DNA of 63,342 nucleotides, filler included, from 4 parts of 4 records of this genome joined end to end with filler, not necessarily neighbours in it, one strand, 5' to 3'; shown: positions 1-63,342, numbered from the whole stretch's first letter. The notes: generated by a model from the sequence alone, not told the origin. Made by a program: numbers and translations.

Positions 1-145
1 AGGAGCACCGTTTAGGGTGCGAACCGAGCGCAGCGAGGCCAGCGGCCAGGGCGGTCAGGAGGGATGGGTTGCAAAAGATATTGCGGGTAAGACTCGAACT
101 CCTGTCGCTTCGCTCTGTTCGTCCCCTAGAAGGGAACTCCTACAG
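1..145. repeat. GTAG-family REP doublet (REPIN-like inverted pair), truncated at contig start
   Basis: Left arm (GT)AGGAGCACCGTTTAGGGTGCGAACCGAGCGCAGCGA; the right arm read on the minus strand is GTAGGAGTTCCCTTCTAGGGGACGAACAGAGCGAAGCGA. Each arm has a GTAG tetramer and an internal hairpin. Confidence 0.7.
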
Positions 146-234
146 TAAAACCCATCTTTGATTTCGCGGGTAGGGCGGTTGCCAGGTGGCACCATCCGCA
201 AACCGCGTTGCCGCGTGCAGCCTGCAGCGGCTTC

Positions 235-660
235 CTATTCCAACGGCATCCAGCCCTTTTCCGTATCCCGGAAATGGATTACCTGCTGGCGCTGGAAGGT
301 ATCACCTTTCTTGAAATTGCCGTGTTCCACTCGCAACGCGCTCAGTGCCATGATCATGGCGAACCGGTCCAGTCCTGAGAGTTCGTCGTTGCCTTTCACT
401 TTATTGGTGTACCCCTGCAGATCTTCCCGTGCTTTCAGGCTGTAGCTGACTTCCACGGTGTAGCGACCATCACCGTCTTCATAGCCGTTGTGCTTTTCCA
501 CATCGGTGACTTCCAGCAGTTCGTCCAGATGGGCATTACGCATTTCCGCTTCCAGGGCTTTCTGGGCATCGCCGGCATCGGGGCTGCGGCTGCAGGCGCT
601 CAACAGGGTAAGGGCGAGCAGGGCTGTCACAATGTGAAGGCAACGAACAGTGGCAGACAT
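235..660 (-). CDS. hypothetical lipoprotein
   Basis: Hydrophobic signal ending in lipobox LSAC; start placed at MSATVR. Confidence 0.7.
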   Translation of the reverse strand: MSATVRCLHIVTALLALTLLSACSRSPDAGDAQKALEAEMRNAHLDELLEVTDVEKHNGYEDGDGRYTVEVSYSLKAREDLQGYTNKVKGNDELSGLDRFAMIMALSALRVEHGNFKKGDTFQRQQVIHFRDTEKGWMPLE

Positions 661-814
661 GGCTGTGTCCTGATTGAAAAGAGGAAGGCCCACTCTAGCA
701 TCGCTTTAGCCGTTGACCCAATGGCCGCTGGGTTGTCCATGTAAAAGCTGGACAGAAGGCCCATGAATGCCAACGATAGGAGTAACAGGAAAACTCACCA
801 AGGAGGGATTGCCC

Positions 815-1150
815 ATGTCCGAAAGCCTGTTTCGCCGTTTGCTGATCATGGTGGCGCTGATCTTCTGTGGAGCCTTTGCGGTGCTGGTGATTCCGCCGCT
901 GATGGCTAACCCGGACGTGCTGGCCGCTGCTGCTGGCGGTTTCGTCAATCCCTATGCCGCAGGCTATTCCACCGATGTCATTCTGTGCTGGGTGATTCTG
1001 GCTATCTGGGTGCTGTTTGAGCGCCAGCGTTACCAGGTGCGCGGCGGCTGGCTGGCCCTGGTTCTGGGTGTGGTGCCTGGGGTGGCAGTAGGCTTCGCCC
1101 TGTACTTGCTGATGCGCCAGCGGCAACTGAAAGGATCGGGTCTGGTCTGA
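815..1150 (+). CDS. DUF2834-like small membrane protein
   Basis: AGGAGG RBS before ATG 815; 3-4 TM segments; NPYAAGYSTDV and GVAVGFALYL motifs. Confidence 0.65.
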   Translation: MSESLFRRLLIMVALIFCGAFAVLVIPPLMANPDVLAAAAGGFVNPYAAGYSTDVILCWVILAIWVLFERQRYQVRGGWLALVLGVVPGVAVGFALYLLMRQRQLKGSGLV

Positions 1151-1217
1151 CGGGAAATGAGGCCGCGAAGGCTGTTATACTCGCGCCCTCGAAATACCCA
1201 GTCAGAGATAGAGCCCC

Positions 1218-2798
1218 ATGAGCCTGCAAGACCAGGTGGCCAAGCGCCGCACCTTCGCGATTATTTCGCACCCGGACGCCGGTAAAACCACCATTACCGA
1301 GAAGCTGTTGCTGTACGGAAACCTGATTCAGAGCGCAGGGACCGTGAAAGGCAAGAAGTCCGGCAAGCACGCCACCTCCGACTGGATGGAGATGGAGAAG
1401 GAGCGGGGCATTTCCGTGACCACCTCGGTGATGCAGTTCCCCTATAAGGATGCCACCGTCAACCTGCTGGACACCCCGGGGCACGCGGACTTTTCTGAAG
1501 ATACCTACCGCACCCTGACCGCGGTGGACTCGGCGTTGATGGTGATCGATGCCGCCAAGGGTGTAGAGCAGCGGACCGTCAAGCTGATGGAAGTGTGTCG
1601 GCTGCGTGATACCCCGATTCTCACCTTCATCAACAAGCTGGACCGGGATGTGCGCGACGGCATCGATGTGCTGGATGAAATCGAGGACGTGCTCAATATC
1701 GAGTGTGCGCCGATCACCTGGCCCATTGGTATGGGCAAGAGCTTCAAGGGCGTCTACAACCTGCTCACTGACACCACCGTGTTGTACAAGACGGGCCAGG
1801 GTCACACCGTGCAGGATGTGCGCGAGGTCAAAGGGCTCAATAATCCTGAGCTGGATGAGGCCGTGGGTGCCGACTACGCCGAAGAGCTGCGCGACACTCT
1901 GGAGCTGGTGCAGGGCGCCAGCCACGAGTTTGATCTGGAGCGTTTCCTGGCCGGTAAACTGACTCCGGTTTTCTTCGGCACCGCACTGGGCAACTTCGGC
2001 GTTGACCATATGCTCGATGGCCTGGTGCAGTGGGCGCCACCGCCCCAGCCCCGAGATGCGACCGCTCGTACGGTGCAGGCTGACGAAGGCAAAATGACCG
2101 GTTTCGTTTTCAAGATTCAGGCGAACATGGACCCCCGTCACCGTGACCGTATTGCTTTTATGCGCATTTGCTCAGGCAAGTATCAGAAGGGCATCAAGCT
2201 CAAGCAGGTGCGCACCGGTAAGGACGTGCGTATTCCCGATGCGCTGACCTTCCTGGCGGGCGAGCGTGACAATGTGGAAGAGGCGTTCTCAGGCGACATT
2301 ATCGGCCTGCATAACCACGGCACCATCCAGATCGGTGACACTTTCACCGAAGGCGAAGAGCTGGCCTTCACCGGCATTCCGCACTTCGCCCCGGAACTGT
2401 TCCAGCGCGTTGTCCTGAACGATCCGCTCAAGAGCAAGCAGCTGCACAAGGGCCTGACCCAGCTGGCAGAAGAAGGCGCTACTCAGGTGTTCTTCCCGCT
2501 GCGCAACAACGATGTGATTCTGGGTGCGGTGGGTACCCTGCAGTTCGATGTGGTGGCGGCACGGTTGAAAGGGGAATACGGCGTCGATTGTCGTTATGAA
2601 CCGGTCAGCGTGGCCACGGCCCGTTGGGTGGAAGCGGATAGCGACAAAGACATGTCTGCTTTTGAGCGCAAGGCCTACGATAACCTGTCCCGTGACGGTG
2701 CCGGGCACCTGACGTACCTGGCGCCGACACGGGTAAACCTGCAACTGGCCCAGGAGCGCCACCCGGACATTCGTTTCCGCGAAACCCGGGAAATCTGA
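1218..2798 (+). CDS. prfC: peptide chain release factor 3
   Basis: [35 protein letters not shown] and NKLD motifs; 526 aa. Confidence 0.98.
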
Positions 2799-2847
2799 GG
2801 GCGGTTTTTGCCGCAACATCACTGGCGGCGCGTCCGGATAACATAGG

Positions 2848-3246
2848 GTGATCGACATGGATGTAGAAGCTGCACGACGTTATCTCCTGGGCAAGCCGGA
2901 GGCGCTAGAGGATTACCCTTTTGGCCCGGATGTGGCGGTGATGAAAGTGCGCGACAAGATGTTTGCCACGTTGGGCGAAGAAAGTGGTGAAGGGCGCATG
3001 AATCTGAAGTGTGACCCGGATCAGGCATTGGCGCTGCGGGATATTTTTGCGGCGGTGTTGCCTGGTTACCACATGAACAAAAAGCACTGGAATACGATCA
3101 AACTGGACGGGTCTATTCCCGAGGGTGAACTCCAGCGAATGATCGACCATTCCTATGCTTTGGTGGTAGCAGGGTTGTCGAAAAAAGTGCGTGAGGGCAT
3201 GGCCGTGCGCCACGGCCGAGAATCACTCTACGGCGGCCAGAACTGA
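2848..3246 (+). CDS. MmcQ/YjbR family protein
   Basis: YPFG..KV..KMFA, NLKCDP and PGYHMNKKHWNT motifs. Confidence 0.9.
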   Translation: MIDMDVEAARRYLLGKPEALEDYPFGPDVAVMKVRDKMFATLGEESGEGRMNLKCDPDQALALRDIFAAVLPGYHMNKKHWNTIKLDGSIPEGELQRMIDHSYALVVAGLSKKVREGMAVRHGRESLYGGQN

Positions 3247-3264
3247 ACAGGCAGGGAGACGGCA

Positions 3265-3570
3265 ATGGCAGTAGTCATCGGTGGCGTTATTATTATTTGG
3301 CTGGGCCTGACCATGGGCGCGGCGGGCTTGCGCTGGTTGGGTGTAGCGCTGCACTACCCGGCCCGATTAGCGGCGCCGGTATTGTTGGCGTTACTGGAAA
3401 CCGTGCTGTTTCTGTTGTTCGTTCCCGGCACCGAGTTGCTGCCAGAAAGCTGGGGCTGGCCCATGGCCGGTGGCCTGGTGGCAGCGGCCTGGCTGATTAA
3501 CGGCGCGGTCAGTGGATTGGATTGGCATCGCAACCGGCAAGTGAGTTCAACGTTGAAAGTTGAAAGTTGA
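3265..3570 (+). CDS. hypothetical membrane protein
   Basis: GGGAG RBS and three hydrophobic helices; the last codons lie inside the heptamer repeat. Confidence 0.7.
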   Translation: MAVVIGGVIIIWLGLTMGAAGLRWLGVALHYPARLAAPVLLALLETVLFLLFVPGTELLPESWGWPMAGGLVAAAWLINGAVSGLDWHRNRQVSSTLKVES

Positions 3571-3724
3571 AAGGCGCGGGCAGGTTCTGGTGCCTCCTGA
3601 CCTGCTTCTGAGCCGTGTCGTGAAGATCTTGGCAGGAGTTATTCTATTTTTTTATCGTTTCGGCGCGGCAATAGCGGCCATCGCTTCGCGCTTTTGAACT
3701 TTCAACTTTGAACTTTCAACTCGC
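3541..3724. repeat. 184-bp element bounded by imperfect inverted arrays of GTTGAAA/TTTCAAC heptamers (MITE-like)
   Basis: Left GAGTTCAACGTTGAAAGTTGAAAGTTGAAAGGCGCG; reverse complement of right GAGTTGAAAGTTCAAAGTTGAAAGTTCAAAAGCGCG. Confidence 0.75.
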
Positions 3725-5161
3725 TCAAAAACTACTCCAGCCGCTGAATTCCATTCCCCGATACAACCAATACTTCCACACCGAATCATCCGCATACACG
3801 GCATAGTCGGTGCTGTGCTTTTCGTCGTAACGGTTTTCCCAGCGCCGTTCGAAGGTATCGCTGGCCTGTTGCATGATGGCGTGGTCGGGGGCGGCGATCA
3901 GGCGCACGCTACTTTCCAGATTCAGGTTGTCCAGGTTCCGCCGGGTGTAGTTGGCGGAGCCGAGGATCAGTTCGGCGCTGTTGGCGCTGCGACGTAACAG
4001 CATCTTGGTGTGGCATTGCTCACCCTGGGTATTGCACCAGCGCACCGGAATGCCGGCGTTGTGTAATTCATGCCCCACCTGACGGTTGGGAATCCCGTTC
4101 TTCTCTCGACCGAAGGCATCCTTGTTGGGATCCAGCAGGACGCGCAGTTGCACGCCCCGTTGCTGTGCTGCCAGCAATGCCTCCATCAGGGGGCGATGGG
4201 ACAGATAGAACACGGACACATCCACCTGATCGCCGGCCTGGCTGTGGTTGAGGGTGGCGAGTAGCGCATCGCGAATCGCGCCTTCGGTAAGCAGTTGCAG
4301 GCGAGCATCGGCGCTCGGGTCTGCCGGTTGTGTTGGCAAGGCCGGCAAATTTGGCAGTGAGGTATCGGTGAGCGTTGCTACGGCTAACTCACTGGCCAGC
4401 AGCTCGTTGACCGCATTGCCTTGAAAGCGTAACCCGATATTGCTGTGGGCACTGCTGCCATCGTGGGCATTGGCGGAGGTGACCAGGCCGGTCCAGTGTT
4501 CGCCTTCGTCTACCACCAGGGTCTTGCGGTGATTGGCCTTGAAGTTCAGCAGTGTCAGGTAGCTGCGCAGGGTGACCTGTCCCGGTCCCATGGGATTGGG
4601 CAGCCAACCCTTGTCCGGGTTGTTGCCCAGCCACTGACAGCATACCCGCCACAGGCCGGACCAGCTGGGGTTGGAATCGCGCAACGCCGTCAGAGGTGTG
4701 GTGACGACGGTGACGCCGGCTTTCTTCAGGCGCGAAAGGTGCTTGCTGTGGAGCCCGCCATAAAGCGTATTGATGGGGTCGGTGATCACCACGATTGGCA
4801 TTGTCGGATGGCTGGCCCGTCGGGCCAGCAAGGCGCTAGTGAGCTCGCTGGACAAGGCCCGGTCGCTCTCGGTGGCGGTGCCCTGAAAATCGTTGAACAG
4901 GAACATGTCGACCACGATGAGCTTTTCCGCCTGGCCAATTAAGCGGAAGAATTCGTCGAAGATATGTTGCCGGCTAAGCCGCGTGGTTTCGCCGCCGTTG
5001 TCGCTTTCCCAGGTATCGTCTACCAGCAATTTGAGCCCGTACACCGCATGGGTTTCCCCTTGGGTATTCAACCCCGGAGGCAGCGGCTTGTAGCGGTGCC
5101 AGAGGGCGGTGCTGGCGGTCAGGGCAAGCAGCATCAGCAGGGCGAGTTTCAGGCGGATCAT
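3725..5161 (-). CDS. phospholipase D family protein (cardiolipin synthase-like)
   Basis: HRKTLVVD..TSAN and HTKMLL..GSANYT HKD-type motifs; N-terminal anchor. Confidence 0.9.
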   Translation of the reverse strand: MIRLKLALLMLLALTASTALWHRYKPLPPGLNTQGETHAVYGLKLLVDDTWESDNGGETTRLSRQHIFDEFFRLIGQAEKLIVVDMFLFNDFQGTATESDRALSSELTSALLARRASHPTMPIVVITDPINTLYGGLHSKHLSRLKKAGVTVVTTPLTALRDSNPSWSGLWRVCCQWLGNNPDKGWLPNPMGPGQVTLRSYLTLLNFKANHRKTLVVDEGEHWTGLVTSANAHDGSSAHSNIGLRFQGNAVNELLASELAVATLTDTSLPNLPALPTQPADPSADARLQLLTEGAIRDALLATLNHSQAGDQVDVSVFYLSHRPLMEALLAAQQRGVQLRVLLDPNKDAFGREKNGIPNRQVGHELHNAGIPVRWCNTQGEQCHTKMLLRRSANSAELILGSANYTRRNLDNLNLESSVRLIAAPDHAIMQQASDTFERRWENRYDEKHSTDYAVYADDSVWKYWLYRGMEFSGWSSF

Positions 5162-5375
5162 AGGCAGTCCTGTGCAGTTGATGGGGCTACCTTATCAGCT
5201 AATCGGCAGAGCGCCATTCGGCTCTGTCATTCCTGTCTTATTAAGTGGCACATGCGTGCAACATTCTGAAAAGAATGCCGGCTCCACGGTAACTATGGTA
5301 CTACGGTGCCACAACAGTGTGGCGCCGATAACTCTCTGACAATCAAGGTCTACCCGTGCGTATTGCGCGGATCTT

Positions 5376-5436
5376 AACAAGAACAATCAGCGGTCCACGC
5401 TGATTCCCGTACGCCACCGCTGGCGTACGGAAGGAG
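5376..5436 (+). promoter_or_regulatory. 5' UTR with AAnAAnAA motif and a 10-bp hairpin abutting the RBS
   Basis: AACAAGAACAA at 5376-5386; CCGTACGCCA-ccgc-TGGCGTACGG at 5407-5430, followed directly by AAGGAG. Confidence 0.5.
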
Positions 5437-5442
5437 CTTGTC

Positions 5443-8064
5443 ATGAAAGCCTTTGCGATTTCCCTTTTCACTAGCTTGGCCATGTTGCTGTCAGCCTGCG
5501 GCGGCGGAGGCTCGTCTTCGGTTCCCGTGACTACTAACCCCCCTGCCGAGCCTTCCCCCAATGTTCCCGCCGACCCGGTTGCCGGTGAAGGGGATATTCG
5601 GGTGCTTTCCAATAGGGCGGATCTGATTAGTGGTGGCGATGCGCTGGTTGAGGTAGTGGCTGCGAATGCGACCCTGCTGGAGGGGGCGGTGGTACGACTG
5701 GGCGATAACGAGATCAGCAGCCAGCTGAGTGTAACCGACACCGGGAGTTTGAAAGGGCTGATCGATGGGCTGGCGCTGGGTGCCAATCAGCTCACCGTGG
5801 AGCTGGCGGATGCCTCAGTATTGAAGCGGACGATCATTAATCACCCCAATGGCGGGCCGGTGATTTCCGGGCCGCAAATACAGCCCTGGCAATGCACCAA
5901 TGCGGCGGCGGTGGATGCCCAGTGTAACCAGCCAGCAGAGTACAGCTTCAAGTATGTGCCCGCCGACAAGCTACAAAATTTGCTGACCAATTTTGATCCA
6001 GAGAACCCGGGGATCCCCGGGGCTTTCCAACCTTACGATCCTGCCAATCCGCCAGCCGAGGATGTGATTGCCCGGATCACCACGGATGCCGGTGTGGCGG
6101 TGCCTTTTATCGTGCGTACGGAAGAGGGTGTGCAGAATCGGGATCGCTACCTGATCATGACGCTGTACCAACCGGATCAACCCTGGACCGCGCTGAACCC
6201 GCAGCCCCAGTGGAACGGCAAGTTGCTGATTCACCACGGCGGTAACGTGGGGGTGAGCTATGGCATGGGCGAAGCGCCCCGGGGGGATATTGCGGGGACG
6301 GCGCCGGAAGGGGCTGAGTTGCTACTGGGTGACAGCATTACCACGGCCCTGGGGCGCGGTTTCATGACCCTCTCCACCGCCCAGGGCAACCTGGGGCACA
6401 ACGCCAACCTGGTGACCGCCGCGGAATCACTGATGATGGGCAAGGAGCGGATTGTCGAGCAGTACGGCGAAATTCGTTACACCATCGGTACCGGCTGTTC
6501 CGGTGGTTCAATCACCCAGCAGCATGTGGCCAATGCCTATCCGGGGATTTATCAGGGGTTGATTGTGCAGTGCTCTTACCCGGATGTGTGGACCACCGCC
6601 ACCCAGTTCGCGGATTACAACCTGCTCAGCCAGTACTTCGGCAATCAGCTGCCCACGGACCCGCAAGGCTTTCAGGATGTGGTTACCCGGTTGTTGAGTT
6701 CCGGGGTGATTCCCGCTGCGCAATGGTCCGCGTTCTACGGCCATCTGCCGTTGAATCCGTTGGTCTCGGACCTGGCCTTTTTCCCGGCAGCCTACCCTGA
6801 CCAGCAAAGCTGCCCGGGTCTGGAAGACGGGGTGACCGTCTATGACGCTCAGGACGCTCCGGGTGGATTGCGTTGTGGCTTGCTGGATTACATGAAATCC
6901 CAGTTTGGGCTGCGCTCGCCAGAGGTCTGGACAGCGAATGAGCAGTTGTTATCACGGGGCTTCGGCGGTATTCCGCTGGATAATGTCGGAGTTCAATATG
7001 GTCTGCGGGCGCTGCAAAGCGGTGTTATCACCGGTGACCAGTTCCTGAAAGTGAATCGTGAAATTGGTGGCTTGAATGTGGATATCGACTACCAGCCGGA
7101 GCGCACCGTGGCTGATAGCCAGGCACTGCACAATGCCTACCGCACCGGTGCCATCAACTCCGCAGAGCACCTGTCTGGCGTGCCGATCATTGACTTGCGT
7201 GGGCCGGACCCGGGTATTGCCCACGATGCCTACCATTCCTGGCAGATGCGAGCGCGGCTGGAAAAAGCACAGGGCCACGCGGATAACCAGGTGATCTGGT
7301 ACGGCCCGGCGCCCCTGTTTGGCGATACGGTTTATACCACCGAGGCGCTATTGGTGATGGATTTGTGGCTGTCGCAAATTGAAGCGGACGCCTCGGCATT
7401 GAGCATTGAAGAAAAAGTCCGTGAGCACAAGCCGGTCTACGCCCGTGACCGTTGTTTGTCGGTGTCTTCGCTGGTGGGCCCGGAAGGCCCGATCGTGCCG
7501 CTCAGTGGCAACCTGCTATACCCGACCCCGATTCTGCCGGGGCTGGACTTGTCGTTGTTGCCGGTGGCGCCGGCAGAGGCGGGGGTGGTGGTGGATGCGC
7601 TGACCGGGCAGGTGTGTGGGCTGGATCTGAGTGAATTGCCGGTGGTGTCCGATATCCCCGTGGTGGGCGATCTGCTGGGCACCGTGGCAGATTTGTTATC
7701 GCCGATTACCGATCCCCTGGTGGGCCTGCAGCAGACCGTGGTACAGACGCGCTTTGGCACCCCGCGCACCGTGGCCGGCGACAGCATAGAAACCCTCACC
7801 AACAAGTGCCAGTTGAAACCCGTGGACCCGGCGGATTACCCCACCGTGCTGGACCCGGAAGGGTTTGCAGCGCAGGTCGCAGAAATTTTCCCGCAGGGCG
7901 TGTGTGACTACAGCAAGCCGGGGGTGGGGGTGGCGCCCACCGAAACCTGGCTGCAATACGGCGATGCGCAGAACGTTATTTATGGCGGAGAGGCGCTGCC
8001 GGGTGAGGCTCCGGCGTCGCGTCAGGGCTGGGCATCTACGGCCTTTGGCGTGGGCATTCAGTAA
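5443..8064 (+). CDS. large lipoprotein alpha/beta-hydrolase (DUF6351-like, tannase/feruloyl esterase-related)
   Basis: Lipobox LSAC, WNGKLL..HGG, nucleophile elbow GCSGGS, C-terminal KCQLKP..FPQGVCDYSKPG. Confidence 0.75.
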   Translation: MKAFAISLFTSLAMLLSACGGGGSSSVPVTTNPPAEPSPNVPADPVAGEGDIRVLSNRADLISGGDALVEVVAANATLLEGAVVRLGDNEISSQLSVTDTGSLKGLIDGLALGANQLTVELADASVLKRTIINHPNGGPVISGPQIQPWQCTNAAAVDAQCNQPAEYSFKYVPADKLQNLLTNFDPENPGIPGAFQPYDPANPPAEDVIARITTDAGVAVPFIVRTEEGVQNRDRYLIMTLYQPDQPWTALNPQPQWNGKLLIHHGGNVGVSYGMGEAPRGDIAGTAPEGAELLLGDSITTALGRGFMTLSTAQGNLGHNANLVTAAESLMMGKERIVEQYGEIRYTIGTGCSGGSITQQHVANAYPGIYQGLIVQCSYPDVWTTATQFADYNLLSQYFGNQLPTDPQGFQDVVTRLLSSGVIPAAQWSAFYGHLPLNPLVSDLAFFPAAYPDQQSCPGLEDGVTVYDAQDAPGGLRCGLLDYMKSQFGLRSPEVWTANEQLLSRGFGGIPLDNVGVQYGLRALQSGVITGDQFLKVNREIGGLNVDIDYQPERTVADSQALHNAYRTGAINSAEHLSGVPIIDLRGPDPGIAHDAYHSWQMRARLEKAQGHADNQVIWYGPAPLFGDTVYTTEALLVMDLWLSQIEADASALSIEEKVREHKPVYARDRCLSVSSLVGPEGPIVPLSGNLLYPTPILPGLDLSLLPVAPAEAGVVVDALTGQVCGLDLSELPVVSDIPVVGDLLGTVADLLSPITDPLVGLQQTVVQTRFGTPRTVAGDSIETLTNKCQLKPVDPADYPTVLDPEGFAAQVAEIFPQGVCDYSKPGVGVAPTETWLQYGDAQNVIYGGEALPGEAPASRQGWASTAFGVGIQ

Positions 8065-8065
8065 A

Positions 8066-8163
8066 TGCCGAGCTTGTTTTTACAAGCGGCAGAGGCTGGC
8101 GTCAGCGAGCGGCATGACGCCCCAGGGAGGGCATTGCAGCAAACAATCTTCGCCAGCCTGCTG
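8066..8163. terminator. hairpins between convergent genes
   Basis: TGCCG..CTTGT/ACAAG.CGGCA and AGGCTGGCG...CGCCAGCCT inverted repeats. Confidence 0.4.
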
Positions 8164-9972
8164 CTACTGTTTGAACTGGTAATCTTTCAGGCCCGCATCA
8201 TCATCAAATTGTATGGCCGCTCTTCCCTGTAGTTGCACAGCGTCCTGACTGAGGCTGACGTGCTCATCCGCCATAACGCCTTCATTGAAGCGGTAGATTG
8301 GTGCAGGTGCGTGCGTCAGGCAGTGTTCACGGAAATTCGCTTTTGCTTCACGCACTGCCTCGCGGCGTTGTTGCCAGCCAGCGAGGGCCTGCTGGCCATG
8401 CCGTTGCGTCAACATGCTTTCCGTCACCGTGTGGGACAATGCCACTGCGGTGGCGTTGTTGCCGCCAAAGCCCTTGGAGTTGATCAGCGTTGCTTGCAGG
8501 TCATCACGGGGCTGATGGGTCAGGCAAAAGTTCAGGTGGTCGCGGTGCACGTCGTCGGCAATATGGTCCACGGTGCGAATGCCTGGCAGCCAGCCATGGG
8601 CAAAGCTGCCCAGGGCGGCAGACAACTGATCGCCGCCGGCGCTGCCCAGGGAGTGACCCAGGTAAGCCTTGATGGCGACCACGGGCCAGTGTTCGATGCC
8701 AAAAGCCTTGGCGGTACGATCCAGGATTACCGATTCGGTGGTGCGATTCTGCGGTGTGCCGGTGCCGTGGGCGTGTACAAAACTGTGCTGGCGTAGCCCT
8801 TGTTCGCCGATCAGCTGGCGGGTCAGGGCGGCGGCCTTGCCCATGGTCAGGTAGTTGCCCACGCCGGGGGCGGAGATGGATTTCTTGCCGCCGTCGGCAT
8901 GGATGAACACATCGGGGACCGCGCCGAGGATGTCCGCGCCTAGTTCCAGCGCCAGGGTATCGTCCATCAGCACGGTAAACTGGGCGGATTCGGCCATGGT
9001 GAAACCGCAGTTCTCCGAGAACGGGCGGCAGGCCCGCTGCAGGTCGGCATTGGCCGCTCCGTCCAGTGCGGCCAATGCCTGGTCTTCTGCCAGGGCGCCC
9101 ATGGCCCGGTAACCTTCCATGATTTCTGGCACCAGCGGTGCCTCACTGGTGCCGATAATGGCGACCCGCACCCGGCCACTGCGAATGGCGTGGACCCCTT
9201 TTTCCAGGTTGTACAGGAAGGTGGCACAGGCGCCCAGCATGCCACCGGTGGTGCCCACGGAGTGCAACACATAGGCATTAAGGAAGTCCGCGGTCATTTC
9301 CCCCAGACCCAATGGCACCTGCTTGGAGGTGATGCGCTGGCCGTTGGGGGGGAAGCGCATCACCCCGCCCAGGCCGTTGTCATCCATCTGCGACATGGCA
9401 TTGCTGGCGTATACGGCGACTTGATCCGGGCGTACCCGATCGGCCACCTGCGCCCAGTCCATGCCCAGATCGCCCAGCGCATCACTGATCCCGAAAATAG
9501 CCATTTGCAGGGCACGGGGGTGGTTCCGGGAGGCATACAGCGCACCAGGATCGAAGCCATCCGGTAGCTGCCCGGCGGCGCTAACCCGGCGCGGGGTATC
9601 GTGGGGCACCCGCAGGCTCAAGCCTGGGGGCAGGGTGACGCGGCTGCGACGCTTGTCCACGGCGGTGACCTGCCAGCCCGCAGGCAGGCTGTCCGGCAGG
9701 TCCATGTTGCGCATTTCCAGGGTAATGGGGGCATCGCTGGTGCCGGCGAGGGCGCCGTGTAGCTGATGGCTGTCGGGGAGGGCGCGAATCAGGGTGTGGG
9801 CCAGTACGGCCTCACTGTTATTGCCGGTAAGGCGGGACAAGGCGCTCAGGGTGTCGCGTTGTTGTGTGCTGTCCAGTGCATCGAAAATCAGACGCTGAAA
9901 CGCAAAATGCTGGGCACTGCGGCCGGCCGCATTGATGCCGCCCATGGCGGTAATAACGGGTAATGCTGACAT
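8164..9972 (-). CDS. fabY: beta-ketoacyl synthase, FabY-like initiating KAS
   Basis: LPVI..GG.NAAGRS N-terminus typical of FabY; GACATF catalytic Cys, HAHGTGT, KAYLGHS, NSKGFGGNNA. Confidence 0.8.
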   Translation of the reverse strand: MSALPVITAMGGINAAGRSAQHFAFQRLIFDALDSTQQRDTLSALSRLTGNNSEAVLAHTLIRALPDSHQLHGALAGTSDAPITLEMRNMDLPDSLPAGWQVTAVDKRRSRVTLPPGLSLRVPHDTPRRVSAAGQLPDGFDPGALYASRNHPRALQMAIFGISDALGDLGMDWAQVADRVRPDQVAVYASNAMSQMDDNGLGGVMRFPPNGQRITSKQVPLGLGEMTADFLNAYVLHSVGTTGGMLGACATFLYNLEKGVHAIRSGRVRVAIIGTSEAPLVPEIMEGYRAMGALAEDQALAALDGAANADLQRACRPFSENCGFTMAESAQFTVLMDDTLALELGADILGAVPDVFIHADGGKKSISAPGVGNYLTMGKAAALTRQLIGEQGLRQHSFVHAHGTGTPQNRTTESVILDRTAKAFGIEHWPVVAIKAYLGHSLGSAGGDQLSAALGSFAHGWLPGIRTVDHIADDVHRDHLNFCLTHQPRDDLQATLINSKGFGGNNATAVALSHTVTESMLTQRHGQQALAGWQQRREAVREAKANFREHCLTHAPAPIYRFNEGVMADEHVSLSQDAVQLQGRAAIQFDDDAGLKDYQFKQ

Positions 9973-10157
9973 GGTGCTCCCGGGCTTGTGCCCAACCCAA
10001 AACGGTGACTAGCCGGTCAGGGTACAGGTGAAATCCGGTTTTGCGTATACGACTGAGGGCGAATCCGGTCAGGAAAGTGCAACAGAATTTGAAAGTGAAA
10101 GCGGATGTTTCGGGAATTGGATTGTTTGAGGTGTGGCTTTGTCATTCTACGAAGCCG

Positions 10158-10179
10158 CTGTAGGAGCACCTCTCGAGGT
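10158..10179 (+). repeat. GTAG-family REP, truncated at contig end
   Basis: CTGTAGGAGCACCTCTCGAGGT shares the AGGAGCACC head seen at position 1. Confidence 0.7.
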
Positions 10180-10279
10180 NNNNNNNNNNNNNNNNNNNNN
10201 NNNNNNNNNNNNNNNNNNNNNNNTTAATTAATTAANNNNNNNNNNNNNNNNNNNNNNNNNNNNNNNNNNNNNNNNNNNN
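10180..10279. other. artificial contig linker
   Basis: N44-TTAATTAATTAA-N44; abrupt GC drop afterwards. Confidence 0.99.
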
Positions 10280-10819
10280 GTGCATTTCGTACTTGTTGGT
10301 CTCGGCCAATACGTTTTCTCCAAATGTAAGCTTCAACTTAGAGAGTTCGGCATCGATTTCACGCAGACGTTTTTTATTTTCTTCCTTTAAATTGGCCCCG
10401 TTTCTACTAAAATTCTTGTATTTCTTTTCAAGAAGCGTTTGTTGTTCGGTGGTCAAATCCAGAGAGTCACGTTGCTCATAAACGGCTTTTATCCTTGCAA
10501 AAAGACCTTCGTTCAAAGTAATATCGTTGCTGAACTCTGATAAAATAGGTGATACTTCCTGAGCTATTTTTTGAATTTCCTCATTGGTCTCAGCAGAATT
10601 CAAATTGAAAAATATGCTGGAGATTCGGTCCAATTGTTGCCCGGAAAAATCCAAGGCTTCCAAAGTATTTTCAAAAGTTGGGGGTTCAGGGTTGTTTACA
10701 ATGTCATCGATTTCTTTTTTGGTGTCCTCGATGGCCTGAAGAAAAGCAGGCTTAAAATGTTCGTTCTTTATTTTGGAAAAAGGAGCTTGGTTAAAAGGCT
10801 CCAACAATGGGTTGCTCAT
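10280..10819 (-). CDS. dcp: M3 family peptidase (peptidyl-dipeptidase Dcp-like), 5' part
   Basis: MSNPLL..APFSKI..HFKPAF..PTFENT..FFNLNSAETN..F.RNGANL; runs into the linker. Confidence 0.85.
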
Positions 10820-10824
10820 AGTTG

Positions 10825-11217
10825 TTACTTCTGTTCTTTGTTTTTTAAACGTATCACGGCCCAATCACTCAACAAATAGGCGAAACCGATAATGGATGAA
10901 ATTACGGCCATGGTCAGTGGGGCGTAATTCCTAATGGTTGAACCATAGGTTTTTCTGTTCATGGCAGCAATGGCTTCTTCAGAATATTCGTTGAGGTCCA
11001 CAAAACCGTTTCCGTTCAAATCGTACGTGCTGGCATAATCCGAAATAAATTGCCAACGTATTTCAATAAAAATCAATAGTGCGGCATACATGGCAAATAC
11101 CAAAAGACTGCTTTTCCATAGTCCTTTTACGTATGGATTGCGAAGTTTTGGCAGCGTGAAGCCAAAAAAGGCAATGGCGCAAATCCCCAGCAGTATGCCA
11201 ATTTGATTATAGTTCAT
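10825..11217 (-). CDS. small 3-TM membrane protein with an EF-hand-like loop
   Basis: Hydrophobic helices flank DLNGNGFVDLNE. Confidence 0.65.
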   Translation of the reverse strand: MNYNQIGILLGICAIAFFGFTLPKLRNPYVKGLWKSSLLVFAMYAALLIFIEIRWQFISDYASTYDLNGNGFVDLNEYSEEAIAAMNRKTYGSTIRNYAPLTMAVISSIIGFAYLLSDWAVIRLKNKEQK

Positions 11218-11235
11218 AACCAAACACGATTTTTT

Positions 11236-11727
11236 CTAAAAGGTTTTCTTTATCTCCTCTGCCCCTTTGATGACTTTTTCCTTTAGTCCCTCTTTATAGG
11301 AAATTATGTTGTCCATAATCTCGCTGTCGGAACTTCCTATGATTTGTGCCGCAAGGATACCGGCATTTTTTGCTCCGTTCAAAGCGACCGTAGCTACGGG
11401 AACGCCCCCGGGCATTTGCAAAATGGATAGGACGGAATCCCAACCATCAATGGAATTGCTGCTTTTTACTGGTACTCCGATAACAGGGAGAGGAGATAAC
11501 GATGCCACCATTCCCGGCAAATGTGCCGCTCCGCCGGCTCCAGCAATAATTACGGAGTAGCCATTGGTATGGGCACTTTTGCTAAAACTGAACAATTTTT
11601 CGGGTGTTCTGTGGGCGGAAACAATATCCACGTCCACATCCACCCCCAATTCCTTTAATATATCGATGGCTTCTTGCATAACGGGAAGGTCACTTGTACT
11701 TCCCATAATTACGGCTACTTTGCTCAT
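11236..11727 (-). CDS. purE: N5-CAIR mutase
   Basis: IMGSTSD, SAHRTP, AGAGGAAHLPG, QMPGGVPVATV. Confidence 0.98.
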   Translation of the reverse strand: MSKVAVIMGSTSDLPVMQEAIDILKELGVDVDVDIVSAHRTPEKLFSFSKSAHTNGYSVIIAGAGGAAHLPGMVASLSPLPVIGVPVKSSNSIDGWDSVLSILQMPGGVPVATVALNGAKNAGILAAQIIGSSDSEIMDNIISYKEGLKEKVIKGAEEIKKTF

Positions 11728-11730
11728 ACC

Positions 11731-12885
11731 TTATTTGCTTATCACTTTAATGGTTTCCTTTACCTGTTGGGCTACTTCTCGGGCCCTGGCCATATTCTCG
11801 TCCACAATAGTCACGTGGCCCATTTTCCGAAACGGGCGGGTTTGTTTTTTGCCATAGATATGCGGTGTAACCCCGTCCATTTCCAATATTTTTTCAATGT
11901 TTTCATAGATCACATCGCCTGTATGTCCTTCTGCACCCACCAAGTTAACCATAATTCCTGCTACTTTGCTGTCGGTTTTTCCCAAAGGCAATCCCAGAAT
12001 GGCACGGATATGTTGTTCGAACTGGTTGGTGTAGGCTGCTTCTATGCTGTAATGGCCACTGTTATGCGGTCGTGGAGCAGATTCGTTCACCAAAATTTGG
12101 TCGTCCTTGGTTTGGAACATCTCCACGGCCAGCAGTCCTACGTGCTTCATATGTTCCGAAACTTTTAATGCCACTTCCTGTGCTTTTTTGGCTACGGCAT
12201 CATCAATCCGTGCAGGACAGATTACGTATTCCACCTGATTGGCTTCGGGATGAAACTCCATCTCAACCACGGGATATGTTTTTACCTCACCTTTTGAGTT
12301 TCGAGCTACCACAACGGCCAACTCATTTTTAAAATCAATCATTTTTTCGGCAATACACTCCACATTGGGCAGTTCTTTAAGGTCTTCCATCTTTCGTACG
12401 ACTTTTACCCCTTGGCCGTCATACCCAAATTGAGCGCTCTTCCAAACAAATGGCAATGAAAGTCCGCCGTTGTTTATGCTGTCCTCGATTTCCGATGTGT
12501 AGGCAAAGCGGGTAAAAGGAGCGGTTGGAATACCATGGTCGGTATAGAATAATTTTTGAACGGCCTTGTTCTGGATGGTTCTTAATGTTTTGGTAGGCGG
12601 ATATACGGTTTTGCCTTCGTGTTCCAACTTTTCAAGGGCGTCAACATTTACGTTTTCAATCTCGATGGTGAGCACATCTACATCTTTCCCAAAGGCGTAA
12701 ACGGTGTCAAAATCCATCAAACTGCCCTGGACAAACTCGTTGCAGGCAATTTTGCATGGAGCTTCGGGAGAGGCATCCATTACCTTGGTCTGAATATCCC
12801 ATTTTCTGGTTTCGTAGAGCATCATTTTGCCCAATTGTCCACCACCTAAAATTCCCAATTTAAAGTCTGAAGAGAAAAATTGCAT
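11731..12885 (-). CDS. purK: N5-CAIR synthase
   Basis: LGILGGGQLGKM, GYDGQG, NESAPRPHNSGH, RKMGHVT; start placed at MQFFSS. Confidence 0.97.
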   Translation of the reverse strand: MQFFSSDFKLGILGGGQLGKMMLYETRKWDIQTKVMDASPEAPCKIACNEFVQGSLMDFDTVYAFGKDVDVLTIEIENVNVDALEKLEHEGKTVYPPTKTLRTIQNKAVQKLFYTDHGIPTAPFTRFAYTSEIEDSINNGGLSLPFVWKSAQFGYDGQGVKVVRKMEDLKELPNVECIAEKMIDFKNELAVVVARNSKGEVKTYPVVEMEFHPEANQVEYVICPARIDDAVAKKAQEVALKVSEHMKHVGLLAVEMFQTKDDQILVNESAPRPHNSGHYSIEAAYTNQFEQHIRAILGLPLGKTDSKVAGIMVNLVGAEGHTGDVIYENIEKILEMDGVTPHIYGKKQTRPFRKMGHVTIVDENMARAREVAQQVKETIKVISK

Positions 12886-12969
12886 TGATTTGTAAATTGA
12901 ATGTGGGCAAAAATACATGAAATCCACGAGGGTATAAAAGATGTAAGGTTTTAGGAGCTTTAAAAATAG

Positions 12970-12977
12970 TATCTTTG
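12970..12977 (+). promoter_or_regulatory. Bacteroidetes -7 promoter element
   Basis: TATCTTTG matches TAnnTTTG just upstream of hpt-adk. Confidence 0.6.
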
Positions 12978-12993
12978 CCAACCTGACCATAAC

Positions 12994-14109
12994 TTGAACA
13001 CATTGATTAAGCTCCACGATAAAGTTTTTAAGCCCTATTTAAAGGAAGAGCAAATCCTTGCGGCCATTGATAAAATGGCAAAGGAGATTGCAGCTGATTA
13101 CAAGGATGAAACACCACTTTTTGTTGGTGTGCTCAACGGAGCTTTTATGTTTGTTGCCGATTTTTTGAAGGCCTACCAGCACCCATGTGAGGTGTCTTTT
13201 GTGCGGTTGAGTTCTTATCAAGGATTGACCTCGACAGGCATTGTGGAAACACTGTTGGACGTTCCTGAAGAATTGGAGGGCAAGAGTGTAATTATTTTGG
13301 AAGATGTGGTGGATACGGGAAGAACCTTGAAAGAATTGGTTCATCTGTTTTCCAACACCAATGTAAAGGAATTTAAAATAGGGACCCTTTTTTATAAGTC
13401 GGACATTTATAATGGTGAATATGCCATAGACTATGTAGGTCTGGAAATTCCAGATCATTTTATTGTGGGCTATGGGTTGGACTATAACGAGTTGGGTCGA
13501 AATCTTAGAGAAGTTTACCAATTAAATCAAACAGATATGATCAACCTAGTGCTTTTTGGAAAGCCAGGAGCAGGGAAGGGAACCCAAGCAGGTTTCTTGA
13601 AAGAAAAGTATAATCTGAAACACATTTCCACTGGAGATGTTTTCCGTTACAACATCAAAAACGGAACAGACCTTGGTAATTTGGCCAAGTCTTACATTGA
13701 TAAGGGGGATTTGGTTCCCGATGAGGTGACCATTGATATGCTGAAGGACGAGGTCGAAAAGAACCCAGATGCAGCAGGTTTTATTTTTGATGGTTTTCCA
13801 CGTACCGCAGCTCAGGCAGAAGCATTGGACAATTTCTTGGAATCCAAGGATATGAAGGTAAATGCAACCATTGCTTTGGAAGCTGAGGACGATGTTTTGG
13901 TGGAACGTCTTTTGGAACGTGGTAAAAGTAGCGGCCGTTCCGACGATCAGGACGAAAGTAAAATCCGTAACCGTTTTGATGAATACAATGAAAAAACAGC
14001 TCCTTTAAAAGCTTACTACGAAAAACAAGGAAAATTCCACTCTGTAAACGGAATAGGTGAAATCGATGAGATTACCCAGCGATTGAGCAAGGTAATCGAT
14101 TCCCTATAA
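12994..14109 (+). CDS. adk: hypoxanthine phosphoribosyltransferase - adenylate kinase fusion
   Basis: HPT domain (VLNGAF, ILEDVVDTGRT, FIVGYGLDY) in frame with short-type ADK (GKPGAGKGT, HISTGD, DGFPRT) whose Met is at 13537. Confidence 0.93.
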   Translation: MNTLIKLHDKVFKPYLKEEQILAAIDKMAKEIAADYKDETPLFVGVLNGAFMFVADFLKAYQHPCEVSFVRLSSYQGLTSTGIVETLLDVPEELEGKSVIILEDVVDTGRTLKELVHLFSNTNVKEFKIGTLFYKSDIYNGEYAIDYVGLEIPDHFIVGYGLDYNELGRNLREVYQLNQTDMINLVLFGKPGAGKGTQAGFLKEKYNLKHISTGDVFRYNIKNGTDLGNLAKSYIDKGDLVPDEVTIDMLKDEVEKNPDAAGFIFDGFPRTAAQAEALDNFLESKDMKVNATIALEAEDDVLVERLLERGKSSGRSDDQDESKIRNRFDEYNEKTAPLKAYYEKQGKFHSVNGIGEIDEITQRLSKVIDSL

Positions 14110-14142
14110 TTGATTTCCCAAAAGACTTTTTTATATTAGAAT

Positions 14143-15144
14143 ATGACCGAAGGAAATTTTGTCGATTATGTAAAAGTTCACATCTCTTCTGGAAACGGGG
14201 GCAAGGGTTCTGCACATTTACGTCGCGAAAAATATGTGGCCAAAGGTGGGCCCGATGGTGGTGATGGCGGTCGAGGCGGTCATGTTATAGTCAAAGGGAA
14301 CAAAAACTTATGGACACTGGTCCATTTCAAGTTCAAAAAACACTTTAAGGCCGGCCATGGCGAACACGGAAGCAAAAGCCGAAGTACTGGGGCCGATGGT
14401 GAGGATGTATATATGGAAGTGCCATTGGGCACAGTGGTGCGAGATACCGAAACTAACGAGATACTTTTTGAGATTACCGAGGACGGCGAAGAGAAAATTG
14501 TGCTCGAAGGAGGAATGGGCGGATTGGGAAACTGGCATTTTAAAAGTGCCACCAACCAAACACCCCGGTATGCACAACCAGGTATCAAGGGTCAAGAAGG
14601 CGACGTTACCTTAGAGCTTAAAGTCTTGGCGGATGTTGGTCTGGTAGGGTTTCCCAATGCCGGAAAATCAACGCTACTTTCCGTAATGACTTCCGCCAAA
14701 CCTAAAATTGCGAATTACGAGTTTACCACCTTAAAACCCAATTTGGGCATTGTGGAATATCGTGATTTTCAAAGTTTTGTAATGGCTGATATTCCTGGAA
14801 TTATTGAGGGTGCTGCCGAGGGAAAGGGATTGGGACATTACTTTTTGCGACATATCGAACGTAACGCTACGCTATTGTTTTTGATACCTGCCGACAGTAA
14901 GGACATCAGCCAAGAGTATAATATTCTTCTGGATGAGTTGAGACGATACAATCCCGAATTGCTGGACAAGGGACGTTTGGTGGTCATCTCTAAATGCGAT
15001 ATGCTGGACCAAGAGCTTATCACCGAAATGGACGAGGACATGAAAGAAGATTTCAAGGATGTTCCCTACATGTTCATATCTTCCGTGAGCGGATTGGGAG
15101 TTCAGCAGCTTAAGGATAGACTTTGGAAGCTTTTGAACGAATAA
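14143..15144 (+). CDS. obgE: GTPase ObgE/CgtA
   Basis: Gly-rich Obg domain, [19 protein letters not shown]. Confidence 0.98.
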
Positions 15145-15207
15145 CCGACAGCTATCTATCCTCTAATCAATATATTGATTAATTTTAGGAGAACCCAAAT
15201 ATCCAAT

Positions 15208-15732
15208 ATGCGTTATTTACTTTCCATAGTTTTGATTGTTTTGTTGGCATCCTGTAGCTCTGTCAAGGTAAACTATGATTACGATAAAACAGTCGATTTT
15301 TCCAGCTATTCTACCTATAACTATTATTCCGATATGCAATCTGGATTGAGTCAGTTGGATGAAAAAAGATTGCTCAATGCCTTGGATTCTACACTAAAAG
15401 CTAGAGGTTATCGATTGGCCGAAGAACCCGAACTCTTCATCAACATCATAAGCAATGAATACAGGAGCGCACCCAATAACAATGTAGGTGTTGGTCTTGG
15501 CGGTGGTGGTAGAAATGTCGGCGGAGGAATTTCTGTTGGGTTACCATTGGGCGGCCCAAATATGCAGCGCAGTATCCAAATCGATTTGGTGGATGCACAG
15601 CGTGATGCACTTGTTTGGCAGGCAGTCGCCGAGAGTGGTCTTAGAGAAAATGCATCGCCAAGTGTGCGAGAGGATAAACTACGGGCCGTGGTAAAAAAAG
15701 TATTCTCAAAATTTCCTCCAAAGGTAAAATAG
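15208..15732 (+). CDS. DUF4136 lipoprotein
   Basis: LASC lipobox, DYD..VDFS.Y.TY, Gly-rich loop, IDLVDA..LVWQ, KFPP end. Confidence 0.85.
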   Translation: MRYLLSIVLIVLLASCSSVKVNYDYDKTVDFSSYSTYNYYSDMQSGLSQLDEKRLLNALDSTLKARGYRLAEEPELFINIISNEYRSAPNNNVGVGLGGGGRNVGGGISVGLPLGGPNMQRSIQIDLVDAQRDALVWQAVAESGLRENASPSVREDKLRAVVKKVFSKFPPKVK

Positions 15733-15783
15733 TCCTTAAAATTAGTTCTTTACCACTATCTTAAACCGGTAGCAACTGATTTT

Positions 15784-15813
15784 ACCGTTCAGTTTGTCAA
15801 AATTACCACTTGT
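15784..15813 (+). promoter_or_regulatory. putative LytTR-binding direct repeat
   Basis: ACCGTTCAG-N12-ACCACTTGT; the first copy fits [TA][AC][CA]GTTN[AG][TG]; a LytTR gene lies downstream. Confidence 0.65.
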
Positions 15814-15885
15814 CATAAATCACTTCATCAAGCAAGGGTTGTCCTATACTTTAGCTTTAGAAATAAATTCTAAAACCGAACAGTT

Positions 15886-15939
15886 ATGATAGCACTAGCC
15901 AAATTAATCATTTCAATTTTAGTAAGTATTATTTTATAA
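15886..15939 (+). CDS. putative 17-aa hydrophobic peptide MIALAKLIISILVSIIL
   Basis: ATG in A-rich context, downstream of the LytTR repeat and a TACTTTAG -7-like element. Confidence 0.35.
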   Translation: MIALAKLIISILVSIIL

Positions 15940-15966
15940 TCTGCCAGCGTTGCAAAATTTATTAAT

Positions 15967-16176
15967 ATGAAAAAGCTTAAAACAATTCAGAAAGTAGTTT
16001 TGGCCATGGGAATAATTGGCGTGTCCATAGGGATATTTGGAAGATATCAAACATGGGAGTATATGGAGTACTTTCCATTTTTCTATTCGGGAATAACCAT
16101 GATGTGGGTTGCCTTTTTACCACAGAAAAAATCTTGCAGCAATCCGTTTAAAAGAAAAGCCGCACAAAAATCTTAG
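15967..16176 (+). CDS. small 2-TM membrane protein
   Basis: Two hydrophobic helices and a basic tail. Confidence 0.65.
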   Translation: MKKLKTIQKVVLAMGIIGVSIGIFGRYQTWEYMEYFPFFYSGITMMWVAFLPQKKSCSNPFKRKAAQKS

Positions 16177-16231
16177 TAGCACCAATACTGAATTGGTTTA
16201 ATGTAAATTTGGGCAAACGTGGCTCAAAGGA

Positions 16232-17290
16232 ATGGAATTAAGTAGTAGAAAGAGAAATATTGCATTTTGGACGCTCCAATTATTGGGGTGGGGGTTTATC
16301 AATGCCATTGCAGCTTTGATTCCTCAAAAAATTAGTTTGGAGATGACCATTTTCTCCGTGGTTGTTGGAATTTTTATAGGCGTATTTTCGACCTCCATCT
16401 TACGTTGGTACCTTAAGAGAAATGTTCATTTTGATTCCTTTGGTGGAAAAGAGGTCCTGAAAATTATTGTATCCATATTACTGGCTTCAACGATTTTCGG
16501 ACTTTTAAATGTCTTTTTTGGATATATCTACATAAAATTTGGCCCAGAAATTACCGAGGCAGAAATGCAGATGTTCGAGGGTTATGACAAAGTCATGGTC
16601 CAAGTATTGAATTCGCTTTTTTTGGTCGGAGCATGGACCTTCACCTATTTGGTGATTAAATTGCTTTTGAAATTGAATCAGGACAGAATTGAAAGGCTGG
16701 AACTGAACACCACCTTAAAGCAGGCCCAATTAAACACCTTAAAGGGACAAATAAATCCACATTTTATGTTCAATAGTCTCAACAACATTAGAGGTCTCAT
16801 GCTGGAAGATGTGGAAAAATCAAGGGAAATGCTTACCAAGCTCTCCGAAATTATTCGCTATTCCCTTACCAAAAACAATATCAATGATATTCCAGTACGG
16901 GAGGAGTTGGAAGTAGTGGACAACTATATCGACCTTTCTAAAATACAGTTCGAAGATCGTTTGGAGTTTGTGAAACAAGTAGGGGCGGATACCTTGGATC
17001 TTAGAATTCCGCCGATGATCATTCAATTACTCATAGAAAATGCAACCAAGCATGGTATTTCCAATCTTAAAAATGGAGGAAGGATTCTCTTGGATATATC
17101 CAGGAAAGAAGATGATTTGATGATAGAAGTAAGGAATACAGGAAAACTCAATATTGCCAAAGACTCCACCAAATTAGGTTTGATAAACATAGAACAGCGC
17201 TTGAAGCTATTGTATGCTGGCAAAGCATCTTTTAAATTAGAGGAGATATCTGATGAGGTAGTGGCTGAAATCAAAATACCATTGGCATGA
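16232..17290 (+). CDS. LytS/YehU family sensor histidine kinase
   Basis: N-terminal TM helices, QINPHFMFNSLNNI, LIENATKHG. Confidence 0.95.
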   Translation: MELSSRKRNIAFWTLQLLGWGFINAIAALIPQKISLEMTIFSVVVGIFIGVFSTSILRWYLKRNVHFDSFGGKEVLKIIVSILLASTIFGLLNVFFGYIYIKFGPEITEAEMQMFEGYDKVMVQVLNSLFLVGAWTFTYLVIKLLLKLNQDRIERLELNTTLKQAQLNTLKGQINPHFMFNSLNNIRGLMLEDVEKSREMLTKLSEIIRYSLTKNNINDIPVREELEVVDNYIDLSKIQFEDRLEFVKQVGADTLDLRIPPMIIQLLIENATKHGISNLKNGGRILLDISRKEDDLMIEVRNTGKLNIAKDSTKLGLINIEQRLKLLYAGKASFKLEEISDEVVAEIKIPLA

Positions 17291-18012
17291 AGATCAGGGC
17301 GGTAATAGTTGAAGATTCTCGATTGGCAAGGAACGAGCTCAAGGAACTCATTAAGCTACATGATGATTTGGAGCTTATTGGCGAAGCAAGTAATGTAGAT
17401 GATGGTGTTGAATTAATTGGGTCCGAATCCCCTGATTTGTTGTTCCTTGATATCAATATGCCGGAAAAGGATGGTTTCGATCTATTGGAAATGTTGGATG
17501 AGGTGCCGATTATCATCTTTACTACAGCTTACGACGAATATGCCATAAAATCCTTTGAGTACAATGCATTGGATTATCTATTAAAACCGGTCAGCAACAA
17601 ACGTTTTGATATGGCCATTGAGAAAGTCCGTGCAAAAATGGTTGACAGGCAAGTAGATAGTCCCGCCATCAAAAAGTTGACAGAGGGCAGTCAGATTTTC
17701 ATAAAAGATGGAGAGGACTGTTGGTTGGTGAAAATAGGGGATATATCACTCTTCGAAATTGTCGGGAACTACACGCGGGTATTCTTCGAGGATAAAAAGC
17801 CCATGCTCTACAAATCGCTTAACCAAGTGGAAGAAAAGTTGCCCGAAGATTCATTTTTTAGGGCAAACCGTCAGCAAATCATTAATACCAACTATATTGA
17901 AAATGTAGTTCCATGGTTTAATGGAAAGCTTAAGCTCACCATGAAAAATGGTGAGGAAGTGGAGGTTTCCCGCAGGCAATCCTATATTTTCAAGGATAAA
18001 ATGAGTTTATAA
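17287..18012 (+). CDS. LytTR family response regulator
   Basis: Receiver (FLDINMP, TTAYDEYA, DYLLKP) plus LytTR domain (FFRANRQ, VSRR). Confidence 0.95.
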   Translation: MKIRAVIVEDSRLARNELKELIKLHDDLELIGEASNVDDGVELIGSESPDLLFLDINMPEKDGFDLLEMLDEVPIIIFTTAYDEYAIKSFEYNALDYLLKPVSNKRFDMAIEKVRAKMVDRQVDSPAIKKLTEGSQIFIKDGEDCWLVKIGDISLFEIVGNYTRVFFEDKKPMLYKSLNQVEEKLPEDSFFRANRQQIINTNYIENVVPWFNGKLKLTMKNGEEVEVSRRQSYIFKDKMSL

Positions 18013-18042
18013 AAAACCTCCAATTCAATTGGAGGTTTTTTT
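18011..18042. terminator. bidirectional intrinsic terminator
   Basis: AAAAAACCTCCAATT-C-AATTGGAGGTTTTTT between convergent genes. Confidence 0.85.
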
Positions 18043-18043
18043 G

Positions 18044-18421
18044 TTAAGGTCTTAAAATGTCCTTGTATCGGTCTTTATAGCCGACAAGCACAACAATGTT
18101 GAGAATCAGTAGTGCCAGTGCAGGGGCAATGGACTCCATCGCCATGGTTAGGTGGAACAGGACAGCACATACCGATACGCTCATCAATATGATAGCCATT
18201 AAAGCTCCATATTTGTTCAAAATGAAGGAAATGCCTGCCAACACCTCTACCAATCCAACCAATATTAGAGTTTTGGACATTGTCAACCCTGTAAAATAGG
18301 TCATCATACCTTCTGGCATTTCTTCGGGAGCCGGAAGGAATGGATAGAGTTTGTTGGCCCCAAAAATGATGACGAACAACCCCAATAGGATACGGATCAC
18401 CATAAAAACTTTTGAATTCAT
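18044..18421 (-). CDS. DoxX family membrane protein
   Basis: RILLGL..FG.NK, VEVLAG, LFHL motifs. Confidence 0.85.
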   Translation of the reverse strand: MNSKVFMVIRILLGLFVIIFGANKLYPFLPAPEEMPEGMMTYFTGLTMSKTLILVGLVEVLAGISFILNKYGALMAIILMSVSVCAVLFHLTMAMESIAPALALLILNIVVLVGYKDRYKDILRP

Positions 18422-18515
18422 AAGTATAAATTTTATTGGTTACACATTAAAAGTATTCAAAAATTGAATATGTGATAATTTTATGATAAGATTTAATTTG
18501 TTGGGAGCCAGTTTT

Positions 18516-19301
18516 TTAAAGTGATTTCAACAAGCCCCCGTCAATAGGAATATTAGTTCCAGTGATGAAAGCAGCTTGGTCCGAAGCCAAAAATGCAACC
18601 AAGTATCCATATTCTTTGGGATCTCCAATTCTTTTTACAGGAACCTGTTCTTCCATATTGGAACGAACCTCTTCTGGAGAAATTCCTAACTTTTCAGCTT
18701 TTTTGGAATTCAATTGGGCAATGCGGTCCGTATCAAAGTAACCTGTTAGCGTACTGTTCACGGTAATCCCATCTTTGGCCACATCATAAGCCAAACTTTT
18801 GGCCCAAGTGACCACCGCAGCTCGAATAGTGTTCGAAAGAGCCAAATAGTTCAATGGTTCCTTTACCGAAATAGACGCTATGTTAATGATGCGGCCCCAT
18901 TTGTTTTCCTGCATATATTTTAGGGCAAGTTCCGTAGTGTAAACAACAGATTTGAAAAGCAGGTCAAATGCATTTTGATAATCTTCAACATTTTTTTCCA
19001 ATGCGCCGCCGCCTTCGGGACCTTGGGTATTGTTAACCAAAATGTCTACAGAATTGGTTTCAAAGAACCCGGATATTGTTTTCTTATAGTTTTTGAAATT
19101 GGAAAAATCCACGGATAGGAACTGGTGTTTTTGCCCATGTGAAGTGTCCAATTCGCTAATAATATCTTTCATACGTCCCTCGCTTCGGGCCATCAACGTA
19201 ACGCTGGCGCCGCTTTCGGCCAATTGCCGAGCGATAGCTTCACCGATTCCTTTACTGCTGCCGCCGACCAAGGCATTCTTTCCTTTGAGAGATATGTTCA
19301 T
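18516..19301 (-). CDS. SDR family oxidoreductase
   Basis: GSSKGIG, ILVNN, ITGTNIPIDGG; atypical SNTIR in place of YxxxK. Confidence 0.9.
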   Translation of the reverse strand: MNISLKGKNALVGGSSKGIGEAIARQLAESGASVTLMARSEGRMKDIISELDTSHGQKHQFLSVDFSNFKNYKKTISGFFETNSVDILVNNTQGPEGGGALEKNVEDYQNAFDLLFKSVVYTTELALKYMQENKWGRIINIASISVKEPLNYLALSNTIRAAVVTWAKSLAYDVAKDGITVNSTLTGYFDTDRIAQLNSKKAEKLGISPEEVRSNMEEQVPVKRIGDPKEYGYLVAFLASDQAAFITGTNIPIDGGLLKSL

Positions 19302-19303
19302 GA

Positions 19304-19615
19304 CTATCGGTATTCTTCTCTAACCGGACTAAAAATGTCCATTAATTTGCAGGCCGTCAATGCCCTACCACTATGTGGGGCATTGGATGGAATAACCACA
19401 ACGTCCCCAGCAGTGTAAGTTCCTTTTTCGCCATTCAAGGTAAATTCAAAAGTACCGTCCACCACGTGCATAATTTGTTCATGGTCGTGCTGGTGCTCGG
19501 GCACTTCGGCATTTGGTTCTACATCCCAAAACACCCAGCTCATCCGTTCTCCGTGTACCAATTTACCATGGTAGCCAGGCATAATTTCTTTTGATTTTAT
19601 TTCTGATAAATTCAT
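19304..19615 (-). CDS. cupin domain protein
   Basis: HQHDHEQ and IPSNAPH metal motifs. Confidence 0.9.
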   Translation of the reverse strand: MNLSEIKSKEIMPGYHGKLVHGERMSWVFWDVEPNAEVPEHQHDHEQIMHVVDGTFEFTLNGEKGTYTAGDVVVIPSNAPHSGRALTACKLMDIFSPVREEYR

Positions 19616-19711
19616 AGTTCTCAAATTTACCACCAAGATAGGCATTAATCTAGGGTTTCGGAATTTGTATTGGCACCGGCATTGGCTATTTTTGAAACCT
19701 AAATTGAATCA

Positions 19712-20605
19712 ATGCAGGTACATTTTATAGGTTTGGGCGAGGTAGAAATGTTTAATGTGGCCTTAGCTCTTCATAAGAAGGGAGATACGGTAACCGGAAG
19801 TGATGAACTTTTTGATGAATCGTTGAAGGTCGTTATGCGAGACCAAGGATTGATGTTGGATGAGATAGGTTGGTTTTCAAATAGGGTCAATTCACAATTG
19901 GATTTCGTTGTTTTAGGTGCTAATGTTACAAGCGACAACCCGGAATTGGAAAAGGCCAAGGAACTAGGTTTGCGATTGGTTTCTTACCCTGCATTCCTAT
20001 ACGAGCTGGTTAAATTGAAAACACGTGTTGTGATAGCCGGCAGCCAGAGAAGATCCGAGGTCGTTTCAATGATTTTACATGTATTGGACTATAACAATAT
20101 TGAGGTCGATTATGTGCTTTCTTCTCCAAATGGAATCCATTTAACCGAAGAAAATGATTTTATTGTCATCGAAGGTGGTGATGGGCCATCATCTGTTATT
20201 GACGTTGCACCACAGTTTCACAACTATCAGCCAAATATTGCTTTATTGACCGATATTGAGTTTAAAGAAGGAAGTTTTTATTCCGATTTTGAAACCTATG
20301 CGGAACAATACGGGATTTTTGTAAATAGTATTGTAAAGGGAGGGAGTATTACCTATAATGATGAAGATGTCGAAGTAAAAAGAAGAGTGGAGTCATCGGA
20401 AAACCCTATAAGAAAGTTCCCTTACGTAACCCCTGCGTATCAACAAAATGGCGGACAAATATTTTTGGATACGCCAGATGGGGAAATGCCATTGGAAATA
20501 TCCGATGAAACAGCTTTGAGCAATTTGGCGGGAGCCAAATGGGTTTGCCAACAAATGGGAGTGGACGAAGTGGAGTTTTATGAGGCGATGGCCACTTACA
20601 AATAG
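19712..20605 (+). CDS. degenerate, C-terminally short Mpl/MurC-like Mur ligase homolog
   Basis: VHFIG..ALALH.KG..VTGSD, NPELE.A, RVVIAGS; P-loop reads SQRRS; 297 aa. Confidence 0.8.
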   Translation: MQVHFIGLGEVEMFNVALALHKKGDTVTGSDELFDESLKVVMRDQGLMLDEIGWFSNRVNSQLDFVVLGANVTSDNPELEKAKELGLRLVSYPAFLYELVKLKTRVVIAGSQRRSEVVSMILHVLDYNNIEVDYVLSSPNGIHLTEENDFIVIEGGDGPSSVIDVAPQFHNYQPNIALLTDIEFKEGSFYSDFETYAEQYGIFVNSIVKGGSITYNDEDVEVKRRVESSENPIRKFPYVTPAYQQNGGQIFLDTPDGEMPLEISDETALSNLAGAKWVCQQMGVDEVEFYEAMATYK

Positions 20606-20615
20606 TCTGTATGCT

Positions 20616-22259
20616 TCAAAAGTTTGGATTCAGTGCTGAGATTTCTTTTTTTATTCGTGTAGCAACTTTGAATTTCCCTAATTTTTTGTTGATGTCAATA
20701 AGTTGGGCATAAGGAAGTAACCAATGCTTTAATTCATAGCTTTTTTCGAAACAATCACGAGCTTTTTGGAGTTTTCCTAGGCCTAAAAAACATTGGCCTT
20801 TTGCGAAGAGGAGCCACTCCTTATTTTGTTTTGATCGTAAAAGGGCACTATATTTCTTCAAGCACCGATAGGCAAAGGCGTAAGCGTCGATGTTTATGAG
20901 ATTTTCCACGATCTTTTCGTATGGTACGGTCTCTGGGTTTGCTTTTAGATCAATGAGTTTATTTAGATGCTCCAGAGCTATTGAGGTTTTTTTAAGGACG
21001 GCATTCGCATATATCAGGATTAAGTAGATATCCTGCAAATAATCTTCAAATTCTTCATCTTCTTGGTATTTGGTTGTACTCAGAATAAGTTCTCCCCAAT
21101 ATGCCGCTATTTCGTAATCTTTGTGTGTATGGTGTATTTCCTCCAAAAATAAAACAGCTTCATCCACAGAGTCTACCATTTCCAATACTGCTTTGTGGCT
21201 TTTTGATTTAAGGAGACAAAGGCACATCGGTCTAAGGTATGGACTCTCCAGTTCATCGCTAGGGTATACAGGGTCTTTCAAAGCCATAGCTGCTTCAAAA
21301 CAATTCAATGCCCTTTGATGATTACCTAATTCAAAAAAAGCTTTGCCTTGCTGACATAAATTTTTTTTTCTTCCAGCCTCATCAAGATTTGGCAGTGATT
21401 GTACCAAAAAATGTAGAGCAATCTGAATATCTTTATAGTGTACATCATTCAAGAAATAGTCAATGCTTTGCTCTACGATTTCTCTATGAATATTTTGTTC
21501 CAATATCCTTTTCAATAAGATTTTGACCGGGCTTTTATCCTTTAAATTATTGAATTGGCGGACAAAGTCCATCAATTCTTCAACATTCTTGGGTAGAAAA
21601 GAGTGGATTTTCTCATCGGCATAAAGTTCCTGCATAGTTTGGTTATTTTTGTATGCGGTTAAAATGGCCTGGTCTAACCAATATTTAAACCAATCTCCAA
21701 AAGAGTTGGCGACCCATTTAAAGCCTTCTTCGCTCACCAAACGGTTGAGCCATATTTCACCTTTGTTTGTTCCTTTTACAACCAGAAAATAATATGTTCC
21801 ACAGCCATTGTCGGCAATTGGGAGTTGTCCATGGTCAGCACCTTGAAGTAGATGGTCCACTTGCAAATTATCTTTTAGACGAGCTTTGTTGATTTTATCG
21901 CCGTACGTGTCATAGGTGTCTTTTGTAGGGTCAAAAAGAATCAATTCGTTGTACTCCAAAGGGTTTATCCAAGGTAAATGTAATTTGGGGTGTATATTTT
22001 TAATGTTAAGGGGCAAAATCCCATTTCCTGGACCAACACCCCCGTTGCAAATGCTCAACAAAAAATTACGATATGTTTTTGGTAGTTCAATACGATGCTT
22101 TTTTTCAAAAGCTGTAATATCTGTTTCAGAAAATGGAAGGTATAGATGCTTTTTAAAGTGTTTGCCTTCGTTCAAGAACCTGTGGTCCAAATCCCAAAGC
22201 TTTTCTAGTTTTTTCTTGATATGATTCACCTTACTATATGTTGTTTTGAAATATTTCAA
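20616..22259 (-). CDS. SMI1/KNR4 (SUKH) domain protein with C-terminal TPRs
   Basis: SETDITAFEKKHRIELPKTYRNFL..NGG.GP, GCG.Y..LVV.G...GEIW, F.DW..YW; TPR-like helices after residue ~290; AT-rich. Confidence 0.85.
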   Translation of the reverse strand: MKYFKTTYSKVNHIKKKLEKLWDLDHRFLNEGKHFKKHLYLPFSETDITAFEKKHRIELPKTYRNFLLSICNGGVGPGNGILPLNIKNIHPKLHLPWINPLEYNELILFDPTKDTYDTYGDKINKARLKDNLQVDHLLQGADHGQLPIADNGCGTYYFLVVKGTNKGEIWLNRLVSEEGFKWVANSFGDWFKYWLDQAILTAYKNNQTMQELYADEKIHSFLPKNVEELMDFVRQFNNLKDKSPVKILLKRILEQNIHREIVEQSIDYFLNDVHYKDIQIALHFLVQSLPNLDEAGRKKNLCQQGKAFFELGNHQRALNCFEAAMALKDPVYPSDELESPYLRPMCLCLLKSKSHKAVLEMVDSVDEAVLFLEEIHHTHKDYEIAAYWGELILSTTKYQEDEEFEDYLQDIYLILIYANAVLKKTSIALEHLNKLIDLKANPETVPYEKIVENLINIDAYAFAYRCLKKYSALLRSKQNKEWLLFAKGQCFLGLGKLQKARDCFEKSYELKHWLLPYAQLIDINKKLGKFKVATRIKKEISALNPNF

Positions 22260-22355
22260 GCTAAATATATGCAGTGCGCCAATGAGATTTTAAACAGATT
22301 GACGAATGCCCGTTTTGAATTGACGGAGAGGATGAAATCGATAAAGAAGAGGTGG

Positions 22356-22384
22356 TTTATGAGGCGATCGCTACATTTAAGTAG
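22356..22384 (+). repeat. second copy of the 3' end of the Mur-like gene
   Basis: TTTATGAGGCGAT is identical at 20577 and 22356; the copies encode YEAMATYK* and YEAIATFK*. Confidence 0.8.
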
Positions 22385-22468
22385 CTTCAAATCCAACATT
22401 TAAAAGGATTGGAAAATGTAATTTTGTCAGTTACGGGTTAAAGGAATGGTAATTGATTGATATTCTGA

Positions 22469-22642
22469 ATGAAACGGCTCCTTCACAATATCTCATTTTA
22501 CTTAAGACGATTTGTGTCTGTTTCGTTTTTTGCATTTATGTTGGGTATATCCAACGTTTTTCTACAAGAAGACCGAATGATAAATGATTCAAGGAAAAAA
22601 GTAGAACAGCACGAGGTTCAGGATGAAGACGATTCACTCTGA
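22469..22642 (+). CDS. 57-aa small membrane protein (below ORF-track cutoff)
   Basis: MKRLLHNISFYLRRFVSVSFFAFMLGISNVFLQEDRMINDSRKKVEQHEVQDEDDSL; one hydrophobic segment and an acidic tail. Confidence 0.55.
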   Translation: MKRLLHNISFYLRRFVSVSFFAFMLGISNVFLQEDRMINDSRKKVEQHEVQDEDDSL

Positions 22643-22655
22643 CTATCTCCCTACA

Positions 22656-23108
22656 TCAAACATTGAATTGCCTTAAATGGTGGTCCAAGTGCTTATATTG
22701 CATTTGTCCCCATTGTTCGGGTGTAAAAGACCCAAAAACTGGGTGTGGGTCCCACTCTTTTTTATCTTTTTCATTATGAAAATCGTTCACCAGGCCAAGT
22801 AAGATATCCTTTTCTTTTGTAAAATCTTTGTCCTCCACAACCTTCAAACCTTTGGCAGTGGGCAAACCTTGGCGCCATGGTTTATCGTTGTACAAGCTTT
22901 TTTTAAAAAATTTCCCCACAAGTTTGAGCATAAAATTGGCATTGCCATCCGATTTGTGCCGTTTCAAGGATATTTTTAATGGAAATTGGCAATGGTGAAG
23001 CATTTGGCCAACTTTCATTTTGCCCCATTGCCTTTCCGAAGATTCTGAAAGTTGATGGATACGTGCAATAATTTCTTCGTGCGCCTCAGTATTGAAAAGG
23101 GATTTCAT
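22656..23108 (-). CDS. DUF1569 (DinB-like) protein
   Basis: WGKM.VGQML.HC, HPVFG..T.EQWG...YKHLDHHLRQF. Confidence 0.9.
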   Translation of the reverse strand: MKSLFNTEAHEEIIARIHQLSESSERQWGKMKVGQMLHHCQFPLKISLKRHKSDGNANFMLKLVGKFFKKSLYNDKPWRQGLPTAKGLKVVEDKDFTKEKDILLGLVNDFHNEKDKKEWDPHPVFGSFTPEQWGQMQYKHLDHHLRQFNV

Positions 23109-23161
23109 TATGAAGGATTTATATTGAAAATTACATAAAATTATTCTCCTATCTTTAGCGC

Positions 23162-23860
23162 ATGCAAGAAAAACAAGCTTCCTTTTCTATAAAAAACTGG
23201 GCCGATGATGATAGGCCAAGAGAAAAGTTAGTACAAAAAGGGAGTTTTGTACTTTCGGATGCCGAACTGATTGCTATTTTAATTGGATCAGGAAGTAGGA
23301 ACGAGAGCGCAGTGGAACTTTCCAAACGGATATTGGCTTCTGTGGACAATAACCTCAATGAGCTCGGAAAGTTATCGGTAAACCAGTTGATGCGCTTTAA
23401 AGGAATTGGCGAGGCCAAGGCCGTAACAATTGCCGCAGCATTGGAGATGGGTAGGCGCAGACGATCGGAGGATACTTCCAAAATAATCAAAATACAGAGC
23501 AGTCACGATGCTTTTGAGTTGCTATACCCACTGATTGGCGAACTTCCGCACGAGGAGTTCTGGATTGTTTACCTGAACAATTCAAACAAAGTTGTCCATA
23601 AAGCACAGCTGAGCAAAGGGGGCATTACAGGAACTTTGGTAGATGTTAGGCTTGTCCTAAAACAAGCATTGGAGCTTGGGGCTGTGGGTATTATTTTGGC
23701 ACACAACCACCCTTCAGGGACATTGGCACCAAGTGCTGCGGACAAACAAATAACAAAAAAATTGAAAGTGGCATCAGAAGCTCTGGATATAAAAATATTG
23801 GATCATTTAATCTTGGCCCAACACCAATATTTGAGCTTTGCCGATAAAGGAATACTGTAG
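23162..23860 (+). CDS. radC: RadC/JAB domain protein
   Basis: RPREKL, LSDAELIAIL, HhH, AHNHPSG..PS.AD, LDHLI. Confidence 0.95.
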   Translation: MQEKQASFSIKNWADDDRPREKLVQKGSFVLSDAELIAILIGSGSRNESAVELSKRILASVDNNLNELGKLSVNQLMRFKGIGEAKAVTIAAALEMGRRRRSEDTSKIIKIQSSHDAFELLYPLIGELPHEEFWIVYLNNSNKVVHKAQLSKGGITGTLVDVRLVLKQALELGAVGIILAHNHPSGTLAPSAADKQITKKLKVASEALDIKILDHLILAQHQYLSFADKGIL

Positions 23861-23863
23861 TCC

Positions 23864-25159
23864 ATGTTGTTGATTTTTACACATAAGGTAACCAATCGAT
23901 TGACCTATACGGCCAAACAGATTTTTGAAAAAATCTTGGGCGTGGAGATGGGTTTTACAACAAAGGTCGAGGAGTTCATCAAACATAATGGGCCTAAAAT
24001 GACGTATTCCAAACAACCACTGCAGAACGAATTCTTTATTCGAAGCAATGATCTTTTGTTTGAGCAAGGCATCAATGATTTAGAGGTGAGGGTATCAGAT
24101 TGGGACGGGCTTCCCTGTTTTTTTTCAGCTGGGGATAAAAGCACTGTTCCCTTTGATATTTTTTCGGCAAGTTTCTTTCTTTTGAGCAGGTACGAAGAAT
24201 ATTTGCCCCATGTTAAGGACAGTGTGGGCAGGTTCCCTGTGAAGGAAAGTATAGCTTATCAGAATGACTTTTTGGAGCTTCCCGTGGTAGACCTTTGGGC
24301 CTACAAATTATTGGAGGCCTTAAAGGATAGGTTCCCGGATTTGGAAAATAAGGAAAAGGACTATCGTTTTACCTCGATTATAAATGTTACAACTTCACAT
24401 GCGTATGCCATGAGAGGGATTGCCCGTAGTATAGGAGGGCTTTTATTGGATTTGGGGAATTTTAGGTTCAGGGATGTCTTGAATCGCTTTTCGGTGATGA
24501 TGAGACTCAAAAAAGACCCTTATGACAATTTTTTCGAGTTGGTGGATATCCATAAAAAGTTTCCCATTAAAACCATGTTCTTTTTTCAGTTTGCAAAGCA
24601 TTCGGCACACGATAAAAACGTATCCACCAATAATAACAAATTTCGCTATTTGATCAAATCCGTAGCTGATTATAGTATTGTTTCCTTGAGTACCTCGTTT
24701 ATATCATCTTATGACAAAAATGTGCTCCGGGAGGAAAAGAAACAATTGGGCAACTTAATCAATAGACCCATCAGCTATGCCCGGTTGCGTTATAATAAAG
24801 TAAATGTTCCCGCGACCTACAGGAATTTGGTGGAAACGGAGTTCACGGATGACTTTTCTATGGGCTACACCCACGAAATTGGTTTCAGGGCAGGTACTTG
24901 CACGCCTTTTTATTTTTACGACATCAATACAGAGGTGAGACAACCCATTAAGATCCATCCGTTTGCCATGCACGACTATGCTTTGGTAAAGTACAAGAGC
25001 AAGGAAGAAGTATACGAGAAAATGGATAAGGTATACCGATTGGTAAAACAGGTCAAGGGCGACTTTATTTTTGTATTCTCAAATGAGCTCTTGGGAGGAA
25101 AGCAGCATTTGGATTGGATGGAGCTGTATCAATCCCTTTTAAAGAGATACTATGTTTGA
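23864..25159 (+). CDS. polysaccharide deacetylase-like protein (Bacteroidetes)
   Basis: FDIFSASFFLLSRYEEY, D.SMGY...GFRAGTCTPF; typical radC neighbour. Confidence 0.75.
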   Translation: MLLIFTHKVTNRLTYTAKQIFEKILGVEMGFTTKVEEFIKHNGPKMTYSKQPLQNEFFIRSNDLLFEQGINDLEVRVSDWDGLPCFFSAGDKSTVPFDIFSASFFLLSRYEEYLPHVKDSVGRFPVKESIAYQNDFLELPVVDLWAYKLLEALKDRFPDLENKEKDYRFTSIINVTTSHAYAMRGIARSIGGLLLDLGNFRFRDVLNRFSVMMRLKKDPYDNFFELVDIHKKFPIKTMFFFQFAKHSAHDKNVSTNNNKFRYLIKSVADYSIVSLSTSFISSYDKNVLREEKKQLGNLINRPISYARLRYNKVNVPATYRNLVETEFTDDFSMGYTHEIGFRAGTCTPFYFYDINTEVRQPIKIHPFAMHDYALVKYKSKEEVYEKMDKVYRLVKQVKGDFIFVFSNELLGGKQHLDWMELYQSLLKRYYV

Positions 25160-25841
25160 TCATAAAGTAACCGATGTTTTTTTTGATTTGGACCACACTT
25201 TATGGGATTTTGAAAAAAACTCGGCATTGACCTTCGCCAAAATTTTGGTTGAAAATAAGCTCAACGTAGATTTGGACGACTTCTTAGAGGTTTATGCCCC
25301 CATCAACATGCAAATGTGGGCATTGTACCGGCAGAATGGAATTGGAAAGTCCGAGCTAAGGTACCAGCGTTTAAAACAAACATTTGATAGGCTCGGGGAA
25401 CATGTGCCAGACGAAATCATAGACGTATTGTCCCACGAATATATCGCCCACCTATCATCTTTCAACCATTTATTGCCCAATACCCTGGAAACTTTGGAAT
25501 ATCTTTTTCCAAAATACAAGTTGCACATTATAACCAATGGATTTCAGGAGGTACAGACCAAAAAGTTGAGAGGAAGTGGAATCCATCATTATTTTCAAAA
25601 AATAATTGATTCAGAAATGGCCGGTGTTAAAAAACCGGACCCCTACATTTTTCAAATGGCATTGGAACAGGCAAAGGTAAAGCCCCAGAACTCTTTGATG
25701 ATAGGGGATAATCTCGAAGCCGATATTTTAGGGGCAAAAGCCTTGGGGATGCAAGTGCTGCACTATAATTTTCACAAAGAATCCAATCATGGAGAATGCA
25801 CCATGATTCACGACCTTATTGAAATAAAAAACATTTTATAG
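25152..25841 (+). CDS. YjjG family HAD nucleotidase
   Basis: FFDLDHTLWDF, ITNG, KKP, MIGDNLEADILGA. Confidence 0.9.
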   Translation: MFDHKVTDVFFDLDHTLWDFEKNSALTFAKILVENKLNVDLDDFLEVYAPINMQMWALYRQNGIGKSELRYQRLKQTFDRLGEHVPDEIIDVLSHEYIAHLSSFNHLLPNTLETLEYLFPKYKLHIITNGFQEVQTKKLRGSGIHHYFQKIIDSEMAGVKKPDPYIFQMALEQAKVKPQNSLMIGDNLEADILGAKALGMQVLHYNFHKESNHGECTMIHDLIEIKNIL

Positions 25842-25883
25842 AGTTATATTACAAGTGGCAAACCCCACTTTTGACACTGGGAA

Positions 25884-26447
25884 ATGTTTTTGGCTATGAG
25901 AAAATTACTGTATTCCACTCTCTGGATCACAGGTTTATTGTGTTGCACCATATCCTGTATGGAAGAGCAAGATTTTGATCAGTTTGATGATTTAAGGGTG
26001 ACCCCGACCTTGTCCTCAGGGATTTTTTATTTGGAATCCGATGAGGAGACCATAAATTTAGCAGGGCCATTGGGCTCTTTTTATTTTCAAGAGGTCACTT
26101 TTGAAGCGTTTAACGAGCAGTATGTAGCAGAGCGTTTAATCGAAGGCACAATAACCTATCAAATACAAAACACCACAAGCAAAAGGCTTCGCATAGTCAT
26201 TGAATTTTTGAATGAAGATGGAAGGGTGTTGGATGTCGCGAGGTTTGATATCGAGGCCAATAGTCCGGATATTGTGGAGTATCCAGTCTTTTATGGGGCA
26301 GGAGGCAAGAACATAAATATATTATCCAGTACAAAAAGTCTTCGGGTTATAGCGGATAATCTAAGTGTTGGTTCAAGTGTTTCTGCAAATCCTGATGCAA
26401 GGATTATATTTCGCTCTGGAGCTGAATTTTTATTTCAACTACAATGA
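25884..26447 (+). CDS. hypothetical lipoprotein
   Basis: ISC lipobox; overlaps the start of the next gene. Confidence 0.7.
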   Translation: MFLAMRKLLYSTLWITGLLCCTISCMEEQDFDQFDDLRVTPTLSSGIFYLESDEETINLAGPLGSFYFQEVTFEAFNEQYVAERLIEGTITYQIQNTTSKRLRIVIEFLNEDGRVLDVARFDIEANSPDIVEYPVFYGAGGKNINILSSTKSLRVIADNLSVGSSVSANPDARIIFRSGAEFLFQLQ

Positions 26448-27907
26448 GTATGGCCCTAAGATTTATCCTGATAACACTTTTTGTATACGCCACCGGATTT
26501 GCCCAGAACAAGGAGGTATTGTACGATTTTTATGAGATTCCCCAATCTTTGATGGTCAATCCAGGAGTCAAGACCTCGCAGAAATGGCATGCAGGTATTC
26601 CTGTTTTGTCAGGTCTGTCCGTGCAAGGGGCCACCAGTGGAGTTACCGTGAACGACCTTTTTGCAAATGATGGGGTGGACTTTACCACCAAGGTGCAAGA
26701 GCGATTGTTGTCGGTTATGACCGATAGAGATGATTTTAGCACTACAAGTCAGATAGAGGCATTTACTGTAGGGTTCAGGGGCAAAAACAGACCGGATGAT
26801 TACTATTCCTTTGGAATGTATGGCGAAATGGACATTATTTCCTACTGGCCCAAGGACTTGGCCATTTTGGCTTTTGAAGGTAATGGAGGAGCAAATTTGG
26901 GTAGAAGTTTTGATTTAGGCGACCTAAATCTTCGTGGTGAAATGGTCAATGTGCTTCATTTTGGCATCAATAGAAAAGTAAATGAGAATCTTACGATTGG
27001 AGGAAGAGCCAAAATATATTCCAGTATTTTTCAGTTTCAATCCATAAACAATTCAGGGTCATTTGTTACAAGGGAAGGACAGAACAATGTCTACGAAAGT
27101 GCCATCAGTGCAGATATGCAGTTACAAACGGCCGGTGTAAAAGGTTTTTATGATATCATCGAAGAGGATACGGGAACTACGAAAAAGGATGTAAAAAGCC
27201 TGTTTACGGAAAGGACGCTGTTGGGCGGAAACCTGGGTTTTGGTGTTGATGTTGGTTTTAGTTATAATTTAAATCTGCAGACGACCATTACAGCTAGTGT
27301 TTTGGATCTTGGATTTATCAGTAACTCAAAAGATGTTTGGAACTATGTTTTTGCAGGTAGCACCACTACAGACGGTATATCTATTGTGCTTCCAGAGGAT
27401 ATCGACGACGTGGACAATGACAAATGGCAAGAACTAATAGATGAAATCGATGCGGCATTGCCACACGGTGAAAACCAGGCCAGCTATATCTCTTGGAGGC
27501 CAGTGAAGGTTTACGGTTCCGTTAGATACGATTTTGGACAGGGCGGAACCGGCAGAATTTTTGATAATTGCGGTTGCGCCGTTAACAGCGGCGGAATGTC
27601 AAGTACTTCCGACTATTACCGCAACAGTGTCGGCGGACAATTGTTCATGATAAAAAGACCAAAGGGGGTCCAAGCTGCATTGACCGGTTTTTATCAAAGA
27701 CGTTTTGGTCGTGTACTTTCATTAAAAGGTACGTATACCGTGGATAAATATTCCTTTACAAATATAGGTTTGGGCGCAAATTTTCAGATGGGTCCCGTAA
27801 ACTTTTATGTGCTGGCGGACAATCTTCTAAGCTACTCCAATATTGCGGACAGCCACTATGCTTCTTTACAGTTCGGATTTAATATTATATCTTGGAACGG
27901 TAATTGA
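26444..27907 (+). CDS. DUF5723-like outer-membrane beta-barrel protein
   Basis: Signal peptide, PQSLMVNP, G.D.GF.Y, ASVLDLGFI, terminal LQFGFN strand. Confidence 0.75.
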   Translation: MSMALRFILITLFVYATGFAQNKEVLYDFYEIPQSLMVNPGVKTSQKWHAGIPVLSGLSVQGATSGVTVNDLFANDGVDFTTKVQERLLSVMTDRDDFSTTSQIEAFTVGFRGKNRPDDYYSFGMYGEMDIISYWPKDLAILAFEGNGGANLGRSFDLGDLNLRGEMVNVLHFGINRKVNENLTIGGRAKIYSSIFQFQSINNSGSFVTREGQNNVYESAISADMQLQTAGVKGFYDIIEEDTGTTKKDVKSLFTERTLLGGNLGFGVDVGFSYNLNLQTTITASVLDLGFISNSKDVWNYVFAGSTTTDGISIVLPEDIDDVDNDKWQELIDEIDAALPHGENQASYISWRPVKVYGSVRYDFGQGGTGRIFDNCGCAVNSGGMSSTSDYYRNSVGGQLFMIKRPKGVQAALTGFYQRRFGRVLSLKGTYTVDKYSFTNIGLGANFQMGPVNFYVLADNLLSYSNIADSHYASLQFGFNIISWNGN

Positions 27908-27920
27908 GTATCTTTGATAT

Positions 27921-28760
27921 ATGAAACATAAAGTATTGTACATATTGCTTTTTGCAATGGGATTGAACACAGTGGTAAATGCTCAGTTGAACGATTACAA
28001 ATATATCATTGTGCCCAAGAAGTTTGATGCATTTAAATCGGTGAATGAATACCAGACCAGCACTTTGGTCAAATATTTTTTTGAACAAAATGGCTTTAAT
28101 CCCGTTTATGATGATGCACTCCCAATGGATTTGGCAGGCAACAGGTGTTTGGGGCTATTGGCCAATTTGGAGGATGGTTCCAATATGTTTACCACAAAAG
28201 TTACAATCACCCTAAAGGATTGTAACAATGTTGAAATATTTAGGTCTGTTGAAGGAATTAGCAAGATCAAGGAATACGATAAGGCATACAAAGATGCTAT
28301 TCAAAAAGCATTTATCTCTTTTGCTGGAATGGATTACAGCTATGTGCCGCATGAGCAGGAGAAAAAAGAATCAGCGACGGTTACCCTCAATTTTAAGGAC
28401 GATGTAAAATCAGTTCAAGAAGATTCAAAGGAGCATATTATTGAGCAAAAATCGACTACAGAGGAGCAAGTTTACAAAGCTGTGGAACCGAAACCATCAT
28501 CTATTGTAAGAGCCGCCGAAAAGCAATCGTCTGAGTTGCCAACCGAGGTTTTGTATGCACAGCCGACCGATTTTGGCTATCAACTCGTGGATAGCACACC
28601 AAAGGTTGTGTTGAAGTTGCAGGAAACTTCCATGGACAACGTATTTATGACCGATTTTAATGGCAACAATGCAGTAGTCTTCCAAAAGGATGGCAAGTGG
28701 TTGTTGGAGTATTCTGAAAACGGCGAAAAAGTTCAGAAAGAACTAGATATCAAGTTCTAG
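27921..28760 (+). CDS. secreted hypothetical protein
   Basis: Signal peptide, YKYIIVP.KFD, LYAQP...GYQLVDSTPKVV. Confidence 0.75.
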   Translation: MKHKVLYILLFAMGLNTVVNAQLNDYKYIIVPKKFDAFKSVNEYQTSTLVKYFFEQNGFNPVYDDALPMDLAGNRCLGLLANLEDGSNMFTTKVTITLKDCNNVEIFRSVEGISKIKEYDKAYKDAIQKAFISFAGMDYSYVPHEQEKKESATVTLNFKDDVKSVQEDSKEHIIEQKSTTEEQVYKAVEPKPSSIVRAAEKQSSELPTEVLYAQPTDFGYQLVDSTPKVVLKLQETSMDNVFMTDFNGNNAVVFQKDGKWLLEYSENGEKVQKELDIKF

Positions 28761-30034
28761 AAATCATACTTGTTCTTCCATCTTTTTTTTAGGAAATCCT
28801 TCATGGCATTTTCTCTCGGGTTGTTCCCAGGTCTATAGAAAGAGGTACCTGAAATTTCTTCCGGGAGAAATTCAAAATCCACAAAATTGTTTTCGTAGTC
28901 ATGCGCGTATGCATATCCTTTTCCATAGCCCAGGTCTTTCATTAATTTAGTTGGAGCATTCCTTAAAGGAATAGGCACAGATAGATCCCCGGTCTGACGA
29001 ACTTTTTGTTGCGCTTCGTTAATGGCCATGTAGCTGGCATTGCTTTTGGGCGAACTGGCTAAATAAGTAGCGCATTGGCTCAAAATTATCCTGGCCTCTG
29101 GGTATCCTATCGTTGTTACGGATTGGAAAGTGGTATTGGCCATTACAAGTGCAGTAGGATTGGCGTTTCCTATATCTTCGGATGCCAATATGATCATTCT
29201 ACGGGCAATGAATTTTACATCTTCGCCTCCTTCAATCATACGGGCCAACCAATAAACAGCGGCGTTTGGGTCGCTTCCACGAACACTTTTAATAAAGGCT
29301 GAAACAATATCGTAATGTTGTTCCCCGGTTTTATCATACCGAACCGTGTTGCTTTGGACCTTGTTAAGTACCAGCTCATTGGTGATTACAATTTTTTCAC
29401 TTGGTTCGGAATTAACGATTAGCTCAAAGATATTGAGCAATTTGCGGCCATCTCCTCCCGATAAGCGCAGCAGGGCATCCGTTTCTTTAAGTTCAATGTC
29501 TTTTTTGGAAAGCAAGGTGTCGGTCTCGATGGCGCGCTCCAAGAGTGCTACAAGGTCGTCTTTTCCAAAGGAATTCAAAGTATAGACTTGGCAGCGCGAC
29601 AAAAGTGCAGGAATTACCTCAAAACTCGGGTTCTCGGTAGTTGCACCAACAAGTGTCACCCAACCTTTTTCCACCGCAGCGAGCAAAGAATCCTGCTGTG
29701 ACTTGCTAAATCGGTGAATCTCGTCAATAAAAAGAATGGGGTTTTTAGATGTAAACAGGCCACCACTTTGTTTGGCTTTGTCAATCACCTCTCGGACATC
29801 TTTTACGCCGCTACTAATTGCACTCAAAGTATAAAATGGCCTTTGGCTTTCCGTTGCGATTATATTGGCCAAGGTGGTTTTTCCTGTTCCGGGCGGGCCC
29901 CAAAAAATCAATGAGGGGATTACTCCACTTTTAATTTGATTGGTCAAAGCGCCCTGCTTCCCCACCAAATGTTGCTGACTGATATAATCCTCTAAAGTTT
30001 TCGGACGTATGCGTTCTGCCAAAGGTTCGTTCAT
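28757..30034 (-). CDS. rarA: replication-associated recombination protein A
   Basis: [39 protein letters not shown]. Confidence 0.97.
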
Positions 30035-30154
30035 ACATCAAAAATAAAATAAATTTGATGGTCCGTTGTTCTTAAAAGAGGAAGGATTTTCATCTGCCAC
30101 CTGACAATTTGTATAATTTTAATGTTATGGCGGGATGTTTGATTTTGTGACCGT

Positions 30155-30877
30155 ATGAGTTCAGATTCGCTTAAATTCTCTAATTCAGTTATAGTAGCGC
30201 CCCTAGTGGCGGTATTGTCCATTTGGATTGTATTCTGGGTAGAGATGCAATTGGGCATCAATTTGAACGAGTACGGTGTATATCCTCGCAGATTATCGGG
30301 CCTGCAAGGAGTATTCTTCAGTCCGTTTATCCATGGTTCCATTGAACATTTATACAACAATACCATTCCTCTGGCGGTGTTGACGGCATTTCTGTTCTAT
30401 TTTTATAGGAGTGCGGCCCTTCGGGTTTTGTTGATCGGGGCTCTGGTTTCGGGGTTGTTGACGTGGGCAATAGCCAGACCATCTTATCATATTGGGGCAA
30501 GTGGGGTTATTTACTTATTGGCCAGTTTTATATTTTTTAAAGGAATTTTGGCCAAGAATTATCGTTTGGTCGCCCTGTCGTTGGTTGTGGTGTTCATATA
30601 TGGCAGTATGATCTGGTATATATTCCCGGTCAAGGACGGTATTTCGTGGGAAGGCCATTTGGCGGGTTTTTTCACCGGATTGGTACTTGCTTTTGTTACT
30701 AAAATCCAAGTTCCAGAGGTTCGGAAATATGATTGGGAACGAGAAGATTATAGGGAAGAGGATGACCCTTTCCTAAAACATTTTGATGCTAACGGCAATT
30801 TCATCGAGAGTACACCAGAAGAGCCTGAAGAAAAAATAGAAATCAAATATCACTATAAAAAGTTGGACGATGATTAG
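30155..30877 (+). CDS. rhomboid family intramembrane serine protease
   Basis: HLYNN, HIGASG, ISWEGHLAG. Confidence 0.93.
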   Translation: MSSDSLKFSNSVIVAPLVAVLSIWIVFWVEMQLGINLNEYGVYPRRLSGLQGVFFSPFIHGSIEHLYNNTIPLAVLTAFLFYFYRSAALRVLLIGALVSGLLTWAIARPSYHIGASGVIYLLASFIFFKGILAKNYRLVALSLVVVFIYGSMIWYIFPVKDGISWEGHLAGFFTGLVLAFVTKIQVPEVRKYDWEREDYREEDDPFLKHFDANGNFIESTPEEPEEKIEIKYHYKKLDDD

Positions 30878-31608
30878 CTTCTCCTTTGTCGAACAACTTC
30901 GTAAAGAAAAACACCGCAGGCTACCGAAACATTCAATGAACCAATTTTTCCCATGAGGGGCAATTTGGCCTGATGGTCTATGATGCTGAGGGTAGAAGGG
31001 GAGATACCTTTTTCCTCCGAACCCATTATAATTGCGGTAGGTTGGTTAAAATCGACACCATAAATCTCGTCATCGGCTTTCTCGGTAGCTCCAGTAACGA
31101 CAATTCCAGAAGATTGCAGGTAAAAAATAGCATCTTTTAAGTGGTCTACCTTTGCGATGGGGACATTAAAGGCAGCCCCGGCAGATGTTTTTACCGTATC
31201 GTCCGTTATGGGGGCGGCCCCACTTTTAGGAACAATGATTCCGTGAACGCCACAACATTCAGCGGTACGTATAATGGCACCAAAATTTCTCACATCGGAT
31301 ACACCGTCAAGCATTAGAAGTAGAGGAGTCTCTTCTTTATTGAGTACTTGTTCAACCAATTCTTCAAACTGATGGAATTCCACAGGGGAAATTTGAGCGA
31401 CGGCGCCTTGATGGTTATTATTGCGGGTAAGGCGGTTCAGCTTTTCAACAGGAACGTAGGATAGGCCGATGCCGCTTTTACGTGCAGAAGACTCTAATTC
31501 TTTGTAAAGATCACCTTTAAGACCTTTTTGAATAAATATCTTATTGATAGGTTGCCCGGCGTTAATCGCTTCTATGACTGCCCTTATACCGTAGATTTGA
31601 CTGCTCAT
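30874..31608 (-). CDS. rlmB: 23S rRNA Gm2251 methyltransferase
   Basis: HQG, D.RNFGAIIRTA, MGSEEKG, SLNVSVA SPOUT motifs. Confidence 0.93.
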   Translation of the reverse strand: MSSQIYGIRAVIEAINAGQPINKIFIQKGLKGDLYKELESSARKSGIGLSYVPVEKLNRLTRNNNHQGAVAQISPVEFHQFEELVEQVLNKEETPLLLMLDGVSDVRNFGAIIRTAECCGVHGIIVPKSGAAPITDDTVKTSAGAAFNVPIAKVDHLKDAIFYLQSSGIVVTGATEKADDEIYGVDFNQPTAIIMGSEEKGISPSTLSIIDHQAKLPLMGKIGSLNVSVACGVFLYEVVRQRRS

Positions 31609-31702
31609 TATATATTGCAATTGATTTGCAAAGATGCAATAAAGAAACTTATAAGCATTTTAATGGAAGATCAATTTTTTAAAAGTACTAACCAAATGAA
31701 GT

Positions 31703-33091
31703 TTATAGTCCAAGCTCCAATACTCCTGGGTCATCTTTGGCGTAATGGTACGATCTCCAAAAAAAGCCTTGTCCTGAGAACTTCCAAACGACTTCACCAT
31801 CCATAGTTACCTCCCAAATGCCATAATCTCCTTCGGTTATCATCGTATTGCCATTGGGGAGTCTTACGGCGCCTGAAACCCTGTCTGCGAATAACTCAGG
31901 GTTTGAGAAGCTCCATGTAACTTGTGGCGCTGTATTTTGGGGTATTGATTGTTGGTAAAGCGCTTCAGGCAGTTCCATTTCGTAAACGGTCGACTGGCCC
32001 AATTCCCCTCCGTTTGAAAAAATCATGAATTTTCCTGGTTCAAATAGGTTGGGATGGTGGTTATTGTGGAACAATCGTTCAGAATCTAAATCTCCATATG
32101 TGGTTGGGTTGCCAAATCTGTATACAAGGTCTCCACCTCGACCATAATTTCCTCCAGAATGTGCTGCAGCCGCAGAGGTATCTGTGCTGTGATCTATTAC
32201 CCAGACTTCACTGTAAAAATTAACACTGAGGTATATTAAATCGTTAGCGGCATCGTAGTCAATTCCATTGATGTGCATAAGATTACCAGTATCGTTACTA
32301 TTGAAGTTGATATCAATAAGCTGTGGATTGCCCGATACTGAACCAAAATTGGATTTAGTGTCATCTACATCTTGTATGATGTGATCTATAGAATGCCATT
32401 CCCAAACAATTTGATCGTTGGTAGGGTCAATTTCAATGACCGATTCCAAATAAAGATCCATATTATGGGTAGAGCCATTTTCTGTGGCAGTCTCTTGAGG
32501 TATTCTTTCCCATGCAATGGCCAATATGTTTCCATTTGGCATCCTTTCGATATCATGATGCATCCTATGTTCGCTGGTGGCATAGACGAAATCCCAAAGA
32601 GAAGTCCCTTCTTTGTCCAAAATTTGAATTTGACCTCCATAACCTCCAAAGAGAATATCATTACTTTCATCATATCTAAACGTGGCAAGGAGTGTTCCAT
32701 CATCTTGGAGTACCGCGTCATTTCCAGTAGTTTTATCACCTAAATCCCATTCAAAGACAATATTTGCACTTTTGTCCATTAAATAAACAGCAGGGGCCAA
32801 AAGGTCGTTTACCAACACATAGCTATCACTAATTTGTTCCGAATCAATGATATTTGCCGTTCCAGTTTCTCCCTCAATAGTATTTTCATCGGTCTCTTCC
32901 GGTGTTTCTTCTGGTGTTTCCTCTTCTGGATCAGGGTTTTCAGTTTCTTCTGGTGTTTCTTCGCCAATTATGTCAGTAGATGTAGTATCATCATTGGAAC
33001 AGGAGATTAGCAAAAGTGTTGAAAGGAAACAAATGCCCAGAATTTTGATATTGTTTGTATAAAGCCGGATTAGCATAGTTCTCTTTTTCAT
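31703..33091 (-). CDS. aryl-sulfate sulfotransferase family lipoprotein
   Basis: Lipobox, acidic EETPEET linker, HHD.ERMPNGN, HINGIDY, RLPNGNT.ITEG. Confidence 0.85.
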   Translation of the reverse strand: MKKRTMLIRLYTNNIKILGICFLSTLLLISCSNDDTTSTDIIGEETPEETENPDPEEETPEETPEETDENTIEGETGTANIIDSEQISDSYVLVNDLLAPAVYLMDKSANIVFEWDLGDKTTGNDAVLQDDGTLLATFRYDESNDILFGGYGGQIQILDKEGTSLWDFVYATSEHRMHHDIERMPNGNILAIAWERIPQETATENGSTHNMDLYLESVIEIDPTNDQIVWEWHSIDHIIQDVDDTKSNFGSVSGNPQLIDINFNSNDTGNLMHINGIDYDAANDLIYLSVNFYSEVWVIDHSTDTSAAAAHSGGNYGRGGDLVYRFGNPTTYGDLDSERLFHNNHHPNLFEPGKFMIFSNGGELGQSTVYEMELPEALYQQSIPQNTAPQVTWSFSNPELFADRVSGAVRLPNGNTMITEGDYGIWEVTMDGEVVWKFSGQGFFWRSYHYAKDDPGVLELGL

Positions 33092-33121
33092 GTTTTTTAG
33101 ATATTGTTTCTGAGGGGTCTT

Positions 33122-34567
33122 TTATTTGATACTCAGGTCATCCTTTATTTTATCTGGGGTCCTTAAATGGGCCGCTGATTTTCTTTCCTCCATTTTTTGA
33201 AGCTGAGCTTCTCCAAACTTTTTTGGATCACCATTGAAACCTATTCGCCAAATCTTCCCTTGTTTGGATTCGGAAATATACAAAGAACCATCCTTTCCTT
33301 CTGCCAAGCCCATGGGTCTATATTTTGCATCGGGCATGCTTACAATGGTATCGACCTTTGCAAAACCATCGGCGAACACTTCCCATTCACCGGTTGGTTT
33401 TCCATCTTTGAATTGTATGAATGCTACAATGTAACCTGCTTGAGGGTATGGGGCCCTGTTCATAGATCCATGGAAAGCTATAAAGGCTCCATTGCGATAT
33501 CGAGATGGAAATAAATCACCTTTATAAAATAAAAGATCGTTGGGAGCCCAATGGGCCGGTAATCCCATTAGTGGTTTTTTGTACTTATCATCCTCCGTGG
33601 AACCGTCCCCGCCATATTCTGGAGCTACTAGCCTTTTGTTCTTAAAATGATCGTAATAGGTATAGGGCCATCCAAAATCATCCCCTTGTTCTATTTTCAT
33701 GAACTCTTCGGCGGGTAATACCGCTTGGTGCCATTTACTATAGTATTGTGGTGCATGGTTGTGTAGGTAGTCCCTTCCATGCTGCACACCATATAGGCTA
33801 TTGTACTTGTCGTTCCAAGAGAACGCCACCATGCTCCTTATACCAATGGCGTACATTTCGCCATCTTGTTGAATTTGATTGGTACGGTTTTCATCAAACT
33901 TCCAAATACTTCCCAAAACTTCCAGTCCGGGACATGGTTTCATGCCTTTTACCTGTCCTTCTGTATTGAAATTCTCGCAAGCATTTGTTGGGGCACTGAA
34001 AGTGACGTACATATTTCCTTTTTTGTCAAAAGCCAAGGATTTGGAGTTGTGCCATCTTTTTGGGAATTGATCAATTAAAATTACTTCGGGCTTGGATTCG
34101 GGAATAAGTTTTCCTGGGGTAAGTTTTTGTCGGTACACAATTTGTTCGGAACTGAAATAGAGATATCCATTGTGAATCCTCATTTCAGTGGCAAAAGTTC
34201 CATCATTGGGATAGTCCCCGAAAGTTTTTATAATATCAGCTTTTCCATCCCCGGTAGTATCTCTAAGTGCGAGATTACCATGAGTGCCTTCAGGTTTTCT
34301 CAGTTTTACGTAGATATCACCATTATCATTTACAGCTATGTGTCTAGAAGGTCCAACGCTGTCAACTACAACAAGTGCAGAGAATCCATCAGCTAGGTAC
34401 AGTCCACCGTTAGGTTCATTGATATCGCTCTTTTTTTCTGAAGCCTCACTCTGTTTGGTTGATGGCTTAACAGGCTCCTTTTCGGAAGAAGTTTCTTTCT
34501 TTTTAGAACCATCCTGACAGGCGGTTAAAATTATACTGAACAAAAGAATATACAGGTATCGAGACAT
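33122..34567 (-). CDS. PQQ-dependent sugar/L-sorbosone dehydrogenase family lipoprotein
   Basis: YAIGIRS, QHGRD, FGWPY, AHWAP, AFHGS.NR, RPMGLA. Confidence 0.85.
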   Translation of the reverse strand: MSRYLYILLFSIILTACQDGSKKKETSSEKEPVKPSTKQSEASEKKSDINEPNGGLYLADGFSALVVVDSVGPSRHIAVNDNGDIYVKLRKPEGTHGNLALRDTTGDGKADIIKTFGDYPNDGTFATEMRIHNGYLYFSSEQIVYRQKLTPGKLIPESKPEVILIDQFPKRWHNSKSLAFDKKGNMYVTFSAPTNACENFNTEGQVKGMKPCPGLEVLGSIWKFDENRTNQIQQDGEMYAIGIRSMVAFSWNDKYNSLYGVQHGRDYLHNHAPQYYSKWHQAVLPAEEFMKIEQGDDFGWPYTYYDHFKNKRLVAPEYGGDGSTEDDKYKKPLMGLPAHWAPNDLLFYKGDLFPSRYRNGAFIAFHGSMNRAPYPQAGYIVAFIQFKDGKPTGEWEVFADGFAKVDTIVSMPDAKYRPMGLAEGKDGSLYISESKQGKIWRIGFNGDPKKFGEAQLQKMEERKSAAHLRTPDKIKDDLSIK

Positions 34568-34694
34568 CTTGGATTATGGTTGATTCTATATTGATAAGAT
34601 ATAAAAATTCTAGTTGTGCGGTATGGAATGCATCTCTTCTCAGACTAAAATTAACAGGTTTATGTTATGCATTCGGTGTTCAATGATGGTGTAT

Positions 34695-34723
34695 AAAAAA
34701 AGGGCGTAAATTTTTACGCCCTT
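34695..34723 (-). terminator. intrinsic terminator of the susC operon
   Basis: AAGGGCGTAAA/TTTACGCCCTT stem with an A-tract on the plus strand. Confidence 0.8.
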
Positions 34724-34744
34724 AAGTTATAATTGTATCGCTTT

Positions 34745-35650
34745 TTACAGGTCCAAAGCCATACAGAAGTCAAACAAAGCGGTTCCGGCTGGTGGTTCTG
34801 GGCCTAAATCCAAAACGGTTTCACCATTAGCGGAAGTGACTTGAAATGTGTTTTCTTCATCATATGATCCACTGTTGTAAAAGATCTGAATTTCAACAGT
34901 ACCTTCTGGTACAATGAAAGAATATGATGATGAAGCTCCACCCTCATGGGCATAACTGGTTACTTCTCCATCAATGCTTACAGATAATGAAGCACCGTTC
35001 CAAGAGTCACCATAAGAATCTTGTTGTTCAATGGTCCACTCTCCTGGAGTTGGAGTAATTGGGGGACAAGCGACAGGTATGCTGTATACAAAGGGAGACT
35101 TAAAGTAAGATCCACCAGATACAGTACTGTTCAAATTCCCACTGGAGAAGGAGCGACCATCGGTCAAGTTCAATACGTATCGAATTGTAAAACTACTTCC
35201 TCCAGCATAATCTTCTGGTATGGTTCCGACGAAATCCGATTCGGACAGTCCCAAAGCTGTTGCCAATTCTGCTAACGTAAACTCTACTGTAATAGAGGGT
35301 AAGTCAACATCGTTTGGTGAGAATGCCGATGCGGGCAAAGTAGTGACCAGTGTCTCGTCTACTGAATCAGCTTCATCAGCGCCGGTATAGGATGCGTAGA
35401 CTTCAACATCTTGAAGCAATTCTCCCTGTTTGTTGTCCTCTACCTCAAAAGTTACCGAATAGGTCGAGGTAGGAAAATTGAACAGGAAGTTTTGAGATGC
35501 AACATCGGAGCTGGGTGTTGTGGCTCTAAATACAGCACCGCGGGTTACTTCGGCGAAGACATCATCAATTGTCTTGTTACTGGAATCACAGGCTACAAAG
35601 CCAATGGATGCCAGCGAAAGTATCATTATGTTTTTAATATATCTTTTCAT
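34745..35650 (-). CDS. surface lipoprotein downstream of susD (SusE-positioned)
   Basis: FVAC lipobox, acidic composition, DSYGDSWNG module. Confidence 0.8.
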   Translation of the reverse strand: MKRYIKNIMILSLASIGFVACDSSNKTIDDVFAEVTRGAVFRATTPSSDVASQNFLFNFPTSTYSVTFEVEDNKQGELLQDVEVYASYTGADEADSVDETLVTTLPASAFSPNDVDLPSITVEFTLAELATALGLSESDFVGTIPEDYAGGSSFTIRYVLNLTDGRSFSSGNLNSTVSGGSYFKSPFVYSIPVACPPITPTPGEWTIEQQDSYGDSWNGASLSVSIDGEVTSYAHEGGASSSYSFIVPEGTVEIQIFYNSGSYDEENTFQVTSANGETVLDLGPEPPAGTALFDFCMALDL

Positions 35651-35663
35651 TTTTCTTTTTCTT

Positions 35664-37355
35664 TTAGTTTGATAATGGGAAACCGGAATCAGGGTTATTG
35701 TCCCAGAACACCTTCACTGTCACACTTGATTTTTGTGTAACTGAACTGTTGTTGTTTGCATAAACCGCAGGATAAAGGAAAGATCTTATGAACGAACCCG
35801 GTTCTGGCTCCAAGTTGGCCTGTAGATCGTTTGGATATCCTGTTCTTCTATAAAAGTTATATGCGTCAATTCCGTTTCCGTAAAGTGCTACCCAAAATTC
35901 TTTGGCGATAAGGTTTAGTTTTTCATCACCAACAGCAGCATCATATAGAGCTTCTACCTCTGCAACATAGTCGTCTACATCATCACTGGTAGGGGCCAAA
36001 GATAAGTCTGCATCAGCATCCAAAGCTCCAAAGGCCATTGTCTTTTCTATTGACTTTGTTACACCATCGCTAAGGAATGCTCTTGCACCAGGGATGTCTC
36101 CGGTAGCATAGGCTATTTCTGCCTGTAAGAAATCAATTGTCTGTGCCAAGAAGATAGGGATTATTCCAGCTCCACCGCCACCTGAGCCTAAATCCACTGC
36201 ACTAAATTCGCTGTCATCAAATTCGCCACCTGCTGGATATACACCGTATGTTGTCTTTAAAGGTCCGTCTGGTGGAGTTCCGTCATCATCTCCGTGATCT
36301 CTTCCCCAATAACCATTAGGCAAATAGCAGAAAGTGAACCCACCATCAACATAGTGTTCAGGTATTGGCTCCACACTACAAGATAATGTCTGTTGGTTAG
36401 GGCCTTCTGAATCAATTGCACCAGGAGTAGTTGCGGATTGTCTGTAGTAGTAGTACCTAATCCTAGGATCACTATCCTCATAGATGGCCACACCATTTTC
36501 AACTTTGGAATTATCCATGTAATTCATAAGCCAATTGCTCATATAATCTGATGAGCCTTGTGGAGTATAGTTATCGATATAATTTGGGTGCCTTGAATCA
36601 GGGTTTACAACATTGGTTCCCCATTCGAATTGGAAATCCTCATCTACAGAAGTGATGTAATCACCGCCAGCGATTATAGCATTGAATGCGTCAATAGCAC
36701 CACCATCTACTAATCTGGATTGTGCATAAATCTTCAACTTTAAGGAGTTTGCCAGTTTTACCCAGTTATCCCAGTCACCGTCATAGTAATAGTCATTGCT
36801 AGGATCTGCTGTGTTGTCCTCTGTGGTGAAATTAGCAATGGCATCATCCAATAATCCTAGAGCTGCCTCATAAATATCGGCCCCGCTGTCTGCTGTAGGG
36901 TTAAGGTTGTCTAAACCCTGTATAGCACTAGTGTAAGGTACATCCCCATAAAAATCAACCAAAGTAACTGCAGTGAACGCTTGGAATACCTGTCCCATAC
37001 CTATATGGCGTCTGAAGTTGGCTTCTTCTGCCAAAACGTTCATGGCAGAGATGTCTGTGAACATAGAGGAATAGGCAAACCTCCATTCCGCATCTTGAGA
37101 TGCTGGCGAGTAAGCTTGTTGATACAATCGGGTACCCATATATTCTATACGGGTTACTTCGGAGCCATTGGTTCCAAAAGCATCGTTGAAACGAGCGAAT
37201 TCCTCTTGTACACGGTTAAGATAAAAATCGGGTGTAGCTTGGTCCGGACTTACCGCATTCGGGTCTGTAGTCAGATCAAGTTCTGTACTCTCGCATGAAA
37301 GTAGGAGCCCCACGGAAGAAATCGCTAGAACTAGTTGTTTTATATATATTTTCAT
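35664..37355 (-). CDS. susD: SusD/RagB family lipoprotein
   Basis: LSC lipobox, DPN, LVDFYGDVPY, W.KLANSLKL, AYNFYRRTGYP. Confidence 0.93.
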   Translation of the reverse strand: MKIYIKQLVLAISSVGLLLSCESTELDLTTDPNAVSPDQATPDFYLNRVQEEFARFNDAFGTNGSEVTRIEYMGTRLYQQAYSPASQDAEWRFAYSSMFTDISAMNVLAEEANFRRHIGMGQVFQAFTAVTLVDFYGDVPYTSAIQGLDNLNPTADSGADIYEAALGLLDDAIANFTTEDNTADPSNDYYYDGDWDNWVKLANSLKLKIYAQSRLVDGGAIDAFNAIIAGGDYITSVDEDFQFEWGTNVVNPDSRHPNYIDNYTPQGSSDYMSNWLMNYMDNSKVENGVAIYEDSDPRIRYYYYRQSATTPGAIDSEGPNQQTLSCSVEPIPEHYVDGGFTFCYLPNGYWGRDHGDDDGTPPDGPLKTTYGVYPAGGEFDDSEFSAVDLGSGGGGAGIIPIFLAQTIDFLQAEIAYATGDIPGARAFLSDGVTKSIEKTMAFGALDADADLSLAPTSDDVDDYVAEVEALYDAAVGDEKLNLIAKEFWVALYGNGIDAYNFYRRTGYPNDLQANLEPEPGSFIRSFLYPAVYANNNSSVTQKSSVTVKVFWDNNPDSGFPLSN

Positions 37356-37367
37356 TTTTCTATTTTT

Positions 37368-40300
37368 TTAAAATGTTGCTTTAATAGACATACCATATCT
37401 TCTAGAGCCTGGGCTGTTGATAAAGTCGAAACCTAAGGCGTTACCTACCCCAACCCCAAGGTTTTCTGGGTCAAAGTTTGTTCCTTTAGGGACATTGATA
37501 CCCTTAAACCATAGGTTTTGTCCAGTTAAAGTTAGGCTCAATGATCCGAAAGGTGTCTTTTCCAAAGCTTTCTTTGGAACAGAATATCCTAATCTTACCT
37601 CTCTTAATCGAATGGTACTACCATCGTAAACCTGTAACTCACTTGGACCGAATGCTACGTTACTAAAGTAGTAATCGGAGTTGTTGATTTGAATATCGTT
37701 AACGGAACCATCCGCCTTAACCCCAGGAAGGATGAAAGTGGAAACACGATCCTCAGTATCTGTGGTAAGTCCTCTACCAACCAATGCAGAAATCGTGTTG
37801 GCATAAACATCACCACCATGTCTATAAGAAATATCGAAGCCAAAGTTCAAGTTTTTGTAGTTGAAACCATTGCTAACGTTCAATCTCCAGTCAGCATTGG
37901 GGTCTCCAATCTCAAACAATCCTTGCTCTTCAACATAGCTACCGGTACTCGCAACAACTTTGTTTCCATCGTCGTCTCTTAGCACTCTAGTGCCCATTAT
38001 AATACCAAATGGTCGTCCTGCAACAGCAAAGTTGGAAAGGTCAGAGAAAAGACCTCCAATGTTGATGTTGTCCGTATCTTGACCAAGGTCTACTACTGTA
38101 GACTCATCTGCAGTAAAGTTGGCGTTAACCATCCAGTTGAATCCACCTGGGTTGGAGTTTCTAAATAGGGAAACTCCTAAGTCAGCCTCAATACCTTTAA
38201 CCTGTACCTCACCGATGTTGGTAACAGTTTCGGTATAACCTGTGGAAGGGTCCAAAGGTCTGTTGGAAATAAGGTCTGTGGTTGTTTTCTTATAGATAGA
38301 AACATCCAAAGAAACTCTGTTCTGGATAAAACGGCTCTCAATACCGAATTCCAATTCCTGAAGAAGCTCAGGTTTTAGGGCTGGATTGGCCAATTCGTCA
38401 TCCACTCTAATGGAGGATACCAACGTACCGTCTTTTAAGAATTCCCTAGTGTCCAAAGTTGCTGTGCTAGCTACTGGGTAACCCCCAAAGAAACCTGCGG
38501 AAGTACCATAACCAGCTCTAAGTTTCAAGAAGTTCAATCCGTTTTGGGATTGTAGACCATCTATCAATGCAGTAGGCAGTATAGACAAACTCGCAGATGG
38601 ATAGAAGATGGAGTTTTCGAAGAAGTTGGAAACCCAGTCGTTTCTTGCTGCTAAAGTAAGGTAAGCAAAGTTGTCATAGCCAAACTCGGTCTGAGCATAT
38701 ACACCAACAATATTCTGTGTCTCATCACGTTGAACTGGTTGAGCCGTGGCAAAGTTATAGTGTCTGAACACACCGAAAATAGACTGCTGGTCACTGGTTA
38801 CACCTTGTTGAGAGAACTCGGTTCTTCTAGAAGTAGCACCAACGTTAACACTAAGGTCTAATTTTTCCGTTAATAGGAAAGAACCATTTAACTGTAGCGT
38901 GTGATCCCAAATTGTATTTCTGTTGTCGTAGGTTTGATATCTACCTTGTATGTAACCTTCGGCACCACCTTTGTTCTGTCCGATTTCGTTACGCTCTGTG
39001 TAAAAATCCAAACCGGTTCTCCAGAAAACGTTAATGTTGTCGTTTATTTTGTAAGTAGCTTGTGTGCTTCCAAAGAAACGATTGGTCAACTGATTGGCGA
39101 ATGCATTCGCAGCTGTCCATCTTGGGTTCTGAATATCGTTACCTCCTCTATAGTAAACACTTCTACCATCAATAGGACTCTGGAAAGGCAGTCCCATCAA
39201 ATCCACACTACGTGGTGTGAAGAACAGGTGACCAAATACAGACGAACCAGCTCCAAAGGAACCGTTACCGGTACTTGCTGCAATTGGAGGAGATTTTACA
39301 TCACTCTTGGAAAAGTTAAAGGTAGAGTTGATTGTAAAGTTGTTGCTCAACTCAGCGCGTCCACCTAAACTAATGTTGGTTCTTTGAAGTTTGTTGCCAG
39401 GTGTAAATCCTTCGTCCCTCAAGTTACTTGCACTTGCATTAAAAGCAATTTTTCCGTCTTCTGATCCGCCAGAGGCATTAACAGCATTGTTGGTCACAAC
39501 ACCGGTACGGAAAAAATTCTTTACACCATCATAAGGTCTAAATTCATAAGTTGCTCCTTGATATTCAGGAAATGCTGCACTTACACCGGCATTAACGGAA
39601 TATGGATGTCTGATCAAGATCGTACCATCAGCGGCAGTTCCTCTCCAAGTAGCACCAAAGTTGTTCGGGTCAGGAATGTTAAAGTCAGGTCCCCAGTTAC
39701 TGAAGAATTCACCGTAAGCCTGGTCAAAACCATTTCCATATTGGTCTTGGTAATCAGGCAATGTCGATATTTCATTAAAAAATATTGATGAAGTAACGGT
39801 AATCTCCGATTTTGCCCTGCTGGCCCCGGCAGCACCTGCCTTAGTGGTGATCAATATTACACCGTTTCTACCTGCGGTACCATATAAGTTGGCAGCAGCT
39901 AAACCTTTTAATACACTTACGTTGGCAATGGAGTTAGGATCTAAATCCAAAAATCTACTTGACCCCACGTTACCATCGATGGCATCTCCTTGAGTATTGG
40001 TGTCAGAGCTGAACGGAACACCGTCCACAATAAACAACGGTTGGTTGGATCCGGAAATTGAAGTGAATCCACGAATAATAATGTTGGTAGCAGAACCGGA
40101 TACACCGCTTGCTGCATTAATAAGTACCCCGGAAGCTTTACCGTTTAGTACCCTTCCTACATCACCTTCCGCCTTTTGCTCCAAATCTTCCGCTCCAACT
40201 GAGGAGACTGCGTAACCAAGGGCTTTCTTTTCCCTTTTAATACCCTGTGCGGTAACAACAACCTCTTCAAGGGCTTGGGCGTCTTCCACCATTTGAACAT

Positions 40301-40574
40301 TGATTACACTGCTGGCACCCACAACTTTGCTGGAGGGGCGTTGTCCAATGTAAGTGAAAAGCAATGTCTGTCCTTCACTTGCACTGATAGCATAATTTCC
40401 ATCGAAATCTGTTTGGGTACCGGACGAGGTCCCTTCAACGACAATGTTGACCCCAGGTAACGGGAGGCCATCGGCATCCGTAACTGTACCTGTAATCGTC
40501 TTGTCCTGTGCATAGGATATATGCACAACAAACGCCAATAATAGCGTTAACAATCCATTAAGTTTTGTTCTCAT
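37368..40574 (-). CDS. susC: SusC/RagA TonB-dependent transporter
   Basis: LEEVVVTA TonB box, PLFIVDGVP, LYG..GRNGVILITTK, terminal Phe. Confidence 0.97.
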   Translation of the reverse strand: MRTKLNGLLTLLLAFVVHISYAQDKTITGTVTDADGLPLPGVNIVVEGTSSGTQTDFDGNYAISASEGQTLLFTYIGQRPSSKVVGASSVINVQMVEDAQALEEVVVTAQGIKREKKALGYAVSSVGAEDLEQKAEGDVGRVLNGKASGVLINAASGVSGSATNIIIRGFTSISGSNQPLFIVDGVPFSSDTNTQGDAIDGNVGSSRFLDLDPNSIANVSVLKGLAAANLYGTAGRNGVILITTKAGAAGASRAKSEITVTSSIFFNEISTLPDYQDQYGNGFDQAYGEFFSNWGPDFNIPDPNNFGATWRGTAADGTILIRHPYSVNAGVSAAFPEYQGATYEFRPYDGVKNFFRTGVVTNNAVNASGGSEDGKIAFNASASNLRDEGFTPGNKLQRTNISLGGRAELSNNFTINSTFNFSKSDVKSPPIAASTGNGSFGAGSSVFGHLFFTPRSVDLMGLPFQSPIDGRSVYYRGGNDIQNPRWTAANAFANQLTNRFFGSTQATYKINDNINVFWRTGLDFYTERNEIGQNKGGAEGYIQGRYQTYDNRNTIWDHTLQLNGSFLLTEKLDLSVNVGATSRRTEFSQQGVTSDQQSIFGVFRHYNFATAQPVQRDETQNIVGVYAQTEFGYDNFAYLTLAARNDWVSNFFENSIFYPSASLSILPTALIDGLQSQNGLNFLKLRAGYGTSAGFFGGYPVASTATLDTREFLKDGTLVSSIRVDDELANPALKPELLQELEFGIESRFIQNRVSLDVSIYKKTTTDLISNRPLDPSTGYTETVTNIGEVQVKGIEADLGVSLFRNSNPGGFNWMVNANFTADESTVVDLGQDTDNINIGGLFSDLSNFAVAGRPFGIIMGTRVLRDDDGNKVVASTGSYVEEQGLFEIGDPNADWRLNVSNGFNYKNLNFGFDISYRHGGDVYANTISALVGRGLTTDTEDRVSTFILPGVKADGSVNDIQINNSDYYFSNVAFGPSELQVYDGSTIRLREVRLGYSVPKKALEKTPFGSLSLTLTGQNLWFKGINVPKGTNFDPENLGVGVGNALGFDFINSPGSRRYGMSIKATF

Positions 40575-41040
40575 TGTTAAATTATTTGAATTAGCTAATC
40601 GCTAAAATCATAATTTCATGTTAATAATCCAAACTAATTTTATAAAATCTTTAAGACTGGTTGTTTAAATGAAGTAACGGCAAAAACATCAAGTTTGATT
40701 GATAACTATATAATTTAAAAGGGGTGTAATTGTTCTTATTGCAATATTTTTGATTTAACCCATAAATTAAAAGGGGTTGAGTTCAATAAGTTTGGTTTGA
40801 TGTTAGTTTTGTCTTAAAGAATAGATGTGATAAAAAAATGTTAGGGTAATGTTAAGGGTTTATTTCTTGTCTTAGTAACCTTATACCTTAATATGTATTG
40901 GTTACTTATGTTCAAGAATTTTGCCTTTCAAAGGGGTGTTTGATGTAGGTGTGAGTTATTGTTTTTAAGATGGCTTTTATCTTTTTTTGCATTCTGCTTA
41001 AAATTAATTGCTTGGGATTTGAATTATTGGGAATTATCAT

Positions 41041-41066
41041 TACATTTGCAGCCCTCAAAATGAGGG
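41041..41066 (+). promoter_or_regulatory. rpsL promoter -7 element and leader hairpin
   Basis: TACATTTG at 41041-41048, then CCCTCA-aaa-TGAGGG. Confidence 0.6.
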
Positions 41067-41091
41067 TTATTTAGTTTTTAAAAGGAATTTA

Positions 41092-41121
41092 ATGCCAACA
41101 ATTTCACAATTAGTACGAAAA
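41092..41121 (+). CDS. rpsL: 30S ribosomal protein S12, first 10 codons
   Basis: Translates to MPTISQLVRK; cut by the linker. Confidence 0.9.
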
Positions 41122-41221
41122 NNNNNNNNNNNNNNNNNNNNNNNNNNNNNNNNNNNNNNNNNNNNTTAATTAATTAANNNNNNNNNNNNNNNNNNNNNNN
41201 NNNNNNNNNNNNNNNNNNNNN
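41122..41221. other. artificial contig linker
   Basis: N44-TTAATTAATTAA-N44. Confidence 0.99.
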
Positions 41222-41740
41222 CGCCATTTCACGTGTCAGCCCCGAAAGGGCAGCCTTGGACGTGGAATAAGCCGATCCGGCAAACGGATGAACATAGTGG
41301 CCCGCGATCGAGGTGATATTACAAATCGCCCCCTTGCCGCGATGCAGGGCTGCGGCAAAGCCGCGCGACAAAGTCAACGGAGTAAAGAAGTTCAGTTCGA
41401 AGACATCACGCCATGCCTCGATATCGCCATTCAGGCAACCGAGCCGTTCTTTATACGGCGTCTTGGGCGATACCCCGGCATTATTGACCAATGCATGCAG
41501 CGGATCATCGCCAAGAACTTCGTTGGCCTGCTTGATGAAAAGCTCGACATCGTCGGGTTTGGAAAGATCGGCGGCAATATGAATGCCCTGAGCCGGATCA
41601 CGCGGGCAACTGGGCGGCGGAGCTTCACGTGAACAGCAAATCACCCGCCAGCCGCGCGCGGCAAAATAACCGACCGTAACATGGCCGATCCCCCGGCTTG
41701 CGCCAGTCAGGACAACGGTTTTCGGGGCAGTGGCATTCAT
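41222..41740 (-). CDS. SDR family oxidoreductase, 5' part
   Basis: TGASRGIG, LVNNAG, YSTSK. Confidence 0.9.
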
Positions 41741-41924
41741 TGGGTGGCTCTTTCAAATCCCGCGCGCCGAAGTGGCACATTATATCGTATCGTCATCTTC
41801 TTATAGCATTGCGATCCGTCGCAAGCACGCATCGCATCACGCGTTCCTATATAGGACGAAGGTTGTATCAAAACCAGTCAAACGGCTATGATCATTGTCA
41901 ATTAAGGAACGAACAGACAATCCG

Positions 41925-42638
41925 ATGTGCAGCCAATACCAGCTTATCAACGACATGAACGCGTTTCAGGCACAACTGGCCATCGACCTTAGCGATATCA
42001 TTCGCAAGGAAGCATCGGATTTTGCAGCCGACCGCGATGTAGACGGGCGGGATGCAGATCGACGAGATACCGAAAAGCCGTTGGAGGACGCAGACCAAGC
42101 CGCATTTGAAAGCCTGTCTGGCATTCGACGCCCGACCGATCCGGTGATTGTGATCCTGCCGGGTCAAAAGGCTGCCTCGCGCCGTTGGGGGTTAAGCGTT
42201 TCAACGCTGAATGCGCCACTGATCAATGCCCGAGCCGAAACCCTTGATCAGAAACCGACCTTTCGTCCCTTGCTGGATCGGCGTTGCCTGATACCAGCGA
42301 CAAGCTGGTTTGAATGGCGCAAGGACGGCAGGGTAAAGCACAAGACCCGCATCACCCTGCCAGATCATCAGCCAGTGCTGTTTGCCGGGCTTGAAAACGG
42401 ACGCGAGGCGGTCATCATCACCTGCGCCCCCGCACAGGCAATTTCACATATCCATGACCGCATGCCCGCCGTGATCGGGCCAAACCATATCGCCGGATGG
42501 CTTGATCCGGTCAACGGATTTGACGCCGTGCGTCACATGCTGGGCCCGGTGCCCAATCATGTTCTGGATTGGTGCGAAGAAGATGTCCCTGAAAAAACGA
42601 ATTCGCGAAAGCGAAAAGACCAGATCAACCTGTTCTGA
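41925..42638 (+). CDS. SOS response-associated peptidase (SRAP/YedK/HMCES family)
   Basis: Met-Cys start, INARAET, RRCLIPA..FEW, IHDRMP. Confidence 0.9.
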   Translation: MCSQYQLINDMNAFQAQLAIDLSDIIRKEASDFAADRDVDGRDADRRDTEKPLEDADQAAFESLSGIRRPTDPVIVILPGQKAASRRWGLSVSTLNAPLINARAETLDQKPTFRPLLDRRCLIPATSWFEWRKDGRVKHKTRITLPDHQPVLFAGLENGREAVIITCAPAQAISHIHDRMPAVIGPNHIAGWLDPVNGFDAVRHMLGPVPNHVLDWCEEDVPEKTNSRKRKDQINLF

Positions 42639-42662
42639 TCGGGACATCAGAGACTTTGTAAG

Positions 42663-42851
42663 TTATTCGCCATCCACATCGTTGGCGGCACATGGTGCTT
42701 CATTGCAATTGCTAACAGGGCCAGCAGCAACACCGGAATAGCTTGCAACCAAAGCGCCAAGATCGGGCAAGCCGACATTCTGACGGGTAAGTTCCCGGCT
42801 CAGATCCTCGGACATGGATGCGAAATCAATGACATCGCGAAGTGATAACAT
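42663..42851 (-). CDS. small hypothetical protein
   Basis: GGGG RBS-like site before MLSLRDVIDF; the longer ORF would run through a terminator. Confidence 0.5.
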   Translation of the reverse strand: MLSLRDVIDFASMSEDLSRELTRQNVGLPDLGALVASYSGVAAGPVSNCNEAPCAANDVDGE

Positions 42852-42972
42852 GGGATTTTCCCCTGCCAGACGTTTCTTCCACTGTTCTTTTATCGGGCGA
42901 AGGCCTCGTTGATCGGGCCGTCGTCTTTGTAAGATTTCAGTAACGGTGGCGGGTTTTGTTCGCAGACGCAAC

Positions 42973-43002
42973 AAAAAAGGCGCAAAAGACTGCGCCTTTT
43001 TT
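42973..43002. terminator. intrinsic terminator after the USP gene
   Basis: AAAAAAGGCGCA-aaagac-TGCGCCTTTTTT. Confidence 0.8.
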
Positions 43003-43064
43003 GTCATATACCAATGATCATACAAATAATCATCCGGATTTCAGGATGTTACGTGACCTATGGG

Positions 43065-43922
43065 TCAATGCATTATCCAAAGCGGCAAAGTGCATTTTGC
43101 CAGCATATCCTGTGTAACACCGCCAAGGATCATTTCCTTGAACCGCGAATGGCTGTAAGCGCCCAGCACGATGCTATCGGCACCGACCTTTTCTGCCTCG
43201 GATATCAAGGCATTAGCAACGTGCGACTGTTCGGGCAATTCGGACACCCGTGCCTCGACTCCGTGCCAAAGGAACTGTTCGGCCAATGCTTTGGCACAGG
43301 CACGGCCATGGGGGACTTCGCCGACACTGACGATGGTGACTTCCTTGGCCGTACGCAAAAGTGGCATGGCCGATGTCACGGCACGGGCGGCTTCCACTCC
43401 GCCATTCCAGGCAATCACGACTTTTTCGCCAACGGTTTCGGGTGTTTTTTCCGGCGCAACCAGCAACGGACGACCGGTTTCCATCAGGGCGGCATCAAAA
43501 GTAAGCGACGCGGCAGCTTCGCGCGGTTCGCGGCCAATGACCACAAGATCAAACAGACGACCACGTCGGGCAACGGTTTCGTCTTCGCGGCCATTGTCGC
43601 GCCGCCATGCACAGGTCGCCTGAAGATCGGCCATCGGAACGGCGGCCTCGGCAACGGCGGCGTCGTCACGCGCCGCATCATAGGCAGCACGCCCGCGGGT
43701 TTCACGGCGCTGGGTTTCGTTTTCAGCAGCCCGCATCATTTCTTCGATGATCAGGCCCGACATGCCTTCCCCGACAATCGGGATCGCATCTTGTGGTTCG
43801 GCGGCAACAAACAATGCCTCAAGATGTGCATCAAATCTTTTGGCCGTCCGGAACGCCAGATCCAGTACACGCTGATCAATGTTCGAACCTGCCACCGGGG
43901 CCAGAATTGTTCTTACTGCCAT
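43065..43922 (-). CDS. universal stress protein (tandem USP)
   Basis: IAWNG..EAARA, LGAYSHSR.KE.ILGGVT; GGAG RBS. Confidence 0.92.
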   Translation of the reverse strand: MAVRTILAPVAGSNIDQRVLDLAFRTAKRFDAHLEALFVAAEPQDAIPIVGEGMSGLIIEEMMRAAENETQRRETRGRAAYDAARDDAAVAEAAVPMADLQATCAWRRDNGREDETVARRGRLFDLVVIGREPREAAASLTFDAALMETGRPLLVAPEKTPETVGEKVVIAWNGGVEAARAVTSAMPLLRTAKEVTIVSVGEVPHGRACAKALAEQFLWHGVEARVSELPEQSHVANALISEAEKVGADSIVLGAYSHSRFKEMILGGVTQDMLAKCTLPLWIMH

Positions 43923-44036
43923 CGCACTCACTCCCGAGAATTGATGTGTCTTCCGACACGTGTGCCTTGTTGCGATCACTACAATGCGTCAAGACGTCAG
44001 AAAGGGACAGTCTGCAACCAGAAAACGCATCTTTCC

Positions 44037-44050
44037 TTGTTCAAGATCAA
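44037..44050. promoter_or_regulatory. putative FNR/FixK box
   Basis: TTGTT-CAAG-ATCAA, one mismatch to TTGAT-N4-ATCAA, about 115 bp upstream of the USP gene. Confidence 0.55.
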
Positions 44051-44244
44051 AACTTTTATAAAAGATCCCGTCCATGCATTGAAAAGGGGCTTTCCCCTAC
44101 GAAATGCTTAGGCGGAAAAAGAAACCAGTGTAACATCAAACCAATGCATTGCCGAATGCCGAAGATTAATCATCCTATATGGCTTATCGGTTTTAACGTG
44201 CCAGAAAATAGCCGGACTGACTTCGAGAATGGATACTGCCTGCG

Positions 44245-44550
44245 ATGCCCTATAAAAACTTGCATGAAAACGCTCGCGAGGCTGCCGAGTTCCTGAAAAC
44301 ATTGGGAAACGAGTGGCGTCTGATGGTTTTATGTTCGCTTGGAACAACAGAAAAATCAGTCAGCACGCTTGAAGGTGAACTGGGTATTAAACAATCTGCA
44401 CTGTCGCAACATCTTGCCCGTTTGCGCCGCGAGGGACTGGTCAAGACACGCCGGGAATCGCAAACCATCTATTATTCGCTGGCCAATCCCGAGATCATGA
44501 AAATCATCGTCGTGTTACAGGAAGTCTTCTGCCCGTCAGAAGAATACTGA
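44245..44550 (+). CDS. ArsR/SmtB regulator, BigR/SqrR-like
   Basis: RLMVLC, SQHLA.LR.EGLV.TRRE.Q.IYY, C-terminal FC. Confidence 0.88.
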   Translation: MPYKNLHENAREAAEFLKTLGNEWRLMVLCSLGTTEKSVSTLEGELGIKQSALSQHLARLRREGLVKTRRESQTIYYSLANPEIMKIIVVLQEVFCPSEEY

Positions 44551-44566
44551 TCAAACCTGCCAAACA

Positions 44567-44596
44567 AAAACGCGCGAACCGACATTCGCGCGTTTT
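44567..44596. terminator. bidirectional terminator
   Basis: AAAACGCGCGAA/TTCGCGCGTTTT between convergent genes. Confidence 0.75.
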
Positions 44597-44620
44597 GCAT
44601 TTTCAGAACAGCCTTCCACA

Positions 44621-45241
44621 TCACGGGAAAAGCTTTTGCAGGTTCCAGCCCTTATCCTCGGCATCGCGGGTGTAAAGCTGGCGATCATGCAGGCGGAACT
44701 TGCCTTCGGACCAGAATTCGATGCGATCAGGGATCAGGCGGAAGCCGCCCCAATGCTCCGGGCGAGGGACTTTGCCCAGCCCGAATTTGGCGGTGAATTC
44801 GGCAACCCGTTTTTCCAGATCGAACCGGCCACTCATCGGGCGGGACTGGGTTGACGCCCACGCGCCAAGCTGGCTGCCGCGCGGTCGGGATGCGAAATAC
44901 TCGTCGGACTCCACACTGTCGACCTTGGTCACCGCCCCCTCGATGCGAACGCATTTTTCAAGCGACTTCCAGTGAAAGCACAATGCGGCAAAGCTGTTTT
45001 CGGCAAGTTGATCGCCCTTGCGGCTTTCATAGTTGGTGTAAAAAACAAAACCGCGCTGATCAAAGTCCTTAAGCAGTACAATACGCGCCGAAGGCCGCCC
45101 GCGCGCATCTGCTGTCGCCAGCGTCATCGCATCCGGATACGGTTTCTCCTTGTTTTTCGCCTCTTTAAACCACACGTCAAAAAGATCGAACGGTACGGCA
45201 TGATCTTCATGCCCCATTTTTGGCGTATTTTTTTCGTCCAT
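44621..45241 (-). CDS. pdxH: pyridoxine/pyridoxamine 5'-phosphate oxidase
   Basis: AMTLAT, RIVLLK, FYTNYESRKG, IEFW...RLHDR. Confidence 0.97.
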   Translation of the reverse strand: MDEKNTPKMGHEDHAVPFDLFDVWFKEAKNKEKPYPDAMTLATADARGRPSARIVLLKDFDQRGFVFYTNYESRKGDQLAENSFAALCFHWKSLEKCVRIEGAVTKVDSVESDEYFASRPRGSQLGAWASTQSRPMSGRFDLEKRVAEFTAKFGLGKVPRPEHWGGFRLIPDRIEFWSEGKFRLHDRQLYTRDAEDKGWNLQKLFP

Positions 45242-45389
45242 TGGGGTCAGGATTCCTTTGATAGTTCAAAATCCGCACCAAATTCGAAAGATACGGGTTT
45301 TGGATATACGTGAAACGACGCAATCAAGATCGTTCCGTAGATACAGAACATATCGGTTGGGACAGGAAAGACAAGGTAGGCAAAAAAAT

Positions 45390-45866
45390 ATGAAATTTCG
45401 TCATATCGTAATCCCCGTCATGATGACCGCATTCATTGCCGGTTGTGCACAGGATCAAGGTCAGAAACAAACCGCAGGCACCCTTTTGGGCGCGGTTGGT
45501 GGTGCGGTTGCCGGTGCGCAGTTCGGCAAAGGCTCGGGACAGCTTGTCGGTGTGGCACTTGGTACACTGGCAGGCGCCTTTATCGGCAGTGAAGTCGGCA
45601 AGTCACTGGACAATGCCGACCGCGCGATCATGGCACAAAGCACGCAGCGCACCCTTGAAAGCGCGCCGACGGGCCAGACATCGACCTGGAATAACCCCGA
45701 TACCGGGGTTCGTGGCACGGTAACCCCGACCCGGACCTATCAGGAACCGAAAACCCAGGAATATTGCCGTGAATACCAGCAGACCGTCACCATCGGCGGC
45801 AAGCAGGAAGAAGCGTACGGCACCGCATGCCGCAAGCCGGATGGAAGCTGGGAAGTTGTAAACTGA
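45390..45866 (+). CDS. 17-kDa surface antigen / glycine-zipper lipoprotein
   Basis: IAGC lipobox, glycine zipper, W.NPDTG, CREY, GTACR.PDGSW. Confidence 0.92.
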   Translation: MKFRHIVIPVMMTAFIAGCAQDQGQKQTAGTLLGAVGGAVAGAQFGKGSGQLVGVALGTLAGAFIGSEVGKSLDNADRAIMAQSTQRTLESAPTGQTSTWNNPDTGVRGTVTPTRTYQEPKTQEYCREYQQTVTIGGKQEEAYGTACRKPDGSWEVVN

Positions 45867-45884
45867 CCTGCGCGAAACGACATT

Positions 45885-45923
45885 AAAAAAGCGGCGCGTT
45901 CCTTGCTAACAGCGCCGCTTTTT
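45885..45923 (+). terminator. intrinsic terminator
   Basis: AAAAAGCGGCGC...GCGCCGCTTTTT. Confidence 0.75.
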
Positions 45924-45968
45924 CATATCTGAGCCATGTCAAGGACAGCAATAAAAACAAATGCCTTC

Positions 45969-45994
45969 CTTGCAACAGCCAATACAGGCCTATA
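45969..45994 (+). promoter_or_regulatory. putative RpoH promoter
   Basis: CTTGCA-N14-CCTATA upstream of a DnaJ-class gene. Confidence 0.45.
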
Positions 45995-46034
45995 ATACAT
46001 TTATAGCGTTTCCCATTTTCCAACCGGTCAGGCG

Positions 46035-46964
46035 ATGCAGGATCCCTACAAGACTTTGGGCGTTGCCAAAAACGCCACCCAGGACGAAATCAAAAAAGCC
46101 TATCGCAAACTTGCGCGCGAATTGCACCCGGACGTCAATCCCGGTGACACCAAGATCGAAGAGCGGTTTAAGAAAGTTTCGGCCGCCTATCATCTTTTGG
46201 GGGATGCCGAACGTCGCAAAAAATATGACGCGGGCGAAATTGATGCCGATGGCCGTGAAACCGGCCCGTTTGGCCGTGGTGGCGGTGCGCGTTATAGCGG
46301 CCAGGCTGGCGGTGATCCGTTTGGTTTTTCCGGTGCCAATGCCGAGGATATCTTTGACGAGATTTTCGGCAAGGCTGGCCGCGGCGGCGGGGGCGGGGGC
46401 GGCTTCGGTGGTTTTGGTGGGCGCAGACAGGCCGAAAAGGTCAAAGGACCCAATATTTCCTATGAGCTTAGCCTTGATCTGGCCGAAGCCATTATCGGCA
46501 CGACCAAGCGCATCAATCTTGCCAGCGGCAAAAGCCTTGAAGTCCGCATCCCAGCCGGAAGCGAAGATGGCCAGACCCTTCGCCTGAAAGGCCAGGGAAT
46601 GACCGGCATGAATGGCGGGGAAGCGGGTGACGCGCTGATCAAGCTGCATGTCCACCCGGACAAGGTTTTCCGTCGCGAAGGCAATGACCTGCATTGCGAT
46701 CTTGCGATCAGTCTGGCCGAAGCAATCCTTGGCGGGTCTATCGAAGTCCCGACGATCAATGGCAAGGTCAGCATGAAACTGCCCGCCAACGCCAATAGCG
46801 GCACGAAATTGCGGCTACGTGGCAAGGGTGCGGCATATGACCGGGGTGACAAACGCGGCGATCAATATGTACATCTGACCGTCAAGCTGCCCGAAGATCG
46901 CGACGATGAACTGATCGATTTCGTACGAGAATGGTCGGAAAAACATCCTTACAAGGCACGTTAA
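46035..46964 (+). CDS. class II DnaJ chaperone (CbpA-like)
   Basis: J domain with HPD, G/F region, C-terminal domain, no zinc finger. Confidence 0.93.
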   Translation: MQDPYKTLGVAKNATQDEIKKAYRKLARELHPDVNPGDTKIEERFKKVSAAYHLLGDAERRKKYDAGEIDADGRETGPFGRGGGARYSGQAGGDPFGFSGANAEDIFDEIFGKAGRGGGGGGGFGGFGGRRQAEKVKGPNISYELSLDLAEAIIGTTKRINLASGKSLEVRIPAGSEDGQTLRLKGQGMTGMNGGEAGDALIKLHVHPDKVFRREGNDLHCDLAISLAEAILGGSIEVPTINGKVSMKLPANANSGTKLRLRGKGAAYDRGDKRGDQYVHLTVKLPEDRDDELIDFVREWSEKHPYKAR

Positions 46965-47071
46965 CACGGGTAGCCCGGCCACGCCCGATTGCGGCTTGAC
47001 CGGGCTCAAGACTCGCACCTGCTCTAACAGGCATTCTGCCTTTGCAGTTTTATCTGACAAAGGCAGAAGTC

Positions 47072-47485
47072 ATGAAACCCATTGCTCTTTCTACGATTCT
47101 GGCCGGTATCGCCCTGATCGGGTTGACCGCATTTGTCGGCACATCGCGCCCGACGCTTGAACTTTCATACACGAATGATTGCCAAGACAGCATCGATTGG
47201 CAAAACCGCCTTGAGGCCGAAGGTTTTGACGTTCGCGCCGCACAGGTCAGCAACCTGTCCCTTTCAGAACAACAGGCAATGATGATCACCCCTGCCGCGA
47301 TGCGCGATTGCAAGATCGGTCGGGTTGCGGGTTATAGCGTGATCGGCGAGGTCCCGTCTGGCGATATCGTTACACTTTTGCGGCGCAAACCGGCGGATGT
47401 TATCGCGCTTGCCCTTGATGGCCCGGCACAGGAAACCGTAGCGATCCATTATGATGGATCAGTCGAGCGGCGCAGGTCAGAATAA
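47072..47485 (+). CDS. exported DUF411-like protein with degenerate metal motifs
   Basis: W...L...GF.V and GY.V.G.VP..DI..LL..P pattern. Confidence 0.55.
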   Translation: MKPIALSTILAGIALIGLTAFVGTSRPTLELSYTNDCQDSIDWQNRLEAEGFDVRAAQVSNLSLSEQQAMMITPAAMRDCKIGRVAGYSVIGEVPSGDIVTLLRRKPADVIALALDGPAQETVAIHYDGSVERRRSE

Positions 47486-47751
47486 TGAAATATCTTTCGC
47501 GCTTGCGGCTTGCCTTTACCGGGATCGGAATGGTTGCGGTTGGCATTTTATGGGGCAGTGCTGCAATGGTCTGGTTGTCATTGCCCGGCGGCTCGCCGAC
47601 ATTCATGCCCGCAAACAGTTTGCTACCCGCACTTGCGATCAGCCTTGCGATCTTTGGCGGGCTCGGCTTTGGGGCCGCAGTTCTGACCGAACGATGGGAG
47701 CGCGAAACCCTGCGGAACCGATCACCCGACCCAGCACTGCCTCACAGCTAG
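47485..47751 (+). CDS. small 2-TM membrane protein
   Basis: TAATG coupling to the upstream gene; two hydrophobic helices. Confidence 0.6.
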   Translation: MKYLSRLRLAFTGIGMVAVGILWGSAAMVWLSLPGGSPTFMPANSLLPALAISLAIFGGLGFGAAVLTERWERETLRNRSPDPALPHS

Positions 47752-47773
47752 ATATAAAACGGTGGAAACGGTT

Positions 47774-48274
47774 TTAGGTTTTCCCCCGTCCAACCATGAT
47801 GATGTCCTTGTCCTGTTCACTTCCGGCAAAAGCATCGAACTGTCGGCCGATCTTTTTGAACACGGTCAGACAATGTTCAAGTTCTTCATCGGTAACATCG
47901 GCAAAAATCTGGGCGCGGACACCTTGTATGACCGCCTGAATCTGTCGAAGCGCCGGTTCGGCCTTTTCGGTCAGGTGAACCGTTTTTGCCCGCCGGTCAT
48001 CGGGGACTTCGCGCCTTTCGATCAATCCCTTTTCCTCCAGCCAGTCCAATGTCCGCACCAATGTCGGTCCCTGCACCCCGGCAATACGCGCCAGTTCCTT
48101 TTGCGTCAGGTCATGATCGGTCGTGCTGAGCCGAAACAGGATGATCCAGCGCGCCTCGGTCAGGATAAAGGGCGATAAACGCCGGTCGACTTCCGCACGC
48201 CATTGCCGGGCAAGCATGCCCAGCCAGAAACCGAACTGTTCACGCGATGCATTGCTATCTTTGGAAATTGTCAT
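47774..48274 (-). CDS. MarR family regulator, SlyA-like
   Basis: RQWR..D.RL, TQKELA...G...PTLVRTLD.LE, DRRAK. Confidence 0.92.
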   Translation of the reverse strand: MTISKDSNASREQFGFWLGMLARQWRAEVDRRLSPFILTEARWIILFRLSTTDHDLTQKELARIAGVQGPTLVRTLDWLEEKGLIERREVPDDRRAKTVHLTEKAEPALRQIQAVIQGVRAQIFADVTDEELEHCLTVFKKIGRQFDAFAGSEQDKDIIMVGRGKT

Positions 48275-48313
48275 GGGGGGAGATACCTGCAGGAGGTTTT
48301 TGATCCTAAACTT

Positions 48314-48333
48314 TTAGATAGATAGCTATCTAA
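48314..48333. promoter_or_regulatory. palindromic operator upstream of the MarR gene
   Basis: Perfect palindrome TAGATAGCTATCTA at 48319-48332, overlapping TTAGATAG-N4-CTATCTAA. Confidence 0.65.
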
Positions 48334-48489
48334 CGTCAAGGAAACCAAAGCCAAAAGACGCATCTTTCGCAGAACCAACCAGAACACGAAGAATCAGCCC
48401 CCTATCTCCCGCGGGCGGTTTCGCGTTACCATATGAAATATAATGCTTTCCATTCACTAATCATAATACAGGGCAAAATCAGGGGACGT

Positions 48490-49833
48490 ATGGAGCAATT
48501 CTGGAATCCCGACCAGCTCGTGATCTGGCTTGAACAGGCAGCCGCATGGGTGGACAACAATATCTTGCTGGTTCCGATCCTGTTACAGATCGGGGCATGT
48601 TTGCTGTCGGTGATCCCTGCCCTGTTGCTGCGCAGGCCGCTTTCGCGCCAACTGGCGCGCTTGCAAAACTGGCGGGCGCTTTTGCACTATGCCGGGTTCC
48701 GTCGGTTGCTGGCGGTTTTACCCGATCTGGCGTTTCCGATCATTCTGGTTCTGCTGATCTGGTTTATTGATGCGGTCGCGATACAGGCGGGGCTGCGGCA
48801 CAATATCCTGCGCCTTGTCGCAAGCCTTCTGAATGCGTGGATTTTCATCCGTCTGGGCACAGCGGTGGTGAATGATCCCGTCTGGGCCCGAAGTATCGCC
48901 ATCATCGCATGGGGGCTGGCCGCCCTTAACATTGTCGGCTGGCTTGATCCGGCAATTGATCTGCTGGACAGCCTTGCCCTTCATATCGGGCAGTTTCGGA
49001 TATCGGTGTTTGGTATCCTCAAGGCAATGCTGTCTTTGGCGATCCTGCTTTGGGTCGCGTCATTTGCCTCGCGCATTTTCGAACAACGCATCCAGAAGGT
49101 TCACCGCCTGACGCCATCGGTTCAGGTGCTTATGTCCAAGCTTCTGAAACTTGTGCTGCTGTCGATTGCGGTTTTGTTTGCGCTTTCGACCATCGGTGTC
49201 GATCTGACCGCGCTTGCTGTCTTTGGTGGTGCCATCGGTGTCGGCATCGGGTTTGGTCTGCAACGGATTGTCGCCAATCTGATCAGCGGCGTGATCCTGT
49301 TGCTGGACCGGTCGATCAAGCCGGGCGACGTGATTGCGATTGGCGATACATTTGGCTGGATTCAGTCGCTTGGCGCGCGTTACACCGCCGTTCGCACCCG
49401 CGACGGTACCGAATTCCTGATCCCCAACGAAGACCTTATCACCAATCAGGTGGAAAACTGGAGCCACTCGGACGTCAAATTGCGCCTGAAGGTTCCGGTC
49501 GGTATTGCCTATCGTTGCGATCCGCATTTCGCGATCAAATTGTGCAATGAAGCCGCAGCAAAATGTGCGCGCGTTCTGGATAATCCCGGCCCGAACACAC
49601 TGCTACGCGGCTTTGGCGATAATTCGGTCGATCTTGAAATCCGCTTCTGGATCACGGATCCACAAAACGGACGTGGTAATATCATCAGCGAGGTATTGCT
49701 CAATGTCTGGGATAGCTTCAAGGAAAACGAGATCGAAATTCCGTTCCCGCAGCGCGACCTTCATCTGCGCAGTTCCGATGGTACGGTAAATATCGAAATC
49801 CCCGGAAATGCCACAGAAAACACTGCCCGCTAA
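48490..49833 (+). CDS. MscS family mechanosensitive channel
   Basis: GAIGVGIGFGLQ, IKPGD.I, IPNE, FGDNSVD, IEIPFPQRDLH. Confidence 0.95.
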   Translation: MEQFWNPDQLVIWLEQAAAWVDNNILLVPILLQIGACLLSVIPALLLRRPLSRQLARLQNWRALLHYAGFRRLLAVLPDLAFPIILVLLIWFIDAVAIQAGLRHNILRLVASLLNAWIFIRLGTAVVNDPVWARSIAIIAWGLAALNIVGWLDPAIDLLDSLALHIGQFRISVFGILKAMLSLAILLWVASFASRIFEQRIQKVHRLTPSVQVLMSKLLKLVLLSIAVLFALSTIGVDLTALAVFGGAIGVGIGFGLQRIVANLISGVILLLDRSIKPGDVIAIGDTFGWIQSLGARYTAVRTRDGTEFLIPNEDLITNQVENWSHSDVKLRLKVPVGIAYRCDPHFAIKLCNEAAAKCARVLDNPGPNTLLRGFGDNSVDLEIRFWITDPQNGRGNIISEVLLNVWDSFKENEIEIPFPQRDLHLRSSDGTVNIEIPGNATENTAR

Positions 49834-49872
49834 AGTAATATTTCCAAGGTTTTTGCTTTAACAACCCCTCAT

Positions 49873-49890
49873 TCAGGTTGCTGTCAGGTT
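49873..49890 (+). promoter_or_regulatory. 11-bp-period direct repeat, OmpR/PhoB-family-type box
   Basis: TCAGGTT-gctg-TCAGGTT upstream of the hemolysin-like operon. Confidence 0.55.
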
Positions 49891-49934
49891 CCGGGCCAAG
49901 AATGCGCTATCAACGCAGTCGAAGGCCCAATGGC

Positions 49935-50633
49935 ATGCTTCACCTGAATTATAATGAAAATGGTTTCCCCGCCGCCAAGCTCAGCTTCCAGAAACGCGGT
50001 TTTCTGGATCATCTGCAGATGCGTGCCTGTGCCATTTCGGTGCTGACACTTCTGGCGACAGAACGCCCCGAAGTCGAAACATTCATCGCCAATATCTATG
50101 CCGATGCCTATGACGCCGCGATGCGCGTGCAATATGGCAGCCTGATGAGTGTCCGCGACGATGCCGGACGGATCGTCGCCGCCCTTGGTTTCCGGTCAGC
50201 CGGGCATGGGCCGCTGTTTCTTGAACAATATCTGCCCGCGCCAATCGAAGTGATCCTTGGTGTACCGCGCCATCAGATTGTCGAGATCGGCAATCTGGCG
50301 TCCTCGGGTGGTGGGGCGTCGTCCTTCCTGTTTGCGGCACTGTCTGCCTATCTGCACCATAACGGCTTTAAACAGGCGGTTGTGACCGGCACCGACAGTA
50401 TCGAAAAACGCCTGCGTAAAATGGGCCTCAAGCCCGTTCGCCACGCCCATGCCGATCCATCATGCCTGACGGAAAACGAAATCGACTGGGGCCGGTATTA
50501 CGACACGTGCCCGCATGTTCTGTCTGGTTCGGTCGAACATGGTTATCGCCGCCTTCAGACATTGCTGGGTGCAGAATACACCCACATGCGCCCGCGCCTT
50601 TATCCCCATCTGCAACATAACGGCCAGAAATAA
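49935..50633 (+). CDS. 'thermostable hemolysin' family (GNAT-like) protein
   Basis: AALG.R.A...LFLEQYL..PIE, R.QIVEIGNLAS, WG.YY..P.V. Confidence 0.88.
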   Translation: MLHLNYNENGFPAAKLSFQKRGFLDHLQMRACAISVLTLLATERPEVETFIANIYADAYDAAMRVQYGSLMSVRDDAGRIVAALGFRSAGHGPLFLEQYLPAPIEVILGVPRHQIVEIGNLASSGGGASSFLFAALSAYLHHNGFKQAVVTGTDSIEKRLRKMGLKPVRHAHADPSCLTENEIDWGRYYDTCPHVLSGSVEHGYRRLQTLLGAEYTHMRPRLYPHLQHNGQK

Positions 50634-50635
50634 TC

Positions 50636-52654
50636 ATGCTGTTCGAATGCATCCGCACCCATAACGCCGATCAAGTCGCGCTCCGCGAAGGCGATGATAG
50701 AGTAACCTATGGCGACCTCTCCGACCTGATCGACGCACGTTGTCTTGAACTTGCAGATGTCGATGTACTGGGTATAGCACTTGATAACGGGATCGACTGG
50801 CTGGTCTGGGACCTTGCCGCCCTATCGGCCGGTATTGTATGCGTCCCGATCCCGCCATTTTTCACCCGCGATCAGATCAATCACACAATTGTGACCGCGG
50901 GCATCACCCACATGCTGACGGCTAATGGAATGGCGGAAACAGGGCAGTCGCGTTCGCCCGACATCCCCGATGGCACGGCAAAAATCACCTTCACATCCGG
51001 CACCACCGGTACGCCAAAGGGCGTTTGCCTGCCCGCATCGGCGATGATCACTGTTGCGTCTTCGATCCACGCGATGCTGGGCGATGATTTTGCTGGCACC
51101 CATGCCTGTGTGCTGCCACTTGCAGTACTTCTGGAAAATGTCGCGGGGGTTTATGCCGGTCTTCTGGCCGGGTGTACCATTACCCTGACACCGCTTGGCC
51201 AGTTCGGGCCGCAATATCAGGGCCTGCACGAAATCCTTAAGGATACCCGCGCGACATCGGTCATTCTGGTGCCTGAAATCCTGCGTGCGCTGATGATGCT
51301 GGTCATCCGCAAGGGTCGCCTTCCTGACCTTAAATTCATTGCGGTTGGTGGATCGCGTGTTGATCCTGCCCTGATTGCCAAGGCCCGCCATATCGGGCTT
51401 CCGGTTTACGAAGGATATGGTCTTTCGGAATGCGCATCGGTCGTTTCAATGAATGTACCGGGCAAAGATAAGCCCGGCACCACCGGAACGCTTTTGCCCC
51501 ATGTAAAGGCCGAGATTTCCAACGATGAAATCATCATCGAAAATCCCGGTTTCCTTGGCTATGTCGGCGAAGCAGCACCGGCCTTTCTTGCAACCGGCGA
51601 TCTGGGGCAGATTGATGACGATGGTTTCGTCTGTGTGACTGGTCGATGCAAAAATGTCCTGATCACATCGTTTGGGCGCAACATTTCCCCCGAATGGCCC
51701 GAAGCCGCCATTTTGGCCCAGCCAGGCATCTATCAGGCCATGGTCTTTGGCGATGGGGAACCGGAACTAAGCGCCCTGATCGTTCCGACCGGTCCGACCG
51801 CCGATGTCAGTGCCGCGGTTGCCGCGGCCAATGCTGGCCTGCCCGATTACGCACACATCAAACATACCCGCATCGTTGCCCCCTTTACGGTCGAAAACGG
51901 CTGCCTGACAGGCACCGGACGCCCGCGCCGCGAGGCGATTGCCAAACTTTACACATCCCCCTTGTCCGTCCCGGAGAAAACCATGAATTTTTATGATCGC
52001 CTTGTTGCCGAAACCGCCGAAGCCCGCGCGTCCCTTTATCACGTTCCCCAGCTTGTTGATGGCCTGCAAGGTCGCATTTCACGGTCAACCTATGTCGCCT
52101 ACCTGACGGAGGCATATCACCATGTCAAACACACCGTTCCCTTCCTGATGGCAATGGGATCGCGTATGCCAGATGAAAAACGCTGGCTGCACAAGGCGAT
52201 CATTGAATATCTCGAAGAAGAAGAAGGCCACGAAGAATGGATTCTCAATGATATCGAAGCCGCCGGTGGTAACCGCGAAGCCGCCCGCCAAGCGATACCG
52301 AACCTCGAAACCCAGGTGATGGTTGCCTATAACTACGACTATATCAGCCGTAAGAACCCGGTCGGTTTCCTTGGTATGGTCTTCATGCTTGAAAGCACAT
52401 CCACCCAAATCGCCAGTCAGGGTGCGGATGCCGTCATGACCGGCCTTGATTTGCCGAAATCAGCATTCAGCTATCTGTTTTCGCACGGCACCCTTGATCT
52501 TGAACACATGAAATTCTTCGAAAAGACCGTCAATCAGGTCACCGATCCGGCTGATCAGGCCGCCATCATCGAAGTCGCGCAAAACACCTTCCGGCTGTTT
52601 GCCAATCTGTTTGCGGCGATCCCGCATGAAGGACAACGTAAAAATGTTGCTTGA
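50636..52654 (+). CDS. AMP-binding enzyme fused to a heme-oxygenase-like (CADD/TenA-type) diiron domain
   Basis: FTSGTTGTPKG, YEGYGLSE, TGDLG, GRCKN; from 51983 AYHHV, EEEEGHEEW, MLE, HGTLDLEH. Confidence 0.9.
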   Translation: MLFECIRTHNADQVALREGDDRVTYGDLSDLIDARCLELADVDVLGIALDNGIDWLVWDLAALSAGIVCVPIPPFFTRDQINHTIVTAGITHMLTANGMAETGQSRSPDIPDGTAKITFTSGTTGTPKGVCLPASAMITVASSIHAMLGDDFAGTHACVLPLAVLLENVAGVYAGLLAGCTITLTPLGQFGPQYQGLHEILKDTRATSVILVPEILRALMMLVIRKGRLPDLKFIAVGGSRVDPALIAKARHIGLPVYEGYGLSECASVVSMNVPGKDKPGTTGTLLPHVKAEISNDEIIIENPGFLGYVGEAAPAFLATGDLGQIDDDGFVCVTGRCKNVLITSFGRNISPEWPEAAILAQPGIYQAMVFGDGEPELSALIVPTGPTADVSAAVAAANAGLPDYAHIKHTRIVAPFTVENGCLTGTGRPRREAIAKLYTSPLSVPEKTMNFYDRLVAETAEARASLYHVPQLVDGLQGRISRSTYVAYLTEAYHHVKHTVPFLMAMGSRMPDEKRWLHKAIIEYLEEEEGHEEWILNDIEAAGGNREAARQAIPNLETQVMVAYNYDYISRKNPVGFLGMVFMLESTSTQIASQGADAVMTGLDLPKSAFSYLFSHGTLDLEHMKFFEKTVNQVTDPADQAAIIEVAQNTFRLFANLFAAIPHEGQRKNVA

Positions 52655-53429
52655 TGGAAAATCCGTTTTCCTGACGGGCGCGACTGGCGGCATTGGCATG
52701 CCACTGGTCAACCTGCTGATCGAACGCGGGTCAAATGTCGTTGCCTATGACCGCACGACGCAGGGCAACCTGATGGAAAGCATCGATACGACCTGCAAGG
52801 CATTGCGTGAACACACACCCGACATCCTGATCAATCTGGCTGGGATCAATGATTTCAATCATGCCGAAGATCAGGATTACGACGCGCTTGTGACGCTGAA
52901 CCTTTTGGTGCCAATGCGCCTGTGCCAGGCCGTTCTTCCGGCCATGCGCAAACGCGGTAGCGGTCAGATCGTCAATATCGGATCAATGACCGGATTGATC
53001 CCGTTGCCCCATATGACCGGCTATGTCGCAGCCAAATCCGGGCTTAAGGGATATAGCGATGCGCTGCGTCGTGAACTGTCCGGCACGGGCATCACCATAA
53101 GTCACATCGCCCCGCGTGCGGTTCGTACCACCATGAACAGCGGCAAGGCAGGGCTGCTTAACCGTCGCACAAATGTCACCGAAGACGATCCACGTGACGT
53201 TGCCCGTCAGATCGTCAATGCGATTGAACAAGACAAAACCGATGTTCGGATCGGCTGGCCGGAACGGCTTTTTGCCCTGATCAATGCCGTCATACCGAGC
53301 ATCGTCGACAGGGGACTTCGTAAAAACACCACCATCGGCGAAGAAATCCTCACGGCCGAGCAGGTAGTTGCACCAATCCCCCTGATCGCCAACAAACAGG
53401 ACGCCAACCCAAGGAGCCACCCGGCATGA
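52644..53429 (+). CDS. SDR family oxidoreductase
   Basis: TGATGGIG, NLAG, NIGS, YVAAK, IGWPER; overlaps both neighbours. Confidence 0.92.
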   Translation: MLLDGKSVFLTGATGGIGMPLVNLLIERGSNVVAYDRTTQGNLMESIDTTCKALREHTPDILINLAGINDFNHAEDQDYDALVTLNLLVPMRLCQAVLPAMRKRGSGQIVNIGSMTGLIPLPHMTGYVAAKSGLKGYSDALRRELSGTGITISHIAPRAVRTTMNSGKAGLLNRRTNVTEDDPRDVARQIVNAIEQDKTDVRIGWPERLFALINAVIPSIVDRGLRKNTTIGEEILTAEQVVAPIPLIANKQDANPRSHPA

Positions 53430-54094
53430 AAATCACCTGTTTTGCCATGATATGCGCCTTTGCGCTTGGCCTGCCTTTGTCTGCCAATGCCGACACGGCC
53501 AATAACGAGGCCATGAATGGCGTTGCCCATCTGCAGGAAGAATGGGCCCGCATCAAGTACCAGATGACGGATGAAAAACAGCAGCTTGATGCCATTCACC
53601 AACTTGAAACCGAGGGCGAAAGTCTGCTGAACCTCTATCCGGATAGTCCCGAAGTCATGATCTGGCAGGGTATTGTCCTGTCGACCGATGCCGGTATCGT
53701 GCGCGGCATTTCCGCCCTTGGCAAAGTAAACGACGCGCGCGATTTGTTTGAAAAGTCGATTACCCTCGATCCAACAGCACTTGATGGATCGGCCTATACG
53801 TCACTGGGATCGCTTTATTATCAGGTGCCCCCATGGCCGCTTGCCTTTGGCAGTGACAGCAAGGCCGAAGAATTCCTGAAAAAGGCTTTGGAACTTAATC
53901 CTGACGGGATTGACCCTAACTATTTCTATGGCGATTTCCTGCTTCAGAATAATCATTACACCGAAGCCAAGGTTTATCTGGAAAAAGCATTGAACGCACC
54001 CGAGCGCCCCGGCCGCGCATCGGCGGATGCCGGACGTCGGGCGGAAATAGCCAAGGCACTAAATGAAATCGCGCAGGAAGTTTCCAAAAACTAA
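53426..54094 (+). CDS. exported TPR protein
   Basis: Signal peptide, GSAYTSLGSLYYQVP.WP..FG, PDGIDPNYFYG, AD.GRR. Confidence 0.88.
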   Translation: MKITCFAMICAFALGLPLSANADTANNEAMNGVAHLQEEWARIKYQMTDEKQQLDAIHQLETEGESLLNLYPDSPEVMIWQGIVLSTDAGIVRGISALGKVNDARDLFEKSITLDPTALDGSAYTSLGSLYYQVPPWPLAFGSDSKAEEFLKKALELNPDGIDPNYFYGDFLLQNNHYTEAKVYLEKALNAPERPGRASADAGRRAEIAKALNEIAQEVSKN

Positions 54095-54123
54095 CCTTGA
54101 CGAACAGCACAATTCCCCAAACG

Positions 54124-54160
54124 AAACAAGGCCGGGGAACACAAACCCAGCCTTGTATTT
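54124..54160. terminator. bidirectional terminator
   Basis: ACAAGGC.GGG...CCC.GCCTTGT between convergent genes. Confidence 0.6.
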
Positions 54161-54178
54161 TGATGCCTTCGGAACACT

Positions 54179-55537
54179 TTAATCGACGATTTCGGTCATG
54201 TCTTTTGGGCCGATTTCGTCTTTCTTTCCGTCTTCGGGCTTGGTTTCAACCTGCTTGGGGGCTGTATCATCGGGTTTTGGCAAATCAAGCAGGGCAGCAA
54301 TTTCAACATCCAGAACGGATTTTCGCGTTTTTTCCAGTTCCACCAGACGTTCGCGCATGGCTCCTGGCCAACCGCCATCGGCATTAACCAGAAGCAACCG
54401 GTCATAATCCAGAAACAGCCCCAGTCTGGACATCAGATCCACCAGCGTGATCCGCGACAGATCGCCTGATAAAAGCCAGCGGTGGCTTTCGGACCGTTCA
54501 ATCAGCTTTTCACGCCGAAGGGCCGCCAAGGCCCAGTTAAGATCCCGCCCGCCCAGCTTGGTTTCGCGCAACATGCGGCGATAGGTCGGCGGTTTGGTTG
54601 CTTCGCGGAAACCATGTTGCAAATATTCCAGAACGCGTAACACCGCGATAATGCGTTCCATATGGCCGGGCACGGCACCCCGCGGATCGGGGATCAGCCC
54701 AGCGGCACGTGCCGCACGCCATTCGGATCGCGCGGCAGCAACCTGTGCGCCCAGCAGCACAACAATCCAGGTCAGATACATCCATAACAGGAAGATCGGT
54801 ACAATCGCCACGGCGCCATAGATCGTCTGATAGGTCGGGAAATTAATAACGTAATACCCGAACCCTTTTTTAAGCGCCTCGAACAATCCAGCCGCCACCA
54901 AGCCGCCCAAAATACCGTCAATGATCACGACAGAACGGTTCGGCATGCCGATAAACAAAAGCGAGAAGGCAATCGAGGATAGCAGGAAAGGGGCCAAAAA
55001 CGTCAATTGCCCGATATGTTCACCCAGCCCGTCGCCCCCGACCATATAGCGCATGGCAAAAATATAGGATGCCACCGAAAGGCTCAGCCCCAGCAACATC
55101 GGCCCGACCGTCAGCAAGGTCCAGAAAACGACGAGTTTCGCCAAAAGTTTGCGCGGAGTGGTAACGCGAAACACATCGTTCATCGCACCTTCGATCGCAG
55201 CAAGCAGCATGACCGCGGTCAAGGCCAGCACAATCGTGCCCACCGCTGTCATCTGGCCGGTATTCTGAAGGAAATTGCTGAGGTAACCTGTCACCTGTTC
55301 GCCAGTTTCGGGCAGAAAATTGTTCAGGACCACGCCCATGATCTGGTCCTTCCACTGTTCAAAAACCGGGAAGGCCGACAATACCGTAAGCGCAACAGCA
55401 AGGAACGGAACCATGGCAAGAAGGGTTGTATAAGAAAGCCCCGCTGCGCGTTCGACGGATTTGTCATGCACAAATCGCATAATGGCGTAGCGCCAAAATC
55501 CAGTGCGGTCCTTAAGTAATTGGCCGATTGGAACCAT
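54179..55537 (-). CDS. YihY/BrkB family membrane protein with C-terminal extension
   Basis: AA.LSYTTLLAMVP, YQTIYGA.A.VPIFLLW.Y..W.VVL.GA; start placed at MVPIGQ. Confidence 0.9.
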   Translation of the reverse strand: MVPIGQLLKDRTGFWRYAIMRFVHDKSVERAAGLSYTTLLAMVPFLAVALTVLSAFPVFEQWKDQIMGVVLNNFLPETGEQVTGYLSNFLQNTGQMTAVGTIVLALTAVMLLAAIEGAMNDVFRVTTPRKLLAKLVVFWTLLTVGPMLLGLSLSVASYIFAMRYMVGGDGLGEHIGQLTFLAPFLLSSIAFSLLFIGMPNRSVVIIDGILGGLVAAGLFEALKKGFGYYVINFPTYQTIYGAVAIVPIFLLWMYLTWIVVLLGAQVAAARSEWRAARAAGLIPDPRGAVPGHMERIIAVLRVLEYLQHGFREATKPPTYRRMLRETKLGGRDLNWALAALRREKLIERSESHRWLLSGDLSRITLVDLMSRLGLFLDYDRLLLVNADGGWPGAMRERLVELEKTRKSVLDVEIAALLDLPKPDDTAPKQVETKPEDGKKDEIGPKDMTEIVD

Positions 55538-55738
55538 TAAACACTTATCCCTGCACGATTTCTGGTTATAGTGTAACTGATCAACAGGATAACGTGACCG
55601 CACAAGATAAAACAGGCCAGATTGACCTTGGCTTCGCTTTGTGTAGGATGCGCCCAATGTCAAATGCCTCCTGTGTGGGCCACAGCTTTGTTCCGCGCTG
55701 CCCCGCACCAGAGAGAGATCGTGGGAACGAGAGGGAAA

Positions 55739-56236
55739 ATGAGCTTTTCCGCCGAAAACATTTCTGGCCTGATGGCTGGCAAGCGTGGCCTGATCATGGG
55801 CGTCGCGAACGATAAATCGATTGCCTGGGGGATTGCGCGTACCGTGGCCGCCGCTGGCGCCGAGGTTGCTTTTACCTATCAGGGTGAAGCCCTTGAAAAG
55901 CGCGTCCGCCCATTGGCGGAGTCTGTTGGCAGCGACACCGTTCTGCCCTGCGACGTGACCGACGCGGCCAGTATGGACGCCGTTTTTGAAACATTGAAAG
56001 AAAAATGGGGCAAGCTGGACTTCGTCGTGCATGCCATCGGTTTTTCTGACAAAAACGAACTGCGCGGGCGCTATGTCGATACCTCGCCGGAAAATTTTGC
56101 GATGTCGATGAACATTTCGGTCTACTCCTTTACCGCGATTGCACAGCGCGCGGAAAAACTGATGACCGATGGTGGTTCGCTTCTGACCCTGTCCTATTAC
56201 GGGGCGGAAAAGGTGATGCCGCATTACAACGTCATG
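55739..56236 (+). CDS. fabI: enoyl-ACP reductase, 5' part
   Basis: GKRGLIMGVAN..SIAWGIA, ISVYSF, P.YNVM. Confidence 0.95.
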
Positions 56237-56336
56237 NNNNNNNNNNNNNNNNNNNNNNNNNNNNNNNNNNNNNNNNNNNNTTAATTAATTAANNNNNNNN
56301 NNNNNNNNNNNNNNNNNNNNNNNNNNNNNNNNNNNN
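56237..56336. other. artificial contig linker
   Basis: N44-TTAATTAATTAA-N44. Confidence 0.99.
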
Positions 56337-56772
56337 CGAGGTCATGCCGATGGGCGATCTGGGCAATGAGGACCGCGTGGGCCAGTATTGGGCCTTGGAC
56401 GATTTGCGCGCGCAGCTTGCAACACAGTTCACCCTCACCGATCTGACGGAACGCACGGGCGGTCCGGCGCGCTATATTCGCCTTGAAGAAACCGGGCAAA
56501 AGATCGGGTTGATCACGCCTTTGACCCATAATTTCTGCGAAAGCTGCAACCGGGTCCGGATGACCTGCACCGGCGAATTGTACATGTGCCTGGGCCAAGA
56601 GGACAACGCCTCTCTGCGCGACATTCTACGCGCCTCGCCCGAAGATGACGCCCCTTTGATTGCTGCCATCGAGGCCGCAATCCTGCGCAAACCCAAAGGC
56701 CATGACTTTGATTATTCGCGGCAAAAGGCGGATGGTCAGGTCTCGCGCCACATGTCGCACACGGGTGGGTGA
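56337..56772 (+). CDS. moaA: GTP 3',8-cyclase, 3' part
   Basis: [22 protein letters not shown], terminal MSHTGG. Confidence 0.95.
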
Positions 56773-56783
56773 GCTTTGAAAGC

Positions 56784-57134
56784 TCAGACCCAAACCACAG
56801 CCACAAGCGCGACCAATGCCGGAACGGTTTGAATAAACAGGATTTTGCGCGACGAACTGATCGCGCCATAAATCCCGGCCACGGCCACACAAAGCAGGAA
56901 AAACACCACCACATCGGCCTTTGCGGCCGCCAGCCCCCAAATCAACCCCGCTGCCAGAAAGCCGTTATAGAGCCCTTGGTTCGCGGCCAGAGCCTTGGTC
57001 GATTTGGCAAACTCTTCGCTGGTGCCAAAGGATTTTCGGGTGCGCGGGCGCTCCCACGCAAACATTTCCAGGTAGAAAATATAAACATGCAGCAAGGCCA
57101 CCAAGGCGGCCAGAAAAATGGCGAAAAAAGACAT
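56784..57134 (-). CDS. DUF1304 membrane protein
   Basis: H.YI..LEMF.W, LAANQGLYNGFLA, Q..PA. Confidence 0.9.
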   Translation of the reverse strand: MSFFAIFLAALVALLHVYIFYLEMFAWERPRTRKSFGTSEEFAKSTKALAANQGLYNGFLAAGLIWGLAAAKADVVVFFLLCVAVAGIYGAISSSRKILFIQTVPALVALVAVVWV

Positions 57135-57207
57135 GTTCACTCCCGAAAGCCGAGTTTGACGGCCCCGATCGGGACCGCCTGTTTCCTTAGCTGATCACCG
57201 TTTCACA

Positions 57208-58371
57208 TCACGCCGCAGGCAGGCGGCTTTCCACCATTTCGGCATACCAAGAACAGCCCGCAGGCAGGGTCTCATCGTTGAACATATATTTCGGGTGATG
57301 CACCGGGGCACCGGGGCCGTTGCCGACGATGATATAGGCTCCGGGACGTTCCTCAAGCATATAGGCAAAATCCTCGCCCCCCATGACCAGCGGGTATTCC
57401 CCACAGCCGCCCGACACTTTGGTGGCAGCTTCAATCGCGTATTCGGTTTCTTGGTCGTGGTTGACCATCACCGGGTAGCCGCGGTGATAATTGACCTCGA
57501 TCTCAGCCCCGTAAGTGGCGCCCACGCCCGCACAGATCGCTTTGATCCGCTCTTCGGCCTGATCACGAATGCCTGCGTCGAGTGTGCGCACGGTGCCTTT
57601 CAACAGCACACTGGCGGGCAGCACGTTATGGGCTTTTGAGGAGGATTCGATGGTGCAGACGGAGACCACGATTTGTTCGGTCGGATCGACATTGCGCGAG
57701 GCAATGGTTTGCAGCGCCAGCACAAGATGCGCGGCGGTCACGGTGCTGTCGACGGTTTCATGCGGCTTGGCGGCATGGCCCCCCTTGCCACGCACCACGA
57801 GGTCGAACTCGTCGGCCGCGGCAAAAAACGGGCCCGGACGGATCGCGAATGTGCCGGTCTCCAAGTTCGGCCAATTGTGCATGCCATACACTTCGTCAAT
57901 GCCGAAACGGTCCATCAACCCCTCTTCGCACATCACCCGGCCACCGCCGCCACCCTCTTCGGCAGGCTGGAAAATCATCACGGCGGTGCCGTCGAAATTC
58001 CGGGTTTCACAAAGATATTTGGCCGCGCCCAAAAGCATCGAGGTGTGGCCATCGTGACCGCAGGCGTGCATGACGCCTGGATTTTTCGACGCATACTCCG
58101 CCCCGGTTTCCTCCAAGATCGGCAATGCATCCATATCGGCGCGCAACCCAATGGTGCGGCCTTTGGTGTCGGTTTTGCCTTTGATCACCCCCACGACCCC
58201 GGTTTTGGCCATGCCTTCGACCACCTCGTCACACCCGAACTCACGCAACAAATCCGCGACCTTTTTCGACGTGCGCGGCAGGTCGAATTGCAGCTCAGGG
58301 TTTTCGTGGATGTCCCGTCGCCATGCGGTGATTTCGGGAAGCATTTCTGCGAGGCGGTTTTTGATCGGCAT
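57208..58371 (-). CDS. M20D amidohydrolase (hippurate hydrolase-like)
   Basis: RADMDALP, MHACGHDGH, FQPAEE, GGHAA.PH, EDF. Confidence 0.95.
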   Translation of the reverse strand: MPIKNRLAEMLPEITAWRRDIHENPELQFDLPRTSKKVADLLREFGCDEVVEGMAKTGVVGVIKGKTDTKGRTIGLRADMDALPILEETGAEYASKNPGVMHACGHDGHTSMLLGAAKYLCETRNFDGTAVMIFQPAEEGGGGGRVMCEEGLMDRFGIDEVYGMHNWPNLETGTFAIRPGPFFAAADEFDLVVRGKGGHAAKPHETVDSTVTAAHLVLALQTIASRNVDPTEQIVVSVCTIESSSKAHNVLPASVLLKGTVRTLDAGIRDQAEERIKAICAGVGATYGAEIEVNYHRGYPVMVNHDQETEYAIEAATKVSGGCGEYPLVMGGEDFAYMLEERPGAYIIVGNGPGAPVHHPKYMFNDETLPAGCSWYAEMVESRLPAA

Positions 58372-58702
58372 TTTGGGCTCCGAGGGTCATGTGAAAAGGC
58401 CGCCCGATGGGGCATCTGGCCTGAGGTCGCGTTTAAGGGACGGCGATGACGCGCCCGAGGCAAGTGCCGATTTCGCACAGCCCCCCTGTTCGCGATTGAA
58501 TAAGGTGAAAGTGATCGTGCTTTGTGCGAAGGTCAAGGGAATGTGCCACAAAATTTATCGCGTGGTAAAAAAAGTTACAAAAAACGTCACGTTGGGTCTT
58601 GCGGCCTCGGTCCGAGGTGATACCGTTTGAACAATTCAAGCCCCGGACAGCCGGAGCAAACATAACAAAAGTCAACAACACCAACAACTTGGGGGTCTGC
58701 GC

Positions 58703-59710
58703 ATGGCCGATGGGGCCGCACCCGTGCTCAATGTCCGGGACCTGACGACTGTTTTTAAAACACGGTCCGGTGCCGTTCATGCCGTGAATTCCGTTTCCTT
58801 CTCGCTCAAGCCCGGTGAATTATTAGGCATTGTTGGCGAGTCTGGTTCGGGCAAATCCGTGACGATGATGTCGCTCATTGGGCTGATCCCCGCTCCGCCT
58901 GCGATTGTGTCGGGCGAGGCGGTTGAATTTGGCGGCCTTGATTTGCTGACAGCAAGCGACGATGAGCTGCGGCGCATTCGTGGCGCACGCATCGGCTTTG
59001 TCTTCCAGGATCCGATGACCTCGCTGAACCCGGTGTTCACCATCGGCTATCAGATCATGGAGCCACTCAGAAAGCACATGGGGATGACCAAACCGGAGGC
59101 GCGCGCGCGGGCGCAGGCGCTTTTGGAATTGGTCGGCATTCCTGATGCCGAGCGGCGGTTGAAAGACTATCCGCACCAGTTTTCCGGCGGGATGCGCCAA
59201 CGGGTGATGATCGCCATCGCGCTGGCCTGTGATCCCGAAGTGTTGATCGCCGATGAACCGACAACCGCGCTCGATGTGACCATTCAGGCGCAGATTTTGG
59301 AATTGATGCATGAGCTGCGCGCCAAATTGGGCATGGCGGTGATTTGGATCACCCATGATCTGGGCGTGATTGCCGGCATCGCGGACCGGGTTTTGGTGAT
59401 GTATGGCGGGCAGATTGTTGAACACGCCGATGTGCGCGACCTGTTCAAACAGCCGCGCCACCCCTACACCCGCGCATTGTTGCAAACCGTGCCACGGGTA
59501 CGGGGTGAACGCGCCGAGCGGTTGGAAGTGATCGAAGGCCAGCCGCCGATCCTGCATGCCGCCCCCTCAAGCTGTTCTTTCGCGGCGCGCTGCCCCTTTT
59601 CCTTTGAGCGTTGCTTGCGTGAAAACCCGGCCCGCTTTGAGGTCGGCCCCGGTCACGATGCCGCCTGTTTTTATGATTTTGATGCCGGAGGCCCGCGCGA
59701 TGTTGGATGA
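58703..59710 (+). CDS. peptide ABC transporter ATPase (OppD/DppD)
   Basis: [29 protein letters not shown], Cys-rich tail. Confidence 0.95.
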
Positions 59711-60716
59711 TCCGAAAGTGTCTAAAATCCTGGTCGAAGTGCGCGATCTCAAGATGCATTTTCCAATCCACGCCGGTGTTTTGAAAAAACGCGTTGGCGA
59801 GGTGAAGGCGGTCGATGGCATAAGCTTTGACATTTACGAGGGCGAAACGCTTGGCCTTGTAGGCGAATCCGGTTGTGGCAAATCCACGGTCGGGCGGGCG
59901 ATTTTGCGGCTTTATGACATCACCGAAGGCTCGGTCAAAATCGACGGCATCGAGATCGGTCATACGCCACAGCCCGATCTGCGCACCATGCGTCCGACGA
60001 TGCAAATGGTGTTCCAAGACCCGCAAGCCTCGCTCAATCCGCGCATGTCGGTGTCCGCCATCATTGGCGAGCCATTGGACGAGCACACCAAGATGAGCAA
60101 AACTGAGAAACGCGCCAAGGTGATGGATCTGATGGATCAGGTCGGCCTGAACCGCGATTTTGCCAATCGCTATCCGCATGAATTTTCCGGCGGTCAAAGG
60201 CAACGGATCGGCATCGCCCGCGCCTTGGCGTTGAATCCGAAATTCATCGTCTGTGACGAACCGATCGCCGCACTCGATGTGTCGATCCAAGCGCAGGTGG
60301 TAAACCTTTTGGAGGATTTGCAGGCCGAACATGGCTTGACCTACCTGTTTATTTCGCATGACCTGTCGATGGTGCGCCATATCGCGGACCGGGTGGCGGT
60401 GATGTATCTGGGCCGGGTGGTCGAATTGGCCAGCCGCGAGCAATTATATGCGGCCCCCAAACACCCCTACACCCAAGCGCTTTTGTCCGCCGTGCCCGAA
60501 CCCGATCCGTGGATCGAGGATAAAATCGAGCGGGTGATTTTGCAGGGCGATGTGCCCTCCCCCGCCAACCCGCCGAAGGGCTGTAATTTTTGTACGCGCT
60601 GTCCGCAGGTCATGGAGATTTGCAAAACGGACGAGCCACCGACATTTGAGATCGCACCCGGCCATGTGACCGCCTGCCATCTTTATTCCGCAACAAACAC
60701 AGAGAGCGTCAGTTAA
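59700..60716 (+). CDS. peptide ABC transporter ATPase (OppF/DppF)
   Basis: GESGCGKS, FSGGQRQR, DEP..ALDVSIQ, GC.F..RCP. Confidence 0.95.
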   Translation: MLDDPKVSKILVEVRDLKMHFPIHAGVLKKRVGEVKAVDGISFDIYEGETLGLVGESGCGKSTVGRAILRLYDITEGSVKIDGIEIGHTPQPDLRTMRPTMQMVFQDPQASLNPRMSVSAIIGEPLDEHTKMSKTEKRAKVMDLMDQVGLNRDFANRYPHEFSGGQRQRIGIARALALNPKFIVCDEPIAALDVSIQAQVVNLLEDLQAEHGLTYLFISHDLSMVRHIADRVAVMYLGRVVELASREQLYAAPKHPYTQALLSAVPEPDPWIEDKIERVILQGDVPSPANPPKGCNFCTRCPQVMEICKTDEPPTFEIAPGHVTACHLYSATNTESVS

Positions 60717-60767
60717 GGCGCCGGTCCACCGAGGACAAAAAGAGCATCCAACAAGGAGAGGTTAATT

Positions 60768-62468
60768 ATGAACTTCAAAACAGTCTTAATGGGCGCAGTG
60801 GCGGGTATCGCCATGGCTCCCGCCGCTTTCGCAGAACGCGGTGCGGACGGCCACGTCAATATCATCTATTGGCAAGCCCCTTCCACGATGAACCCCTATC
60901 TGTCGGGCGGCACCAAGGAGCTTGAAGTCGCGTCACTCGTCCTCGAACCGCTGGCGCGTTACGACGAAACCGGCGCGATGGTGCCGTTCTTGGCCGAAAG
61001 CGTGCCGACCGTTGAAAACGGTGGCGTCTCCGCAGACCTCAAAACGATCACATGGAAGCTCAAAGAGGGCCTAAAATGGTCCGATGGCTCCGATCTGACC
61101 TCCGCAGATGTGAAATTCTCTTGGGAATATTGCACCTCGGAAGGTGGCGGTTGTGCGCAGTCCGAGAAATACAATGACGTTGAAAGCGTCGAGACCCCGG
61201 ACGATCTGACCGTTGTGGTGCATTTTGCGGTCGCCAAACCCTTCCCCTATGGGCCTTTCGTCGGCGCACAGGCCCCGATCATTCAAAAAGCGCAGTTTGC
61301 CGATTGTACCGGTCCGGCGATGGCCTCTTGTACCGATCAAAACTTTGCCCCCGTCGGCACCGGCCCGTTTGTGGTGGATGAGTTCAAGACCAACGATGTT
61401 GTGTCGATGTCCGCCAACCCGAATTACCGCGATCCGATGAAACCGGCCTTTGCAACCGCGACCGTCAAAGGCGGTGGCGATGCCGCAGCCGCTGGTCGTG
61501 CGGTTTTGGAAACCGGTGAATTTGACTACGCATGGAACCTTCAGCTTGCCCCCGACGTGTTGGCCGATATGGAATCCAAAGGCAAAGGCCATTTGGAGGT
61601 CTCCTTCGGCACGCTGGTGGAACGCATCATGGTCAACTACACCGACCCCGATCCGGCCCTTGGGGAGGAGCGCGCCACAGCGGCACATCCGCACCCGATC
61701 CTGTCCGACAAAGCCGTGCGTCAGGCGCTGTCCATGGCGATTGACCGCGAATTGTTGGTCGAAATCGGCTATGGCGCGGCAGGTAAAGTGACCTGTAACG
61801 TGCTGCCCGCTCCGGCGATCTACGCCTCCACCGCCAATGACGGCTGCATGACGCAGGACATCGAAGGCGCGAAAGCGCTCTTGGAAGCTGACGGCTGGGT
61901 TGACTCCGATGGCGACGGCATCCGCGAAAAAGACGGCAAGAAACTGGCACTGTTGTTCCAGTCCTCGACCAACGCCGTGCGTCAGGATTTCCAAGCGATC
62001 ATCAAACAGTGGTGGGAAGAAATCGGTGTCCAAACCGAGCTGCGCAACATCGACAGCTCCGTGTTCTTTGGCGGCGATGCGGGGTCTCCCGATACGTTCC
62101 AAAAGTTCTTTGCGGACGTCGAAATGTATGCCAACAACTTTGATGGCACCGACCCCGAAGCCTACATGGCCAACTGGGAATGCAAACAGGCCCCGCGTCC
62201 GGAAACCCAATGGCAGGGCAACAACATGCCGCGTTATTGCACCCCTGAGTTCGACGCGCTGGTGGCTGAAATGGCCAAAACCGGCGAGCTTGAGAAACGT
62301 GCGGAACTTGCCAAAGCGATGAACGACATGTTGATGCAAGACTATGCGATCATCCCGCTGGTCTATCGCGGTCGTGTCTCTGCGGCCTCCAACACTTTGG
62401 GCGGCGTGATCATGAACTCGTGGGATTCCGAGCTTTGGAATGCCGCCGATTGGTATCGCGAAAAGTAA
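60768..62468 (+). CDS. peptide ABC transporter substrate-binding protein (family 5)
   Basis: AGGAG RBS, signal peptide, LKWSDG..TSADV.FS, VGTGPF, VRQAL..AIDR. Confidence 0.95.
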   Translation: MNFKTVLMGAVAGIAMAPAAFAERGADGHVNIIYWQAPSTMNPYLSGGTKELEVASLVLEPLARYDETGAMVPFLAESVPTVENGGVSADLKTITWKLKEGLKWSDGSDLTSADVKFSWEYCTSEGGGCAQSEKYNDVESVETPDDLTVVVHFAVAKPFPYGPFVGAQAPIIQKAQFADCTGPAMASCTDQNFAPVGTGPFVVDEFKTNDVVSMSANPNYRDPMKPAFATATVKGGGDAAAAGRAVLETGEFDYAWNLQLAPDVLADMESKGKGHLEVSFGTLVERIMVNYTDPDPALGEERATAAHPHPILSDKAVRQALSMAIDRELLVEIGYGAAGKVTCNVLPAPAIYASTANDGCMTQDIEGAKALLEADGWVDSDGDGIREKDGKKLALLFQSSTNAVRQDFQAIIKQWWEEIGVQTELRNIDSSVFFGGDAGSPDTFQKFFADVEMYANNFDGTDPEAYMANWECKQAPRPETQWQGNNMPRYCTPEFDALVAEMAKTGELEKRAELAKAMNDMLMQDYAIIPLVYRGRVSAASNTLGGVIMNSWDSELWNAADWYREK

Positions 62469-62481
62469 TGCACTGATCTCT

Positions 62482-62516
62482 GGGTGTCCCGTCACATCAT
62501 GGCGGGGCACCTTTTT
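62482..62516 (+). terminator. intercistronic stem-loop after the SBP gene
   Basis: GGTGTCCCGTCA/TGGCGGGGCACC followed by a T-tract. Confidence 0.7.
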
Positions 62517-62555
62517 ATTTCATCCAAGACAAAGACCTGAACCGAGGCGCCGCCC

Positions 62556-63342
62556 ATGCTCAATTACACGATCCGTCGATTGCTGATCTCTATTCCGACG
62601 CTTCTGTTCATCTCTTTGGTGATCTTCCTTTTGCTCGACTTGGCACCGGGCGATCCGATGTCTTCGATCCCGCTCACCGTGCCGCCCGAGGTCAAAGAGA
62701 AAATGCGCGAGGCCTTGGGCCTTGGCGAACCCGTTCACATTCGGTTTTTGAACTGGCTCTACCAATTCTTTGTCGTTGAGCCGCAAGTCGCATGGGATCA
62801 CCTGTTCGGCACCGATTTTGCCGAGGGAAAACAGCGGATCATCTCGTTCCAATCGCGCTCGCCGGTGATGACCGTGGTGGCCGAACGCATGCCGCAAACG
62901 CTTTGGGTTGTCGGCCTGTCCTATGTCATCGGCATCCTGATCGCCCTGCCGATCGGCATTATTTCCGCCTACAAACAATATTCGTGGTTCGACCAGATCG
63001 GCACGTTCATCTCGATGATCGGCTTTTCGATCCCCACCTTTTTCTCTGGCGTGTTGTTGATCGTGGTCTTCTCGGTGATCTTGCAATGGTTCCCGTCGAT
63101 CTATGACACCACCCACACCGTCACCGACTGGGGCAGTTTCTGGTATCAAGTCAAACAGATGATCATGCCGGTTTCGGTCCTGGCGCTGTATAACGCCGCG
63201 CAAATCTCGCGGTTCATGCGCGCGTCTATGTTGGACAACCTCAACCAGGATTACGTTCGCACCGCCCGTGCCAAAGGCATGTCGGAGAAAGTCGTCGTGC
63301 TCTCCCATGTGCTGCGCAATTCGATGATCCCGGTGGTCACCG
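62556..63342 (+). CDS. peptide ABC transporter permease (OppB/DppB), runs off the window
   Basis: MLNYTIRRLL..PGDP and QDYVRTARAKG motifs; absent from the ORF track because it has no stop. Confidence 0.92.
   Translation, partial: MLNYTIRRLLISIPTLLFISLVIFLLLDLAPGDPMSSIPLTVPPEVKEKMREALGLGEPVHIRFLNWLYQFFVVEPQVAWDHLFGTDFAEGKQRIISFQSRSPVMTVVAERMPQTLWVVGLSYVIGILIALPIGIISAYKQYSWFDQIGTFISMIGFSIPTFFSGVLLIVVFSVILQWFPSIYDTTHTVTDWGSFWYQVKQMIMPVSVLALYNAAQISRFMRASMLDNLNQDYVRTARAKGMSEKVVVLSHVLRNSMIPVVT

Follow-up and report, generated by a model that had tools for sequence, protein, structure and literature searches.

A PmrA-like two-component system controls AlmEFG, which modifies Vibrio lipid A with glycine and thereby alters surface charge; besides its adenylate-forming enzyme, AlmEFG has an acyltransferase of the LpxL type and employs a carrier protein. 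An HExxE motif is known from the iron-sensing protein PmrB, and the heme-oxygenase-like diiron oxidase (HDO) CADD has a sacrificial tyrosine. The published pmra-box and BqsR box have the forms XTTAAY-N5-XTTAAY and TTAAG(N)6TTAAG (excerpts of PMC10570014 and PMC4358008). In the Vibrio dth region, the gene for the delta-thermostable hemolysin VCA1111 adjoins that for the ligase VCA1110, 'DthC' (excerpts of PMC12208996), and or1352-or1354 of Serratia encode a TauD-type dioxygenase, a ligase and a protein of the same T_hemolysin family (excerpts of PMC4046660). For the four-gene set described here, a literature search found no assigned product, as the initial annotation had supposed. The enzyme set is unmentioned in the examined text of PMC10570014 and PMC4358008 on PmrA/BqsR regulons, and the terms hemolysin, AMP-binding and short-chain dehydrogenase have no matches in the searched text of the latter.

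Organization and conservation of the operon

The window (the whole stretch of DNA that was analysed, 63,342 nucleotides) contains four co-directional open reading frames on the + strand, g1 to g4 (49935-54094), between an MscS-like gene identified by Pfam search (48433-49833) and a YihY/BrkB gene on the - strand (54179-55474; PF03631, 8.8e-58). The coordinates leave a 2-bp gap between g1 (49935-50633) and g2 (50636-52654) and a 4-bp overlap between g3 (52644-53429) and g4 (53426-54094); g3 overlaps g2 by 11 nt if it starts at the ATG at 52644, or by 29 nt if it starts at the ATG at 52626; the TTG at 52599 from the ORF listing probably lies too far 5'. For g1, the ATG at 49935 is the likely start; the alternative TTG at 49878 falls within a conserved regulatory repeat. 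The open reading frames, their Pfam matches and this spacing confirm the tight coupling of four genes reported in the initial annotation. As for the terminator said to close the operon, a GC-rich hairpin with a few T residues after it (54126-54156, no strand given), with a folding energy of -20.9 kcal/mol (z -2.74) in the g4-yihY intergenic stretch, is a probable bidirectional terminator that may serve both g4 and yihY because these genes are convergent, but the hairpin is absent from the output of a simple terminator scan, and RNA-library contigs continue across it.

A profile of g1 matches 100 of 401 sampled Pseudomonadota genomes. All five parts of the set are present in one order in 35 of the 40 loci fetched from this phylum-wide sample, and the gene order is identical in all 11 Thalassospira loci compared; because of this recurrence, the arrangement is far beyond chance. 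The co-occurrence of the genes thus passed the gene-neighbourhood check proposed for it: the four-gene operon is a real unit, found together in approximately one quarter of sampled proteobacterial genomes, including many of 1.5-3 Mb. Variant cassettes include a methyltransferase, an amidase or an efflux pump.

A LuxI/FeeM-like protein of the 'thermostable hemolysin' family

The 232-residue product of g1 matches T_hemolysin (PF12261) with 1.4e-45 and 155.7 bits, against a gathering cut-off of 27, over profile positions 6-173 of 174. The top Foldseek matches of its AF2 model (pLDDT 89.2) are LasI (1.3e-8), followed by TofI, MesI, BjaI, RpaI and FeeM. The VIA Z score is 15.8 for LasI (rmsd 3.0 over 168 aligned residues) and 14.9-15.4 for TofI, BjaI and RpaI; AHL synthases as a whole span 15.8-13.3, FeeM scores 12.9, and generic GNATs score at most 12.9. 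By structure comparison, the model has the LuxI-type fold, including the acyl-chain tunnel architecture. T_hemolysin is the sole family reported for g1, with no Pfam match to Autoind_synth at E up to 0.01, which lowers the case for membership in the LuxI family, not for likeness in mechanism.

Since it folds like LuxI-type AHL synthases and FeeM, g1 as modelled is an acyltransferase of the GNAT superfamily, closest to LuxI and FeeM, and not a toxin. This bears out the initial annotation, which had described the 'hemolysin' as GNAT-like, lacking a signal peptide and improbable as a toxin. The family name derives from hemolysis by cloned Vibrio genes (parts of PMC4046660 and PMC6474259), and g1 could on that account be a genuine pore-forming or lytic hemolysin with unrelated genes as neighbours; an enzyme fold, a conserved catalytic-type glutamate (E117), the lack of a signal peptide, and a linkage to the ligase that is conserved across the phylum, including dth/VCA1110 of Vibrio as described in part in PMC12208996, make this extremely improbable.

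Ligase, oxygenase and reductase

The product of g2 is a fusion that matches AMP-binding, AMP-binding_C_3 and Haem_oxygenas_2. Its N-terminal part (50636-52000; PF00501, 5.2e-44, 151 bits; PF23562) is an adenylate-forming ligase of the ANL superfamily, in the acyl/aryl-CoA ligase class, closest among NCBIfam and PDB entries to CoA ligases for fatty acids, oxalate and o-succinylbenzoate. The core motifs TSGTTGxPKG (A3), YGLSE (A5), TGD (A7) and GRxKN (A8 hinge) are conserved in 26 aligned homologues; at the A10 position, that of the superfamily's catalytic lysine, loci L092, L095, L097 and L098 have lysine, whereas the window and most relatives have arginine, which retains the charge but counts against the function proposed below.

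The C-terminal part (52001-52654; PF14518, 4.6e-25) is an HDO domain, as the initial annotation had proposed. Three histidines and three carboxylates (E74, H77, E131, H162, D166 and H169 in domain numbering), which align with the ligand motifs of CADD, are invariant in 20 of 20 sequences. Foldseek matched the AF2 model of the domain (pLDDT 92.7) to PDB 3dde (TM 0.84) and CADD/CT610 (TM 0.82), then to TenA, HmuO, UndA (TM 0.76) and PqqC, and profile comparison with the PDB likewise found 3dde (2e-23) and CADD (6e-7). The fusion itself, named in the initial annotation, does not define the gene set: it is found in 29 of 61 sources, with ligase and oxidase split into two genes in the other 32. A TauD-type dioxygenase takes the place of the HDO between ligase and SDR in L098, and L040 has a TauD-ligase-T_hemolysin set: what is conserved is the oxygenase step, not the oxygenase enzyme. 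Because of the LuxI/FeeM-like fold of g1, the conserved ligase motifs and the six invariant HDO metal ligands, all three enzymes look active.

A classical SDR is encoded by g3 (start 52644 or 52626, + strand; adh_short PF00106, 2.2e-34 to 2.3e-34), with the cofactor motif TGATGGIG, the catalytic-type serine (NIGS) and the YxxxK motif (YVAAK) in its translation. It scores 220.9 bits with NF006565, under the cut-off of 238, and the solved structures nearest to it are those of FabG 3-oxoacyl-ACP reductases and 3-hydroxybutyrate dehydrogenases. Together with the ligase and the oxygenase, this FabG-like enzyme resembles the components of acyl-CoA degradation, and the set might be a catabolic or detoxifying route in which a fatty, aromatic or xenobiotic acid is activated, oxygenated and dehydrogenated, with g1 as an accessory N-acyltransferase. 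A V. cholerae transposon mutant in the ligase beside dth had an altered odd-chain fatty-acid elongation pattern (PMC12208996, in part), which fits such a route. It is nevertheless very unlikely, given that the operon neighbourhoods compared show no conserved thiolase, hydratase or transporter, that the exported partner encoded by g4 is retained in 35 of 40 loci, that the operon persists in many small genomes, and that the regulon partners (see below) are envelope genes.

An exported TPR protein

The 222-residue product of g4 has TPR family matches and an N-terminal signal peptide of approximately 22 residues (53426-53491). Sec-type N-termini are predicted in all 20 aligned homologues, in which the mature core is conserved, upholding the earlier description of this protein as exported. 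Among solved structures of natural proteins, that of BstC, a periplasmic TPR protein that binds sterols, is the best match (7t1s, 8.2e-9); the profile match spans approximately 90 residues of generic TPR, and g4 scores 36.1 bits against the BstC NCBIfam cut-off of 350, a weak, generic resemblance.

A PmrA/BqsR-type box and linked two-component systems

A PmrA/BqsR-type box upstream of g1 is new in this analysis. The direct repeat ATTCAG-GTTGC-TGTCAG (49871-49887, + strand), located by pattern scan and upstream alignment, consists of two related hexamers with a 5-nt spacer (period 11), 63 nt upstream of the g1 ATG, and its positions are invariant columns in an alignment of 12 Thalassospira g1 upstream regions. 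It shares the architecture of the published boxes as given in parts of PMC10570014 and PMC4358008, with C instead of the first A in its half-site; a PmrA-like response regulator presumably binds it. Of 62 sources, 26 have the pattern TT[AC]AG-N6-[TG]T[AC]AG before g1 (background, 0.019 per window), and the other 36, including a large clade of small genomes, lack it there at that stringency. Within the window alone, a loose box pattern has 2 matches against 0.78 expected (at least 2 in 17 of 100 shuffles), and it is conservation that gives the box its weight.

A genome-wide search for TTCAGNNNNNTGTCAG gave five sites per genome in two Thalassospira genomes, against 1 and 3 for the reversed controls: one lies at g1, one upstream of an eptA-like gene, and two in the interval that separates a PepSY-cytochrome b561 operon from a response-regulator/kinase operon. 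In these two genomes, a g1-type box thus precedes both the eptA-like gene, for a lipid A phosphoethanolamine transferase, and the genes of a two-component system that resembles PmrAB. Counts of the strict form TTAAG-N6-TTAAG were 17 in G819 (18 in the reversed control) and 14 in G1171 (7 in the control); in these genomes, it is clustering that carries the argument for the box. In three loci (L084, L095 and L097), a GT2-DedA-ArnT-like module and a two-component system flank the operon, with a box before each.

The initial annotation had described an orphan biosynthetic operon, but an operon whose box recurs at an eptA-like gene and at PmrAB-like two-component genes is not an isolated cluster. 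That description also implies a free secondary metabolite (an antibiotic, a siderophore-like compound or a surfactant) without a part in the envelope of the cell that makes it. According to literature abstracts, HDO enzymes have been described chiefly in natural-product pathways, and the variant cassettes would suit such a product; however, the spread of the operon over 100 of 401 genomes in a fixed order, small genomes included, is atypical for patchy secondary metabolism, and the box common to the operon, the eptA-like gene and the two-component genes moves the likely role from a free metabolite, which is quite unlikely, to regulated envelope remodelling.

A QseC/PmrB-like kinase is encoded near the operon in 15 of 66 sources, with none nearby in the other 51; in eight loci, a response regulator and this kinase lie directly on the 3' side of g4 in the same direction. 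The HExxE motif is located at the start of the periplasmic part in eight of ten operon-linked kinases and is also present in the Thalassospira kinase. Among NCBIfam models, those of PmrA/QseB and QseC/PmrB give the regulators and kinases their best scores, and none of these proteins reaches the equivalog cut-offs for PmrA/PmrB, QseB/QseC or BqsR/BqsS. The best scores of linked proteins, which belong to other loci, are 251.5 bits against 330 (PmrA) and 285.8 against 475 (QseC), and those of the Thalassospira pair are 202.8 against 330 and 142.9 against 475; by these scores, the linked two-component system is of the same family as PmrAB/QseBC, and not a named orthologue. The Thalassospira regulator, which was assigned through the shared boxes and not through orthology, shares 43% identity with the regulator that is linked to the operon in L029.

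A kinase gene beside a LuxI-like gene might instead indicate a quorum-sensing-like system, in which g1 would be a LuxI-type synthase whose acyl-CoA comes from g2 and is modified by the oxidase and the SDR, the TPR protein and the QseC-like kinase would sense the product, and the box upstream of g1 would close an autoinducing feedback loop. The closest solved folds to g1 are indeed AHL synthases, including the CoA-dependent BjaI, RpaI and MesI, regulator and kinase follow g4 in the eight loci mentioned, and a Serratia relative is strongly RsmA-controlled and stands beside an efflux pump (PMC4046660, in part). Yet g1 lacks an Autoind_synth match, the kinases bear an iron-type HExxE motif, most sources have no kinase nearby, and the sharing of boxes with the eptA-like gene, and of both locus and boxes with GT2-DedA-ArnT-like genes, is a pattern of envelope stress; a signalling system is unlikely.

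Proposed function

With intermediate confidence, we favour the reading that this is an envelope-stress operon of the PmrA type and that its product is an oxidised acyl-amine amphiphile, which the TPR protein handles in the periplasm. Activation appears to come from a sensor system of the type by which cells remodel the outer membrane under cationic stress, and the operon would comprise a cytoplasmic three-enzyme pathway and one periplasmic partner within a PmrA/BqsR-type envelope-stress regulon. Judging from the DNA motifs, a PmrA-like response regulator, whose kinase bears an HExxE motif, may bind the repeat at 49871-49887 and activate transcription of g1-g4. The ligase of g2 would then form acyl-AMP or acyl-CoA from a carboxylic acid that, to judge by the ligase family, is most likely a fatty acid; the diiron domain, or in some genomes the TauD dioxygenase, would oxidise either this acyl unit or its partner; and the alcohol and ketone so formed may be interconverted by the FabG-like SDR. 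With its LuxI/FeeM-like modelled fold, g1 could join the acyl group to an amine, giving an amphiphilic N-acyl compound that may resemble an aminolipid or be a cationic lipid. The exported TPR protein may bind or ferry this product in the periplasm or outer membrane, where it would act beside the modification of lipid A with phosphoethanolamine or sugars. In this scheme, the identities of substrate, acceptor and product are entirely inferred. The activate/transfer/oxidise/reduce pathway of the initial annotation is retained in its acyltransferase fold, diiron ligands and exported TPR protein, and revised in that the fusion is not defining and the operon not an isolated orphan. If the scheme is true, an amphiphile formed in E. 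coli would account for cloned family members scoring as 'hemolysins'.

Comparison with known systems

The best structural matches of g1, the LuxI-type AHL synthases (LasI, TofI, BjaI, RpaI and MesI) and FeeM, align over approximately 160-173 residues with an identity of only 10-16%, and g1 has an additional N-terminal beta-hairpin region of approximately 30 residues. The acyl-CoA ligase gene adjoining g1 is a likeness to the CoA-dependent LuxI subgroup; no gene for a LuxR-type receptor is located near g1. CADD/CT610, UndA and the uncharacterised Sden_3740 (PDB 3dde) share the seven-helix fold of the HDO domain (TM 0.82-0.84 for CADD and 3dde) and its ExxH, E, HxxxDxxH ligand set, but the g2-type clade differs from known HDOs in an extra invariant AYHHVxHT helix and in being fused or adjacent to an ANL ligase.

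In the Vibrio dth region and Serratia 39006 or1352-or1355, a T_hemolysin gene is paired with an AMP-ligase gene, as here, and Serratia also has an O2-dependent iron oxygenase (TauD) and adds an MFS efflux pump; as described in the available parts of PMC12208996 and PMC4046660, both cassettes are without the HDO, SDR and exported TPR protein of this operon. Like AlmEFG, the operon pairs an adenylate-forming enzyme with an acyltransferase under a presumed PmrA-like two-component system; unlike AlmEFG, it has no carrier protein gene, and its ligase is of the acyl-CoA ligase class.

The same promoter logic is found, as far as the consulted parts of PMC10570014 and PMC4358008 extend, in the PmrA/PmrB regulon of enterobacteria (pbgP/arn, ugd and pmrCAB) and the BqsRS (CarRS) regulon of Pseudomonas aeruginosa. 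The likeness extends to an OmpR-family regulator, a kinase with a periplasmic HExxE motif, and regulon partners that are eptA-like here and ArnT-like, GT2 and DedA genes elsewhere, and, as in pmrCAB, the biosynthetic genes are co-transcribed with two-component genes in some genomes. Whereas the PmrA/BqsR half-site is TTAAG, that of Thalassospira, L029 and some Pseudomonas-type loci is TTCAG.

Organization of the operon

The operon, on the plus strand, is bounded by the gene for an MscS-like channel (48433-49833) and by a YihY/BrkB gene (54179-55474) that converges on it from the minus strand. Its four genes are g1 (49935-50633), whose product matches Pfam T_hemolysin (1.4e-45); g2 (50636-52654), encoding AMP-binding (5.2e-44), AMP-binding_C_3 and then Haem_oxygenas_2 (4.6e-25) domains, that is, an ANL ligase fused to a heme-oxygenase-like diiron oxidase (HDO) domain; g3 (52644 or 52626 to 53429), encoding a classical SDR; and g4 (53426-54094), encoding a TPR protein that starts with a signal peptide of the Sec type. 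A gap of 2 bp separates g1 from g2, g2 overlaps g3 by 11 or 29 nt, and g3 overlaps g4 by 4 nt. Because the Pfam matches, the tight spacing and the fold of a hairpin at 54126-54156 (-20.9 kcal/mol, z -2.74) agree, the initial annotation of four tightly spaced genes with these domains between mscS and yihY is correct. RNA-library contigs from three studies cover the operon, although DNA carry-over is possible, and two contigs of one RNA run (50118-52243 and 52222-54492) bridge all three gene junctions. The closing terminator of that annotation is a putative one: a hairpin is present, and the two bridging contigs also run through it.

The closest relatives of g2 belong to Thalassospira (83-85% identity), and a Thalassospira locus, L001 in genome G402, is 93-99% identical to the window over the parts compared (mscS and g1-g4). 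Genome G001 shares 40% of 31-mers with the window, yet has no match to the 7.8 kb around the operon, mscS and yihY included, and the shared 31-mers must therefore come from elsewhere in the window. Searches centred on G001 (with PF12261, the g1 protein and 7.8 kb of window DNA) were empty, as were their controls; at this locus G001 is no relative of the window, the empty results do not speak for absence, and genome sampling was re-centred on G402.

Several neighbouring features were also observed. A MarR-family regulator gene (47774-48274, minus strand) is divergent from the MscS-like gene, and its product scores 124.8 bits with the NCBIfam SlyA equivalog (cut-off 120). On the other side are a FabI-like enoyl-ACP reductase gene (55622-56284) and an opposite-strand ORF, both interrupted by a run of bases at about 56265-56330 that reads as X in translation. 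MscS-family channel genes lie near T_hemolysin genes in three unrelated contexts (window 48433-49833, L091:6590-7432 and L108:6504-7370), which may be coincidence.

Conservation of the gene set

A search with the single protein g1 through 401 genomes of its class found relatives in 13 of them, an under-count relative to the phylum-level profile (A1, built from 20 sequences), which matches 100 of 401 genomes sampled across the Pseudomonadota, many of them only 1.5-3 Mb. From the 13 class-level positives, 12 genomes other than G402 were fetched: ligase and HDO lie beside g1 in 11 of the 12 loci, with the SDR too in ten, and the TPR gene is adjacent in four and nearby in two more. The twelfth, L040, is a TauD-ligase-T_hemolysin set. 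A further 40 loci, chosen for long contigs and a spread of scores rather than at random, were fetched from 106 profile-matched places, and in 35 of them g1, ligase, HDO, SDR and TPR follow in one order, at local GC contents of 0.37-0.70. The co-conservation for which a gene-neighbourhood search had been proposed is thus present, and g1-g4 are a conserved unit. The exceptions are L098 (g1-ligase-TauD-SDR), L104 (g1-ligase-HDO only), L105 (two tandem g1 paralogues), and L106 and L108 (g1 in other contexts). The adenylation-diiron fusion named in the initial annotation is a single protein in the window, but not a general property of the set: among 61 sources holding both parts, ligase and HDO are fused in 29 and encoded separately in 32. 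A g1-ligase fusion, suggested by long open frames in GC-rich loci, was rejected when frame walking showed these frames to be artefacts.

At L098:8568-11708 and L040:7925-10924 a TauD/TfdA dioxygenase stands beside the ligase and T_hemolysin genes where the diiron domain would otherwise be; in L040 genes for a flavodoxin-like reductase, an O-methyltransferase and an amidase come next. Other settings of T_hemolysin paralogues are seen at L105:7950-9321 and L106:8066-10645, one locus having a tandem pair and another adjoining genes for a radical SAM protein (DUF3641) and a methyltransferase. The HDO clade comprises 214 representatives at E<=1e-30 and 1316 at E<=1e-10 in a library clustered at 50% identity, both fused and free. 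Proteins identical to the g1 homologues of eight sampled loci, from genera including Pseudomonas, Massilia, Marinobacter, Glaciecola and Salinimonas, are recorded solely as "thermostable hemolysin" or "hypothetical protein".

Predicted functions of the proteins

The g1 model (pLDDT 89.2) is closest to the AHL synthases LasI, TofI, BjaI, RpaI and MesI (Foldseek E 1.3e-8 to 6.6e-6; VIA Z 15.8-13.3), followed by the N-acyl amino acid synthase FeeM (VIA Z 12.9), with generic GNATs at 12.9 or lower; the earlier proposal that the protein is GNAT-like is sharpened by this ranking of LuxI-type synthases first. The glutamate E117, in the motif EIGNLA, is invariant, and we take it to match the position of the catalytic Glu in LuxI- and FeeM-type enzymes. 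The predicted structure has an acyltransferase fold and indicates that g1 is a biosynthetic acyltransferase, contrary to its "thermostable hemolysin" label. That g1 is a true hemolysin, as this virulence label would have it, is very improbable; g1 has no signal peptide, as was noted at the outset. The label recurs in published virulence-gene lists, and an ESM Atlas look-up of g1 returned solely other "thermostable hemolysin" clusters. The resemblance to AHL synthases would fit a LuxI-like signal system, with the kinase genes linked to the operon as its own sensors; no Pfam Autoind_synth match was found in g1, and such a system is considered unlikely.

The g2 ligase keeps the core ANL motifs, with Arg or Lys at the A10 position; among named proteins it is most closely related to CoA ligases for fatty acids, oxalate and o-succinylbenzoate. 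The HDO model (pLDDT 92.7) matches Sden_3740 (3dde), itself uncharacterised, and CADD/CT610, then TenA, HmuO, UndA and PqqC. All 20 sequences compared share its ligand set (ExxH, E, HxxxDxxH) without change, and the motifs of both the ligase and the diiron site are intact. The product of g3 resembles FabG and 3-hydroxybutyrate dehydrogenases. A catabolic route could employ a CoA ligase and a dehydrogenase of these kinds; the partner gene g4 specifies a predicted exported protein, and little credence is given to catabolism. All g4 homologues have a signal peptide at the N-terminus and a conserved mature core, so that export of the TPR protein is predicted throughout. Among natural proteins of solved structure its best relative is BstC, a periplasmic sterol-binding TPR protein to which it is weakly similar. 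A complex prediction for the TPR protein (L029, residues 25-219) and the periplasmic part of the linked kinase (L029, residues 34-154) gave a score of 0.04 (mark 0.34), which speaks neither for nor against contact.

A conserved box and linked two-component systems

Genes for an OmpR-family response regulator and a HisKA/2CSK_N kinase were found near the operon in several arrangements by Pfam searches of 102 flanking ORFs from 27 loci. The pair directly follows g4 on the same strand in eight loci (L029, L077, L078, L079, L086, L092, L093 and L096) and is divergent from g1 in L084 and L087; in L033 the regulator is just upstream of g1. The best NCBIfam models for these proteins, PmrA/QseB and QseC/PmrB, score below their cut-offs. 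A related kinase sensor domain is within 15 of 66 sources, and HExxE opens the periplasmic part in eight of ten kinases.

Of 62 sources, 26 have a direct repeat, TT[AC]AG-N6-[TG]T[AC]AG, upstream of g1: the window itself, 11 loci of Thalassospira and a further 14. The background is 0.019 per scanned window, and 12 of the 15 kinase-linked loci have the repeat. In the window it reads ATTCAG-GTTGC-TGTCAG (49871-49887). When 12 upstream regions from Thalassospira are aligned (mean identity 61%), the invariant columns coincide with the repeat, with a short element some 11 nt downstream of it and with the ribosome-binding site. Among the 62 sources scanned, a large clade of small genomes lacks the box upstream of g1. 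In this clade the TPR gene is followed by one for a SpoIIE/PP2C-type phosphatase whose N-terminal region is long (L081:2529-4163; L102:12481-14124), and a glutathione S-transferase gene precedes g1.

Candidate regulon partners

Two Thalassospira genomes, with g1 proteins 97% and 71% identical to that of the window, were scanned for TTCAGNNNNNTGTCAG, which occurs five times in each (reversed controls, 1 and 3). One site is upstream of g1, two lie in the gap that separates a PepSY-cytochrome b561 operon from the operon of a response regulator and an HExxE-bearing kinase, and another is upstream of a gene for an eptA-like phosphoethanolamine-lipid A transferase in both genomes. The eptA-like product scores 443.6 bits with the EptA model, on a fragment cut by the end of the locus, and the two orthologues are 67% identical. 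One site in G402 is inside an ORF and probably arose by chance. At G402:C5:83500-87100 (L119, L122), genes for a secreted PepSY protein and cytochrome b561 are divergent from a PmrAB-like pair with two boxes between them, a layout that presumably resembles the bqsPQRST locus of P. aeruginosa. Choosing the Thalassospira regulator by similarity alone failed, as three QseC/PmrB-like pairs are all 40-44% identical to the L029 pair; the regulator, at G402:C5:85004-85666 in that genome, was therefore assigned by shared boxes.

In L095 and L097 the genes for regulator and kinase are followed by a cupredoxin-like gene, two unknown genes and the GT2, DedA and ArnT-like genes, in this order, after which come g1-g4, with boxes before the regulator, the GT2 gene and g1. 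This co-directional cluster directly before g1-g4 (L097:831-7850; L095:8800-15887), in which DedA is a VTT protein and the ArnT-like protein a PMT_2 transferase, contains two proteins of about 255 and 232 aa without any Pfam match, and is probably an undescribed polyprenyl-phosphate-sugar surface modification system. In L084 the regulator-kinase pair is divergent from g1 and a box that follows the kinase gene stands ahead of GT2-DedA-ArnT-like genes; all four exact TTAAG-N6-TTAAG sites of the genome fall in that locus. The genome-wide count of this strict pattern is not above its reversed-pattern control in G819 or G1040 overall, and only the clustering of sites at the locus is informative.

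Proposed pathway and its significance

In the proposed pathway, a PmrA-like regulator would bind the box upstream of g1, the g2 ligase would activate a fatty acid, the oxygenase and SDR would tailor the acyl unit, g1 would yield an N-acyl amphiphile, and the TPR protein would handle this amphiphile in the periplasm. Opinion is evenly balanced on whether the operon is a regulated envelope-remodelling pathway as a whole; the regulatory half is probable, and the chemistry half is tentative. The box is missing from more than half of the sources, that of the window is not significant alone, and the strict genome-wide counts are near control in two genomes, all of which count against the reading as a regulated envelope-remodelling pathway.

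If the amphiphile pathway is real, it is found in roughly a quarter of the Pseudomonadota, the decades-old "delta-thermostable hemolysin" phenotype is the by-product of an enzyme, and the heme-oxygenase-like diiron enzymes gain a new substrate class. The exchange of HDO and TauD at one pathway step in nature is of enzymological interest. A g1 profile match in 100 of 401 sampled genomes with no product assigned is a gap in envelope biology, and the association of the operon with a PmrA/BqsR-type box, with an eptA-like gene and with ArnT-like modules suggests two things to seek: a lipid that depends on the operon, or a surface change that iron or cationic stress induces.

Comparison with known systems

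No product of the four-gene set is described in the literature searched, which ended short of subscription journals and bioRxiv supplements, and none of the literature searched mentioned its breadth, the HDO/TauD swap or a place beside an eptA-like gene in a PmrA-type regulon. The protein families themselves have been described, and parts of the gene set have been seen before. In the accessible text on Serratia 39006, a delta-VPH-like gene shares its operon with genes for a TauD dioxygenase, an AMP-ligase and an MFS pump, and is 184-fold up in an rsmA mutant (PMC4046660). The V. cholerae delta-thermostable hemolysin gene dth is given as VCA1111 in the portion available (PMC6474259) and adjoins the ligase VCA1110, "DthC", which in the available part of a 2025 paper is still without a defined role (PMC12208996). 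As far as these sources go, the two cases suggest that a T_hemolysin-ligase pair with an O2-dependent iron oxygenase is the recurring core, with the type of oxygenase interchangeable. A free secondary metabolite would suit a set accompanied by an efflux pump, as in Serratia; the wide distribution of the operon and the box it shares with eptA-like and two-component genes count against this, and a free metabolite is considered improbable.

In the published text available, the pmra-box consists of two XTTAAY hexamers 5 nt apart over the -35 element of pbgP, ugd and pmrCAB (PMC10570014), the BqsR box is TTAAG(N)6TTAAG, and the sensor motifs are RExxE in BqsS and HExxE in Salmonella PmrB (PMC4358008); the architecture of the box upstream of g1 equals that of both boxes as described there. 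A putative PmrA/BqsR-type repeat is thus conserved upstream of g1 and common to envelope-modification and two-component genes, which would place the operon among the PmrA-type controlled envelope functions. Its product may conceivably be an undescribed outer-membrane amphiphile, such as an oxidised N-acyl amine or a cationic aminolipid, forming a further PmrA-type route of surface reshaping beside phosphoethanolamine and aminoarabinose.
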